Shown: positions 1 through 64,000 of the stretch, piece by piece
Layout: each line of letters opens with the position of its first letter
Numbering within the stretch: the stretch's first letter is position 1
DNA from: an uncultured Flavobacteriales bacterium
GTDB taxonomy: Bacteria; Bacteroidota; Bacteroidia; Flavobacteriales; JBLHRE01
Assembly (NCBI GenBank): GCA_937139155.1
Contig: CAKZPI010000037.1
Span: forward strand, 68,195 to 132,194
Length of the DNA stretch: 64,000 bases
Direction of reading: 5' to 3'
Position numbers and translations under genes: made by a program
The notes under the pieces: generated by a model
What the model was told of the DNA's origin: nothing
Database searches by the model: none
The model's input: the letters and a program-made list of their open reading frames with translations, nothing else

Positions 1-59
1 AGTTCATCTTTGCTAACCTTGTAAGTATGAGAAACTTGAATGGAGGCAGTATTGCTCAT
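1..59 (-). CDS. 5' end of a gene running off the window (possibly SRPBCC/activator-of-Hsp90-ATPase family)
   Basis: ATG at 59-57, two bases after the PhzF stop; reads MSNTASIQVSHTYKVSKDEL with no stop to the window edge. Family guess from the N-terminal pattern only. Confidence 0.35.
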   Translation of the reverse strand, partial: MSNTASIQVSHTYKVSKDE

Positions 60-61
60 AT

Positions 62-847
62 TTAAATATTGATGTTTCCTTTAAGGTAAAGTTTGGTTTT
101 GCCGGTGATTTCAATCCGGTCGTTTTTTAGTTCACAAATCAGTTTGCCGCCACGTTTAGAAACTTGTCGGGCAGTAAGTTTTTCCTTTTTCAATTCTTTG
201 GCCCAGAAAGGGGTGAGGGTGGTATGGGCAGAGCCGGTGACTGGGTCTTCTGATATGCCCACTTGGGGGGCAAAAAACCTTGAAACAAAATCAGACTGCA
301 TTCCGCGTGCGGTAACAATTAAACCCCGACCCCCTAAGGCAAGTAATTTTGCTTCATTTACTTCAATCCCTCGAATTTCAGACTCTGTTTCGAAAATCAG
401 CATCCAATCGGTTGAACCTTGAAAAACCCGGTTGGGTATGTGGTTGGTAACACTTTCAAACCTGGGTTCAAGCTCAAGCTCCTTGATTTTATCAGCCGGA
501 AAATTGAGGGTCAAACCATGTTTAGATTTTTGGACGGTAAGCATCCCTTTATTTCTGGAGGTAAATTGAATTTCATCTCCTTGATAATTCAACTCGAAGT
601 ACAGTACATGGGCGGAGGCCAAGGTAGCATGGCCACATAGATCAACTTCTGTGGTTGGGGTAAACCATCGAATTTCATAACCTTTATCTGATTGAACCAG
701 AAAAGCCGTTTCAGCAAGGTTATTTTCGGCCGCAATGTTCTGCATGGTTTCCTCTGAAATCCACTCATTCAGCAAACAAACCGCTGCAGGGTTTCCTTCA
801 AAAAGGTTTTCCGCGAAAGCATCAACTTGGTAAAGCTCCATATTCAA
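62..847 (-). CDS. PhzF family (phenazine biosynthesis-like) isomerase
   Basis: YQVDAF...GNPAAV, ETAF, EVDLCGHATLA and EDPVTGSAH motifs. Confidence 0.93.
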   Translation of the reverse strand: MNMELYQVDAFAENLFEGNPAAVCLLNEWISEETMQNIAAENNLAETAFLVQSDKGYEIRWFTPTTEVDLCGHATLASAHVLYFELNYQGDEIQFTSRNKGMLTVQKSKHGLTLNFPADKIKELELEPRFESVTNHIPNRVFQGSTDWMLIFETESEIRGIEVNEAKLLALGGRGLIVTARGMQSDFVSRFFAPQVGISEDPVTGSAHTTLTPFWAKELKKEKLTARQVSKRGGKLICELKNDRIEITGKTKLYLKGNINI

Positions 848-874
848 GTCTTAAGAGTTTCAATTTCGGGAAAT

Positions 875-1564
875 TTATTCAATCCCTTCATCATTTGCCA
901 TGACTTTAACCGCTTTATAGAAGAGAAGGGCCGCCACAGCCATCAAAGTATGGCTTAATGAAAGGTGGTTGAACCAGGTGTGAATGGACCATTCATTCAT
1001 AAAAACCAATCCGGCAAGAGCCACAAAACCATTTCCCCATAAAATGATTTTGGAAGAAAGGTTTCTCGTTTTGAAGAATAAATATCCTTCTAAAGAAAGA
1101 ACCACCACCAGCATTCCGTAGGCAGCATGGTATTCTACAAAGCTGAAGTTTAGGGTGTATAGGGTAAGAAATAAGAATATGATAAACTCTATTATATTGA
1201 TCCAGCTTAGAATTTTAATCCATTTTGGCTTGAATATTTTCGCTGAATGGAATATGGCTGCTCGTTCAATGAAAACAATGCTGAGCATGGAAATTAGCCA
1301 CCCGGGTAGCTTCCAGGCCGGTCCCAGTATATAGTAAATGGCATGCCCGAATATGCCTCCGAAAAGAGTGGCAAACCCCATCAAAAGGAAATAGAGTCGA
1401 AAGGATTTAAGGACCTTTGATTTGGGCTTGATTTTGAACAAGAAGGAGGCCGCTAGAAAACAAACTACTGACACCAAAAGGTCGGTAATTGTAACGATAG
1501 GCTCATCTATTCGTACATTCCAAAGATGCCATTGGTTGTATTCCATTGTTTCCATATAAAGCAA
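875..1564 (-). CDS. Polytopic membrane protein (DUF6962-like)
   Basis: About 7 hydrophobic helices; EP.TxxTD N-terminal motif, GGxxGH, C-terminal H-x-x-x-H. Confidence 0.7.
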   Translation of the reverse strand: MLYMETMEYNQWHLWNVRIDEPIVTITDLLVSVVCFLAASFLFKIKPKSKVLKSFRLYFLLMGFATLFGGIFGHAIYYILGPAWKLPGWLISMLSIVFIERAAIFHSAKIFKPKWIKILSWINIIEFIIFLFLTLYTLNFSFVEYHAAYGMLVVVLSLEGYLFFKTRNLSSKIILWGNGFVALAGLVFMNEWSIHTWFNHLSLSHTLMAVAALLFYKAVKVMANDEGIE

Positions 1565-1608
1565 TGCTAAGAAAACCTATTTACCTTTAAAAACTTCAAG
1601 CCAAATTT

Positions 1609-2265
1609 ATGTCGAAGTCAAAACGTCAAGTCATTTACATTTATGACCCACTATGTGGCTGGTGCTATGGTTTCACTCCACATCTTATGAAATGGGCAGA
1701 GGCTCATCCCGAATTAAATTTTACCGTCTTCTCAGGAGGTATGGTCACCGGTGACCGCGTAGGTCCGATTCGTGAGGTAGCTTCCTATATTTCGAAGGCC
1801 TATAAAAACGTAGAAGAACGATCCGGGATAAGCTTTGGGAAGCCTTTCCTAGAAACAACCCTTGAGAAGGGTGAGGCCATTTTCAACTCGGTGCCGCCGG
1901 CTAAGGCATTGGTAGGACTAAAATCACTTCAAGCTGGGGATGACCTGGATTATGCCCACCGCATTCAAAAAGCCATTTATGAGAAAGGCCATCCGCCAGA
2001 GGGGGAAAAAGCCTATGTAGAAATTGCTAAAGAAGTAGGAATTGACCCGGAAGAATACCAAGACTTTTATAGAAGCGCTGAGGCGGAAAATAAAATGAAT
2101 AAAGAGTTTGAATTGGTAAAAACATGGGGAATTGAAGGTTTTCCAACCCTAGTGCTTTTGGACGATGGAAAGGGCTACGTTCTAACCCGTGGGTTTACGG
2201 ATGCAGATGGATTGGACAAGGCTTACCAACAAGCATTGGGAAGAATTAATCAGGGGCAATCTTAG
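1609..2265 (+). CDS. DsbA family thioredoxin-fold protein
   Basis: YDPLCGWCYGF CxxC motif; GIEGFPTL cis-Pro loop. Confidence 0.9.
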   Translation: MSKSKRQVIYIYDPLCGWCYGFTPHLMKWAEAHPELNFTVFSGGMVTGDRVGPIREVASYISKAYKNVEERSGISFGKPFLETTLEKGEAIFNSVPPAKALVGLKSLQAGDDLDYAHRIQKAIYEKGHPPEGEKAYVEIAKEVGIDPEEYQDFYRSAEAENKMNKEFELVKTWGIEGFPTLVLLDDGKGYVLTRGFTDADGLDKAYQQALGRINQGQS

Positions 2266-2879
2266 CCTCTACAAGCAACCCAAACCATTTCTTGGTAAAC
2301 GGAATCTTGGTTTCCTAGAACTTCCATTTCAAATTTCACCTTCCAGCCAAACCGTTCTAATAGGGTTGGGATTTCTTCTTTAGAACGATACCAAACCCGC
2401 ATGGAATCACCCTCCCCGTCAGATTCTATCCTACTGGTTGATTCCTCGTGAATCATGCTAGAAACAAATAGAGCCGACTTATTTTTGCAAAGGGAATTTA
2501 GGTGCTCAATGCTTGCAACAAGCTCTTGATCAGAAATATAAGGAAAGCAACCCCCGGCAAGAAACCCATGAAAGGTGCCGTGGAGGGTATGGATCTCTTC
2601 AATTTTAAGCTCAATAAATTCAGCCCGGTCCTCGGTCATTGACGCTAATTCAACCATTTCAGGTGCTGAGTCAATGCCAGTAACCTTTAAGTTTGGGAGG
2701 CTATTAAGGCAATAAGTTGAAAGATTCCCTGGTCCGCAGCCGAGGTCAAGAATCTTCCCTTTTTCGGGAATTCTAGACAGGAAAAAATCCAGGCCTGGAG
2801 CATAAGGAGTAACATCTCCAAATTGCTTCAAATAGGAAAGTGCGTGCTTTCCAAAAATCTTAGATACAGAATCAGACAT
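2262..2879 (-). CDS. Class I SAM-dependent methyltransferase
   Basis: ILDLGCGPG motif I; GIDSAPEM. Confidence 0.88.
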   Translation of the reverse strand: MSDSVSKIFGKHALSYLKQFGDVTPYAPGLDFFLSRIPEKGKILDLGCGPGNLSTYCLNSLPNLKVTGIDSAPEMVELASMTEDRAEFIELKIEEIHTLHGTFHGFLAGGCFPYISDQELVASIEHLNSLCKNKSALFVSSMIHEESTSRIESDGEGDSMRVWYRSKEEIPTLLERFGWKVKFEMEVLGNQDSVYQEMVWVACRG

Positions 2880-3078
2880 GGGAGGGAAGCTTTCCCCTCA
2901 AAGGTAATAGAAAATGAATTATCCCGTAAATAATACCTTGACCCTATATGTCATGAATGAAATCTAGGCGAGGAGGCTTAACCCTAAAGGGTTCCATGCA
3001 AGAATGTTATGATTTTATGCAAGTTGCTGATATATAGTTAAAACCACGGTTGAAAAAACTGAATAGCTCATGAATTAA

Positions 3079-4053
3079 CTAGGGATCAAGGTCCAATATT
3101 AAGTTCCCAATTTTTTCTCCAGACTCCATATGTTGATAGGCTTTTTTAATTTCTTGAAGGGAGTAAGTTCTTTCAATGAGTGGATGTATTTTTCCTTCCT
3201 GAAGGTAGATAGCAGCGGTTTCAATACTTTCTTGAATGTTTTTAGGGATGGGGAATTTCATGATTTTCCCTTTTCTCAGCCGGGTTAGCAATGGGAGAAA
3301 TAAACTTTCCTTGTAGGGGCCCAGTTCTGAGCTCATATAAATGCCTCTTGGCTTTAGAATTTGCTTTGCAATTTTGAAATTCAGCTTTCCAACGGAATCC
3401 AAAAACACATCGTAGTCTTTTGATAAGGATTTAAAGTCGAGGTTTTCATAATTGAATACATGGTCGGCTCCCAAGGACTTAATCTGATCCAAATGCTTTT
3501 TTCCAGAACTAGCCGAAACCATGGAGCCATTGGCTTTGAAGATTTGAATGGCCGCTGAACCGATGGCGCCGGTTCCACCATTAATAAAGATTTTCTTAGG
3601 ATTTCGGGCGGCTTTAAAATAGGTGTAGGCATAATGGAAGCCTTCTAAGGATGCAGCTGCTTTTTCAAAATCAATGGTTTCTGGAATTTTAACCATGGCA
3701 ACGTTGGAGTCCACTTTTAAAAGTTCCGCTTGGGAACCCAGCCCTTCATCTCGAAAGCCCATTACTCGGTCGCCGATTTCAAACCCCTTAAAATCCTTCC
3801 CCTTCTCGATGATTTCCCCGGAAAAATCAGTGCCTAAAACCTTGATTTTCGGATGGGGCATTCCAGTGAAAAACCTAAACACGAATGGCTTGCCTCTTAG
3901 AACCCCTTGGTCGGTACGGTTAATGGTTGTGGCCTGCACCCTTACCAAAGCTTGATGGTTCTTTAAAGGGCTTAATGGAATGGCCTCTATACGAATGGTT
4001 TCTGGGGGGCCGTATTTATCACGAAGGGCTGCTTTGTATTTTTTCGGAATCAT
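3079..4053 (-). CDS. MDR-family NAD(P)-dependent oxidoreductase (quinone oxidoreductase-like)
   Basis: LGTDFSGEI, GDRV, INGGTGAIGSAAIQ, G-K-x-G-N C-terminal pattern. Confidence 0.9.
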   Translation of the reverse strand: MIPKKYKAALRDKYGPPETIRIEAIPLSPLKNHQALVRVQATTINRTDQGVLRGKPFVFRFFTGMPHPKIKVLGTDFSGEIIEKGKDFKGFEIGDRVMGFRDEGLGSQAELLKVDSNVAMVKIPETIDFEKAAASLEGFHYAYTYFKAARNPKKIFINGGTGAIGSAAIQIFKANGSMVSASSGKKHLDQIKSLGADHVFNYENLDFKSLSKDYDVFLDSVGKLNFKIAKQILKPRGIYMSSELGPYKESLFLPLLTRLRKGKIMKFPIPKNIQESIETAAIYLQEGKIHPLIERTYSLQEIKKAYQHMESGEKIGNLILDLDP

Positions 4054-4070
4054 TCCTTCAAATTTCGGAT

Positions 4071-4110
4071 AAAAAAATGGGCTGGATTCAAAAAACCCAG
4101 CCCATTCTTT
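4071..4110. terminator. Intrinsic terminator after the M43 protease gene
   Basis: Inverted repeat AATGGGCTGG...CCAGCCCATT with an A-run on the + side (U-tail on - strand). Confidence 0.8.
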
Positions 4111-4127
4111 TCAATCAAAACAACAAA

Positions 4128-6203
4128 CTACTGAACGATCAATTTTTTGGTTTGAAGTCCTTGGCTTGTTTGCACGCTAATGAAATAAACACCCGGACTA
4201 AATTCGGATAAATCCAATGCATGAAGGTTTTTACCCTTAGCCAGGGAAACCTGATCAATGAATTGGGTTGAACCTTGAATGTTCACCACCCTTAATTCAA
4301 CCGGACCTGCCTGGTTAGAAACAATCTCAACCTGTGCATGGTTGGTTGCTGGATTTGGGAAAAGACGAATTCCTTCCGTTAAATCATCTCCTTCAAATCT
4401 TGCTCCTGAGCCAAGCAATACTTCGTAATCTTCAACTTCTCCATAGGTGAAGGTTTCACAAGAGCTAGGATTAGCATTGTACTTCATAGAAACCCGCATT
4501 CTGGTATACCCATCAGAGAAGGAAGAAGGAACGGTAAAGGAGCCATTGATTACAGAAGATGTGGTTCGGCTTCTAGAGTAAACATTTTCACCAGCATCGG
4601 TAAAATCACCATCCCGGTTGTAATCAATCCAAACGTCGTAGGCCTCTCTATAAACCGTGCCGGTCCAGGTAGGATAAATGGTAATCCCGTAAGAATTATT
4701 GGCCTGAAGACTTGTGTTTAGGTGGGTGTAATCCCCATAACCACCGTCATTTCCTGAGGTATTGTCAATAGATCCTATTACCACTCGATTAATGTACTCA
4801 TCGTTGGTATTATTACCTTGAGAAGCACAATATCCGGTTGGAGCAGGAGGAGGGGTTCCTCCACCGCCGCCACCACCACCAGACCCGATGGTGAAGCTGG
4901 TTGCTTCAGAACTTCCAAAGCTTCCCCCTGAAGCATAGGAGGTTGAGGCATCACTTAAATCGTAAGAGCCTGAGCCGTAGCTACAGCAGATTCCATCTCC
5001 GTAGCTATCGTAAATAATGTATTCATAATCTCCATCACCTAAACAGAAGGTCTCAGTATAAGTAGTGTTTTTTCCAGAGTATCCAGAGCCAGATTCAATC
5101 ACGGTACCTGAGCCATTTTTTAGCTCCCAGCTGGTTTCACCTGGGTAGTTGTCTGTGGTTAGGGTAAGAGTTACCTCGGTATCTGAGCAGGAGCCTCCCC
5201 CTCCGCCGCCACCACCGGTAGCGATGAAGCTAGCTCTTGGCGCATTGGTTCCAAAAAAGACGGCCCGCATCCGATCTTCTTGTCCTTGGGTAAACATGTT
5301 CATGCAGGCATCATCCACATAATCCATATAGTTCATAAACATATCATTGCTTAGGCAAGAAGAAGATGGATGTGAAGGACAACCGTAATTGGCCTGAAGG
5401 GCATCTGGGGTATCGCTTACATAATCACTAGCCCCACAAGCTCCGTCGCCCCAAATATGTCTAAGGTTTAACCAGTGGCCCACTTCATGGGTAGTGGTCC
5501 TGCCCTTGTCGAACGGAGCTGATAAGTAAAATCCAGTGCCTTTGTCGGAAGAGCCAAAGTAATTCGGTGACATAACAACCCCATCGGTTGAGGGATCGCC
5601 TCCAGGAAACTGAGCATAACCCAAAATTCCACCACCAATATTGCATACCCACATATTCAGGTACTCATCGGTTGGCCAGGCATCAACCCCTCCTGAGGAG
5701 GATGATTTCATGGCGTCATTGGTGCCCCAGCTGGAAGTATTGCTGTATTTCCGGGTAATCCCTGTGGTTGCATTCCCGTTGGGGTCAACCGTGGCCATTT
5801 CAAAGCGAATTTTTAAATCGCCCGAAGCAACCGAAGCAAATTCAGAAGGGGTGTTTGAATAGTCTGAATTGGTGGCAGAAAAATCCTCATTCAAAACGTC
5901 GATTTGCGATTGAATCTGAGCGTCTGAAATGTTTTGCTGACTGGTTTTGTAAATAACATGAACCACCACCGGAATAATCACCGTTTCCCCGTCAGGGTCA
6001 AGCCTTCCTGTAGCTCGCAAATCTTCTAACTCTCTCACATAATCTGCCGTGCTCTCTTCAATCATCTCCATCCGATGTTGATATTTCGGATTTTGAATCT
6101 GCTCTTCAAACTTTTCATGGGCAGCACATGTTCTCTGCTGGGCCATGGAAAGGAGCGGTAGTCCTAATACTAGAACCATGGAAACGCGTAATAATTTCCT
6201 CAT
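4128..6203 (-). CDS. M43 (pappalysin-like) zinc metalloprotease with GEVED domain and T9SS C-terminal sorting domain
   Basis: Signal peptide, RTCA pro-peptide Cys, IPVVVHVIY, HEVGHWLNLRH zinc motif, NYMDY Met-turn, poly-Gly linkers, YGEVEDY, C-terminal FPNP...GVYFISV...KLIVQ. Confidence 0.93.
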   Translation of the reverse strand: MRKLLRVSMVLVLGLPLLSMAQQRTCAAHEKFEEQIQNPKYQHRMEMIEESTADYVRELEDLRATGRLDPDGETVIIPVVVHVIYKTSQQNISDAQIQSQIDVLNEDFSATNSDYSNTPSEFASVASGDLKIRFEMATVDPNGNATTGITRKYSNTSSWGTNDAMKSSSSGGVDAWPTDEYLNMWVCNIGGGILGYAQFPGGDPSTDGVVMSPNYFGSSDKGTGFYLSAPFDKGRTTTHEVGHWLNLRHIWGDGACGASDYVSDTPDALQANYGCPSHPSSSCLSNDMFMNYMDYVDDACMNMFTQGQEDRMRAVFFGTNAPRASFIATGGGGGGGGSCSDTEVTLTLTTDNYPGETSWELKNGSGTVIESGSGYSGKNTTYTETFCLGDGDYEYIIYDSYGDGICCSYGSGSYDLSDASTSYASGGSFGSSEATSFTIGSGGGGGGGGTPPPAPTGYCASQGNNTNDEYINRVVIGSIDNTSGNDGGYGDYTHLNTSLQANNSYGITIYPTWTGTVYREAYDVWIDYNRDGDFTDAGENVYSRSRTTSSVINGSFTVPSSFSDGYTRMRVSMKYNANPSSCETFTYGEVEDYEVLLGSGARFEGDDLTEGIRLFPNPATNHAQVEIVSNQAGPVELRVVNIQGSTQFIDQVSLAKGKNLHALDLSEFSPGVYFISVQTSQGLQTKKLIVQ

Positions 6204-6468
6204 AATTTAAAGATTTGGTTAAACATTAATGGTTTTACAGACCCCGATTTAGCCAAAATCATTTTTATTTCAAAGCATTGGAAATGAAAAGATTATATGG
6301 ATTTTTTGGTACGAAGTTTGGAATGATTGACCCTAATTGTCTGAAATTCTTTGGCTTAAGACTCTCCAAATTCAAGAAAAAATTGAACAAGTGTTCAATG
6401 GATTGAAATTTCACCCTTCCGAGACCAAAGGCGGAAAATTTTCGTTCTTTATTCAAAGCCCAAAAAAT

Positions 6469-7125
6469 ATGAATCAAGAAAAAGAAAAGGGGGCAAGCAC
6501 CCTTCGGCAGAAGCTTCAGAAGACCTACCTCCAAACCGTGCTTGAAAAAGGTGAACCTCCAAAATCTGTGTTCAGCTTTTGTTTGGAAAATGAAATTGAT
6601 GAAGAAAGCTTTTACCGTGAGTTTAGCAGCTTGGAAGGACTCGGGGCTTCTATCTTTGCCGATGCCTTCGATGAGGTGGTAAGGGCATTGAAAGCATCTC
6701 CAGAATATCCTGAATTTTTGGTTAGAGAGCGATTTCTAGCCACTTATTATGCATGGTTTGAGAAAGCCCTAAGTCTTAGATCGTATGCCCTCATTCAATT
6801 GAATCCTAGAAAGCTGCCCTCTGAATGGTCTTCTTTGAACCAATGGAAAAGAAAATTTAAATCCTGGGCCGATGAATGTCTTAATCAAGGAGTGGAATCA
6901 GGAGAGATTCCAGGGCGCTCAAAGCTGAACAATACCTATCCAGACATGTTATGGCTTCAGTTTTTGTTCTTAAACCAGTTTTGGTTGAAGGATGAAAGCA
7001 AAGGATTTGAAAAGACCGATGAGGCCGTAGAAAAAAACCTAAGGCTTGCTTTTGATTTGATTGAGAAAAATGCCGTTGATTCAGCCTTTGACTTAGGAAA
7101 ATTCATCATTCAACAAATGCGATGA
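6469..7125 (+). CDS. TetR-family regulator-like protein (Bacteroidota type); likely start ATG 6469 rather than 6337
   Basis: G.PPKSVF.FC...FY..F.S N-terminus; TD.AVEK C-terminal motif; ATGA-coupled to the ABC1 kinase gene. Confidence 0.75.
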   Translation: MNQEKEKGASTLRQKLQKTYLQTVLEKGEPPKSVFSFCLENEIDEESFYREFSSLEGLGASIFADAFDEVVRALKASPEYPEFLVRERFLATYYAWFEKALSLRSYALIQLNPRKLPSEWSSLNQWKRKFKSWADECLNQGVESGEIPGRSKLNNTYPDMLWLQFLFLNQFWLKDESKGFEKTDEAVEKNLRLAFDLIEKNAVDSAFDLGKFIIQQMR

Positions 7126-8441
7126 AGGAACAAGATAAAATGCCCTCCGGTAGAATGGTTCGTACCGGGAAATTTGTGAAAACCGGTGCTCAATTGGGAG
7201 CCAATTACCTTAAGGCCTATGGGAAAAAGGTTTTAACCGGAAACTACAATCAAGAAGAGCTTGATGAAGCCAACGCCACGGATGTATATAAAACCCTTTC
7301 CGAACTTAAAGGCTCGGCCTTGAAGGTGGCTCAAATGTTAAGCATGGACCAAGGGGTGCTTCCTCAGGCATATTCACAGAAATTTGCCCAAGCCCAGTAT
7401 TCAGCACCCCCTTTGTCGTATCCCTTGGTGATTCAAACCTTTAAGAAATCCTTTGGGAAATCACCTTTAGAAATCTTTGATTCCTTCTCAAAATCGGCAG
7501 TGGCAGCTGCTTCTATTGGGCAGGTTCACTTGGCGGAAAAAGAGGGGCAGAAATTTGCGGTTAAAATTCAGTATCCAGGGGTAGCAGACAGCATTGATGC
7601 TGATTTGAAAATGGTGAAACCGGTGGTTGGAGCCATGTTCAACATAACCTCTTCTGAAATGGATCATTATTTAGGAGAGGTTCGAGAGCGGCTTTTGGAA
7701 GAAACGGATTACCGGCTTGAATTAAAACGGAGCCTTGATATATCTTCAGCTTTCGCTGGAAACCCTTTTCTAGCCTTCCCTAAATATTACCCGGAATTCT
7801 CCTCCGAAAGAATTTTAACCATGGATTGGTTGGAAGGAAAACATATGAACGAATTTTTGAAAACCAATCCCAGTCAAGAAATGAGAGACCAACTGGGTCA
7901 GGCTCTTTGGGATTTTTACGATGTGCAGATTCACGATAGGATGGAGGTGCATGCAGACCCACATCCAGGAAACTTCATGTTCTCTGGGGAGGGCAAAATT
8001 GGGGTCATAGACTTTGGTTGTGTGAAATCTTTCACCCCTAATTTTTACGAAAAATACTTCACCATCATCAACCCTAATATGTCAGGGAAACAGGATGAGT
8101 TCGAAGTCTTATTACGGGATTTAAAATTCATTTTACCAGAGGATAATCCTACGGAAATTAAATACTTCATGGCCTTGTATACTCAGGTTTTGGAGGTGCT
8201 TTGTAGACCTTTCTTCTCTGAGTCTTTTGACTTTTCTGATCCAAGCTATTTTGAGGAAATCCAGGTGTTGTCACAAAAGCTTCAAAAGGATAAAATATTG
8301 CGGAAGGCAAAAGCGGCGCGCGGACCCCGAGATGCTATTTATTTGAATAGAACCTATTTTGGTTTGTACAGTTTACTCAATCAGTTAAATGCTAAGGTTA
8401 AGACCAGATCTCGTTTAAGCCAAGAGGTAATGGCCCATTAA
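7122..8441 (+). CDS. ABC1/AarF/UbiB family atypical protein kinase
   Basis: LKGSALKVAQMLS, AAASIGQVH, AVKIQYPG, HADPHPGNF, IDFGC. Confidence 0.93.
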   Translation: MKEQDKMPSGRMVRTGKFVKTGAQLGANYLKAYGKKVLTGNYNQEELDEANATDVYKTLSELKGSALKVAQMLSMDQGVLPQAYSQKFAQAQYSAPPLSYPLVIQTFKKSFGKSPLEIFDSFSKSAVAAASIGQVHLAEKEGQKFAVKIQYPGVADSIDADLKMVKPVVGAMFNITSSEMDHYLGEVRERLLEETDYRLELKRSLDISSAFAGNPFLAFPKYYPEFSSERILTMDWLEGKHMNEFLKTNPSQEMRDQLGQALWDFYDVQIHDRMEVHADPHPGNFMFSGEGKIGVIDFGCVKSFTPNFYEKYFTIINPNMSGKQDEFEVLLRDLKFILPEDNPTEIKYFMALYTQVLEVLCRPFFSESFDFSDPSYFEEIQVLSQKLQKDKILRKAKAARGPRDAIYLNRTYFGLYSLLNQLNAKVKTRSRLSQEVMAH

Positions 8442-8472
8442 AATTACCTACTTTTCTTGAAAATTTTCAAGA

Positions 8473-9458
8473 ATGTACATCCGGAGAAATTATGGCTTTT
8501 TCATGACCCTAAACTGGTCAAAGGCCCCACTTATTTATGGCATCCTCTATTCAGGAGTCATAACCGCCATCGCTTAATTTGTTGACTTTAGTTTTGCCTT
8601 GGCCTGGCAACCCGTTTCTGTAGTGGGTATTGCCGTAGCCTTTACTTAGGATTTAAAAACAATTCTTCCTACGACCGAACTTGGGAGGCCCGGAAGATTT
8701 GGGGATCAATTGTAAACAATAGCCGGAGCTTTAGTGCGGCGGTTTTAGCCTTTGTGCAAGGAGAGGGAGCTGAAGAAAAGCAAAGGGAACTGGTTTACCG
8801 ACATATTGCCTGGCTCACCGCATTGAGGCACCAACTCCGATTGGCAAAACCCTGGGAGCATACCGATATTCGGCTAAATACTTTGTTTCCAGGAACGGTT
8901 TGTGAGGATTATAACAACCGCCTTGAACGTGAACTGGAACCCTTGATTTCTAAGGAAGAGATTAAGCATGTGCTTTCCAAGGCCAATCCAGCTACACAGC
9001 TGATGAAAAATCAATCCTTGAAACTTCAAAACCTAAAAGATGAGGGAAGGTATGATGATTTTCGGCACATGGAATTGCACCAACTCATGGTTTCCTTCTA
9101 TGCAGATCAAGGCAAATCCGAACGAATAAAAAACTTCCCCTTCCTGAGGCAATATGCATCTACCGCACTTTGGTTAACCTGGGTTTTTGCGGCTTTACTT
9201 CCTTTGGCACTCTTGGATATTTTTCAAACCAAAGGAGAAGTATTCATCTGGTTCACTCCGGTGGTTGCAGGCCTCATTATCTGGATCTTTTTTCTGATGG
9301 AAAAGATTGGAGATTATTCCGAAAATCCATTTGAAGGAACCTACAATGACGTTCCCATTACCACCATTGCACGAGGAATCGAAATTGATTTACGAGAAAT
9401 GATGAACGAAAAGGAGGTACCGTCCCTACCTTCAACCGAGTACGGGTTTCAAATGTAA
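8473..9458 (+). pseudogene. Bestrophin-family (YneE/VCCN-like) channel gene disrupted by a nonsense codon and a frameshift
   Basis: ATG 8473 MYIRRNYG...; in-frame TAA at 8575-8577; ...WQPVSVVGIAVAF, then a 1-nt shift at 8641-8643 into YLGFKNNSSYDRTWEARKIWGSIVNNSRSF, which is in frame with ORF 8754-9458 (ENPFEG..NDVP). Confidence 0.85.
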
Positions 9459-9503
9459 TGGGAAGAAACCATTTGAAAATCTGGTCATTCCGTTTAGTAT
9501 TTG

Positions 9504-9511
9504 TACCTTTG
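9504..9511 (+). promoter_or_regulatory. Bacteroidota sigma-ABfr -7 element upstream of the FKBP gene
   Basis: TACCTTTG matches TAnnTTTG, 30 bp before the ATG. Confidence 0.65.
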
Positions 9512-9540
9512 CGCCCAATTATTAATCAGAAGTTTTTAGC

Positions 9541-9969
9541 ATGTCTAAAGCAAAGAAGAACGACACAGTTCAAGTACATTACACAGGAAAATTAACCAAC
9601 GGCGAGGTCTTTGATTCATCCGTTGATCGTGACCCATTGGAATTCACCGTAGGAGGTGGTCAAATGATTCCAGGCTTTGATGCCGCCGTTGACGGAATGG
9701 AAGTGAACGAGAAGAAAACCATAAATATTCCAGCTGCTGAAGCATATGGTGAGCGCAACGAAGAAATGATTCAGGCTGTGCCTCGCACTCAATTGCCAGA
9801 AGACCTTAAGCCTGAAGTAGGACAAACCCTAGTTGCAGCTCAGCCAAACGGACAACAGCTTCACGTTGTTGTACAAGAGGTTAAGGATGATAGCATTGTA
9901 GTAGATGGTAACCATCCATTGGCTGGAAAAGAATTGGTATTCGACCTAGAATTGGTTGGAATCAAATAA
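9541..9969 (+). CDS. FKBP-type peptidyl-prolyl isomerase (short SlyD/FkpB type, no His tail)
   Basis: VHYTGKL...VFDSS, G.GQMIPGF, DGNHPLAGKEL.F. Confidence 0.93.
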   Translation: MSKAKKNDTVQVHYTGKLTNGEVFDSSVDRDPLEFTVGGGQMIPGFDAAVDGMEVNEKKTINIPAAEAYGERNEEMIQAVPRTQLPEDLKPEVGQTLVAAQPNGQQLHVVVQEVKDDSIVVDGNHPLAGKELVFDLELVGIK

Positions 9970-9991
9970 TTTTTCCCGAAATATTTTTAAG

Positions 9992-10018
9992 AAAGCCTCC
10001 TGATTGGGGGCTTTTTTT
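9992..10018 (+). terminator. Intrinsic terminator between convergent genes
   Basis: AAAGCCTCC-TGATT-GGGGGCTTT followed by a T-run. Confidence 0.8.
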
Positions 10019-10035
10019 ATGCCTTAGAAAAGGCT

Positions 10036-10485
10036 TTACAATACCTTTTTACGATCCTTATTTTCCTGAAAAGGTGGGTGGTTTTCATAGCTTGATTTCG
10101 CTTTTTCATTCATAAGCTTACGCAGGAATGAAGAATTTTTCCTCCCGGTGATTTCAAGCTTCAAGAAGTTTCCTTGCCCGTAAATACTCAGAATCTTGGA
10201 CTTGAAAAGGGATAGTTGATGGTAAGGGATGATCCAAGTAAAATGCCGCTCTCTTTGTTTGAAGAATACCAAAATACCCTTTGGTCTGAGCTCGATACTT
10301 GCCCAGGTAGAATAGGGGGTACGGTTTAGGTAGGGGTAGAACTTAATGCTTGCATCTAAAATTTTCATGCGCTCAGATCCATTCCCCATCATTTGCAGCC
10401 TTTTCATAAGCGTAAAAGGCTTTCCTACCCGGCGGTTGATTTCCTCCCGGACAAGGTCATTCCTATAAGATGTATCATAAATCAT
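10036..10485 (-). CDS. Conserved hypothetical protein
   Basis: 149 aa ORF divergent from purK; GKPF...GNGS..M and IELRPKGI pattern. Confidence 0.65.
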   Translation of the reverse strand: MIYDTSYRNDLVREEINRRVGKPFTLMKRLQMMGNGSERMKILDASIKFYPYLNRTPYSTWASIELRPKGILVFFKQRERHFTWIIPYHQLSLFKSKILSIYGQGNFLKLEITGRKNSSFLRKLMNEKAKSSYENHPPFQENKDRKKVL

Positions 10486-10554
10486 CTGTATTGGTTTACG
10501 TTATTTTCTTTGAATCGGTTGAGTGATTTTTGTCTGTTAACCCATGGAAACCCT

Positions 10555-10562
10555 TATTTTTG
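10555..10562 (+). promoter_or_regulatory. -7 promoter element of purKE
   Basis: TATTTTTG 7 bp before ATG 10570; TTTG at 10529-10532 as a possible -33. Confidence 0.65.
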
Positions 10563-10569
10563 CCCACCT

Positions 10570-11727
10570 ATGAAAAAAGAGTATTTCAGTTCAGATTTTA
10601 AGCTAGGCATGATTGCCGGAGGGCAATTGGGAAAAATGCTAGGCCAGGTTTGTGCCCAATGGGACGTTTCCTTTCACGTTATGGATATGGATGAGTCAGC
10701 GCCTGCTGCAGGTATTGCTGATTCCTGGACCAAAGGGCATTATATGAATGAAGAAGATGTTTATTCCTTTGGTAAGGGAATGGACATGATTACCTATGAG
10801 ATTGAGCATGTGAATGTTCCAGCCTTGCGTCGGTTGAAAGAAGAAGGTGTTCAAATCTATCCAGACCCCGAACATTTGGCCATTATTCAAGATAAGGGTC
10901 TTCAAAAAGCATTTTACAAGGAAAAGGGTATTCCCTCTAGCGCCTTTGATTTTTATGAATCTGGAGAGGTAATCTTGGAAGCCATTAAAGCGGGTAAACT
11001 TGAGTATCCGTTCGTTCAAAAAGCTAGAAGAGCTGGCTACGATGGTAAAGGGGTTGCCGTTATTTCTGGTCCGGCAGATCATGATCAAATTCTACAAACT
11101 GATTCAATCGTTGAGGAGGCCGTAGATATTGAGGTTGAAATTGCGGTGATTGCATCTAGAAATCTTGACGGGGAGGTAAGTACTTTTCCCATGGTGGAAA
11201 TGGAGTTTAATCCCAAGGCCAATTTGGTTGAAAAACTAATTTGCCCTTCTAGGCTATCTAAAGAAATAGAAGAAAAAGCGGACGCTTTGGCGAGGGAAGT
11301 GATTGAGTCTTTCCGGTTGGTAGGCGTTTTGGCGGTGGAAATGTTCCTGGATAAAAAGGGCGAAATTTGGGTAAATGAAGTTGCTCCAAGACCACATAAT
11401 TCAGGCCATCATACCATTGAGTCATCCTTTACCTCTCAGTATGAGCAGCATTTAAGGGCCATATTAAACCTTCCTCAAGGTTCAACGGAATTGATGAAGC
11501 CCGCGGTTATGATTAATCTTTTAGGAGAGCCCGGCCATAAAGGAGCCGTTTATTACGAAGGGATGAAGGAAGCCATGAAGGTTAAAGGGGCAAACTTTCA
11601 TATTTATGGAAAGGCCCATACTCGACCCTTCCGGAAAATGGGACATGTAACCATTCTGGGAAATACCCTTGAAGAAGCCATGGAAGGGGCAGACCAAGTA
11701 AAAAATCTATTAAAAGTTAAATCATGA
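10570..11727 (+). CDS. purK: N5-carboxyaminoimidazole ribonucleotide synthase; start ATG 10570
   Basis: [35 protein letters not shown]...RPFRKMGH. Confidence 0.96.
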
Positions 11728-12221
11728 GCAATCCGCTGGTAAGTATAATTATGGGTTCTGATTCAGACCTTCCTGTAATGGAAGCTGCTGCTGAAATGTT
11801 GAAAGAATTCAAAGTGCCTTTTGAGATTACTGTGGTTTCGGCCCATAGAACTCCTGACCGCCTAGTTGAATTTAGCAAGGAGGCTCATAAAAGGGGAGTT
11901 AAGGTAATCATTGCCGGTGCAGGAGGGGCTGCTCACCTTCCTGGAATGGTTGCTTCCATTTCACCCCTGCCCGTTATTGGGGTTCCCGTTAAATCTTCAA
12001 ACTCCATTGATGGTTGGGATTCCATTTTAAGCATTTTACAGATGCCCGGAGGTATCCCCGTGGCTACGGTTGCCTTGAATGGGGCAAAGAATGCCGGAAT
12101 TCTTGCAGCGGAAATCCTTTCGGTTGGAGATGATGAACTGCAACAACGTTTGATCAACTATAAGGAAGATTTGAAAAACGCAGTCTTGGAAAAGGCTAAA
12201 AAGGTAGAATCAAGGAATTAA
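11724..12221 (+). CDS. purE: N5-CAIR mutase
   Basis: [39 protein letters not shown]. Confidence 0.97.
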
Positions 12222-12289
12222 TCAAACCCAGGGGGGTTATAAATCCATTTGGCCCATAAATCGCTGAGTTTTCTTTGGTTAAGTTGCCC

Positions 12290-12886
12290 TTATACGGTCA
12301 TGGCATGAAGGATTCCATGAACTCTTCTTCTTAAATCTGGAATCACATCTTCTTCAAACCATGCATTTTTGTTTAACCAAAAACGATTCCTTGGTGAGGG
12401 ATGCGGAAGGGGAAAAAACCTGGGTAAATAATCCTTAAAATCACGAACCCTTTGGGTCAGGGTTGTTTTTGCTGTTTTTGGTAAATAATAAGCCTGGGCA
12501 TATTGACCTACCAATAAGGTTAGCTCAAGGTTTGGCATTTTTTCTAAAAGTAGATTATGCCAGGTTGGGGCGCATTCGGCCCGAGGGGGAAGGTCACCGG
12601 AATTTCCTTTTCCTGGATAACAAAATCCCATGGGCACAATGGCGAAAATCTCAGGTTGGTAAAACAAGCCAGACCCCACATTTAACCATTTCCTAAGCTG
12701 GTCTCCTGAGGGGTCATTCCAAGGGATTCCTGAACGATGAACCTTGGCTCCAGGAGCTTGACCAATGATGCAAATTTTGCTATTCTCATGAGCTCTGACT
12801 ATGGGTCTTGGCTCATTGGGTAGGTTTTCCTTACAAAGACTACATGAATTAATATTAGTCAAAAGGGTGGTAAGGTTGGAGTTCAT
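12290..12886 (-). CDS. Uracil-DNA glycosylase superfamily protein
   Basis: GQAPG, D.SG..LR.WL, MGFCYPG, HPSPRN. Confidence 0.9.
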   Translation of the reverse strand: MNSNLTTLLTNINSCSLCKENLPNEPRPIVRAHENSKICIIGQAPGAKVHRSGIPWNDPSGDQLRKWLNVGSGLFYQPEIFAIVPMGFCYPGKGNSGDLPPRAECAPTWHNLLLEKMPNLELTLLVGQYAQAYYLPKTAKTTLTQRVRDFKDYLPRFFPLPHPSPRNRFWLNKNAWFEEDVIPDLRRRVHGILHAMTV

Positions 12887-12893
12887 GGTGGCC

Positions 12894-13472
12894 TTATTTT
12901 AAAGAAAGTTCGAACCGGTTTACTTCTTGTTCAAAGTTTATGGAGCCAGGTACGGTTCTATGGGTTTTAATTAATTCAAATCCACAGTTTTTAAGAACCC
13001 CTTGCACCTCAAAATTGTCGGATTTCGGTTCAGCAATTAATTTTTTGAGCTTTAAAGCTTCCGCCATATGAGCAATGGTGTCAATCATCCATTTGGTTCC
13101 ATAGCCCTTGCCTCTAAATTCTTGGCGCCAAAGATGAAGGTGAATCCAAGCTTCTTCACCAAATTGTGTAGGATTGGTATTTGAATGTCCAACGGGTAAA
13201 CCATTGTAAGTCCAAATTACCCCATAAGAATTTCGGTGGGGTATGGGCAGGGAAAGTTGATTGGATAAGGTTTGGATGATTGATTCTGAGTCAGGAAGTT
13301 TTTCAGGGTCGACTCCGATTCGGGCCATTTCCTTTTCATTTAAACCATTCCAATAGCTGGCTATAGCGGGTAAATCATGGGGCTCAATGGGCCTAATTTT
13401 TAAGGCGGTTTTGAGGGTCGTTGGATTTTTCATAGCGGTGGGGTTTGGTTGTTCTCCCCAAATCAATTCCAC
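12894..13472 (-). CDS. GNAT (RimJ/RimL-like) N-acetyltransferase
   Basis: HLW...RGKGYGT acetyl-CoA motif; N...L...GF. Confidence 0.85.
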   Translation of the reverse strand: MELIWGEQPNPTAMKNPTTLKTALKIRPIEPHDLPAIASYWNGLNEKEMARIGVDPEKLPDSESIIQTLSNQLSLPIPHRNSYGVIWTYNGLPVGHSNTNPTQFGEEAWIHLHLWRQEFRGKGYGTKWMIDTIAHMAEALKLKKLIAEPKSDNFEVQGVLKNCGFELIKTHRTVPGSINFEQEVNRFELSLK

Positions 13473-13514
13473 TCACCTTTAGAAACTTGAAATACGTTTT
13501 ATTAAATGAATCGG

Positions 13515-14264
13515 CTATGAATTGGGAACTCCAATATACACATATTCCGAATTGGAATGAAATATCCCATCTAAGTCTTTGAAGTTTAGTTCGTTGTGGT
13601 TGTGGAGCCAGTTTCGAACCGAATAGAGCTTGTAATTATGCTTTTTCACCAGAAGGTTCCATAGGCTTTGAACCCCGTTCTGATAGTATTCAGGAGCGTC
13701 TTGATCAAAGGAAAAAAGCAGGTAAGGATTGGAGGATTTAAGTAAGCTTTCGGCTCCTTCCAAAATTTGATATTCAGCTCCTCCACCGGAAATTTTTATG
13801 AGGTCAATCTTTTCATGCCAATCTTGAGGTATGGCTTTGTCAAGGGTTAATTGCTCAACCATGATCTCTTTGTAATCAGGGGTGAAACAAGTTGATTTTC
13901 TAGGTCTTAGGCTAGAAAAGGATAAATCGTTTTCACAATGGAAATAGGGGGTAGTTTTGGAAGCGTTTCCTAGGGCCTTCTGAAATACGGAAACCTTTGT
14001 ATTGGAGAATTTGTTTTTTAATTCCTCGGAAAGGATTGGGGAGGGTTCAAAAGCCCAATGATTTCCATTGCTGGCTCTTCTTGCAAAAATCTTTGAAGCT
14101 TCTCCACTATAGGCCCCAATATCAATGCAATTCGAATCTGGAGTTAACAATCGTTTACAAACCTTTCGAACCAAAAAATCATATTCAAGATTCTTGGTGA
14201 TGTCCATCCCTAAAAAAAGTAGGGTAGAACGTAATACCGGCTTCAAGCCGCGAGCAGTGTTCAT
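13515..14264 (-). CDS. FkbM family methyltransferase (degenerate motifs)
   Basis: IDIGAYSG, AFEP, LD...IDLIKI...GAE. Confidence 0.75.
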   Translation of the reverse strand: MNTARGLKPVLRSTLLFLGMDITKNLEYDFLVRKVCKRLLTPDSNCIDIGAYSGEASKIFARRASNGNHWAFEPSPILSEELKNKFSNTKVSVFQKALGNASKTTPYFHCENDLSFSSLRPRKSTCFTPDYKEIMVEQLTLDKAIPQDWHEKIDLIKISGGGAEYQILEGAESLLKSSNPYLLFSFDQDAPEYYQNGVQSLWNLLVKKHNYKLYSVRNWLHNHNELNFKDLDGIFHSNSEYVYIGVPNS

Positions 14265-14332
14265 CTTCAGATGGCGTGGGTTAGATGAGGATAAATATAG
14301 TTTGTTTTTTAATACTACCTCGAAAAAAAATC

Positions 14333-14923
14333 TCAGGATGACCGATTCCTATCCAAAAGAACCTGTTCAATATCAGAAAATTGCAAGTCCAGCTTTCGGA
14401 TAAGAACGAGTAAATGATAAAGAAGGTCTGCCGATTCTTCAAGAAATTTTGGCTTGTCTCCTTTGATTGCTTCAATCAAGGTTTCGGTGGCCTCTTCTCC
14501 CAATTTCTGGGCTATTTTTGAAATGGGACCACGGAGCAAATAAGCAGAATAAGAATCCTTTGGATGTTCTTGCATTTTGCTTTGAATAAGGTCCTCTAGT
14601 TCATAAATAAACCCTTTTTCACCCGTATCTCCGAAACAGGTTTGGCTTCCTTTGTGGCATACCGGGCCTGTGGGCTCGGCTTGAATCAGTAAGGTATCTT
14701 GATCGCAGTCTTCTTTCCAAGAAATGAGTTCTAGGAAGTTTCCAGAGCTTTCGCCTTTCACCCAAATCCTATTTTTTGATCTTGAGAAAAAGCTCACTTT
14801 CTTAGAGGTTAGGGTTAAGTCAAAGGCTTCCTGGTTCATGTAGCCAAGCATGAGAACATCCTTGGTTCTATGGTCTTGAATAATGGCAGGAATCAATCCT
14901 TGTCCTTTTGAAAAATTTAACAT
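14333..14923 (-). CDS. hisIE: Bifunctional phosphoribosyl-AMP cyclohydrolase / phosphoribosyl-ATP pyrophosphatase
   Basis: VLMLGYMN, SRSK..IW.KGESSGN, DCDQD, GPVCH.G..TCF, QKLGEEA, ESADLLYH. Confidence 0.96.
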   Translation of the reverse strand: MLNFSKGQGLIPAIIQDHRTKDVLMLGYMNQEAFDLTLTSKKVSFFSRSKNRIWVKGESSGNFLELISWKEDCDQDTLLIQAEPTGPVCHKGSQTCFGDTGEKGFIYELEDLIQSKMQEHPKDSYSAYLLRGPISKIAQKLGEEATETLIEAIKGDKPKFLEESADLLYHLLVLIRKLDLQFSDIEQVLLDRNRSS

Positions 14924-15675
14924 GATCGGATGGGGATGTTATTGGATATTAGAAATTCTTTTAAGGTAGGAATGGATACTTCATTCCTGTGAAATATTCC
15001 GGCGGCAAGCCCAGCTTCTACCGCTGTGTTTTGAAACAATTCCAGGAAATCACTTGGTGAACCAGCACCACCGCTAGCTATTATTGGGATGGAAACTTTT
15101 TCGGATAATTTTACCAATGCTTTAAGGTCGAAGCCGGCTTGGGTGCCGTCATGGCTCATGCTGGTTAGGAGTATTTCCCCTGCTCCAAAATCTTCTCCCT
15201 CTTTGGCCCAATCAAGAACGGGTTTTGAGGTTTTCATTTTGCCCCCTTGAATGGCCACCCGGAATTCATGATGTTCATAGTACCCATCGATGGCAAGAAT
15301 AACGGCCTGTTTTCCGAACTTGGTTTTTACCTCTGAAATCAAACTCGGAGTACGAAAAGCCGCCGTATTCAAGCTTAGTTTATCCGCTCCAGCTTCAATT
15401 ACTTTTGTGGCATCTTCAAGGGAGGATATTCCGCCGCCAACGGTGAATGGAATAGAGAGCTTCCTACCCATTTCTTCCACCCATTTAAGATTGGTTTTTG
15501 ATTTTGATGGACTTGCTTTAATGTCTAAGAATACCAGCTCATCAACTCCTTGATCCTGGTATTTCATGGCAAGTTCAATGGGGTTTCCTAAATCCTTGAG
15601 ATGTATGAAATTGGTTCCTTTCACCACCCTTCCGTCCTGAACATCGAGGCAAGCAATGATTCTTTTCTTAAGCAT
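14917..15675 (-). CDS. hisF: Imidazole glycerol phosphate synthase cyclase subunit
   Basis: RII.CLDV..GRVVKG, DELVFLDI, PFTVGGGI, GAGEILLTSM..DGT..G. Confidence 0.96.
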   Translation of the reverse strand: MLKKRIIACLDVQDGRVVKGTNFIHLKDLGNPIELAMKYQDQGVDELVFLDIKASPSKSKTNLKWVEEMGRKLSIPFTVGGGISSLEDATKVIEAGADKLSLNTAAFRTPSLISEVKTKFGKQAVILAIDGYYEHHEFRVAIQGGKMKTSKPVLDWAKEGEDFGAGEILLTSMSHDGTQAGFDLKALVKLSEKVSIPIIASGGAGSPSDFLELFQNTAVEAGLAAGIFHRNEVSIPTLKEFLISNNIPIRSC

Positions 15676-16384
15676 AGTCGGTCCAGTATTTTAAGGGAGT
15701 TTCTTTTTGGTGAAGGGCCTTGCCCAAAATGCATTCTTGTACTCCAATTGACTCCAAAGCCCGAAGGTCATCGTGGTTTCGAATACCTCCACTGGCAATG
15801 AGCTCAAGGGTAGGAAAGGTTTTTAAGATTTCTTTATAAAGGCTAATACTCGGACCGGTCAGGGTTCCATCCCTAGATATGTCCGTAGAAATTACCTTCT
15901 TCAATCCATGGTCAAGAAAACTTTCAATTAAGGGTTTCCATGATTGTTTGCTTTTAGAAACCCAACCTTGGGTTCTGATTTCACCATCGAGTAAATCAAG
16001 AGAAAGCACCAGCTTTTCGGGACCAAACTCCCTTAACCAGTTTTTGAATTCCTCAGGATTTGAAACGGCAAAAGAGCCAATACAGATCTGGCTTGCACCA
16101 AGACTCAGCATCTTTGAAACCTCTTCAGGGCTTCGAATACCTCCACTATAGTCAATGCTTAACTTGGTTTTCTTGGCGATTTCCTCGAGGATGGATACAT
16201 GAACAGGGCTTCCAGACTTGGCTCCTTCTAGGTCTACCAAATGTAGGCGGGTAAAACCTTCCCTTTCCAATTCAAGGGACTGAGTGAGCGGGTTATCGTA
16301 ATAGACTTTTTTCTGGCTGAACTTACCTTTGAAAAGGCGAACAGACTTGTTCTCATATAGGTCTATGGCAGGGATGATTTTCAT
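15668..16384 (-). CDS. hisA: ProFAR isomerase
   Basis: IIPAIDL, LHLVDLEGA, GGIR, TDISRDGTL.G, IASGG. Confidence 0.95.
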   Translation of the reverse strand: MKIIPAIDLYENKSVRLFKGKFSQKKVYYDNPLTQSLELEREGFTRLHLVDLEGAKSGSPVHVSILEEIAKKTKLSIDYSGGIRSPEEVSKMLSLGASQICIGSFAVSNPEEFKNWLREFGPEKLVLSLDLLDGEIRTQGWVSKSKQSWKPLIESFLDHGLKKVISTDISRDGTLTGPSISLYKEILKTFPTLELIASGGIRNHDDLRALESIGVQECILGKALHQKETPLKYWTDYA

Positions 16385-16956
16385 TGGAAATAATTTTTAA
16401 GAATGGAAGCGCCCAAGTCTCCAGATTTTTCTGGGTGAAACTGAACTCCTAGATAGTTTTCATATTGAATCGCGGCAGAAAAATCTTCGCCATAAGTAGC
16501 AATGCCCACGGTATATGGGTTTACTTCCATGGCGTATCCGTGAACGAAGTACTGGCAGTTGCCAAAGGGAATAAATGTTTCAGCTGGGCTAAGACCTTGA
16601 CGAACTTCATTCCAGCCGGTATGAATCTGCCTTGGTCCTTTTTTGAGTCTTTGAACCCTTGTTTTAAAAATACCAAGGCCTTGGACGTTTCCTTCCTCAA
16701 GCCATTCTCCCATGATCTGCATGCCAAGGCAAATGCCCATGATCTTTCCTTGATAGCTTAGAAGGTCTTTGATCAAATCCTTTTCTTCAAGTTGGGCCAT
16801 GGCTTGTTTGGCTGACCCCACTCCAGGAATAATGATTCCGGAAGATTTCTTGAAAATCAAGGGGGAGTCATCAACGGTAAACTCAAGACCCAATCGCTGT
16901 AAAGCATTGGAAACAGATTTTACATTGCCTGCCCCGTAGTTTAAAATTCCAATCAT
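16381..16956 (-). CDS. hisH: Imidazole glycerol phosphate synthase glutaminase subunit
   Basis: NYGAGN, PGVG, GICLGMQ, YFVHGY, QFHPEKSG. Confidence 0.95.
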   Translation of the reverse strand: MIGILNYGAGNVKSVSNALQRLGLEFTVDDSPLIFKKSSGIIIPGVGSAKQAMAQLEEKDLIKDLLSYQGKIMGICLGMQIMGEWLEEGNVQGLGIFKTRVQRLKKGPRQIHTGWNEVRQGLSPAETFIPFGNCQYFVHGYAMEVNPYTVGIATYGEDFSAAIQYENYLGVQFHPEKSGDLGASILKNYFQ

Positions 16957-18041
16957 AAGGCTCCTTTTGAACTAGGGGTTTCTATTTGATTTGAGGTTTC
17001 AATGGCCTGCCTAAGGCATTTGGCAAAACCCTTGAATATGCTCTCAATTTTATGGTGTTCGTTTTCACCCCTGCATTTGATTTGAACATTGGCCAGGGCG
17101 GCATCTGAAAAGGATTTGAAGAAATGCTTAAACATTTCCGTTGGACAATCACCGATTTTCTCTCGCCTGAATTCAGCATCCCATACCAATTGGGGCCTTC
17201 CACCAAAGTCTAAAGCAATCTGAGCTTGAGCCTCATCCATAGGAAGTAAAAATCCATACCGGTTAATGCCTTTTTTATTTCCTAAGGCTTTCTTAAACCC
17301 TTGACCAAGCACCAAGGCTACATCTTCCATAACATGGTGTTCATCAACCTCTAAATCGCCTTCAACCTTGAGCTCAAGGTCAATGTTCCCGTGGTATACC
17401 CATTGCTCAAGCATATGGTTTAGGAATCCCAATCCGGTATCAATTTTTGAAACTTGGTTACCGTTTAGGTTCAGGCAAAGAGAAATGTCAGATTCACGGG
17501 TTTTCCTCTCCAAGTTTACCTTTCGGTGAACCCCTTTTAAAATTCCAACCACCTCTTTCCAGGAATTGGTGTTTTCGGTGGCCAAGGGGTTTGATTCTGA
17601 GGATAGGAAAATGGCTTTGGTGCCGAGGTTTTTAGCGAATTCTAAATCACTAATCCGGTCTCCAATCACCCAGGAGTTTTCCAAATCATAAGCTTCGTTT
17701 TGGTAATGCCTTACCAGCCCGGTATTGGGTTTCCTGAATTCACTTTTATCTTCCGGAAAGGATGGGTCTATTAAAACTTCTTTAAAAGCAACCCCTTCCC
17801 CTTCAAAGGTTCTAATGATTAAATCATGAAGGGCTTGAAAATCGGCCGTGGGAAATGATTCCGTGCCCAGTCCGTCTTGGTTTGAAACCATAACCAATTC
17901 GTAATCGGTGGTTTTTACAATTTCCCGTAAGGCGGATATGGCCCCAGGGTAAAACTTCAACTTTTCAATGGAGTCGATTTGCTCATCTTCAGGTTCAAGG
18001 ATGAGGGTTCCGTCGCGGTCAATAAACAGTACTTTCTTCAC
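16953..18041 (-). CDS. hisB: Bifunctional histidinol-phosphatase / IGP dehydratase (HisNB), GTG start
   Basis: N-terminal HAD FIDRDGTL, RKP, GDR; C-terminal DEHH, DEA, NEHHKIE. Confidence 0.96.
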   Translation of the reverse strand: MKKVLFIDRDGTLILEPEDEQIDSIEKLKFYPGAISALREIVKTTDYELVMVSNQDGLGTESFPTADFQALHDLIIRTFEGEGVAFKEVLIDPSFPEDKSEFRKPNTGLVRHYQNEAYDLENSWVIGDRISDLEFAKNLGTKAIFLSSESNPLATENTNSWKEVVGILKGVHRKVNLERKTRESDISLCLNLNGNQVSKIDTGLGFLNHMLEQWVYHGNIDLELKVEGDLEVDEHHVMEDVALVLGQGFKKALGNKKGINRYGFLLPMDEAQAQIALDFGGRPQLVWDAEFRREKIGDCPTEMFKHFFKSFSDAALANVQIKCRGENEHHKIESIFKGFAKCLRQAIETSNQIETPSSKGAL

Positions 18042-19059
18042 AATAGAAGGATTTAAGAAGGGTCATTAATTTTTGATTTTGTTGAGGGGTGCCAATGCTT
18101 ATTCTCAATGCATTGGCACGTATTTCTGAGCGGTCTCGTATTCGAATTCCTTGGGTTTTAAGGAAGCCTTGTAAATCAGGGGCTCTTTGAAATTCTACAA
18201 GCAGGAAGTTTGCTTGGGAAGACCAGACTTTTATTACCTGAGGAATTGAATTTAGAAAGCTTTCGAGTTTGGCTCTTTCTTGAAGAATAATTTGAATTTT
18301 CTTTTGGAAATCAGGTATTCCATCAATGATTTTAAGTCCTTCTCTCTGGCTTAAACTGCTAAGGTTATAAGGGAGCTTAATGGAGTAAAGCTTTTCAATT
18401 AAATAGGGGTTTCCCAAAGCATAACCCAACCGAATTCCTGCGGAAGCAAAAGCCTTAGAAAGGGTTCGAATGATGATTAGGTTGGGGTAATCCTTCCTCA
18501 GTTCTAGAACAGAGTTTCCAGAACTAAATTCAATATAGGCTTCATCCACAACCAAAACTCCATTCATCAGCTTCAACCAGTTTTCAATAGTCTCCAGGCT
18601 GAATTGATTTCCTGTGGGATTATTTGGGGAGCATAAAATGCAAAGCTTAGACTTGATTACATCCTCAGGGGGCAATTTTGGCAATTGAAAATTTTCATCC
18701 AATTCGAATTGGAAGAGATTCAGGCCTTGAATTTGAGCTTGAATTTTATACATCCCATAAGTTTCCTTGGGAATTGCCAGATAGCCTTGATTTGGCAATA
18801 GAAATAGTCGAAGAATCAGATCAATGCACTCGTCAGAACCAGATCCCATGAAAATGGAATTGATGGGAAGATCAAGGCATTCACCAAGTTTTTTACGAAG
18901 GTCGAAATGGTTTGGATCGGGGTATCTAGAATAGGGCTCACCGAAGGGAGACTCATTGGCATCTAAGATGATTTCTTCCTGGGTAGGCAGTTTTGCTTTG
19001 GCCATTGAGTAGGACTCAAAGTTTTTTAGGTCAGGTCGTATTAGGTTTTCAGGATTCAT
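18019..19059 (-). CDS. hisC: Histidinol-phosphate aminotransferase; start ATG 19059
   Basis: LDANE, RYPDP, GSDE, SPNNPTG, VVDEAY, RTLSKAF...R.GY. Confidence 0.94.
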   Translation of the reverse strand: MNPENLIRPDLKNFESYSMAKAKLPTQEEIILDANESPFGEPYSRYPDPNHFDLRKKLGECLDLPINSIFMGSGSDECIDLILRLFLLPNQGYLAIPKETYGMYKIQAQIQGLNLFQFELDENFQLPKLPPEDVIKSKLCILCSPNNPTGNQFSLETIENWLKLMNGVLVVDEAYIEFSSGNSVLELRKDYPNLIIIRTLSKAFASAGIRLGYALGNPYLIEKLYSIKLPYNLSSLSQREGLKIIDGIPDFQKKIQIILQERAKLESFLNSIPQVIKVWSSQANFLLVEFQRAPDLQGFLKTQGIRIRDRSEIRANALRISIGTPQQNQKLMTLLKSFYCEESTVY

Positions 19060-20318
19060 TTGCAACGAATTTTAAGCGATTGAGCGTGAGCCATTAAACC
19101 CTCAGCTTCTGCCAAGGTTTCCACGGTTTTTGAAATGGATTTTAGTCCGGAAAGGTTGATTTCTTGAACCGTCATTGACTTCATGAAACTCATCAAGCTC
19201 ACCCCACCATAAGCTTTTGCTGCTCCTCCGGTAGGAAGGGTGTGATTGGTCCCCGATGCATAATCTCCAGCAGCTTCCGGTGAATGATTTCCTAAGAAAA
19301 TGGAACCTGCATTTTTAATTTCATCAAGCCATGATCTCGGGGCTTTTACCTGGAGGCTTAGGTGTTCTGGAGCGTAAGAGTTAATAATGCTCAGAGCCTG
19401 ACCCTTATCCTCAAGCTCAACAACCACGGAAGTTTTAAGGGCCTCTTTTATTATTTCCTTTCGGGGAAGGGATTCCGTTTGAACCTTAATTTCTTTTTGA
19501 ATTTTTGAGGGCAAGGAAGAATCAAGACATAGACATACCACTTGTGCATCTGCACTATGTTCAGCTTGCGACAGGAGGTCGGATACAAGATAGCTGGGAT
19601 TTGCTGTACGGTCAGCAACAACCATTAGCTCAGAAGGGCCGGCTGGAAGATCTATGGCAATGCCTTGAGCCTGAACCTGTTTTTTTGCTTCGTTCACAAA
19701 AGAATTTCCCGGACCGAAAATCTTATCAACCTTAGGAATGCTTTCCGTTCCATAGGCCATAGCGGCAATGGCTTGAGCACCTCCAAGCATTAAAATTTCA
19801 TCAATTCCCAAAAAAGCGGCCAAGGCCAAAATTTTAGGGTCAGGACTTTGATTTTTGGTGGGCGGACTGGCCACGATGATTTCTGAAACTCCAGCCAGCT
19901 TGGCAGGAATAAACAACATGATAAGGCTAGACAATAAGGGAGCCGTTCCGGCTGGAACATAAAGCCCCACCCTTTGAACCGGGCTATAAAGCATCTCGCA
20001 AGTAATTCCTGACATAGGATTGATTTTGAGGGGCTTTGGAACTTGAGCCTTGTGGAATATTTCAATATTGCTCACCGCTTCTTGAAAAGCTGATTTCAAG
20101 TTTTCCGGAATTTCAAGGTCTTTGGGAACCGGATAGAAAAGCTGGTCTAATTCAACCCCATCAAAGGATTTGGTGAAAGACTTAAGAGATTGGTCGCCCT
20201 TTAGCTTCACTTCATTCAAAATAGACTCAACCTTAACCTTTAAATTTTCGGCAAATCCCTCAGGCCTTTTCAAGGCTTGAATTAGGTCGGGTTCGGAAGG
20301 GTTTTTCAGGTAAATCAT
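19056..20318 (-). CDS. hisD: Histidinol dehydrogenase
   Basis: GGAQAIAA.AYGT, KIFGPGN, AGPSE, SQAEH, APEHL, GDY.SGTNH.LPT. Confidence 0.97.
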   Translation of the reverse strand: MIYLKNPSEPDLIQALKRPEGFAENLKVKVESILNEVKLKGDQSLKSFTKSFDGVELDQLFYPVPKDLEIPENLKSAFQEAVSNIEIFHKAQVPKPLKINPMSGITCEMLYSPVQRVGLYVPAGTAPLLSSLIMLFIPAKLAGVSEIIVASPPTKNQSPDPKILALAAFLGIDEILMLGGAQAIAAMAYGTESIPKVDKIFGPGNSFVNEAKKQVQAQGIAIDLPAGPSELMVVADRTANPSYLVSDLLSQAEHSADAQVVCLCLDSSLPSKIQKEIKVQTESLPRKEIIKEALKTSVVVELEDKGQALSIINSYAPEHLSLQVKAPRSWLDEIKNAGSIFLGNHSPEAAGDYASGTNHTLPTGGAAKAYGGVSLMSFMKSMTVQEINLSGLKSISKTVETLAEAEGLMAHAQSLKIRCK

Positions 20319-21163
20319 AAGATCATTTTTTCAATGGGGCAGACTAGAATTCCTTGGGCACCTGCGGATTTCAGGGCTTGGATTTTTTCCCAGAATAAAT
20401 TTTCAGGAACCACTGAATGCATGCTAACCCACCCAGTTTCTTTCAAAGGAATTACCGTAGGAGACTTCATACCAGGAAGGATTTCTCCGATTTCATCAAC
20501 CTTAGATTCAGGAGCATTCAAAAGGATGTACTTAAAATCTTCTGCCGCCAAAGCCGCTTCAATTCGGAAGAGTAGATCCTGAACAATTCCGTTCTCAAGG
20601 GCCTCCTTTTTTCCCACCAGAAAAGCCTGCGACTTCATCACAGTAAAAACGGGTTTGAGCCCGTTCATTTTTAAGGTCGTTCCCGTAGAAACAATGTCGA
20701 ATACCCCATCCGCCAATTCAAGGGTAGGGGCAATTTCAACCGAACCTGAGATAAGCTCAATGCTGGCGTTTACTCCATTTGAGGAGAGAAAGTTCTGAAG
20801 AATATTGGGGTAGGAGGTGGCAATTCTTTTCCCTTGAAAAAAGGAAAGCCCTTTGAATTCGGCATCCTTAGGAATGGCCAAATCAAGCTTGCATTTACCA
20901 AAACCTAGGGCCTTGAGTTTTTCCAGTTCATAGCCTTTTTCTTCAAGGAGGTTTTCCCCCACAATACCAAGGTCTACAACCCCTTGGTCAATGTATTCAG
21001 GAATGTCATCATCTCGTAGGAAGATAAGCTCAATGGGGAAATTGATCCCATGGGCCATTAAGCCACCTCCATTGGTGAATTTAAATCCTGCTGAACTTAA
21101 TAGGTTCTTGCTTTTTTCAGAGAGCCGGCCTTTCTTCTGAATCGCGATTTTTAATCGATTCAT
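20315..21163 (-). CDS. hisG: ATP phosphoribosyltransferase, long form
   Basis: IAIQKKGRL, RDDDIP, IATSYP, GSVEIAP, C-terminal regulatory domain PG..SPT. Confidence 0.97.
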   Translation of the reverse strand: MNRLKIAIQKKGRLSEKSKNLLSSAGFKFTNGGGLMAHGINFPIELIFLRDDDIPEYIDQGVVDLGIVGENLLEEKGYELEKLKALGFGKCKLDLAIPKDAEFKGLSFFQGKRIATSYPNILQNFLSSNGVNASIELISGSVEIAPTLELADGVFDIVSTGTTLKMNGLKPVFTVMKSQAFLVGKKEALENGIVQDLLFRIEAALAAEDFKYILLNAPESKVDEIGEILPGMKSPTVIPLKETGWVSMHSVVPENLFWEKIQALKSAGAQGILVCPIEKMIL

Positions 21164-21210
21164 CTTGAATTTATTATGCCTAGGCCATCAGGGGGGAGTA
21201 TATAGAAATG

Positions 21211-21239
21211 AAAAACCCGCCTGATGACTCAGACGGGTT
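21211..21239 (-). terminator. Attenuator terminator of the his operon
   Basis: Minus strand AACCCGTCTGA-GTCA-TCAGGCGGGTT followed by a T-run. Confidence 0.9.
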
Positions 21240-21267
21240 ATTAAAATGGATTATATGCATACCATCA

Positions 21268-21324
21268 TCACCTCGCCTGAGCGGAGATATGATGATGATG
21301 TGTATTGAATAATTGCTTTTTCAT
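21268..21324 (-). CDS. hisL: His operon leader peptide MKKQLFNTHHHHISAQAR
   Basis: ATG 21324, four tandem CAT codons, TGA 21270-21268; lies between promoter and terminator. Confidence 0.9.
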   Translation of the reverse strand: MKKQLFNTHHHHISAQAR

Positions 21325-21332
21325 TTCGTGGG

Positions 21333-21365
21333 CAAATGTATGACCGAACTACGTTAAAAACCAAA
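21333..21365 (-). promoter_or_regulatory. his operon promoter
   Basis: Minus strand TTTG (21365-21362), 21 nt spacer, TACATTTG (21340-21333). Confidence 0.8.
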
Positions 21366-21460
21366 TCCTTGGATTTATTTCGTTGAAATCAATGTTTAAA
21401 CCCTAAACTATCAAAGGTTTAAAAAAAGGTCAAGTACCTAGTTCACCACCCATAAAACCT

Positions 21461-21468
21461 TACTTTTG
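21461..21468 (+). promoter_or_regulatory. -7 promoter element of the first SulP gene
   Basis: TACTTTTG 20 bp upstream of ATG 21489. Confidence 0.65.
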
Positions 21469-21488
21469 CCGCCCATTTTATCAAGCCT

Positions 21489-23081
21489 ATGAAAGCATTT
21501 ATCCAAAAGCGTTCTGAGAATTTAAGAAACGATGTATTTAGTGGATTGACCGTGGCTCTGGCCTTGGTTCCGGAAGCAGTAGCCTTTGCCTTTGTGGCTG
21601 GAGTACCTCCTTTGGTGGGGCTTTATGCTGCATTTATTGTGGGCTTGATTACCTCCGCCTTCGGGGGGCGCCCGGGAATGATTTCTGGGGCTACTGGAGC
21701 CTTGGCAGTTGTAATGGTAAGCCTGGTAGCCGAAGGAAATTCCATGGGGAATCCTGGTGAGAATATGGGGCTTTATTATCTGTTTTTGACCGTGATTTTA
21801 ATGGGCTTTATTCAGGTCATGGTAGGGGTTTTAAAGCTCGGTAAATTCGTTCGACTTATTCCTCACCCTGTAATGATGGGATTTGTAAACGGCTTGGCCA
21901 TTGTGATTTTCTTATCACAACTCGGTATGTTTACTGAGGTAGTAGACGGGGAAAAGGTTTGGATGACAGGTACCAATTTGGTTTTGATGATTGGATTGGT
22001 GGCCTTAACCATGGGAATCATGTTTTTCCTTCCCAAACTAAATAAGAAAATGCCCGAGGCATTGATTGCCATTTTGGTGGTCTCAGGTTTAGCCGTCGTA
22101 TTAAAATTAGATGCGTCTACCGTTGGATCTTTCATCCGTGATGGGGGAGGTGATGGACTGAAAGGTGGTTTTCCATTGCCCAAATGGGAGACCTTTGAAA
22201 AGGTTCCATTGTCATGGGAAACCTTGAAATTCATTGGTCCCTACGCCATTGTTCTAGCCGCCATCGGACTTATTGAATCTTTGATGACCCTGAATTTAAT
22301 TGATGAGCTTACCGAAACCCGCGGAAACTCAAACCGGGAATGTGTGGCCCAAGGGGGAGCCAATATCGTTACCGGAATCTTTGGAGGAATGGGAGGTTGC
22401 GCCATGATTGGTCAATCCATCATCAACATCAAAGGAGGAGGAAGAACCCGTGTTTCAGGAATTGTGGCAGCAGTTACCCTTTTGATTTTCATCTTATTTG
22501 CAGCCCCTTTGATTGAGCAGGTTCCCATTGGAGCCTTGGTAGGGGTTATGTTCATGGTGGTAATAGGAACCTTTGCTTGGTCTAGCTTCCGGATTCTACC
22601 GAAAATTCCTTTAAGCGATGCCATTGTTTTAATAACCGTATCGGCATTAACCGTTGTTTTCGACCTGGCCGTAGCCGTTGTATCGGGTATCATTATTTCT
22701 GCCTTGGTCTTTGCATGGGAAAACGCCAAGAAAATTCGCGCTCGTAAAACCATTTTGGAGGATGGAACCAAGGTGTATGAAATTTGGGGGCCCTTGTTTT
22801 TTGGTTCCGTTCAGGCCTTTAATTCAAAATTTGATGTGAAGAAAGATCCCGATAAGGTTATCATTGACTTTATGGAGTCAAGGGTTTCAGACCATTCAGC
22901 TTTGGAGGCTCTTTTCACACTAGTTGAGAAATACGAGGCAGCCGGTAAGTCGGTGAAGATTCGTCACCTAAGCGAAGAATGTAAACGCCTAATGGTGAAA
23001 GCATCTCCTAAACTTGAAGCCGTTATTGAAACCAGTGTAGAAGATCCAAGGTACCATGTGATGGCTAAGGCCATGGCCTAA
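21489..23081 (+). CDS. SulP/SLC26 family anion permease with STAS domain
   Basis: GLTVALALVPEAVAFA, GGRPGMISGATGA, NRECVAQG, GGCAMIGQS, GPLFFGS. Confidence 0.94.
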   Translation: MKAFIQKRSENLRNDVFSGLTVALALVPEAVAFAFVAGVPPLVGLYAAFIVGLITSAFGGRPGMISGATGALAVVMVSLVAEGNSMGNPGENMGLYYLFLTVILMGFIQVMVGVLKLGKFVRLIPHPVMMGFVNGLAIVIFLSQLGMFTEVVDGEKVWMTGTNLVLMIGLVALTMGIMFFLPKLNKKMPEALIAILVVSGLAVVLKLDASTVGSFIRDGGGDGLKGGFPLPKWETFEKVPLSWETLKFIGPYAIVLAAIGLIESLMTLNLIDELTETRGNSNRECVAQGGANIVTGIFGGMGGCAMIGQSIINIKGGGRTRVSGIVAAVTLLIFILFAAPLIEQVPIGALVGVMFMVVIGTFAWSSFRILPKIPLSDAIVLITVSALTVVFDLAVAVVSGIIISALVFAWENAKKIRARKTILEDGTKVYEIWGPLFFGSVQAFNSKFDVKKDPDKVIIDFMESRVSDHSALEALFTLVEKYEAAGKSVKIRHLSEECKRLMVKASPKLEAVIETSVEDPRYHVMAKAMA

Positions 23082-23407
23082 TTTTGAACAATATCTTGGT
23101 CAATGATTTCTTCATCTCCTAGAATCTGCTTCTTCTTAAACTGATTTTCTAAGAGCTTGTAATAGGCGTATGTAATACCAATGGCTACGGGAATGGAAAG
23201 AAACTGCAGGTAGAAGGGAATCTCCTCTTCAGCATATCCAAAAATCAAATCTCTGAGGATAAAGATGGCTGTGGAAAGTAGAATGGCTGCGGCATAATAC
23301 ATAAGTACCCCTGATAAACCGAAAAGCCAGGCGTTTTTCCGTTTGTATGTTTTTGCAAGCTTGTAAAATCCTCGGGCAGCGAGAATTACGAGAATAATTC
23401 CAATCAT
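23078..23407 (-). CDS. Small membrane protein, hypothetical
   Basis: 109 aa with 3 hydrophobic segments. Confidence 0.6.
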   Translation of the reverse strand: MIGIILVILAARGFYKLAKTYKRKNAWLFGLSGVLMYYAAAILLSTAIFILRDLIFGYAEEEIPFYLQFLSIPVAIGITYAYYKLLENQFKKKQILGDEEIIDQDIVQN

Positions 23408-23529
23408 AATGGTGAGTTTCGAGCCACAAATTAAGCCTATTTTTGAAATAGGGAGAATTTGAACTTTTCTTGAATTCTACTTAAGGCTGCATACTTTTTT
23501 CTTGGGCCTTCGTACTTAAAAGAAAAAAA

Positions 23530-23829
23530 ATGGCAAATTTTAAAGACGTGGTAGAAGGTGAGACACCGGTATTGGTTGACTTTTATGCCACTTGGTGTGG
23601 TCCTTGCCAAATGATGCCTCCCATTTTGGATGAGGTTAAATCGCATTTCAAAGACAAGGTTCGAATCTTGAAAATTGACGTTGACAAAAATCCAAAGGTG
23701 GCTGCCGCTTTTCAGGTTCGAGGGGTACCTAGCTTATTCATCTTTAAGAATGGAAAACCTGTTTGGCAAGAATCGGGTGTGATACCTGCCAGAAATTTAA
23801 TCCAGATATTGAACCAGCACTTGAACTAA
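23530..23829 (+). CDS. trxA: Thioredoxin
   Basis: VLVDFYATWCGPCQMM; VRGVP. Confidence 0.92.
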   Translation: MANFKDVVEGETPVLVDFYATWCGPCQMMPPILDEVKSHFKDKVRILKIDVDKNPKVAAAFQVRGVPSLFIFKNGKPVWQESGVIPARNLIQILNQHLN

Positions 23830-23833
23830 ACCC

Positions 23834-24058
23834 ATGAATACAATCAAAAAGAACCGCAACCTAATATTGGTTTTATGCCTGACTTTGGGTTTGGCCCCAT
23901 TTTATCCTGAACCCCATATCTGGGGTAAACTAAAATGGATTGCCGGGGGAGGAGTTGGCATGGAGTTCAAAGATTATTTTGACCTACTTTTCCACGGGTT
24001 CCCCTGGATTCTTTTGATCATTTGGCTTTCCCTTAAAGCCAAAGATTTGGCTAGATAA
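23834..24058 (+). CDS. Small conserved membrane protein
   Basis: LGLAPF.PEPH..GKL.W...G...D.FDL..HG.PW pattern; 4 bp after trxA. Confidence 0.7.
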   Translation: MNTIKKNRNLILVLCLTLGLAPFYPEPHIWGKLKWIAGGGVGMEFKDYFDLLFHGFPWILLIIWLSLKAKDLAR

Positions 24059-25247
24059 TTTCGGTTTCTACTTGTATGTTTCCGGTAAGGGTTTTGTGAA
24101 TCGGACATTTATTGGCGATTTCTTCGAGCCTTTTTCTTTGCTTCTCATCCAAATCTCCTTGAATTTTAATCTTTCGGGTAAGGACATCAATTTTATCTGC
24201 TGAACCTGAGTCTTCTGCATGTCGTTTTTCATGTAAGAGTTCAACTTCAACCGAATCCAGGGGCCATTTTTTGCGATCCGCATACATTCTTAAGGTCATG
24301 CCGGTGCAGGCACCCAATGAGGAGAGCAAGAGTTCATAAGGGGAGGGACCCTCATCACCACCCCCAAGGTCTTTGGGTTCATCAGCCACCCATCGATGGC
24401 TTCCTGCCAAAACCTCTGTATAATAAGAGTCGGTGGTTTGGGTGAAAACATTTTCATGTTCAGGTGGGTTTGATTTAGGATCTTCGGAGTCTAAATACCT
24501 ACTGCTCCATGCCGATACCACCTGCCCGATATACTGGGAGTCTTTTTGGTTTGAGAGCAAGTGATCAGCTCCGTCAAGGCTTACAAAACTTTTAGGATGC
24601 AAGGCCGCCGAGTAAATCTTTCGAGCATTTTCAATGCCCACAATTTTGTCATGGGGAGAATGAAAAATCAAGATGGGCTTTCTAAGGTCTTTGGTTACCT
24701 CTTCAGTAGACTTGGATGTAATGTCTTCTAAAAACTGTTTTTTAATGGTAAAAGGCCTTCCCCCAATATTTACCTGGGCTTCTTCTTTTTCATCAATTTC
24801 ATCAATATGGTCTTCAAACAAATGCTTGACGTGTTCTGGATTGGAGGGAGCAGCAAGGGTTACCAGGGCTTCCACCGTATCAATTTGAGCGGCGGCATGC
24901 AAAACAGCTGCCCCACCTAATGAATGGCCCATCAGAAGTTTTGGTCCCTCATGGTTTTCTTTCAGCCATTTGCTGGCTTGAATTAGGTCTTGAATGTTGG
25001 AGGAGAAATTTGTGTTTTCAAACTCTCCGGCTGAATCACCAAGGCCAGTAAAGTCAAACCGCAACACGGCAAAACCTGACGAAGTAAGGGCCTTGGAAAT
25101 GTTTTTTACCCCGAAAAAATTCTTGTTGCAGGTGAAACAATGGGCAAAAAGCACAAAGGCTTTTGGCTTCTCATCCGTTGGTAGGTCTAGGCGAGCGGCT
25201 AATTTCTCACCTTCAAGGTTATTAAATTCTATACGTTTTGATGGCAT
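24051..25247 (-). CDS. Bifunctional alpha/beta hydrolase - OsmC family protein
   Basis: FAHCFTC, GHSLGG nucleophile, DGADHLL; C-terminal LGAC...MYA.RK.W and CPIH. Confidence 0.93.
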   Translation of the reverse strand: MPSKRIEFNNLEGEKLAARLDLPTDEKPKAFVLFAHCFTCNKNFFGVKNISKALTSSGFAVLRFDFTGLGDSAGEFENTNFSSNIQDLIQASKWLKENHEGPKLLMGHSLGGAAVLHAAAQIDTVEALVTLAAPSNPEHVKHLFEDHIDEIDEKEEAQVNIGGRPFTIKKQFLEDITSKSTEEVTKDLRKPILIFHSPHDKIVGIENARKIYSAALHPKSFVSLDGADHLLSNQKDSQYIGQVVSAWSSRYLDSEDPKSNPPEHENVFTQTTDSYYTEVLAGSHRWVADEPKDLGGGDEGPSPYELLLSSLGACTGMTLRMYADRKKWPLDSVEVELLHEKRHAEDSGSADKIDVLTRKIKIQGDLDEKQRKRLEEIANKCPIHKTLTGNIQVETEII

Positions 25248-25379
25248 ATTGGAAAAATTCTTTTTTATCAGGAAATTTGCACCCGAAAATTAGGGCTTAG
25301 TAAGCTACGTAAAAATCGCCGGTAAGGGCAAAGAAACCTAAACCGGTAAACGAACGTAGTTGAAGCCATAGATCAGAGG

Positions 25380-25724
25380 ATGAAAAGATATAGAACATAT
25401 ACCAGTCAGTATTGGATGAATGCCATGGGGCAATTCCTGCTGTGGTCGTTTTTTCTTTTCACCGTTTTTGCCATTGCGCCCCAGTACGTTCAAGACCAGC
25501 AAGAAGAGGTGATTGAATGGCTGGCTGGAACAGAAGAAGGCGACTATGAAGATTCGGATTCTTCCCGGACTGGAAACCAGACCGTAGAGGAAGAAGATGA
25601 GGTCAGTCATCCAAGGTTCCGCTTGCATGAGCTGGCCATCCTTTGTGAATTCATGGAGTCTCATGTAATTTACCCCGATGAAGACTTGAGTCATAGTCTC
25701 ATTTCCCCTCCTCCCGAAGCATAA
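25380..25724 (+). CDS. Hypothetical protein with N-terminal hydrophobic segment, acidic middle and C-terminal SPPPEA; upstream of SulP-CA
   Basis: 114 aa ORF ending 73 bp before the SulP ATG. Confidence 0.65.
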   Translation: MKRYRTYTSQYWMNAMGQFLLWSFFLFTVFAIAPQYVQDQQEEVIEWLAGTEEGDYEDSDSSRTGNQTVEEEDEVSHPRFRLHELAILCEFMESHVIYPDEDLSHSLISPPPEA

Positions 25725-25797
25725 TTCGATTTCTTGACCACCCATTTTTAAACTTCCTTCCCAGAAGGAGGTAATGTATTATTCTAATTAAAATTTT

Positions 25798-27450
25798 ATG
25801 AAATCGAATTTCATTGGGCGTTTTTTTGCCCACTCTAAGTATGATATACCTGCATCCATTGTAGTATTTCTGGTTGCTCTTCCTTTATGTTTAGGAATTG
25901 CTTTGGCCTCTGGAGCCCCCTTGTTTGGCGGCCTAATTGCCGGAATTGTTGGGGGTACTGTGGTAGCCCTTTTATCCGGCTCTAGCCTGGGCGTATCGGG
26001 TCCGGCTGCAGGTCTTGCTGTAATTGTTCTTACCGCTATAGAAGACTTAGGAAGCTATGAGATTTTCCTCTTAGCCGTTGTTATTGGCGGACTTTTCCAA
26101 TTGATACTAGGCTTTTTACGAGCTGGAGTTATTGGGTATTATTTCCCGAACTCAGTGATTAAAGGCATGCTTGCCGCCATTGGTATCATCATTGTTCTCA
26201 AGCAGCTTCCTCACGCCGTTGGATATGATGGAAATCCGGAAGGAAACCTTTCTTTTTGGCAAACGGACGGAGAGAATACCTTCAGTGAATTGGTGAATAT
26301 GCTTGCTTATATTTCACCCGGGGCCTTGGTGATTACCTTGATTAGCTTGGCCATATTAATCCTTTTTGAAAGGCCTTTTATCAAGGACCATAAAACATTC
26401 AAATTTGTTCCGGGTCCGCTTATTGCCGTATTATTAGGGGTAGGTCTCAACATGGCTTTCGCCGGAAACCCTTATTTCAGCTTAAAGGCTGAGCAAATGG
26501 TTAAAATACCGGTGGCAGAATCGTTTGCAGGATTTTTCAGCCAGTTTACCTTCCCAGATTTCAATCAATTATCCAATCCAAGCATTTACATCACGGCCAT
26601 TACCCTTGCCGTAGTAGCTAGTTTGGAAACCTTGTTATGTGTGGAGGCGACCGATAAATTGGATCCTCAGAAGCGAGTGACCCCAACCAATAGAGAACTT
26701 AAAGCTCAAGGGGTAGGTAATATGGTTTCAGGATTGGTAGGAGGACTTCCGATTACCCAGGTAATTGTACGAAGCTCTGCCAACATTCAATCTGGAGGTA
26801 AAACGAAAGCCTCAGCTTTCATTCATGGTTTATTGTTGTTGGTAACGGCTATGGCCATTCCCAATATCTTAAATATGATTCCTTTGGCCAGTTTGGCTGC
26901 CATCCTATTTTTGGTGGGGTATAAATTGGCGAAACCAAGCTTGTTTAAGGAAATGATCTCAAGAGGAAAGGCTCAGTTTATTCCATTTGTGGTAACCATT
27001 GTTGGAATTGTGATGACTGACCTTCTGATTGGTATTATGATTGGATTTGCAGTGGCCATTGTGGACATTCTTTATAGAAACTTTAAAACCCCTTATCATT
27101 TCAGCTCTGACTCGTATGAAAAGGGAGAGCCCATTACCATTCAATTGGCAGAGGAAGTTTCTTTCTTGAACAAGGCCTCCATTCAAAATACCTTGAATCA
27201 GATTCCTAACGATACTCAGGTGACCATTGACGGGACAAAAAATAGAACCATTCATCCGGATGTGATTGACATTATTCATGATTTCACAGAGAATGCTAAA
27301 ACCCGTAATATTGAGGTGATTCTGAGCAATATCAACGATAAACCCATCCCTGATCCGGTGGGTGATTTTGGAGAGGTGGTTCTCGATGAGCCGAGCTTCA
27401 AAAAGCGGAATCCTAAGCTTGCTAAAATGATTTATGAACATAAAGAATAA
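25798..27450 (+). CDS. SulP family anion (likely bicarbonate) transporter
   Basis: VVFLVALPLCLGIALASGAP, VSGPAAGL, NRELKAQG.GN, VIVRSSAN; STAS-like FLNKA. Confidence 0.94.
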   Translation: MKSNFIGRFFAHSKYDIPASIVVFLVALPLCLGIALASGAPLFGGLIAGIVGGTVVALLSGSSLGVSGPAAGLAVIVLTAIEDLGSYEIFLLAVVIGGLFQLILGFLRAGVIGYYFPNSVIKGMLAAIGIIIVLKQLPHAVGYDGNPEGNLSFWQTDGENTFSELVNMLAYISPGALVITLISLAILILFERPFIKDHKTFKFVPGPLIAVLLGVGLNMAFAGNPYFSLKAEQMVKIPVAESFAGFFSQFTFPDFNQLSNPSIYITAITLAVVASLETLLCVEATDKLDPQKRVTPTNRELKAQGVGNMVSGLVGGLPITQVIVRSSANIQSGGKTKASAFIHGLLLLVTAMAIPNILNMIPLASLAAILFLVGYKLAKPSLFKEMISRGKAQFIPFVVTIVGIVMTDLLIGIMIGFAVAIVDILYRNFKTPYHFSSDSYEKGEPITIQLAEEVSFLNKASIQNTLNQIPNDTQVTIDGTKNRTIHPDVIDIIHDFTENAKTRNIEVILSNINDKPIPDPVGDFGEVVLDEPSFKKRNPKLAKMIYEHKE

Positions 27451-27454
27451 GTGT

Positions 27455-28093
27455 ATGAACCTAGAAGAAATCAACTCAAAAGTAATGACCGCTGATACCC
27501 AAAAGGGTATTAGTCCTGATGACGCATTGGCCATTCTTAAGGCCGGTAACCAACGATTTCTAGAGAAGAAAATGATTCCTAGAAACTTGAATGGCCAAGT
27601 AGAAGCAACCGGAGGAGGACAAGCCCCTTTTGCTGCTGTAGTAGGTTGCATTGACTCACGGGTGCCTGCTGAAATGGTATTTGATCAAGGTATCGGTGAT
27701 ATTTTCAATGCCAGAATAGCTGGAAACTTTGTGAATAACGACATCCTAGGAAGTTTAGAGTTTGCCTGTAAAGTAGCCGGATCAAAATTGATTTTGGTTT
27801 TGGGCCATACCTCTTGCGGGGCAGTGAAAGGAGCCTGTGACGGAGTTGAGCTGGGTAATTTGACCGGAATGTTGGAAAACTTAAAGCCAGCCCTTGATTC
27901 AGTAGATGAAAGCGGAGATCGCTCAGCGGCTAATCCTGGTTTTGTACAGAAAGTAGCAGATGCCAACGTTAAATTAACCTGTCAGGCCATCCAAGACGGT
28001 TCTTCCGTATTGAAGGAAATGGTTGACAATGGCGAGATCAAAGTTGTTGGAGGAATGTATGATGTGAAATCTGGAAAAGTAACTTTCTTTTAG
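27455..28093 (+). CDS. Beta-class carbonic anhydrase; start ATG 27455
   Basis: L..GN.RF, GCIDSRVP, GDIF..R.AGN, LGHTSCGAV zinc ligands. Confidence 0.95.
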   Translation: MNLEEINSKVMTADTQKGISPDDALAILKAGNQRFLEKKMIPRNLNGQVEATGGGQAPFAAVVGCIDSRVPAEMVFDQGIGDIFNARIAGNFVNNDILGSLEFACKVAGSKLILVLGHTSCGAVKGACDGVELGNLTGMLENLKPALDSVDESGDRSAANPGFVQKVADANVKLTCQAIQDGSSVLKEMVDNGEIKVVGGMYDVKSGKVTFF

Positions 28094-28120
28094 TCAGACC
28101 TTATCCATTTATAATTCAAG

Positions 28121-28147
28121 AAGCCACGGGAAACTGTGGCTTTTTTT
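28121..28147 (+). terminator. Intrinsic terminator
   Basis: AAGCCACGG-GAAA-CTGTGGCTT followed by a T-run. Confidence 0.85.
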
Positions 28148-28190
28148 ATGGCCTATGTAGGACATTCATAAATCACTATTGTGGCTTGAA

Positions 28191-29129
28191 TCATTGAATG
28201 CCAATTATGTTTAAATCCGATTTCTTGTATTTGGTGGTAGAGAGTTTAGGGTTCACCTTTGATTGAATAAAACCCGTTAAGGCATCGATGCTTCTTTGCC
28301 GGTGATGGACCTTTCTACTGATGATTGAAATTTCCCTTACGGGGATGGGAGGCAGGAAAGGTTTCACCCTTTTCTTTTCATTTCCAGGAAGGTCACGATA
28401 GAACAATTCAGGAATTAATGTAAAGCCTCCAAAAGAGCGGGTTAAATGCATAAGACTTTCAAAAGAGCCTCCTTGAACGGAAAGGCGCTGGTTCATTTCT
28501 GAGCCTGCCTCCATTTCACATAAGGTCATGGCCTGGTTTCGAAAACAATGCCCTTCCTGTAAAAGCCAAATATTTGAATCCTTTAATTCATTCCCGCCAA
28601 TGAAGTCTTTGTCTTGGCTATGCTCTCCATAAACCATCATGGGTTCGTAATAGAGAATATGCTCTTCAATGTTTTCTTCGTAAAGTGGAGTGGCTAAAAT
28701 TCCTAAGTCAATTTGGTCCAGTTTAAGCTCATCAAGAATGGCCTCGGTGGTTAATTCGGTTATGCTCAATTCTAAATTTGGATGGTCTTCCATTATGTCT
28801 GGTAAAATTAGGGGCAGCAAAGAATTGGCAATGGTGGGTATGATGCCAAGCCTTAGTTTGCCTTTTAACCCTTCGAAGCTTTGATTCAATTCATACATTG
28901 AATTTCGGGCCAATAAGGCCTCTCTTGCATGAAGAATCCAGGCTTTTCCAATATCGGTTGTCTTTACCGGATGCCTGCTTCGATCAAATAAGGTATAGCC
29001 CAATTCTTCTTCAAGCTTTTTAATCATGGCGCTTAAGGTGGCTTGGGTTACATTACAAGCTTCTGCCGCCTGACCGAAGTGATTCAAGCGGTCGACAGCC
29101 ATGGCATATTCAATCTGTTGAAAATTCAT
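28191..29129 (-). CDS. oxyR: LysR-family hydrogen peroxide sensor
   Basis: HTH QATLSAMIKKLEEELG; GHCFRNQAMTLC with the redox Cys pair; divergent from ahpC. Confidence 0.88.
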   Translation of the reverse strand: MNFQQIEYAMAVDRLNHFGQAAEACNVTQATLSAMIKKLEEELGYTLFDRSRHPVKTTDIGKAWILHAREALLARNSMYELNQSFEGLKGKLRLGIIPTIANSLLPLILPDIMEDHPNLELSITELTTEAILDELKLDQIDLGILATPLYEENIEEHILYYEPMMVYGEHSQDKDFIGGNELKDSNIWLLQEGHCFRNQAMTLCEMEAGSEMNQRLSVQGGSFESLMHLTRSFGGFTLIPELFYRDLPGNEKKRVKPFLPPIPVREISIISRKVHHRQRSIDALTGFIQSKVNPKLSTTKYKKSDLNIIGIQ

Positions 29130-29130
29130 T

Positions 29131-29167
29131 ATAGATAGTTTCTATCAAAGGTATAGATTATTTCGTT
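29131..29167. promoter_or_regulatory. OxyR operator
   Basis: ATAG-N7-CTAT-N7-ATAG-N7-CGTT, matching the canonical ATAG/CTAT repeat. Confidence 0.8.
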
Positions 29168-29189
29168 TTTAGCTATGAGTATGAGTGCC

Positions 29190-29197
29190 TATTTTTG
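29190..29197 (+). promoter_or_regulatory. -7 element of the ahpC promoter
   Basis: TATTTTTG 29 bp upstream of the ahpC ATG. Confidence 0.7.
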
Positions 29198-29226
29198 CGG
29201 TGTTAGAAATTTAAAAACAAATAGAT

Positions 29227-29853
29227 ATGTCATTTACAGGTAAGAGATTTCCAAATTTAGAGGTACAGGCCATGGATGAAATGGGAGATACCAAAACCAT
29301 GAACGTACTTGAAGAAGCCATTCGCGAAAAGAAGAAGGTTGTATTGTTCTGGTACCCCAAAGATTTCACCTTCGTTTGTCCGACAGAATTGCATGCCTTT
29401 CAAGAGGCGGTATCCGAATTTGAAAAACGAAACACCATGGTAATTGGAGCATCATGTGATACGCCTGAGGTTCATTTTGCATGGTTGAACACACCGAAAG
29501 ATCAAGGAGGTATAGAAGGAGTAAGGTATCCAATTTTGGCGGATTCAAATCGGAACTTGGCCAAAACCCTGGGCATCCTTGACTCTGAAGACTTAGACGA
29601 TGGCACGGGATTGAAAAAAGGCGATGATGTAACCTACCGGGCAACCTACCTAATTGATGAAGACGGATTGGTTTTCCACGAAAGTGTAAACCACATGCCA
29701 CTAGGAAGAAACGTTCAAGAATTCATTCGTCTAATTGATGCCTATGCCCACGTTCAGAAAAACGGAGAGGTTTGCCCGGCAAACTGGGAAGAAGGTAAAG
29801 AGGCCATGAACGCAGATCGTAAAGGAGTAGCCTCTTATTTAGCAACCCACTAA
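29227..29853 (+). CDS. ahpC: 2-Cys peroxiredoxin
   Basis: FWYPKDFTFVCPTE; GEVCPANW. Confidence 0.95.
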   Translation: MSFTGKRFPNLEVQAMDEMGDTKTMNVLEEAIREKKKVVLFWYPKDFTFVCPTELHAFQEAVSEFEKRNTMVIGASCDTPEVHFAWLNTPKDQGGIEGVRYPILADSNRNLAKTLGILDSEDLDDGTGLKKGDDVTYRATYLIDEDGLVFHESVNHMPLGRNVQEFIRLIDAYAHVQKNGEVCPANWEEGKEAMNADRKGVASYLATH

Positions 29854-29863
29854 AACTAGAACT

Positions 29864-30178
29864 ATGTTTATAGAAATGAATGAAGACCAATTGGAAGAAT
29901 TGGTGAAGTCAAAGAATAAAGTAATGGTGCAATACGGAGCAGGATGGTGTGGAAACTGCAGGTTGATGAAACCTAAGTTCAAACGATTGGCCGAAGAGCA
30001 CCCTGACCTGGAGTTTGTTTATGTAGATGCTGAAAAGTATCCAAATTCAAGAAAACTAGCAGATGTAAATAACCTACCCACTTTTGCGGGTTTTCAAGAT
30101 GGAAACTTGGTGAACCAAGTGCAGACCAATCAGTTTGATAACCTCAAAAACTTGACCCATGAAGTTGCCAGTGCTTAA
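29864..30178 (+). CDS. Thioredoxin family protein
   Basis: WCGNC motif; NLPTF. Confidence 0.88.
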   Translation: MFIEMNEDQLEELVKSKNKVMVQYGAGWCGNCRLMKPKFKRLAEEHPDLEFVYVDAEKYPNSRKLADVNNLPTFAGFQDGNLVNQVQTNQFDNLKNLTHEVASA

Positions 30179-30416
30179 GCAGGTAAGCGGCTTTATTCAA
30201 AAACACGATCGTGATTTTGTAGAGGAGGCCATCATGGTTCTAGAAGATATATCAGAGGCCAGAGGCTGGAAGGAGGAGGAATTAAACACCATAGGAGAGT
30301 TGATTTCAAATCTTTCAGGAGGCTTGGAAGTTCATTCCATGGAAGAAAAGGAAGGGCTTTCAACCAAAGAGGCCGCCAACGCATTCATGAAGCGGGTGAT
30401 GGGTTCCATTGATTAA
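30159..30416 (+). CDS. Conserved small protein (DUF6952-like)
   Basis: MKLPV...IGELISN..G..EV...A.N.FM.RV.GSID; usual last gene of the ahpC-trx operon. Confidence 0.75.
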   Translation: MKLPVLKQVSGFIQKHDRDFVEEAIMVLEDISEARGWKEEELNTIGELISNLSGGLEVHSMEEKEGLSTKEAANAFMKRVMGSID

Positions 30417-30434
30417 GTGAAATTTATGTTTAGG

Positions 30435-30465
30435 AAGGTCCTTGAATTCAAGGGCCTTTTTTTTT
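30435..30465 (+). terminator. Intrinsic terminator ending the ahpC operon; left edge of the accessory array
   Basis: AAGGTCCTTGA-AT-TCAAGGGCCTT followed by a long T-run. Confidence 0.85.
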
Positions 30466-30644
30466 GCCCTGAATGACTAGACCCATTAGGGTGGAGGCCT
30501 CAAATGTCTATGGTTTGCAGGAAAATAAGAGCGAGAGAGGCTATCGTGAAATAGAATCTGAATTGGATACTTCGGTTCGATTTCTGCCACCCATTTCGGA
30601 ATATTAGTGCCAGGTGTATCGTTTCTAATTGTGCCATTTAGGCT

Positions 30645-31393
30645 TTGAGAAGAAATGACTCTAAGAAAGGCAACTATTACTATGGAGCACGTTACTACGA
30701 CCTGAAGATTTCTGTGAATCCGTTGGCGCATAAATACCCCAGCCTTTCGCCTTATGTATTTACAGGTTATAACCCCATTATGTTGGTGGATCCGGATGGA
30801 ATGAGGATAGCTCCTAGAATGGATGATACCGATAAACAGTTAATTAATCTATTTACAAACGGGGACCAGGGAATGGCGGAAATGTTATTTTTCAGTCCGA
30901 AGGGTATCCAAAGAAAATAATAGTCAAAAAGTTAACCACTATGAGGCCAAGACGAAGTTTTGGACTCAACGTGGATTTAGTAGGCATGCTGAGAAACTAG
31001 GAATTGCCTTTTCAGGATCAGAGCTTGATGAAGCTTATGGTTTGTATAAGTTTGTAAGAAAAAAAAGTCACAGAAATAGCCATGCTCGAAACTGGAACGT
31101 CTGAACCTGGCACTGCGGTAGGGGTTGGGCCTCCTCGTACAAGAGGAAAAGCCTTTAAAAATGTCCTAGATTTACTTTCGGAAGGTCCAATAAATGAGCA
31201 AGATGAGGATGAGATTTTCTCAGAAAACAGTTTTGGTGGGGCAGAAATTAACAATGACGCCCTGTTTTTTAAAGATCGAAAAATCTCATTGAATAAGATT
31301 GATGGCATTATTTTAATAAGGGTTGATCCGACAATGAATTCTGAGGCAAAAACAGATATGATGAGACAAACCATAGATGATTGGGAAAAATAA
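30645..31393 (+). pseudogene. RHS cassette A: decayed RHS-associated core plus C-terminal toxin domain in three frames
   Basis: GNYYYGARYYD.KISV[WLSV lost]NPLAHKYPSLSPY...DPDG; stop 30920; frame +1 open 30844-~31066; A8 run 31059-31066 leads into the frame of ORF 31082-31393. Confidence 0.75.
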
Positions 31394-31400
31394 TGGATTT

Positions 31401-31964
31401 ATGTTTAAAACAATACCCCTTATTTCAGCAGGGATGCTAGTGGTCACATCCCTATTTGCACAAAATGTATCAGATAGTACCCATTTGGACACCTTTCATA
31501 TTACTTTGGTGGATACCAATTTTATCGAGCTTTCAGACGGTGATATGTTTGTGAAATTCAAAGACTCATTGCCGGATGGCTATTATATTTTGGATTGTTA
31601 CGATGATTTTGGAGGATTGTATCGAACCTATGAGATTAAATTTATTGAAGGATTACGTCAAGGGAAGTTTATCTCGGATGGTTGGGGCGCTAGGTCGACA
31701 TTCACTTATACCAACGACACATTGCAAGGCCCATTTTACGTACAAAACAGAGGAAAGCCCCCGTATATGTATGGGGACTATGTGAATGGAAAAAGACATG
31801 GGCTTTGGACCATTCTACCGTTTACTACACAGAATTCTGATGGAGACATGGTTAAGGGAATACAAATTTTGGAGTATAACCAGGGTGTGATTGTTAATCG
31901 AATTTTGATTCCGGCAACCTCCAGAAAAGTAGAAAGGTTTCTTGAGAAGTTGTATTGGGATTAA
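31401..31964 (+). CDS. Exported MORN-variant repeat protein (YwqK-like), putative immunity of cassette A; likely start ATG 31401
   Basis: Signal peptide MFKTIPLISAGMLVVTSLFAQ; repeats EGLRQGKF / NDTLQGPF / NGKRHGLW. Confidence 0.65.
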   Translation: MFKTIPLISAGMLVVTSLFAQNVSDSTHLDTFHITLVDTNFIELSDGDMFVKFKDSLPDGYYILDCYDDFGGLYRTYEIKFIEGLRQGKFISDGWGARSTFTYTNDTLQGPFYVQNRGKPPYMYGDYVNGKRHGLWTILPFTTQNSDGDMVKGIQILEYNQGVIVNRILIPATSRKVERFLEKLYWD

Positions 31965-32157
31965 GAGTGAAGCTTTACGGTGTGAATCGGAATGCTCAAT
32001 GGCAATCCTAAAGGATTAGATTTTTTCTTTTTCGAAGAACCTGTTCTTTATAAAAAGTGGAGTGTCTTAAATAAGGGAAGGGTTAGAAAAAGCTCTAGTT
32101 GGCAAAAGAAAACTTAATTAACGCAAAAAGGAAAATAGACTGCCGCTTCAGCAGTAA

Positions 32158-32247
32158 CGAGCTAGGAGCTTTCTAATATCTAACTATAAGGTATATATTC
32201 CCGGCACAAAAAGTTATGTTCCATATACTGAAAAATCAAGAGATTGA
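32158..32247 (+). pseudogene. C-terminal remnant of a JAB-like toxin gene
   Basis: RARSFLISNYKVYIPGTKSYVPYTEKSRD* resembles the tails of ORFs 34619 and 36241; its TGA overlaps the next ATG (TGATG). Confidence 0.6.
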
Positions 32248-32927
32248 TGATATTCTACCTTCAAGTTATAGGTCTTCTTTTATGCATTTGTCCAAATTTG
32301 GCTGCCCAGCCAAACTTGGAAGTTAAAAGGGGTAAGGACTCATGTGAATTCTTGGTTTTTGATGGTCAAATTTGGGCTGCAAGAGCCTTGGAATGGGACC
32401 AGATAACCGGAAAGGATAAGATCATCAAGGCTCAGGAAGATAGTTTGTGGATTGCGGCAAATGAAAACAAACGGCCGGCATATTGCATCGCGCCAGATTC
32501 AATAACCCAATTATTTAATGGATATGCGATGCCCTACATTTATGAGAACATAAATGATAGTAGCTTAAGGGTTGCAACGCAGTATGATTTTGAAAGGCTT
32601 TGGGGGTTTGAAAGGGATTCCTTAAGAAATTATGAAGACTATGTGAGAGGGGGTGTCTTACTGTTTTCATCCGATTCATGCTCATTTTATAGGAAGGGAT
32701 TTCAGTATTATAGGGATACAACAGGTCATTATAAAATGGGTGAAATTAAAAGTGTGGATTACTGGTCAATATCCGAATATATAGAATCCTATGACCCAAT
32801 GTTTAAAAGAGATGCACCAATTTTAATCCAGGTGGTATTAAATGGATGTTGTGCGCGGCTTATTGATGAAGATATAAACCCTAATATTGGCTATCCGGTT
32901 AGGCTGATAAAAAAAAGCTCAAACTGA
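32244..32927 (+). CDS. Exported FISUMP (Fib_succ_major)-like protein 1
   Basis: Signal peptide; DGQIW, W..A.....PAYC, LFNGYA, YWS, GYPVRLIKK. Confidence 0.7.
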   Translation: MMIFYLQVIGLLLCICPNLAAQPNLEVKRGKDSCEFLVFDGQIWAARALEWDQITGKDKIIKAQEDSLWIAANENKRPAYCIAPDSITQLFNGYAMPYIYENINDSSLRVATQYDFERLWGFERDSLRNYEDYVRGGVLLFSSDSCSFYRKGFQYYRDTTGHYKMGEIKSVDYWSISEYIESYDPMFKRDAPILIQVVLNGCCARLIDEDINPNIGYPVRLIKKSSN

Positions 32928-32993
32928 CTTTTGGTTTTATTTGTCATCCGTCCTATCACCTAAGACTATGAGCTAAATCACTAAGTTTAGCCT

Positions 32994-33135
32994 GTGAATA
33001 CAAACCTAACGTATCCAGCCCAAATTTGCGGCGAAAACCTCTACAAATACGAAGCCGACTCAGGCGACTACAACTCCCCTTACCGCTTCAACGGAAAAGA
33101 TCTCGGCCCGGAAACTGGCAACTATTACTACGGAG
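32994..33135 (+). pseudogene. RHS cassette B: truncated N-terminal/core stub
   Basis: GTG start; MNTNLT...NLYKYEADSGDYNSPYRFNGKDLGPETGNYYYG, homology to 36241 ends at 33135. Confidence 0.8.
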
Positions 33136-33513
33136 TAAGCTCAAGGCCCAAAGCTACCCTTGGAAGCGGTGCAGGTCCTTCCCTTAAAGTCCTACGTGGA
33201 AAAGAACCGTCCACAGCTTTTGGAGCTGACCAGCGCAAAAAAAGACAGTCATATGCTCTTTCCGAAAGGTGAGAAGACCCGTTTTAGTTCGGTAACAGGA
33301 AGTATTTTAAAGAGGTTGAAAATCCCGCCCCATACGGGGTTGAGAAATCATACGGACATGGATAATCTGTATCAGATACGCATCAACAGGATAGCCCTTT
33401 GGCTGAATCAGTACAACCTGAGAGAAGTGCAGTACAAGGCTGGTTACAGGAGCTTGCAGAGCTTAGAGACTTTTGGCAGGGAGGCCCTGGAAGAGCTCAA
33501 AGACTGTAGATAA
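33136..33513 (+). pseudogene. C-terminal remnant of a tyrosine recombinase (XerD-like integrase)
   Basis: QIR.....WL.QYNLREVQYKAGYRSLQSLETF resembles the Bacteroidota integrase tail QIRASVI..WL..YNLRQVQY.AGH.YISSTE.Y; His and catalytic Tyr positions read Y and F; N-terminus absent. Confidence 0.65.
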
Positions 33514-33585
33514 ATACCACCCTTAGGGTGATGTGCTTAATTATTTGTATTTTTGTACCATATTGGTACACGTTAAATTAAAATT

Positions 33586-33837
33586 ATGTTGGTAATAAGC
33601 AGTCGGGAGTTCCGACAGAATCAGAAAGAATACTTTGAGCGGGTGGATAAGGGTGAACATATCATTGTCCAGCGAGGAAAGGACAAGGCATATGCCTTGA
33701 CACCTGTGAGTGCAGATGATATGTACTTCAATGCCGAGATGGTAAAACGGATCAAGCAGAGCCTGCAGGAGATAGAACAAGGGGATTACAAGGAGATAAG
33801 CAGCTCGAAAGAAATAAGTGATCTGTTAGGCTTATGA
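33586..33837 (+). CDS. yefM: Type II TA antitoxin, Phd/YefM family
   Basis: ISSREFRQNQKEYFERVD.GE.IIVQRG; overlaps the toxin start (ATGA). Confidence 0.88.
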   Translation: MLVISSREFRQNQKEYFERVDKGEHIIVQRGKDKAYALTPVSADDMYFNAEMVKRIKQSLQEIEQGDYKEISSSKEISDLLGL

Positions 33838-34112
33838 GCTATACCTTGCGTTTTTCCAAAACCTCTTTGGAAGATATTGAAAGGCACAAGAAATCAGGGG
33901 ACAGGGCAACGATAAAGAAAATCGAAAAACTGCTCAACGAACTAAAAGAGCACCCAACAACAGGGATTGGTCAACCAGAAAAGCTGAAGCATGACTTGGC
34001 AGGCTTGTACTCCCGGAGAATCAACAAAAAGCATCGTTTGGTCTACCCGATCGATGAAAGGATAGTTACCGTTCATATTGCGAGCGCATGGGCGCATTAC
34101 GGGGATAAATAG
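33834..34112 (+). CDS. yoeB: Type II TA toxin, Txe/YoeB family RNase
   Basis: P.TGIGQPEKLKHDLAGLYSRRINKKHRLVY...HY. Confidence 0.92.
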   Translation: MSYTLRFSKTSLEDIERHKKSGDRATIKKIEKLLNELKEHPTTGIGQPEKLKHDLAGLYSRRINKKHRLVYPIDERIVTVHIASAWAHYGDK

Positions 34113-34276
34113 CAAGCCCTGTCTACCCTTTGTCCACCCCCAGCCCTTCTATTGTTTTTCTGATCATGCTTTTTGTGGCCAACCCACCTGCAGCACATCC
34201 TGACCGATAGCCTCAGGAAGAGCTTCTCCACCAGCTAAATAACAAAAAGACATGCCAGAAAAACAATCTCAAGCTA

Positions 34277-34305
34277 CATTAACATAACAAGTAGTTATAG
34301 GGACC
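34277..34305 (-). other. dif-like (XerC|XerD-type) recombination site, 7-bp spacer
   Basis: Minus strand GGTCCCTATAA-CTACTTG-TTATGTTAATG versus E. coli dif GGTGCGCATAA-N6-TTATGTTAAAT. Confidence 0.55.
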
Positions 34306-34384
34306 GCCCACAAGAGCCCATTGCTAAATGAAACCAGCGTACACAAGTTGAGGCGGAGGTGAGATCCCGGGCCACGTTCTGGGA

Positions 34385-34411
34385 CTGCCCTATAACCAAA
34401 TTATGTTAAGT
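34385..34411 (+). other. dif-like recombination site, 5-bp spacer, inverted relative to 34277-34305
   Basis: CTGCCCTATAA-CCAAA-TTATGTTAAGT. Confidence 0.55.
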
Positions 34412-34618
34412 AGCCGCTTTCCCTGCGCTTTTGCCAAAGGGGTCTTCCCCCCCCCTTCAACCCCCGGATGTTCACCTGCTAAAGCGGATAACTCCATTGC
34501 TATAAGGCAAACCGGTTTATCCGCATTATCAGGCGAACGCTTTTCAAAGTCCAGCTAATCTTATTTTTTTTCAATTGAAAGAAAAAAATGAAAGGTCGAA
34601 TGCTTATTTTGCAGCTTC

Positions 34619-35488
34619 ATGCAAACATCCCGCATCCGATACAGACTTACTAAAACCCAGCCCCCTTTCTCGCGCGAGGAAAAGGTGAGTAGGGGAAGTC
34701 TGAAAAAGGGAGTGGAGACAGGTAACTACTACTACGGAGCTCGTTATTACGACCCGAAGATTTCTGTGTGGCTTTCTGTTGATCCTCTGGCGCATAAGTA
34801 CCCGAATCTAAGTCCTTATGTGTTTACGGGGAATAACCCCATTATGCTGGTGGATCCGGATGGAAGGGATATTTGGGAGTATGATAAGAATGGTGATTTG
34901 ATTTGCCATGAGGAAAACACTGAAATTGACCAAATATTTGTGGTTGACGGTGAAGGAAATGAATTAGCCGGGATATCTATGGAGTATGGAACAATCACAA
35001 ATACCAGTGAAGAGTCCTTCGGTGATGGTACCAAACTTAACAGCCTTAGGGTAAAACCAGAGGCTTCCTCAGAAGTATTTGAGTTTTTTGCAGATAATAC
35101 AAATGTTGAGTGGGGTGAACTAAAATCTGGAGAGCATGACTCAAGAATTTTCACTAATTGTATGGAGGGTGATATTCATGCAGGTCGTATGTTTAATGAG
35201 GCGAATCTTAGCGGGGAGTATATTACAGAATTTAATCATTCCCACCCTAATGGGTACGATCTGCCATCTGGCGCAGGTCCCGAACCAAGTCGAATGGCAA
35301 AGGCGAGAGGGTCATTGATAATATCTCCAGCGGGCGAGTGGGGTGATATTCAAATGGTAAAAGATATGAACAGCATTTATGACCAAATGAATTTACCACA
35401 TCCGAGATACAATATTTATGTTCCAAGAAAAAGCAGTGGTTTCGGAGGCAATTACAATTCATTTAATGAAAACACAAGAGTAGACTAG
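34619..35488 (+). CDS. RHS cassette C: RHS-associated core (from 34715) plus JAB/MPN-like toxin domain (Tox-JAB-1-like)
   Basis: ETGNYYYGARYYDP...DPDG; FEFFADNTNVEW; HSHP-x6-S (35237 onward) ...GEWGD. Confidence 0.8.
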   Translation: MQTSRIRYRLTKTQPPFSREEKVSRGSLKKGVETGNYYYGARYYDPKISVWLSVDPLAHKYPNLSPYVFTGNNPIMLVDPDGRDIWEYDKNGDLICHEENTEIDQIFVVDGEGNELAGISMEYGTITNTSEESFGDGTKLNSLRVKPEASSEVFEFFADNTNVEWGELKSGEHDSRIFTNCMEGDIHAGRMFNEANLSGEYITEFNHSHPNGYDLPSGAGPEPSRMAKARGSLIISPAGEWGDIQMVKDMNSIYDQMNLPHPRYNIYVPRKSSGFGGNYNSFNENTRVD

Positions 35489-35492
35489 TGTT

Positions 35493-36140
35493 ATGAAAGG
35501 ATTATTAATTGTTCTGACCTTGTTGTTACTCCTAAGACCTGCCTTAGTCCATTCTCAGGACAATGAAGGGCATTTCCAAAGCCACTGTGATTTTGTTGAA
35601 ATCGGAGCACAGAAATGGCATGTGCAAACCCATATTGATAGCTTACTGTGCAGTTCAAGTAACTTGTTTTTGGCTCAAAGTGATAGTTCATGGAAACGAG
35701 CATCAAATGCAGGGATTGCAGCCTACTGCTTTTATCCTGATAGTCATAAAATACTCTATAATGGCTATGCTATTCGCTTGTTAATTGATTGTTCTATACG
35801 GCCAGATCTGAAAGTAGCGTCTGATTCTAATTTTCTCAATTTATTCGATTATGAGTTTGACTCTTTATATGGTAGTGGATTTAAAAGTTGGACATGGGCA
35901 GAACGATTATTATTCGCCAACAAAAATTGCACTTTTTACGATAGGGATGCATGTTTATATCGAGAACCAAATGGGCGATTTGTGAAAGATGATGCCAAGA
36001 CTATGGTTTATTGGACTTATTCTGATTTTTCGAGGGAAGACCCCTTCCTTTTTGTCCTAATTTATAATAATATTGGAAGGCTTGTCCATGAAAGAAATCC
36101 AGGCTATGGTTACTCAGTGAGGTTGATTAAAAAAGAGTAA
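35493..36140 (+). CDS. Exported FISUMP-like protein 2, putative immunity of cassette C
   Basis: Signal peptide; EIGAQKW, W..A...AYCFY, ILYNGYA, YWT, GYGYSVRLIKK; 4 bp after the toxin stop. Confidence 0.72.
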   Translation: MKGLLIVLTLLLLLRPALVHSQDNEGHFQSHCDFVEIGAQKWHVQTHIDSLLCSSSNLFLAQSDSSWKRASNAGIAAYCFYPDSHKILYNGYAIRLLIDCSIRPDLKVASDSNFLNLFDYEFDSLYGSGFKSWTWAERLLFANKNCTFYDRDACLYREPNGRFVKDDAKTMVYWTYSDFSREDPFLFVLIYNNIGRLVHERNPGYGYSVRLIKKE

Positions 36141-36240
36141 TCATATTGGTAAAGGGAAGAAGCAGTGTCCCAAATTTAAGTCCATAAATTCCCATTAAAG
36201 TTTTTTCGTATCGATTTTCTCAAATCATTAAGTTTAACCA

Positions 36241-37146
36241 GTGAATCCAAGCCTAACAAATCAAACTCAAGTTAAAGACAAAAACCTCTACGAATACAAC
36301 GCCGGCTCAGAAGACTACAACTCCCCTTACCGCTTCAATGGTAAAGAGTTAGACCCTGAGACAGGCAACTACTATTATGGAGCTAGGTACTACGACCCGA
36401 AGATAAGTGTGTGGTTATCTGTGGACCCGCTGGCGCATAAGTACCCTTCTTTAAGTCCTTATGTGTTTACTGGGAATAACCCAATTATGTTGGTGGACCC
36501 GGATGGGAGGGATATATGGGAATTGGATTTAAACGGAAATGTTTTAAATCATACCGTTGATGAGTCCCAGGATACCTTTATAGTTCTTGACAATGATGGT
36601 AATTATGTAAGTGGTATTTCTTTTGAAGGTGGGACTATTGAAGCGTATAGAAATCAGACCACATCTTTTAATGATTTTCATAGTGGAGGTAAAGAAGTTG
36701 TAGGTGATATTGACATTAATAAAATCCGGGGGGATTTTGAGTCAGAAGCCTTGTTTACTTTCATGGCTGATAATACAAATGTTGAGTGGAATGAAATAAA
36801 GACTGGGGAGTCTGGAGGCTCAGGTCTTGGGTTTTTAACAACTGGTCATAGAGAAGGCCAAAATCCGGGGCTGAACGACTTGTTAAGAGGCCAATTAATA
36901 AATGACTATACGATAAGAGAAATAAATCACAACCATCCTAAAGGTTCATCTTATCCTTCTGGTTCCTTTAATGCTGAAATTAACGGTCAAATGCTTGGTG
37001 CAGGAGAATGGGGAGATGTGAAAACCGCAGCGAATATTCAAGATTGGTACAATCGAGCATACCCTAATAGGTCAGGCATCATCGAATTCAATGTATATAC
37101 TACAAAGAATGGTTTTAAAGCATATGATAGAAATACAAGAAGGTAG
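36241..37146 (+). CDS. RHS cassette D: short N-terminus, RHS core and JAB/MPN-like toxin domain
   Basis: GTG start; DYNSPYRFNGKELDPETGNYYYGARYY...DPDG; FMADNTNVEW; HNHP-x6-S (36928 onward) ...GEWGD. Confidence 0.82.
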   Translation: MNPSLTNQTQVKDKNLYEYNAGSEDYNSPYRFNGKELDPETGNYYYGARYYDPKISVWLSVDPLAHKYPSLSPYVFTGNNPIMLVDPDGRDIWELDLNGNVLNHTVDESQDTFIVLDNDGNYVSGISFEGGTIEAYRNQTTSFNDFHSGGKEVVGDIDINKIRGDFESEALFTFMADNTNVEWNEIKTGESGGSGLGFLTTGHREGQNPGLNDLLRGQLINDYTIREINHNHPKGSSYPSGSFNAEINGQMLGAGEWGDVKTAANIQDWYNRAYPNRSGIIEFNVYTTKNGFKAYDRNTRR

Positions 37147-37151
37147 AGGTC

Positions 37152-46779: not shown

Positions 46780-47952
46780 TCAAGAACTACGTAGAAGCCA
46801 GGCTTTTGGTCGTAGAAAATCTTTTTGTTTAGTCTTTTTCCTGGCTTTAATTTTTCTTCCGTACCAAATTAAAAATCCGGTAATGGGTAAGGAGGCTAAA
46901 ATTAAACTGACCAAAAATGCCAGAATTTTTCCTGGGAGTCCTCCAATGGCTCCTACATGAATGTCATAGTTCATGCGCATGAGTTTGTCGGCAAACCCAG
47001 CATTTTCAAACCTTCCCCAGATATGGTTTACTTCAAGTTCTTTCAGGTGATGGGGCTCAAAATACCGGTAATCGGTTTTCCAATAGGTAGAAGCATCTGG
47101 GTTGGCATTGGCCGCAATGGTTCCAAGGCTGTCAATGGCGGGGTGTACTTCAATGTATTCAGCCTTAGGGTATTCCCTCCACATTCGGTAAAACACCTGA
47201 TCCATGGCATGGGCTTGGCTTAAGGAGTCTCCAGGGTTTTCAGGAAGAGGCATTTCAAACTCTTGAAATGATTCCCCACCTGAGCTTATGGCATAATATG
47301 AATTTCGAAACCAGTCAAATCCCCAAACCAAGCCTGTAATTGAAAAAACCATGGCGAAAATCAGGAGGTAAAACCCAAGTACTTGGTGTAGGTCGTAGTT
47401 TTTACGTTTCCAGTTTACCGATTTCCATTTTATGGTGAACCGTTGTTTTCGGGCCTTTTTGTTTTTTGGCCACCATATGAATAAGCCGCTGAGACCAATG
47501 AATAAAAAGACTAAACAAACGATAGCCACAAAGGGGTGACCAATTTTTGGAGGAAGCCATAAATAATAATGCCCTTGAAGGACAAAGGGAAAAAATCCCT
47601 TGGTTAGGTCCTCATGACCTAGAATCTCTAAGTTTTCAGGATGAATGTAGACTTTTTCATAATATTCCTGGCCCCGTTCGTAGAATATGGCTTCCGCCGC
47701 TTTTCCTGTTTTGGGGTAAAGTACAGCGTGAAGGGTTTTTTCGGGGATCAACCTTTCGGCAACCTTTTGAACTTCAGAAGGTTTCCTAGGAATTAAGCCT
47801 GAGTTTTCAATCTTATAATCTTGCCTTCCAAAGTCTTGAATTTCTTCTTGAAAGGCATAAAGACTTCCCGTTAAGGCGATGAGGAAAAAGGGAAGCCCGG
47901 TAATTAACCCGAGCCACCTGTGCAAAGTACGAATGGTCTTTTTTAGTTTCAT
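46780..47952 (-). CDS. PepSY-associated TM helix protein; start ATG 47952
   Basis: LHRWLGL..G...TGSL, GH..LWLP, DLH.VLG, IHVGAIGG. Confidence 0.92.
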   Translation of the reverse strand: MKLKKTIRTLHRWLGLITGLPFFLIALTGSLYAFQEEIQDFGRQDYKIENSGLIPRKPSEVQKVAERLIPEKTLHAVLYPKTGKAAEAIFYERGQEYYEKVYIHPENLEILGHEDLTKGFFPFVLQGHYYLWLPPKIGHPFVAIVCLVFLFIGLSGLFIWWPKNKKARKQRFTIKWKSVNWKRKNYDLHQVLGFYLLIFAMVFSITGLVWGFDWFRNSYYAISSGGESFQEFEMPLPENPGDSLSQAHAMDQVFYRMWREYPKAEYIEVHPAIDSLGTIAANANPDASTYWKTDYRYFEPHHLKELEVNHIWGRFENAGFADKLMRMNYDIHVGAIGGLPGKILAFLVSLILASLPITGFLIWYGRKIKARKKTKQKDFLRPKAWLLRSS

Positions 47953-47953
47953 A

Positions 47954-50308
47954 TTAGAACTGGTAGCTAAATTGAAGACTAAAGTTCCGACCTGGTTCAG
48001 ATTGCCAGTAGAAAATATTCCCGTAAGGAGCCCCAGAGTAGAGGTATTCATCAAGGAGGTTTTTGGCAAGTACTTGAACCTTGAGCTTCTCAAAGGCATA
48101 GGATAAGCCACCATCCCAGCGGAAATAATTTGGGAGTGGATTCTGAGATTCATCAAAAATGAACCAAGATGATCTACCCGCCTGAAATTGATAACCTGTG
48201 TTCAGTCCTAGGCCTTTGAGTTTTCCAGATTTAATCCGGTAGCTTACCCAGGTGTTCTGAATATGTTTGGTAGCTCCAGGAATTGGGTTTCCAATGATCT
48301 CCGGATTGGCATCTTTGGTGATTTCGGAAAGGGTATAAGCGTAATTAAGGGCAATGCTTAACTGGTCATTAATTCGTCCGTTTGCATCAAATTCAATTCC
48401 TCGCACTTGTTGCTGTCCGGTTTGAGTAGAGTAAATAAATTGTCCGCTTACCGGATCAGGGTGTTCAAGGTCAGTGGTTAATACATTGTTTTTGGTGATT
48501 TGGTAAGCAGATAGGCTAAGGGTAATCCCATGGTCAAAGGATTTTTTAAGTCCGATTTCTTTATTATCGCCTCTTACCGGATCAAAGGGTTTGCCTTGCC
48601 AGTCGGTGCCTGTATTGGCTAGGAAGATTTCATCATACAGGGCAAAGGCGGAAAAGCCCGGACGGATTAGGTAATTTAATCCTAGTCTTGGTGTAAACTC
48701 AGCGTCCTGTGTGGTTCCTGCATAAGGGTTTTCATAATTGTTTTGGGTGAACCTTCCTCCGAAGCTAAATTTCAAGTCATCTTGAAGAAAGCTGATTTCA
48801 TCTTGAAGGTATACAGAAATGAATCCGTTTCTATAAGCCACGCCTCTTTCTCTAATGTCCCGGCTTCGATCCCAGACGGGGATTTGATCCAGGGGTAAGG
48901 CTTGGTAATTCATCTCATAAATGTTCACGGTATCGCCTAAGGCGGCTCCTTGCGACCAATCTGCGAAGTATTCCCTTTGGTTAAGGTCTATTCCGGAAAG
49001 GATCTTATGCTTAAGTCCCCAGGTGGTAAATGAGCCCCGAAGAATGGCTTGGGCATTAAGGTTAAGGCCTAAGGCGTCCCAGATGGAAATACCCCTTTGC
49101 ATATTCCCCAATGAATCGAGTCCTCTGGGCCATAAACTTTGCCCGGTTTGGCTGTATTTTAAATAGCTTGATTGAAGTCTTAAATTCCAATTGGAATGGA
49201 TTGATTTTGAAAAGCCTAAGGTGATGGATTGATCTTTCATTTTTGAAGGATCAAGGTTAGGAGCGGCCGTGGTGAATGATCGGTCTAAATCGGCATAAGC
49301 ATTAGACGAGAAACTATAATTTGAACCAATGGCCAAGGTGGTTAAACCTTGCTCAATGTATTCCAGGCTAATTTCAGATCCATCGGCAAGGGTATAAGAT
49401 AAAACGGGGGCAATGCTGTATCGGTTTGTGAATTCATTGGGCCTATGGCTTCCCTTTTTTTGACCCATAAAATTCAACCGGAAATTAAGTCCTTTGATCT
49501 TTTCACCAGCAAGGTTAAGGTCAACGGCTGACCGTACGGAATTAAAGTTGCCCATTGAGGTTTGGATGCGGGTTGCATTGTAATTCAAAGGCCTTTTGGT
49601 GACCACATTATAGAATCCACCAGGCTGGCCAGATCCCATCATGAAGCCGGCCGGGCCCTTTACAAATTCTACTCGTTCAACAAAGCTCATGTCTTCCGCT
49701 AATGGACTCCAATTGCTAAGTTTCATGTTCATTCCATTTCGGAAGGCAGTGATTTGAGAACCTCGCATATTTATCCTTGCATAATGTTCCCAATGCTCTA
49801 GTTTTTGAGCTCCACTTACATTCCTTTGAATTCCGTCGAGCATGTCAAATACCTGTTGTTCTTCCAAAAGGTCTTTTCCAACGATTTGAATGTTTTGTGG
49901 AATCTCAATCAATTTTCCAGGAATGCGAAGGCTTTCTGATCCTGTTTCGGGATTTAGACCATCGATTTGATCAAGCACCGTTACTTCACCCAACTCCTCG
50001 CTTGCTTTTTCAAGTTCAATCTTTAGGGTAAGGCTTTGTTCAGAATTAAGGGTTAAGTCTATTTCATAAGGCTTGTAGCCAAGGAAAGAGGCTTTAAGGG
50101 TGTATTTGCCCTGAGGAATTTTAGAAAATTTAAATTCCCCTTCTTGATTGGATGTAGTGGCAAGGTTTAGAGGCATTAGCCAAATATGCGCGCCCACTGC
50201 TTTTTCTTGATTGGGCAATTGAATTTGCCCAGAAATACTTGATTGTGCTTGGACCATGAAGGGTAGGAGGGCCAAGGCGAAAATGAATTTGAGTATGTGT
50301 GAATTCAT
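47954..50308 (-). CDS. TonB-dependent (siderophore-type) receptor with N-terminal carboxypeptidase-regulatory-like domain; start ATG 50308
   Basis: PQ.IQ.V...L..QQ plug, ERVEFVKGP, GG..N.VTK, N.L.E.Y, C-terminal F. Confidence 0.93.
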   Translation of the reverse strand: MNSHILKFIFALALLPFMVQAQSSISGQIQLPNQEKAVGAHIWLMPLNLATTSNQEGEFKFSKIPQGKYTLKASFLGYKPYEIDLTLNSEQSLTLKIELEKASEELGEVTVLDQIDGLNPETGSESLRIPGKLIEIPQNIQIVGKDLLEEQQVFDMLDGIQRNVSGAQKLEHWEHYARINMRGSQITAFRNGMNMKLSNWSPLAEDMSFVERVEFVKGPAGFMMGSGQPGGFYNVVTKRPLNYNATRIQTSMGNFNSVRSAVDLNLAGEKIKGLNFRLNFMGQKKGSHRPNEFTNRYSIAPVLSYTLADGSEISLEYIEQGLTTLAIGSNYSFSSNAYADLDRSFTTAAPNLDPSKMKDQSITLGFSKSIHSNWNLRLQSSYLKYSQTGQSLWPRGLDSLGNMQRGISIWDALGLNLNAQAILRGSFTTWGLKHKILSGIDLNQREYFADWSQGAALGDTVNIYEMNYQALPLDQIPVWDRSRDIRERGVAYRNGFISVYLQDEISFLQDDLKFSFGGRFTQNNYENPYAGTTQDAEFTPRLGLNYLIRPGFSAFALYDEIFLANTGTDWQGKPFDPVRGDNKEIGLKKSFDHGITLSLSAYQITKNNVLTTDLEHPDPVSGQFIYSTQTGQQQVRGIEFDANGRINDQLSIALNYAYTLSEITKDANPEIIGNPIPGATKHIQNTWVSYRIKSGKLKGLGLNTGYQFQAGRSSWFIFDESQNPLPNYFRWDGGLSYAFEKLKVQVLAKNLLDEYLYSGAPYGNIFYWQSEPGRNFSLQFSYQF

Positions 50309-50340
50309 GATATTGGTTTTCGATTTCGGGGGCAAAGATG

Positions 50341-50363
50341 CTATTTAGAATGATTCTAAATAG
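50341..50363. promoter_or_regulatory. Perfect 11-1-11 palindrome, candidate Fur-type iron box
   Basis: CTATTTAGAAT-G-ATTCTAAATAG, 32 bp upstream of the TBDR start. Confidence 0.75.
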
Positions 50364-50414
50364 TAATACAAATGCGTGAAATCGAATACCAAAAAAGAGG
50401 TATAAAGCTGGGGT

Positions 50415-51056
50415 TTACTCAGAGAGGATGAGTCCAGATTTTACGGCATACATAACCAAACCGGCGGTATTTTTAACCCCAATCTTTTGCATGATGTTTC
50501 GGCGGTGTGTACGCACGGTGTGTTCGCTGAGGAAAAGGCATTCAGCAATTTCACTGGCGGTTTTTTCTTCCACTATGAGTTGAATGATTTCCAGTTCTCG
50601 TTGGCTTAAATCGGCCGTTGAATTTGATTCATCCTGATTTTGGATATGGTTCATGGATTCTAGCACCTTTCCACAGTAGTACTTGGTCTTTTTCATGGCT
50701 GCTTCCACGGCCATACACAATTCAGATTGCCCACATTCAGGAAGTACATAGGCATGTGGATCGAACTTTTTTCCAATCTCTAATTCTGCTCGATCAAGAC
50801 TTTGCCCAATCAAAATTGTGCTGATTTTTCGAGTTAGGTTGTACACCGGAGAATACATGGACTTGTTTAGTTCCAAAAACAAGGGGAGGCCTAGGATGAT
50901 AAGGTCATACCGGTTGGAAGTGAGCTTGGTTAAAAGTTCTTTGGTGGTAGGTGCGTAGTCAACCCATGGCTTCACAGGCTTTCCTGACATGGCAGTGCGC
51001 AGTCCTAATTCAACTAAATATCGGTTTTCGGCTAGTAGTACTCTTGGGTCTTGCAT
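50415..51056 (-). CDS. NarL/LuxR-type regulator with atypical receiver domain
   Basis: Intact LS.RE.EI...T..EIA..LFLS..TV.THRRNI..K HTH; receiver lacks DD, phospho-Asp and Lys. Confidence 0.85.
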   Translation of the reverse strand: MQDPRVLLAENRYLVELGLRTAMSGKPVKPWVDYAPTTKELLTKLTSNRYDLIILGLPLFLELNKSMYSPVYNLTRKISTILIGQSLDRAELEIGKKFDPHAYVLPECGQSELCMAVEAAMKKTKYYCGKVLESMNHIQNQDESNSTADLSQRELEIIQLIVEEKTASEIAECLFLSEHTVRTHRRNIMQKIGVKNTAGLVMYAVKSGLILSE

Positions 51057-51061
51057 TGTGT

Positions 51062-51084
51062 TAATTTAGACCAATTCTAAATAG
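51062..51084. promoter_or_regulatory. Second copy of the palindromic box, upstream of the LuxR-type gene
   Basis: TAATTTAGACC-A-ATTCTAAATAG; right arm identical to 50353-50363, left arm 7/11. Confidence 0.6.
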
Positions 51085-51139
51085 ATTACAAATAAACGCC
51101 CTTCGATCGGATAAAGCAATACCTTTTCTTAGGTAATTT

Positions 51140-51808
51140 TTAAACCCTTTTCGCCTGTCCGATGATTTCAGGGTAGGTATAAACTCCCGGCTCGGCTTCA
51201 TGAATGGCATTGTAAACCATGGCCTGAGCCAATGTCTTAGCTTGTACGGGTTTATAAGGTGAGGGAAGGAGGAAGGCGAAAGACTTGGCCAGAACCTTCC
51301 CTATTTTTTCTCCCAGGCGATTTTCTTTTCGATCGCCTAGAAGAAAGGATGGGCGGTAGATATACAGCTTAAATCCTTCTTGGTTTTTGAGAGCCTCTTC
51401 AATCTCACCTTTCAATTGAAGGTAAAAATTGGAAGCAGTTTTCTTGGCTCCGATGGCCGAAACCAAATGGTAGGATCGCAAGTTTTTTGGAGCATTTTCT
51501 GCAATCCGAAGGGGGATTCCATAATCGATTTCTCGGTATAGTTCCTTGTTGCCATTGACCTTTTTTTGGGTGGTTCCGATGGCCATGAAAATATGGTTTA
51601 TGCCCTCTAAGGCCGATTGTATTTCAGTTTCTTTTTTAAAATCAACCTGCGTGACCTTAACTTTTTCGAGTTTCGGATCGAAGGCCCTACGGCTCAGGGC
51701 AATGATTTCTTCAATCTCAGAGTTTTGGGAAAGGGCTTTGAGGGTTTCTCCACCTACCAATCCTGTACTTCCTACAACCGCTACTTTAAGTCTGGTTTTT
51801 TTCTCCAT
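51140..51808 (-). CDS. NAD(P)H-binding (atypical SDR, YraR/TIP30-like) protein
   Basis: GSTGLVG, IGTT, VSAIGA, Y...KG..E, RPS.LLG.R.E.R.GE. Confidence 0.9.
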   Translation of the reverse strand: MEKKTRLKVAVVGSTGLVGGETLKALSQNSEIEEIIALSRRAFDPKLEKVKVTQVDFKKETEIQSALEGINHIFMAIGTTQKKVNGNKELYREIDYGIPLRIAENAPKNLRSYHLVSAIGAKKTASNFYLQLKGEIEEALKNQEGFKLYIYRPSFLLGDRKENRLGEKIGKVLAKSFAFLLPSPYKPVQAKTLAQAMVYNAIHEAEPGVYTYPEIIGQAKRV

Positions 51809-51845
51809 ACCCCAAAGTTAGCAGGATTTTAAGGGGAATAAAATT

Positions 51846-52292
51846 TCAAGCTTTCTGAGCTGGGGTTTCGTTGAAAGACATCATCCATTGAACTCCGAAT
51901 GGGTCAATGCACATTCCAAAATAGTCACCCCAAAAGGTTTTATCCATGGGCATGGTTACCTTTCCGTTTTCAGAGAGCTTATTGAAAATTTCATCGGCCT
52001 CCGCTTTAGACTGAGCGGTTATGGATAGGGTGAAGTTGTTCCCCATTTTGAAATCTTTGGCCCATTCACCGCCTACATCAGAGCCCATCAATGTAGTTTC
52101 TTTGCTAATTGGAAGTGAAATGTGCATGATTCGGTCGTTCATTTCATCGGGTAATGGATCTTGGCCTTCTTGAGGGGGCATTTCGGCAAAGGTTCCTACA
52201 TAAGGAAATTCACCCCCAAACACGGATTTATAAAAATCGAAAGCCTCTTTGCAGTTTCCGTTGAAATTTAGGTAGACGTTTAAAATGGCCAT
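51846..52292 (-). CDS. VOC family protein (PhnB/YjdN-like)
   Basis: YLNFNGNC.EAF.FY..VFGG, IMH, FWG..FG...D.FGV.W. Confidence 0.9.
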   Translation of the reverse strand: MAILNVYLNFNGNCKEAFDFYKSVFGGEFPYVGTFAEMPPQEGQDPLPDEMNDRIMHISLPISKETTLMGSDVGGEWAKDFKMGNNFTLSITAQSKAEADEIFNKLSENGKVTMPMDKTFWGDYFGMCIDPFGVQWMMSFNETPAQKA

Positions 52293-52301
52293 GAACTCAA
52301 A

Positions 52302-52673
52302 TTAAATATGTTGGTCAAGAAGAATTAGGTTACCATCAGGGTCTTTAAGCATGAGACTTCCCGGACCCGATCCGTCGGAGTCTACTTTTTGGATAAACTC
52401 ATGACCTTTTGAAGCAAGTTCTTCTTGGATTTTCCGAACATCCATGAACCCGTCGAGTTTTTGGGCATTTGAATCCCAACCTGGGTTAAAGGTTAGAATG
52501 TTTTCTTCAAACATCTTTTCAAAAAGGCCAATTAGGGTTGAGCCTTGTTTCATGATTAGGTATTTCATGGCGGCACCACCGGCAAAAACTTCAAATCCTA
52601 AATCTTCATAAAACTTCCTGGATACTTCCAGGTCTTGAACGGCTAAACTGATTGAAAATGCTCCTAGCTTCAT
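52302..52673 (-). CDS. VOC/glyoxalase family protein; likely start ATG 52673
   Basis: FSISL.V.DL..S..FY..LGF, DPDGN.IL.DQH. Confidence 0.88.
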   Translation of the reverse strand: MKLGAFSISLAVQDLEVSRKFYEDLGFEVFAGGAAMKYLIMKQGSTLIGLFEKMFEENILTFNPGWDSNAQKLDGFMDVRKIQEELASKGHEFIQKVDSDGSGPGSLMLKDPDGNLILLDQHI

Positions 52674-53194
52674 GGTTTCGTTTTTTTTACCCACCGTACT
52701 CTTAGGTGGGCGTTTTTTGATTCTACGGGTTTAAGAATTAGGGTATCTCCTTTGAATTCCATTTTTCGAGTCACCTTCTTATTCCATTCACTCGGATTGG
52801 AGTGTGCCAAACTCTTATGATGCACCTGTTGTGCCAAACTGTCAATTTCATATTCAGCGAAATAATGGTATGAATTGGTCAGATGTTTTAGGGCCTCCAG
52901 GGGTATGCTGTCTTGAAAATTCGGAAAACTGGGCTGAAAATTTTGGTACCCTTTGCGGGATAGATGAAGGGCCATAAACCCTGAAGCCTCATAAAGCACA
53001 TATCCTTGCATGCCTTGATTCCAGGTTTTCCAGGTTCCATCGGATGAATCGAAGGCGTCCATAGAAACCAATTCCCACATACCAGTTAGCCTAGGCTTAT
53101 CTTCAATTGCCTTTTGATGGGATGTTGAATTCCTTTCGGAGCATCCTGCGAAAGCAATAATTCCTAAGAAGAAGAAAAGATTAAACTTCATCAT
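52670..53194 (-). CDS. Lipocalin-like domain lipoprotein
   Basis: Lipobox FAGC; L.G.WELVS; G...Y...G.M. Confidence 0.75.
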   Translation of the reverse strand: MMKFNLFFFLGIIAFAGCSERNSTSHQKAIEDKPRLTGMWELVSMDAFDSSDGTWKTWNQGMQGYVLYEASGFMALHLSRKGYQNFQPSFPNFQDSIPLEALKHLTNSYHYFAEYEIDSLAQQVHHKSLAHSNPSEWNKKVTRKMEFKGDTLILKPVESKNAHLRVRWVKKTKP

Positions 53195-54092
53195 TGTCTT
53201 GCATTCTGCTTATTTCATTGGTGGCAGAAAAGGAGGCCACCATTTGGTTTAGCATATCAGAGGCTGCATTGGGTGAATTTGGAAGCAGAATCAGGTTAGA
53301 CTTGGTGTTTTCTGAAATCCCGTGAAGGGTGTCGTAATGCTGGGTAATTACAATTAGGGCCGAGGCCTCTTGTGAATTAATGCCCACTTTATTCAATACC
53401 TCTACAGACTCTTCTAGTCCTTTGGCAATTTCTCTTCTCTGATCTGCAATACCTTGTCCTTGAAGCCTTTTAGACTCTGCCTCAGCGGTTGCTTTTGCAA
53501 CAATTCGAATTCGTTCGGCTTCTCCTTCATATTCGGCAGCAACTTTAATTCGTTCAGCTGCGTTGATTCGATTCATGGCGTTTTTAACCTCTTCGTCAGG
53601 ATCAATATCTGTAACCAAGGCTTTGATGATTCCATATCCGTAGGTGTTCATGGCTTCCTCTAACTCTCTCCGAATGGCAATGGCAATGTCATCCTTCTTT
53701 TCAAAAACATCATCCAATCTCAGTTTTGGAACCTCGGCGCGAACCACGTCAAATACATAAGAAGTTATTTGTCCGTGCGGATTTTCCAAACGATAGAAAG
53801 CATCGTATACTTTTTCAGGAAGAACCACATACTGAACAGAGACCTTAATTTTCACAAAAACATCGTCTTTGGTCTTGGTTTCAACCATTACATCGAGTTG
53901 TTGAATTCTGAGGTTAACCTTTCCTGCAATTCTGTCAACAATAGGAATTCTTAATTGGAAACCGGGTTTACGGATGCTTAAGAATTTCCCAAATCTTTCA
54001 ACCACAGCTATTTGCTGTTGTCTTACAATGAAAACTCCGGAGAGGATAAAAAGGGCGATGAATACTATAATGGCTATCTGAATAGGCTCCAT
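53181..54092 (-). CDS. SPFH/band 7 (stomatin-like) protein
   Basis: N-terminal TM, ERFGK, TKD.VFV, AMN.INAA.R. Confidence 0.93.
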   Translation of the reverse strand: MEPIQIAIIVFIALFILSGVFIVRQQQIAVVERFGKFLSIRKPGFQLRIPIVDRIAGKVNLRIQQLDVMVETKTKDDVFVKIKVSVQYVVLPEKVYDAFYRLENPHGQITSYVFDVVRAEVPKLRLDDVFEKKDDIAIAIRRELEEAMNTYGYGIIKALVTDIDPDEEVKNAMNRINAAERIKVAAEYEGEAERIRIVAKATAEAESKRLQGQGIADQRREIAKGLEESVEVLNKVGINSQEASALIVITQHYDTLHGISENTKSNLILLPNSPNAASDMLNQMVASFSATNEISRMQDNDEV

Positions 54093-54173
54093 AATGAAAA
54101 TTGGTTAAGTGAAAACTAGGGTGTGGAAGGTAAGAAAGTAGGGTGGGATTTTCTGGAAGAATTTTTAATTGGG

Positions 54174-55028
54174 TTAAATCCCTTGGTTCAAGGGTGAAAT
54201 TGGGGTCATTTTATAATGAAGCTCTAAGAATTTGGCTCCGTGAAAATGCAGAATATGCTCAGCTCGTAGAATTCCCTTTTCGTCTTCAAAGACTTTTATC
54301 CATTCGTGCATAGATTTCACATGCTTCACCCACCAATTGCCCCTTTGATTCCTAAGGGTGAAGTAAAACCCTGATTCTCCAAATTTTTTGCCGTCAGAGC
54401 TTAAAAGAAGGGCTCCGCCATCAAGTACCTCTTTTCTCATGAGCACCTGGGCGTTTCCATTTGGAAGGGGGAAGGTGACCTTTAAAAAGCCTTGGTTTTC
54501 TTTTTGAATGGGTTTATAAACCCCACTGTAAATGACCTCCTGACTAGCATTTATTTTCCGGTACCAAATGGTATGAACGGGTTGACCGTTTTTGAATAAT
54601 TTGATGATGTTGCTTTCCATGCCCCTTGAGAAATCCAGTGAACTGGTGGGCAGGTTGAGCTGCCTTAATCTTCTGCTAAAAAGCCTTTGAAGTAGGATTC
54701 CAAAAGGTTTAAAAACACCACACCATTCTGACCAAACTTCCATAGAGTATTTGGCCGTATGCTGGTAGAAATCTTTCACCTTAGGGTTTAATTTCTTCCA
54801 TTCATCCTGGCTTAGATTGAACTGTGACCAGTCATCAATTAATCCGAAATCATCCTGGTTTTCTTTTTTAGATAAACCTTGTTCTTTGATTAAGTTTTGG
54901 ATGTAAGAATCCCCAATTATATCATCATTTCCTATGGGAGATTTAAGCCAGGGTTCCTTGTCCAAGGAGAGTTTTTTTCCAGTAATCCGAACCCATTTTT
55001 GGGTGGTTAAATCAAGTAGGTTGGCCAT
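54174..55028 (-). CDS. Conserved hypothetical protein
   Basis: 284 aa; FY..T..Y....W.W, V.FPLPNGNA, G..G.YF. Confidence 0.7.
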   Translation of the reverse strand: MANLLDLTTQKWVRITGKKLSLDKEPWLKSPIGNDDIIGDSYIQNLIKEQGLSKKENQDDFGLIDDWSQFNLSQDEWKKLNPKVKDFYQHTAKYSMEVWSEWCGVFKPFGILLQRLFSRRLRQLNLPTSSLDFSRGMESNIIKLFKNGQPVHTIWYRKINASQEVIYSGVYKPIQKENQGFLKVTFPLPNGNAQVLMRKEVLDGGALLLSSDGKKFGESGFYFTLRNQRGNWWVKHVKSMHEWIKVFEDEKGILRAEHILHFHGAKFLELHYKMTPISPLNQGI

Positions 55029-55061
55029 TTTGTTGGTTAAATTTCAGCGGCTCACAAAGTT

Positions 55062-55520
55062 TTAATTATTAAAAACGATGTAGGAGTTAAGGGAAGTGGC
55101 AATTAAAAGCCAAATAAGGTAGGGGAGAAGGAAGGCTGAGTACCAGGTTAGATCTTTCCAATACCAGATTAAAAAGAACAAAACCAACAGGGTAAGTGCC
55201 GATATAATTATCAAGCCGATCATTGGCTGATGAAAATAGAAGAAGGCCGGATTCCAGGCAACATTCAAAATCCACTGAATGCCAAATAGAATGCCCAACT
55301 GCGTTTTATTTTCTACTTGACCGTAGAGATAATCCATGTACACCGAGAAGGCAATCATGATTGCGGTCCAAGCCACTCCAAAAACCCACCCAGGAGGGGT
55401 CCATGGGGCTTTGTTCAAGTTTTGGTACCAGTCAGAACTGGCGCCTTGACCGGCAAAAATCCCGCCAAGGGCCAAGGCTCCAAAATTTATAAGCAAAAAA
55501 ATCAGAATTCTTTGAATCAT
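55062..55520 (-). CDS. tspO: TspO/MBR tryptophan-rich sensory protein; start ATG 55520
   Basis: WY..L.KAPWTPPGWVFG.AWT, LN..W...FF, PY..WL..AT.LN. Confidence 0.92.
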   Translation of the reverse strand: MIQRILIFLLINFGALALGGIFAGQGASSDWYQNLNKAPWTPPGWVFGVAWTAIMIAFSVYMDYLYGQVENKTQLGILFGIQWILNVAWNPAFFYFHQPMIGLIIISALTLLVLFFLIWYWKDLTWYSAFLLPYLIWLLIATSLNSYIVFNN

Positions 55521-55530
55521 GAGACTTGCC

Positions 55531-55947
55531 TTAAAACAAATTAGGAAAATGATGTTCAACCAATTCCAGAACCATTTCCTTTTTTAGAGGTTTATTGAGG
55601 AAGCTGGTAACTTCTCTTTCACTGCTTGCTTTCTCTAAATCATCCGGATTCAAGGAGGTGGTGAGCATAACCACAACCACATCCCCTTGAACTTCTTTGG
55701 GAAGCTTTTTATAGTGTTCTAAAAACTCCCAACCGTTCATTGCGGGCATATTGATATCAAGAAACACCAATTGGGGCCTTTTGTCATTATTCTCTTTACA
55801 ACTGTTTAAATAATCTAAGGCAGCCTGCCCAGATGTTTTGGCTACAACGGTGTTTGTAACTTCAGCCTCATTTATAACTAAGGTATGCAAGAAGTTGGTG
55901 GCCTCATCATCATCTATAAGTAGAATGCAATCAAGTTTAGATTTCAT
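55531..55947 (-). CDS. Single-domain response regulator; start ATG 55947
   Basis: LLIDDD, FLDINMP.MNGWEFL, TTS, KPL. Confidence 0.92.
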   Translation of the reverse strand: MKSKLDCILLIDDDEATNFLHTLVINEAEVTNTVVAKTSGQAALDYLNSCKENNDKRPQLVFLDINMPAMNGWEFLEHYKKLPKEVQGDVVVVMLTTSLNPDDLEKASSEREVTSFLNKPLKKEMVLELVEHHFPNLF

Positions 55948-57379
55948 GGTTTCTTTTTTCTGGCAGTATAAAATAAAATCGAGAGCCATTATCTGGGATG
56001 GACTCAACCCAAATTTTCCCTCCGTGAAGGTCAACTATTTTTTTACAATGTGACAATCCAATGCCCGTACCTTCAAATTCATCACGAACATTAAGTCGCT
56101 GAAAAATGGTGAAAATTCTTGACAAATGATTGTCTTCAATGCCAATTCCGTTGTCTTGGACAAAGAGCTCCCAGCCCAAGGGAATTTGCTTGGCTCCAAT
56201 TTCAACGATGGGTGACCTGGTTTTCGGGCAGAATTTAATGGCATTCGAAATCAGGTTTTGGAAGAGGAGACGGACTTCAATTTTAAATGCATGGATGGTA
56301 GGTAGGTTTCCAAGTGAGATTTTAGCTTTAGATTCTTTAATGGTTAGCTGCATGTCTTCAAGCACATCCAAAACCAATTGGTTTAGGTTTACTTCTTCTA
56401 AGATTGGGTTTCTTCCAATCCTACTGTAATCCAATAAACCCTTAATCAAAGTGCTCATTCTTGCTGAACCCTGAATTACAAAGCCCAAGGACTTCCGGCC
56501 AAGGGCGCTCAGATTGTCCTTTTCGGTTTTATGGATTAGCTCAGCAAAGCTTGAAATGGTTCTTAGGGGCTCTTGAAGGTCGTGGCTGGCGATGTACGTA
56601 AATTGCTCAAGCTCTTTGTTTTTAATCTCAAGCTGGTCGACATATTGTTGTTTTTCCTCTTGCAAAGCCTTGGCTTGGCTCATATCTCGAACCATTTTCG
56701 TAAACCCCTTGCAAGTTCCGCCTTCATCGTAAATGGCAGTTACCGTTGACATGGCCCAAAATTTAGTCCCGTTTTTGGTCCTTCTCCAATCTTGGTACCG
56801 TACGGTGCCCTCTTCCTTTACCCGGTTAAGTATGTCTTGGGGTTTGCCAATCTTAAGATCTTCTTCTAAAAATAACTTTGAAAAAGATTGACCTTGAATT
56901 TCTTCTTTTTTAAATCCGTGTATTTCCTCGGCGCCTTTATTCCAGATGGTAATGATTCCTTCGGCATCAAGGAGAATTATGGAGTAGTCGTGAATGCCTT
57001 CCACCAAATTCCGGAAATGCTTTTCAGACTGTGCTTGTATTTTTTGAGCGTCTATTACTGATTGTTGAAATTTTGCTACTCCAATGGCGGTAACCCAAAT
57101 GGCCAATAAAGAGAGGCCACGGTTGCAATATACCATCCAGGATGAGTTTGCTCCATCTTTTAAAACGAAGCCAAAAACAACCAAAATACTAGCCAAAACC
57201 GCACCACGAAACTCCCAGTAAGGTTTGCTTAATTTAATAAGAAAGGCAATGGGAATAAGGTAAGAAACCCCAATTGCAAAGCCTAAAGGGGCAATTAGGT
57301 CTAAAATGAATATTGCAATCATTAAGCCTAGCACAGCAAGAATTCTAGGAAGATCTTTTTGGCTAAATGATTTAAACAC
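55937..57379 (-). CDS. Membrane PAS-domain sensor histidine kinase
   Basis: TM helices, PAS (WNKGAE..G), ASHDLQEPLR H-box, NL.SNA.KF, DNGIG, GTGIGL. Confidence 0.93.
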   Translation of the reverse strand: MFKSFSQKDLPRILAVLGLMIAIFILDLIAPLGFAIGVSYLIPIAFLIKLSKPYWEFRGAVLASILVVFGFVLKDGANSSWMVYCNRGLSLLAIWVTAIGVAKFQQSVIDAQKIQAQSEKHFRNLVEGIHDYSIILLDAEGIITIWNKGAEEIHGFKKEEIQGQSFSKLFLEEDLKIGKPQDILNRVKEEGTVRYQDWRRTKNGTKFWAMSTVTAIYDEGGTCKGFTKMVRDMSQAKALQEEKQQYVDQLEIKNKELEQFTYIASHDLQEPLRTISSFAELIHKTEKDNLSALGRKSLGFVIQGSARMSTLIKGLLDYSRIGRNPILEEVNLNQLVLDVLEDMQLTIKESKAKISLGNLPTIHAFKIEVRLLFQNLISNAIKFCPKTRSPIVEIGAKQIPLGWELFVQDNGIGIEDNHLSRIFTIFQRLNVRDEFEGTGIGLSHCKKIVDLHGGKIWVESIPDNGSRFYFILPEKRNHEI

Positions 57380-57565
57380 CGTTGCGGAAATTAGGAATTA
57401 AAGGTCGCAGTTTCCCGAGCCCTTCTTTCCATAAGCTTTAAGGCAGCGACACTCCTGCGAATATACTTATCCCTTTGTGGAATACAGGAATTAAGCCACA
57501 AAGAATTCTGCCTGGAGCTGGGTGGATTTGATTCTAAATGTATTGCTTGTAGAATTTAGGGGGCT

Positions 57566-58435
57566 TTATTTTTCAAGCCCTCGCTCTTCGATATCCCTGC
57601 CAATTCGTTTCCAGGCCTTCTTTTTTAGAATCAATAGGTTTTCGGTATTCAAGTTGAAAATGGAAACATGATTCTTGCCGTAAACCGTGTGCAGACTCCA
57701 TGAAAGATGGTTTTTATAGAGGAGTAGGGTACAAATATCAGTAGGGGAAATAAGGTCGCCTACCTTGTGGTTGTGCATGGTTTGGCTAATTTCATTTTCA
57801 GGGTCATCGCTCCGGAAAGGAAACTTGAGCAAACTTTTGTGAAAGCGTTCCTCTTTTTTGAGCTTAATTTTACGGTTAAAGTGAAGGCAATAATCGTTTC
57901 CAATCAAAAGGTATTCATTGGATTTGCTTGCTGTAAGAATATACACCCTGATTTTTCCTTTTTCTCCCTCAAGTACCACGAAATTATTTGAGGTTCCTCT
58001 GTAAAAGGAATAGAATTTTTTGGGGTTGTTAAAGAACCTTCTAACGGCTATTGAACGGGCTTGGATTAACCTTAATTCTCTAGGCAGGGCATCTCTATGT
58101 ACGCTATCAACTTCAAGTGGGTGAGGGCCTGCAATGCTGTCAAATCGGGTGGTAAGAAGAACTTCACTCGAATCTTGGTCGCCGTAGAAAATATGCGTAA
58201 CCGTTTGATCTTCATTTATGTATGTGATGTATCCCCCAATCTTTTTCAAAAGGTAAGGATGGTTGGTGGTTAGGTAATCACTTCCATACCAAGCCGCTTT
58301 TTCCAGGCGGAATAGTTTATGTCCCTCTGCAAAAAACTCGTCCTTATTATTTTTCTTAGCCTGAGTGGTAATGCTCAAAGTAAGGAAGACTAAGGTGATG
58401 TACATTGACCAGGAGGTGAGATGAGACTTAGACAT
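57566..58435 (-). CDS. Exported hypothetical protein
   Basis: Signal peptide; EG..L.R.EKA.W, GNDY, H.H. Confidence 0.65.
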   Translation of the reverse strand: MSKSHLTSWSMYITLVFLTLSITTQAKKNNKDEFFAEGHKLFRLEKAAWYGSDYLTTNHPYLLKKIGGYITYINEDQTVTHIFYGDQDSSEVLLTTRFDSIAGPHPLEVDSVHRDALPRELRLIQARSIAVRRFFNNPKKFYSFYRGTSNNFVVLEGEKGKIRVYILTASKSNEYLLIGNDYCLHFNRKIKLKKEERFHKSLLKFPFRSDDPENEISQTMHNHKVGDLISPTDICTLLLYKNHLSWSLHTVYGKNHVSIFNLNTENLLILKKKAWKRIGRDIEERGLEK

Positions 58436-58444
58436 GATTGAAAT

Positions 58445-59050
58445 TTAAATTTGGCTTTTTAAAGCGCCGATTCGCTTATGGTTTGGAAAGGATTGGAGAG
58501 CCTTGGAAATCAAGTCTTGGGCTTTTTCACAAGACCGTTCATTTTCTTGACATAGCTTTACGTAAGTATAACAGAGATAATAAGTTGCCTCCGAGCTGTT
58601 TGGGTAGAGTGAAACGGCTTCTTCAAAATTACCCGCGGCAAAAAACCATTTTTCTTGGTTCAATTGAATCATGCCCCTATTCATATACTCCCGAAACTTA
58701 TATTCAAGTTCTGATTCTTCAATTTTAAGCTTGGTTGGGCTTGAAGTGGGAGTGTTCGTGGGCCATGAAAAGTAAGCTAAGCAGGAAAGAAGCACTAAAA
58801 CTCCTGAAATACTCCAAATCAACTTCCTTCGGTCTGACCTAAGATCTTCTAGAACCCTTTGACGAATTAAAGCCAATTGTTCCGGACTTGCCTTTTGGTC
58901 TCCTCCTAGTTTGGCTGTATGCCTTCGGTAGGTAGTTTTTAAGGCTTCAAAGTCCTTTCCTCGCTCAAAATACCTAATCCTTTTGGGCAATAATTTTTTA
59001 TTGGCCCTCAGGGTATTTATCATGGTCTGAACCGAGTGGCCAAATCCCAT
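58445..59050 (-). CDS. Membrane-anchored protein with C-terminal TPR-like repeat
   Basis: Central TM helix; C-terminal helical repeat (F..A....P). Confidence 0.65.
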   Translation of the reverse strand: MGFGHSVQTMINTLRANKKLLPKRIRYFERGKDFEALKTTYRRHTAKLGGDQKASPEQLALIRQRVLEDLRSDRRKLIWSISGVLVLLSCLAYFSWPTNTPTSSPTKLKIEESELEYKFREYMNRGMIQLNQEKWFFAAGNFEEAVSLYPNSSEATYYLCYTYVKLCQENERSCEKAQDLISKALQSFPNHKRIGALKSQI

Positions 59051-59074
59051 AGCTCTTAGGCTTTACTCCTTGGA

Positions 59075-60091
59075 CTAATTATTAAGCCACTCGCTAAATG
59101 CGTCAACTTTCTCTTCATTTTCTTCCACCCATTTTGCCATTTCCGGATCTAAGGATGCACGAATGTAATTGCAGAAGGTTTCCATGTGTTCTGATTCGGC
59201 TATGTCTGAAAAAACACGTACGTAAAAGCCCCAGTATAAATCATCTGATTCACCCCGGTTTGCGGATTCCTCTCCCAGGTAGGTGAATAAGGAAGAGGAG
59301 GCCTCTACAAAGGGGTCGATTTGAATGGTGTCGGATTGGACGGAATTGAAAGATGCCACCATCATGGAGAGGTATAAATTGGCCGAACGAAATTCGTCGT
59401 CCTGGTCTCCAGGTATGGAAATATTAACCACATTGGGTTCAGTAGAAGACTTGCTTACTCCAGCGTTTAAATTTTCATTGTAGAGATTAAGAATGGTCTT
59501 AGAACGCTCTGAGTTTGGCTCAATAAGTAAGAAGAAGGCGGAAGATAGGATGGCTTGAATCCGATCTCCATTTAAATCGTGTATTTGGGCCAATAAATAA
59601 TGGCTGGAGTTATGGGTTAAGTTATGGTCTATGGCCTTATGGGCAGCCTCTATGGCTTCCTCTGTTTTCCCCATTCCTGAGTAGGTCACAGCTAGGTTGT
59701 AATAGAGCAAATAGCCCTCGCCGGTTTTTTTAAGTCCTTTTTTATAGGTTTTCACCGCTTTTTTAGGCTTCGACATATGGTCGTAACAAGATCCTTTGAT
59801 TACGTAGGCCTCCATTAAATTCTCCCTGCCTAATTTGATTACTTTATCCGAGTACTTTACCCCGTTGCTGTAATCTCCTTTCGCGAAATAGGAATAGGCC
59901 ATTTCGTAAAGTACCAAACTGGATTTCGGGTTGAGTTTAAGGGCTTTCTCATAAAAGCTTAGGGCCTTGTTGTAGTTTCCTTGATCATGTTGCACGATTC
60001 CTTCTTGAACATAATCTTCTACAGATTGCCCAATGGATAAATGACTAAATCCTAAGCATAGGACTAGAAAAAGGGTCTTGAAAATTTTCAT
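59075..60091 (-). CDS. Exported tetratricopeptide repeat protein
   Basis: Signal peptide; multiple TPR consensus units. Confidence 0.88.
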   Translation of the reverse strand: MKIFKTLFLVLCLGFSHLSIGQSVEDYVQEGIVQHDQGNYNKALSFYEKALKLNPKSSLVLYEMAYSYFAKGDYSNGVKYSDKVIKLGRENLMEAYVIKGSCYDHMSKPKKAVKTYKKGLKKTGEGYLLYYNLAVTYSGMGKTEEAIEAAHKAIDHNLTHNSSHYLLAQIHDLNGDRIQAILSSAFFLLIEPNSERSKTILNLYNENLNAGVSKSSTEPNVVNISIPGDQDDEFRSANLYLSMMVASFNSVQSDTIQIDPFVEASSSLFTYLGEESANRGESDDLYWGFYVRVFSDIAESEHMETFCNYIRASLDPEMAKWVEENEEKVDAFSEWLNN

Positions 60092-60197
60092 GGCTTTGGT
60101 TGGCTTGTTTCGCTAAAGCGGATGAATAAAATTTGAAAAGCAAATATAAAATTTCCCTATAAAGTTAAAGTGACTGGTAATTAATGGTTTATGATTT

Positions 60198-60668
60198 TTA
60201 ATTTTTGGTTTTAAGAAAACCGATATGCCAAGAGAAAATCACTTTTAAAGGACCATAAAATACAAGGAAGAAGAGGAGAGCAATTCTAAATGCATCTTCA
60301 AACTCATCCGGACGATATGGGGCGGTGATCAGGAAGTAAAGTCCTAGTATGAATAAAGACAAGCCGAAAATCATGTTCAAAACCGAAGATAGTTTAAATC
60401 CATTGCTTTGGTTTTTAGGGAGAACAGGATCTTCCTCTAAAAAATCATCAAGGCTATCATATTTTGGCTTTGCTCTTGATTTCATCCAGTACCGAATCAA
60501 ATAGGCAGAATTCAAACCAAGCCCAAGCAGGGTGGTGTTAAACAAGAAAAATAAAAAACTCGGATTTCGGTCCGTTACCATTTCGAAATAAGAAATTATT
60601 ACCGCTATAAACAGGAAGATTAGAAGGGGGAAGGATAATATTTGGTATGCCTTTAGTACTCGTTTCAT
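60198..60668 (-). CDS. Hypothetical membrane protein
   Basis: 4 hydrophobic helices. Confidence 0.6.
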   Translation of the reverse strand: MKRVLKAYQILSFPLLIFLFIAVIISYFEMVTDRNPSFLFFLFNTTLLGLGLNSAYLIRYWMKSRAKPKYDSLDDFLEEDPVLPKNQSNGFKLSSVLNMIFGLSLFILGLYFLITAPYRPDEFEDAFRIALLFFLVFYGPLKVIFSWHIGFLKTKN

Positions 60669-61246
60669 GGCCTTATTTTGATCTTGTACTTATGCAATAA
60701 TCCAGGCAGTGAGGCATGGTCAATTAGCATATTTGCAGTTTTGTTATTGTCTAAGTCTATGTTAAGGTTGTCTAGGTTGGAAAGTTTGGCTCTCACCAAT
60801 TTGGTTTTTGTGAACTCAGCTCCGCGCATTTGGCAATTGGTGAATTCGGCCCCTGTTAAATTTGCATAGCTGAAATCTACTTCAGTTAAATCGCAATCAA
60901 GAAACCTTGAATTGGATAGGTCAAGGTTTTGAAAAACGGAAAAGCATAAATTGCTTTCGTGAAAGTTGAGGGAAAGACCAAAACGGTTGCATTCACGAAA
61001 ATCTACCCCCATCAATTTTGAGGTATAAAAATTAGCTGTGTGAAACTGGGTTTCGGCTAAAATTGAGTGGGTGAAATCACAGCTTATAAAATCACAATCC
61101 ACAAACTTGGTTTGGAAGAGTTGAATTTCTGCGAAGCTGCAATGGGTGAAGGTACATTGCTCAAATTCATGCTCAGATACTTGAGACTCTTTGAAGGATT
61201 CTTTGGAGTAGAATTGTTTAGACTCGTAAAATTCAGGGCTTAACAT
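60665..61246 (-). CDS. Pentapeptide repeat protein
   Basis: Tandem (A/C/S)-(D/N)-(F/L)-x-x repeats. Confidence 0.9.
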   Translation of the reverse strand: MLSPEFYESKQFYSKESFKESQVSEHEFEQCTFTHCSFAEIQLFQTKFVDCDFISCDFTHSILAETQFHTANFYTSKLMGVDFRECNRFGLSLNFHESNLCFSVFQNLDLSNSRFLDCDLTEVDFSYANLTGAEFTNCQMRGAEFTKTKLVRAKLSNLDNLNIDLDNNKTANMLIDHASLPGLLHKYKIKIRP

Positions 61247-61253
61247 GAGGATA

Positions 61254-61290
61254 AAAAAACAAAAAACCGATGCTGATTCAACACCGGTTC
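61254..61290 (-). terminator. Intrinsic terminator
   Basis: Minus strand ACCGGTGTTGA-A-TCAGCATCGGT followed by T-runs. Confidence 0.7.
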
Positions 61291-61316
61291 CTTCCTAATT
61301 ATAAACAAATTTAAGC

Positions 61317-61730
61317 CTAGGCTTCCTTGTTCATGAGTTTCCCGCCAAGGTAGGCCATAGGAATATAAGCCAAGACGAGGTCTATCACATTAAACCAAAG
61401 AGGTGAGGGCAGCATGGCCACATTTGCAATACCAGCAGCAAGGAAGAAAACCCCTACTACCATGGCCATTTTTAAGGAATGCGTTTTGGATATTTTAAAG
61501 GCTAAAATTGCCCCAACAAAGGTTCCGAAGGCATGAGCCAGGAAGGGGAAAATGAAATTTTTGGGAGTCATAAACTCCATGGCCGCCTTTAATTGTTCAG
61601 GGTCGGTCATGTCATAACCCTCCGGACCTGGAATAATCATGGGACCAAGGGTGATGAGGGCCATGTTTGCAATGGAGCCTATGATAAGCCCTGCAATCAC
61701 GGCCAAAATGTTTTGTAAGGTTGGATTCAT
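61317..61730 (-). CDS. Conserved membrane protein
   Basis: 4 TM helices; FPFLAHA.GT..GA, P.WF...DL..AYIPM. Confidence 0.7.
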   Translation of the reverse strand: MNPTLQNILAVIAGLIIGSIANMALITLGPMIIPGPEGYDMTDPEQLKAAMEFMTPKNFIFPFLAHAFGTFVGAILAFKISKTHSLKMAMVVGVFFLAAGIANVAMLPSPLWFNVIDLVLAYIPMAYLGGKLMNKEA

Positions 61731-61763
61731 AATGGTGAAGTTTATTGGAAGTTGAAGGTAAAT

Positions 61764-62621
61764 TTATGATTTATCCGCTTTATGGGCTACCACAAGGTGG
61801 TATTCCCAAAGTTGATCTTTAAGGGCTCTGAACTGGTAAATTCCTCCTTTGTAATGCGACTGAGAAAATTTACTGGCCTTGGGATTGTATAGCTTGTACA
61901 GCTTGGTGGGCAAGGCTCCTGCCAAGGAGGCCAAATACATAAACCTTGAAGATTTGTAAATTTCTTGGGTGTAATTGGTAGATCTTACCTGGGTGAATCC
62001 GGTGGATTCAAGCTCTGTTTTAAAAAGCCTCAAACTGATAATTCTTGCAATGGCCCAGGTGTCCAACCATTTTTTAATCCATTGATTGGGGTCTTTTTGG
62101 TCGTCTTTGGTTTTGAAATAATCCACCAGTACCAATTTTCCTCCGGGCTTTAAAATGCGATGTACCTCAAGAAAGAACTCTTTTTTATCCTTGGCATGGC
62201 AAATGCTTTCGCAGGCCCAGACCAAGTCAAAAGACTCCTTGGGAAATTCAGATTTCAAATAATCCCTAAGCTGAAAATTCAGTTTTGACTCGAGCTTATG
62301 CTTTTGAGCCAATTCATTGGCCATATTGATTTGAGTAGGACTCAAGCTTATGCCCGTAACCTTGGCTCCTGTTGATTGATGAATGAAAAAGGCAGCTCCA
62401 CCAACCCCGCAACCTGCATCTAAAACCTCATGGTTTGCTTCTAGCTGAGCCGCATCCAACATGATTTGATTGGTGTTTTTAATAGACTCTGCAAAGCTTT
62501 TTACTTCCGGAGTCCATACCCCATAGTGCAGGGCAAGGTGTTGATCTAGCTTCCACCATTTTTTATAGTGAACATGGGTAGATTCATAATAATCTTTAAT
62601 ATCGTTAGGCAGGTAGGCCAT
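61764..62621 (-). CDS. SAM-dependent methyltransferase (tocopherol/sterol-MT-like); likely start ATG 62621
   Basis: LHYG.W, VLDAGCGVGG, GISLS..Q, W..ES..H, LKPGG.L. Confidence 0.85.
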   Translation of the reverse strand: MAYLPNDIKDYYESTHVHYKKWWKLDQHLALHYGVWTPEVKSFAESIKNTNQIMLDAAQLEANHEVLDAGCGVGGAAFFIHQSTGAKVTGISLSPTQINMANELAQKHKLESKLNFQLRDYLKSEFPKESFDLVWACESICHAKDKKEFFLEVHRILKPGGKLVLVDYFKTKDDQKDPNQWIKKWLDTWAIARIISLRLFKTELESTGFTQVRSTNYTQEIYKSSRFMYLASLAGALPTKLYKLYNPKASKFSQSHYKGGIYQFRALKDQLWEYHLVVAHKADKS

Positions 62622-62648
62622 ATTTCCGGTGCATTTTTGGTTTGCCAA

Positions 62649-63290
62649 TTAGGCCTTTGATTTTTTATAAGCATCGTGAAAGCCCTCTCCTTTCATGATT
62701 TTCGGAATGCATTTCTGGATTCTTGAAATTCTGGTTGAACTTTGTTTGGCCTGGCCTAGGTGTATAAGGTAGCTCCTTTTTTTTCCTGAGCTAAGCGAAT
62801 TAAACGCCTTTTCAAGTGCTGGATCTTGCCTTAAAAACTCCTTCAGTTCTTCAGGCATGGCCTCTGGAATTTTTTGGGTTTTCACCTTTTTCCCTTCCTC
62901 TTCAATTTGAATGGCTTCCTTAATTAGGGTTAAAATTAGACCCTCTTTTTCTTCAACCTGTACTTTGGAGGTAAACCTTAATTGTTTTGAGGATTGCGAG
63001 CTTTTTCCAGGGCTTACCAAGATATTCTTGCCTTCCTTCAAAAGGGCTCCCTTGAAAAAGGATAAGAAAGCATAGTCTTTAAAGGCGCTCAGGATTAATA
63101 CATTTTTACCCTTGTAGGTATAGGTAGGTTGCGACCATTTCAATTCAGGCTTAAGTCTAGTTTTTTCCAAGATTGACTTGAGAGCCCTGAGTTCTTCCCT
63201 CCAAGTTTTCACCTTGCAGTTTTCGGTAGCGAAGTACTTACATCGGCCACAGCCATCTTCATAGTACTCATCTAAGCTTTGAATTTTCAT
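62649..63290 (-). CDS. YdeI/OmpD-associated (DUF1801) family protein
   Basis: GCGRC, E.KW..P.Y, F.KGALL, F..L..G..RSY...AKQ..TR..RI. Confidence 0.88.
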   Translation of the reverse strand: MKIQSLDEYYEDGCGRCKYFATENCKVKTWREELRALKSILEKTRLKPELKWSQPTYTYKGKNVLILSAFKDYAFLSFFKGALLKEGKNILVSPGKSSQSSKQLRFTSKVQVEEKEGLILTLIKEAIQIEEEGKKVKTQKIPEAMPEELKEFLRQDPALEKAFNSLSSGKKRSYLIHLGQAKQSSTRISRIQKCIPKIMKGEGFHDAYKKSKA

Positions 63291-63320
63291 TCTTTCAGGT
63301 CTTGAAGCGAAGCTAAGAAA

Positions 63321-64000
63321 TTACCGCCTTCTACCACTGTAGGTCATGGCTTCTCCTTTTCCAAATCCATAACTAAAACCAAGGGTGATGAATCTGCCCC
63401 TTGTGCTTGAATAGGTTTGACTACTGTTTCCGGTTTCAATACTGCCTCGGCGAATTCTGGAGGCAAAAATATCTCGCACTCCGAGGTTTATGACCCCCTT
63501 TCCATCCCAAAGTTTTTTCCGAATACCAGCATCTGCAAAAAGCATAGACCCTTGACTACCTTGAATGGTTTGGTAAGCCGATTCATACATACCTGAAACC
63601 TCTAGGTCAACCCCTTTCTTTAATTTGAATTTTGAAGTGGTTCTCAAATTGTACTGGTCGTTGGTGAAATCAAAACTTTGATCTTCAAAGCTACCTTCCC
63701 GAATGAACAAACCGTAATTCATATCCCCCGAAAGGGTGAACCAATTATTGGGGTAATACTTGAAATTCATTTCTAGCCCGTTGGTAGCCTTGGTTCCTAA
63801 ATTCATGGGCATGGTATAGGTTACCTCGCCCTCAACTCGGGCCACTCTTTCAACAATATCGTAGGTAAAAAGTCGGTAAAGGGAGGTGTTTAAAGAAAGA
63901 TTTTCCCAAACAAAAACCCCTGTGATTTCATAGGAATTGCTGAACTCGGGCTGAAGGTCTGGGTTGCCCTGTCGGATGTTGTAATTGTTTCGAATGTTAA
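63321..64000 (-). CDS. C-terminal part of a TonB-dependent/outer-membrane beta-barrel receptor (extends beyond the window)
   Basis: Frame open to the window edge: ...NIRQGNPDLQPEFSNSYE..., DIF, R.ITLG.SY.FG. Confidence 0.85.
   Translation of the reverse strand, partial: NIRNNYNIRQGNPDLQPEFSNSYEITGVFVWENLSLNTSLYRLFTYDIVERVARVEGEVTYTMPMNLGTKATNGLEMNFKYYPNNWFTLSGDMNYGLFIREGSFEDQSFDFTNDQYNLRTTSKFKLKKGVDLEVSGMYESAYQTIQGSQGSMLFADAGIRKKLWDGKGVINLGVRDIFASRIRRGSIETGNSSQTYSSTRGRFITLGFSYGFGKGEAMTYSGRRR

Follow-up and report, generated by a model that had tools for sequence, protein, structure and literature searches.

An inverted pair of dif-like sites in a Flavobacteriales Rhs toxin array: probable relic of a folded attachment unit of tandem Xer-like recombinase modules

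To our knowledge, only a few systems use folded single strands as recombination sites, i.e., integron attC sites, CTXphi and related Xer-exploiting phages, and some HUH elements. CTXphi of Vibrio cholerae is a filamentous single-stranded DNA phage without a recombinase of its own that integrates at dif; its attP(+) site has an overlap region with unpaired bases and is recombined by one strand exchange (PMC3442271). Integron attC sites are imperfect palindromes of 60–140 bp, in which two box pairs with unequal spacing leave extrahelical bases around a non-conserved interior; they are recombined as a folded single strand by an Xer-related recombinase, with replicative resolution. In Acinetobacter, inverted pdif sites of the XerC/XerD type, 28 bp long with 6-bp spacers, bracket kilobase modules with accessory cargo including toxin-antitoxin genes. 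In Bacteroidales, rAID-1 places a XerD-like recombinase gene beside orphan toxin/immunity arrays with integron-like intergenic motifs (bioRxiv 10.1101/471110). Finally, XerT of the Helicobacter element TnPZ, recombinase-in-trio and Tn554-type elements encode tyrosine recombinases of Xer size, some of them in tandem (PMC8138268); no folded inverted dif-like site has been described for these elements.

Here, we analyzed a 64,000-nt window (i.e., the whole stretch of DNA under study) from an uncultured Flavobacteriales bacterium, in which ahpC and a thioredoxin gene are followed by an Rhs array, made up of orphan C-terminal toxin cassettes and immunity genes. The original prediction had noted two imperfect dif-like sites with spacers of 7 and 5 bp facing each other within this array, and both the sequence and shuffled controls bear this out. 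On the + strand, the half-B site (34279-34302) reads TTAACATAA CAAGTAG TTATAGGG, i.e., CCCTATAA-CTACTTG-TTATGTTAA in reverse complement, while 34388-34409 within half-A reads CCCTATAA CCAAA TTATGTTAA (Table 1). The pattern CCCTATAA-N4-8-TTATGTTAA occurred twice in the window compared to zero times in 100 dinucleotide shuffles, and the genome scan that had been proposed returned these two matches only in the whole 3.0-Mb genome (0 for a reversed control pattern). The predicted facing arrangement holds as well, with XerD-like arms outward and XerC-like arms inward (D-C...C-D); the distance had been given as 79 bp, which counts a slightly longer arm, and the inner 8-mer arms are 85 bp apart (34303-34387). 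The inverted repeat extends beyond the arms, with GCTAC(A)T on the left pairing with GTAGC on the right. The pair itself is a 131-bp imperfect palindrome.

Table 1 Features of the segment holding the inverted dif-like pair, and of its two flanks (positions in the window).
Feature	Position	Strand	Remarks
Stub B, 5' part of Rhs orphan cassette	32953-33136	+	Breaks off after ..GNYYYG
RecB-type Xer-like tyrosine recombinase remnant	33160-33513	+	C-terminal ~40%; homology from 33139
yefM/phd-type antitoxin gene, cargo	33586-33837	+	PhdYeFM_antitox 29.5 bits, just under Pfam cutoff; TIGR01552 20.4 bits
yoeB/txe toxin gene, cargo	33834-34112	+	YoeB_toxin 75.6 bits; TIGR02116 85.5 bits, above cutoff
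Unit extension, second inverted repeat (I2)	34151-34267		Arms 34151-34176 and 34242-34267; half-B side
Half-B dif-like site	34279-34302	-	XerD-type arm 34279-34287, 7-nt spacer 34288-34294, XerC-type arm 34295-34302
Interior, apical loop region	34303-34387		85 bp, non-conserved
Half-A dif-like site	34388-34417	+	XerC-type arm 34388-34395, spacer CCAAA 34396-34400, XerD-type arm 34401-34409
Half-A conserved flank GTAGCCGC	34410-34417	+	ATAGCC(G/C)C also in L010, L042, L046, L050
Candidate second-unit relic CTATAAGGCAA	34500-34510	+	C arm + spacer, without D arm; weak evidence
Cassette C, own leader + Rhs-core/JAB-like toxin ORF (34619-35488)	34571-35488	+	Right limit of module

No open reading frame was found within the 85-bp interior, which showed no similarity to the interiors of L010 (see below) or other relatives. 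Around the site, Rfam returned nothing relevant at gathering thresholds or at E-values up to 10; a scan of the repeat detected no promoter-like or terminator-like sites; and neither a dif nor another recognizable target adjoins the unit in the window. Apart from the 48-nt leader of the next toxin cassette, nothing in the 506-bp gap around the pair is duplicated elsewhere in the genome, and a MITE or own-genome repeat family was ruled out because the unit is unique in this genome. No DNA homolog of the locus was found among 60 relatives, as the family of this genome is sparsely sampled, and exact protein matches of YoeB and YefM came only from metagenome contigs of the same organism, in which the repeat has the same sequence and orientation. 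The inverted pair noted originally is real, and its two sites constitute one compact hairpin-forming unit.

The arms of the pair had been likened to those of E. coli dif. Scanning 401 Bacteroidia genomes for CTATAA-N5-7-TTATGTTA yielded matches in 147, in most cases at a single site whose 6-nt spacer is of the TTAATA, TTTATA or TTTACA type, and dif predictions for Flavobacteria in the supplement of Kono et al. 2011 read ..CCTATAA TTTATA TTATGTAAAAT. Judged from these two agreeing sets of sites, the window arms (CTATAA and TTATGTTAA) are the dif arms of the Bacteroidia/Flavobacteriia lineage, and the resemblance to dif is therefore stronger than the E. coli comparison suggested. The best candidate for the genome's own dif is at C42:23582 (CGATAATTAATCTTATGTCA); no candidate was clean, GC skew on the contigs was uninformative, and no other dif-like site with a 5–7 nt spacer was detected in this genome. 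The host encodes XerD (345 bits) and a XerC-like protein (307 bits).

Relatives of the unit were gathered from loci around recombinase homologs, viral contigs, and metagenomes, yielding a family of 28 distinct elements. When one genome for each of 185,579 species was searched with a three-box pattern, the sole other locus was L010, from a Bacteroidales metagenome-assembled genome, which has the same boxes and the same spacers of 7 and 5 nt around an unrelated interior. Across the family, the arms hardly vary, while interiors range from 11 to 89 nt in length. All 19 pairs in the fetched loci are arranged D-C...C-D with the XerD-type arms outside, and none has the reverse order. Spacer lengths combine as 5/7 (the commonest), 6/6, 6/7, or 7/7, and the two spacers differ in all 28 elements: unequal spacers are a conserved trait of the family, contrary to the earlier suggestion that they might mark dead sites. 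In 5/7 elements, the 5-nt spacer belongs to half-A, with the consensus TTATGTTAA followed by ATAGCC(G/C)C, and the 7-nt spacer to half-B, with the consensus TTATGTTAn and a TAGCTT flank. The exact half-A 20-mer of the window, CTATAACCAAATTATGTTAA, was found in 48 metagenome contigs, 39 of which carry an inverted N7 partner with a CnnCwwG spacer (CTACTTG in the window); the N7 spacer of the window is closest to the CAACTTG of a subgroup linked to the recombinase genes RecA and RecB described below.

The unit may lie either way relative to RecB, and intact modules often have two mirror-oriented units, the second 230–900 bp beyond the first. For three such doublets (L047 7835-8973, L204 415-859, and L197 5473-6265), the half-A sides face each other and the spacers differ; at most a tiny gene is present in the 230–900 bp between mirror units. 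The window pair shares the traits of the family, i.e., the D-C...C-D order, CTATAA and TTATGTTAA arms, non-identical spacers, and an extension on the half-B side. It belongs to a widespread and, as it seems, undescribed family of Bacteroidota mobile modules; our literature searches found no published description of such a system in Bacteroidota.

The genomic context of the pair is that of an insertion. Stub B aligns with the start of cassette D (36200-36400; repeat family D4) up to TACTACGGAG, diverges beyond, and abuts the break. The following 1.4 kb (33137-34570) hold the recombinase remnant, yefM-yoeB, and the unit. Next to it, cassette C (Rhs_assc_core 55.2 bits, with a Toxin-JAB1 match) brings its own leader, which together with its N-terminus has a twin at G000:C1:93429, and the foreign segment is therefore delimited to ~33137-34570. 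We conclude that this segment, lodged within the Rhs array, is what decay has left of a mobile module and does not belong to the toxin cassette system. What recurs between the window cassettes is the coding sequence of the Rhs core rather than the unit. A ..ETGNYYYG.. word on both flanks was considered as a target duplication of the insert and ruled out: the right flank is simply the next cassette, with its own leader and its twin on contig C1. The latter locus (L002, G000:C1:93429-95200) consists of a lone short Rhs-core toxin ORF with the cassette C leader and N-terminus (MQTSRI.YRLTKTQPPFSREEKVS..); a candidate immunity gene (257 aa) lies downstream of it, and a PIN-like/antitoxin-like pair upstream on the other strand.

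Two minor features of the array may relate to such modules. The 11-mer CTATAAGGCAA (34500-34510) is also the start of the half-A sites in L197 and L050, and from this identity may be a relic of a second, mirror-oriented unit as in intact modules. Separately, a dif-like word, e.g., GGGAATAA-CCCAA-TTATGTTGG, recurs where the Rhs genes encode ..GNNPIML.. (30765-30786, 34829-34850, and 36472-36493). Its 5-nt spacer CCCAA is the half-A spacer of L063 and one base off the CCAAA of the window, and the word is absent from the L042 Rhs gene. It could be a pseudo-target of such modules, or a codon coincidence.

The ORF at 33160-33513 identifies the recombinase of the module. In a phmmer search against 1.8 billion representatives, it matched residues 181-287 of P0004 (296 aa) with 72% identity, and its identity to ~295-aa proteins reached 72–78%. 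It scored 164 bits against an HMM built from the RecB family alignment, while P0004 scored 28.8 bits against Pfam Phage_integrase. By these matches and their length, the RecB homologs are simple Xer-sized tyrosine recombinases, and since the ORF represents the C-terminal 40% of RecB, the window holds a decayed module. The module has lost RecA along with the first 60% of RecB, and no intact RecA or RecB was found elsewhere in the genome; the unit in this genome is therefore probably inactive. Its arms are nonetheless perfect, which could reflect a recent insertion or continued binding by host proteins.

Strong matches to the RecB family profile were detected in ~45 of the 401 Bacteroidia genomes, often several per genome. 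The RecB gene is preceded by an overlapping Xer-like gene, RecA, in nearly every fetched locus, and both proteins score well below the XerC and XerD equivalog cutoffs. The dif-like unit lies 0.2–4.4 kb downstream of a tandem RecA-RecB in at least 13 loci (L042, twice, L046-L050, L054, and L063, and the metagenome loci L182, L197, L204, L214, and L218). This substantiates the link originally drawn between the pair and the neighboring recombinase remnant, which is a RecB C-terminus. A test for co-location of the motif with Rhs or toxin-antitoxin loci had also been proposed: relatives show co-location with RecA-RecB, and the Rhs cassettes of the window array are not bordered by such sites. The recombinases tied to the unit are a dedicated Xer-like pair, rather than host XerC/XerD only.

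Gene order supports the same association. A primase gene often precedes RecA, and RecB is separated from the unit by ORF6N, YhcG/DUF1016, or Fic genes, with yefM-yoeB in this place in the window; a frequent order is primase-RecA-RecB-ORF6N-YhcG, and L010, in which the unit likewise lies 0.2–4.4 kb downstream of RecB, shows recombinase, ORF6N, YhcG, and unit. In L218, primase-RecA-RecB-ORF6N-YhcG is followed by extension, half-B, and half-A, then by a second, mirror-oriented unit ~320 bp on, and the window order of RecB, cargo, extension, half-B, and half-A matches this locus. Among annotated phages and plasmids, RecB had no useful annotated relative. The L042 module sits inside an Rhs array, as in the window. 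There, a 7,333-bp unit of the contig (L042 and L043, G103:C35 542-15364) is present in 2.02 tandem copies of 99.5% identity, comprising an Rhs C-terminus, a DUF6572 immunity-like gene, two HTH genes, primase, RecA, RecB, and the dif-like unit; the latter was ruled out as the junction of this duplication, the joint of which is in the Rhs core. In L054, the last ~60 nt of RecB (L048 10247-10311) occur twice, 472 bp apart with 95% identity (2989-3053 and 3461-3525), and by this similarity these repeats may be further RecB 3' remnants like that of the window.

In one automatic alignment, 24 of 26 RecA-type proteins displayed the catalytic residues RKHRHY, while 21 of 28 RecB-type proteins lacked Arg-I; in the same alignment, the RecB-type proteins usually also lacked the first histidine and the adjacent RecA-type was canonical. 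In the proteins most closely related to the window remnant (P0003, P0004, and P0006), GY or GF replaces GH, and F replaces the catalytic Y. These substitutions suggest that the RecB partner is probably inactive or structural, and the RecA partner active.

On the half-B side, the unit continues into the second inverted repeat. The extension of the window is 73–74% identical to those of L182, L204, L214, and L218, and can be aligned with those of L042, L046, and L050. RNAalifold on eight sequences, which represent only about five independent lineages, predicted 33 pairs, 16 of them with compensatory changes. A DNA fold of 34140-34420 produced two hairpins (z = -5.6). Since the arms of the dif-like hairpin hardly vary, their pairing is inseparable from a protein-binding constraint on duplex DNA.

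Given the observed anatomy and conservation of the unit, the covariation of its extension, and its co-location with RecA-RecB, we infer how it may fold in vivo, which proteins may bind it, and how strands may be exchanged. Specifically, we consider it fairly probable that 34151-34417 is the attachment or recombination unit of the RecA-RecB modules of Bacteroidota, acting as a folded double hairpin and persisting here as a relic. Single-stranded or extruded DNA of the unit would form a double hairpin; in the dif-like hairpin, the XerD-type arms would pair at the base and the XerC-type arms further in, and the spacers of 7 and 5 nt would form an asymmetric bubble at the position of the dif central region. 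Once folded, the two halves would amount to a single Xer-type site whose overlap region is left unpaired, much like CTXphi attP(+) or the attC sites of integrons. The RecA/RecB pair would bind this site, or possibly host XerC/XerD, as the arms equal the dif arms of the lineage. One strand would be exchanged with a target in duplex form, with replication finishing the reaction; one active and one structural recombinase would be what such a single-strand exchange needs. Recombination between the two dif-like sites is precluded, because their spacers differ in length and sequence and because they are as little as 11–28 bp apart in relatives, interiors of this length leaving no room for the sites to synapse as duplexes. 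Neither the free orientation relative to RecB nor the presence of two mirror units is explained by a simple attP model.

The unit type also occurs without RecA/RecB, both in tailed phages and beside chromosomal dif, which we counted against this explanation. The inverted pair is present in a family of tailed phages that have terminase and portal genes and lack RecA/RecB; their half-A 20-mer is identical to that of the window, and their spacers (CTACATG/CCAAA) are nearly so. Contigs of this family with the pair include L158, L174, L180, L191, and L199, and the left neighbor in L191 is a hybrid histidine kinase. In eight further contigs (L175, L177, L189, L200, L202, L205, L216, and L217), the phage side of half-A is kept, and a different conserved sequence lies left of GTC|CTATAA. 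As read from these alignments, the two alternative joints are the footprint of recombination at this very site. In other Bacteroidia (L066-L070, from G378, G210, G254, G152, and G396), the chromosomal dif (6-nt spacer) is accompanied, at a distance of 0.2–4 kb, either by another dif-like site, whose spacer is 7 nt long, or by a complete inverted pair, an arrangement that looks like small Xer-exploiting elements parked at dif.

Of the described systems, CTXphi attP(+) resembles the unit in having two XerC/XerD-type site pairs inverted a few tens of nt apart (85 bp in the window), arms that copy the dif of the host lineage (here that of Bacteroidia/Flavobacteria, the genome's own dif being a candidate only), and non-identical central regions (CTACTTG vs. 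CCAAA). Unlike CTXphi, however, the unit usually comes with its own tandem Xer-like recombinases, primase, and ORF6N/YhcG genes, has a second conserved hairpin, and is often doubled into two mirror units; in the window, it lies inside an Rhs array and not at dif. The attC site shares the palindromic architecture described above and upstream cargo such as toxin-antitoxin pairs, the likeness in recombination as a folded strand being inferred. The unit differs in having dif arms instead of R/L boxes, recombinases that are not IntI, and one or two copies per module as opposed to one per cassette in long integron arrays. It is thus a member of neither class, given its own recombinase pair, its position away from dif, and the lack of R/L boxes and IntI; by analogy, it most likely works like CTXphi attP(+) or attC. 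With rAID-1, the window and L042 modules share the location of recombinase genes inside orphan arrays, of Rhs type here. The description of rAID-1, for which the recombinase is defined as at least 44% identical to BF9343_RS08045, differs in having one recombinase and repeats between all array genes, compared to two recombinases and a single unit here. Elements of the XerT, recombinase-in-trio, and Tn554 types differ in gene content.

Alternatively, the unit might act as duplex DNA without a folded form, i.e., as a palindromic four-arm platform for RecA/RecB or XerC/XerD, which could serve the excised element in multimer resolution or maintenance (as do cer, psi, and dif) or have a regulatory or anchoring role. 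The near-invariance of the arms is what duplex protein binding would lead one to expect, and the location beside recombinase genes and the free orientation relative to RecB are also compatible with this role. However, a resolution site needs only one dif-like site, sites 11–28 bp apart with spacers that are identical in 0 of 28 elements would be unusable as mutual partners, and the covarying second hairpin and the usual loss of Arg-I in RecB fit a single-strand exchange better, so we regard a purely duplex function as unlikely. The pair could also be the footprint of an integrase-less phage or cassette exploiting Xer (a CTX-type IMEX), with the RecB remnant nearby by chance. This would account for the identical half-A and near-identical spacers in the tailed-phage family that lacks RecA/RecB, and for the inverted pairs beside chromosomal dif in other Bacteroidia. 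Yet the window extension shares 73–74% identity with that of units linked to RecA/RecB, the gene order is that of L218, the N7 spacer is nearest to the RecA/RecB-linked subgroup, and the 30–40 kb region of the window contains no phage genes; a chance association is accordingly a quite improbable reading.

The remaining alternatives fare worse. According to the original prediction, the sites could be the borders of an Xer-mobilized module, as on Acinetobacter plasmids, and drive the acquisition of toxin cassettes. Inverted dif-like arms and an adjoining toxin-antitoxin pair, typical cargo of pdif modules, fit this model. Against it, the sites bound no module: no gene lies between them, relatives preserve the pair as a single unit, the interior of which may be as short as 11 nt (range 11–89 nt), and the spacers are 5 and 7 nt rather than 6. 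The Rhs cassettes are not bounded by such sites either, and no array cassette can be bracketed because the genome holds a single unit. Hence, the unit is not a pdif module, and an involvement of border sites in cassette acquisition appears extremely unlikely. Slightly less far-fetched, and still very improbable, is an integron-type attC of the yefM-yoeB cassette recombined by IntI: the 131-bp imperfect palindrome with two unequally spaced box pairs lies downstream of a toxin-antitoxin cassette, and its right end, GTTAAGT, fits GTTRRRY. By contrast, the left end, CATTAAC, does not fit RYYYAAC, relatives read GTTACTT, GTAAAAT and similar, the boxes are the dif arms of the lineage, no array of such sites exists in the genome, and against TIGR02249 (cutoff 265), RecA reached 107–110 bits and RecB either 43 bits or no match. 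The repeat might finally be an inverton whose interior flips and switches expression of cassette C, or else form a terminator or structured RNA. Invertible promoters abound in Bacteroidota, the repeat is ~210 bp upstream of the cassette C start, and the RNA fold z-scores are -3.4 and -3.9. We nonetheless find this scarcely credible, since the interior is not conserved and shrinks to 11–28 nt in relatives, the unequal spacers prevent the sites from recombining together, and the interior contains no promoter-like or terminator-like site and matches no Rfam family.

For this genome, the practical result of the folded-unit interpretation is one of annotation, with the odd spacers reflecting design and not decay. 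Beyond it, we tentatively propose, as a possibility that we hold to be rather doubtful at present, that a double-hairpin dif-mimic site and a heterodimer of an active and an inactive Xer paralog, acting by single-strand exchange, make up a third folded-DNA recombination system in Bacteroidota, beside integrons and CTX-type phages. If so, primase-RecA-RecB-ORF6N/YhcG modules would seed toxin, toxin-antitoxin, and defense cargo into, e.g., Rhs arrays, and their type of site would be common to integrase-less tailed phages and to cassettes stacked at dif. Should the family be confirmed, it would represent a second instance, independent of the first, in which the chromosome-dimer machinery has given rise to gene mobility, would offer compact recombination parts for Bacteroidota genetics, and could help explain the spread of toxin, toxin-antitoxin, and defense genes in Bacteroidota.
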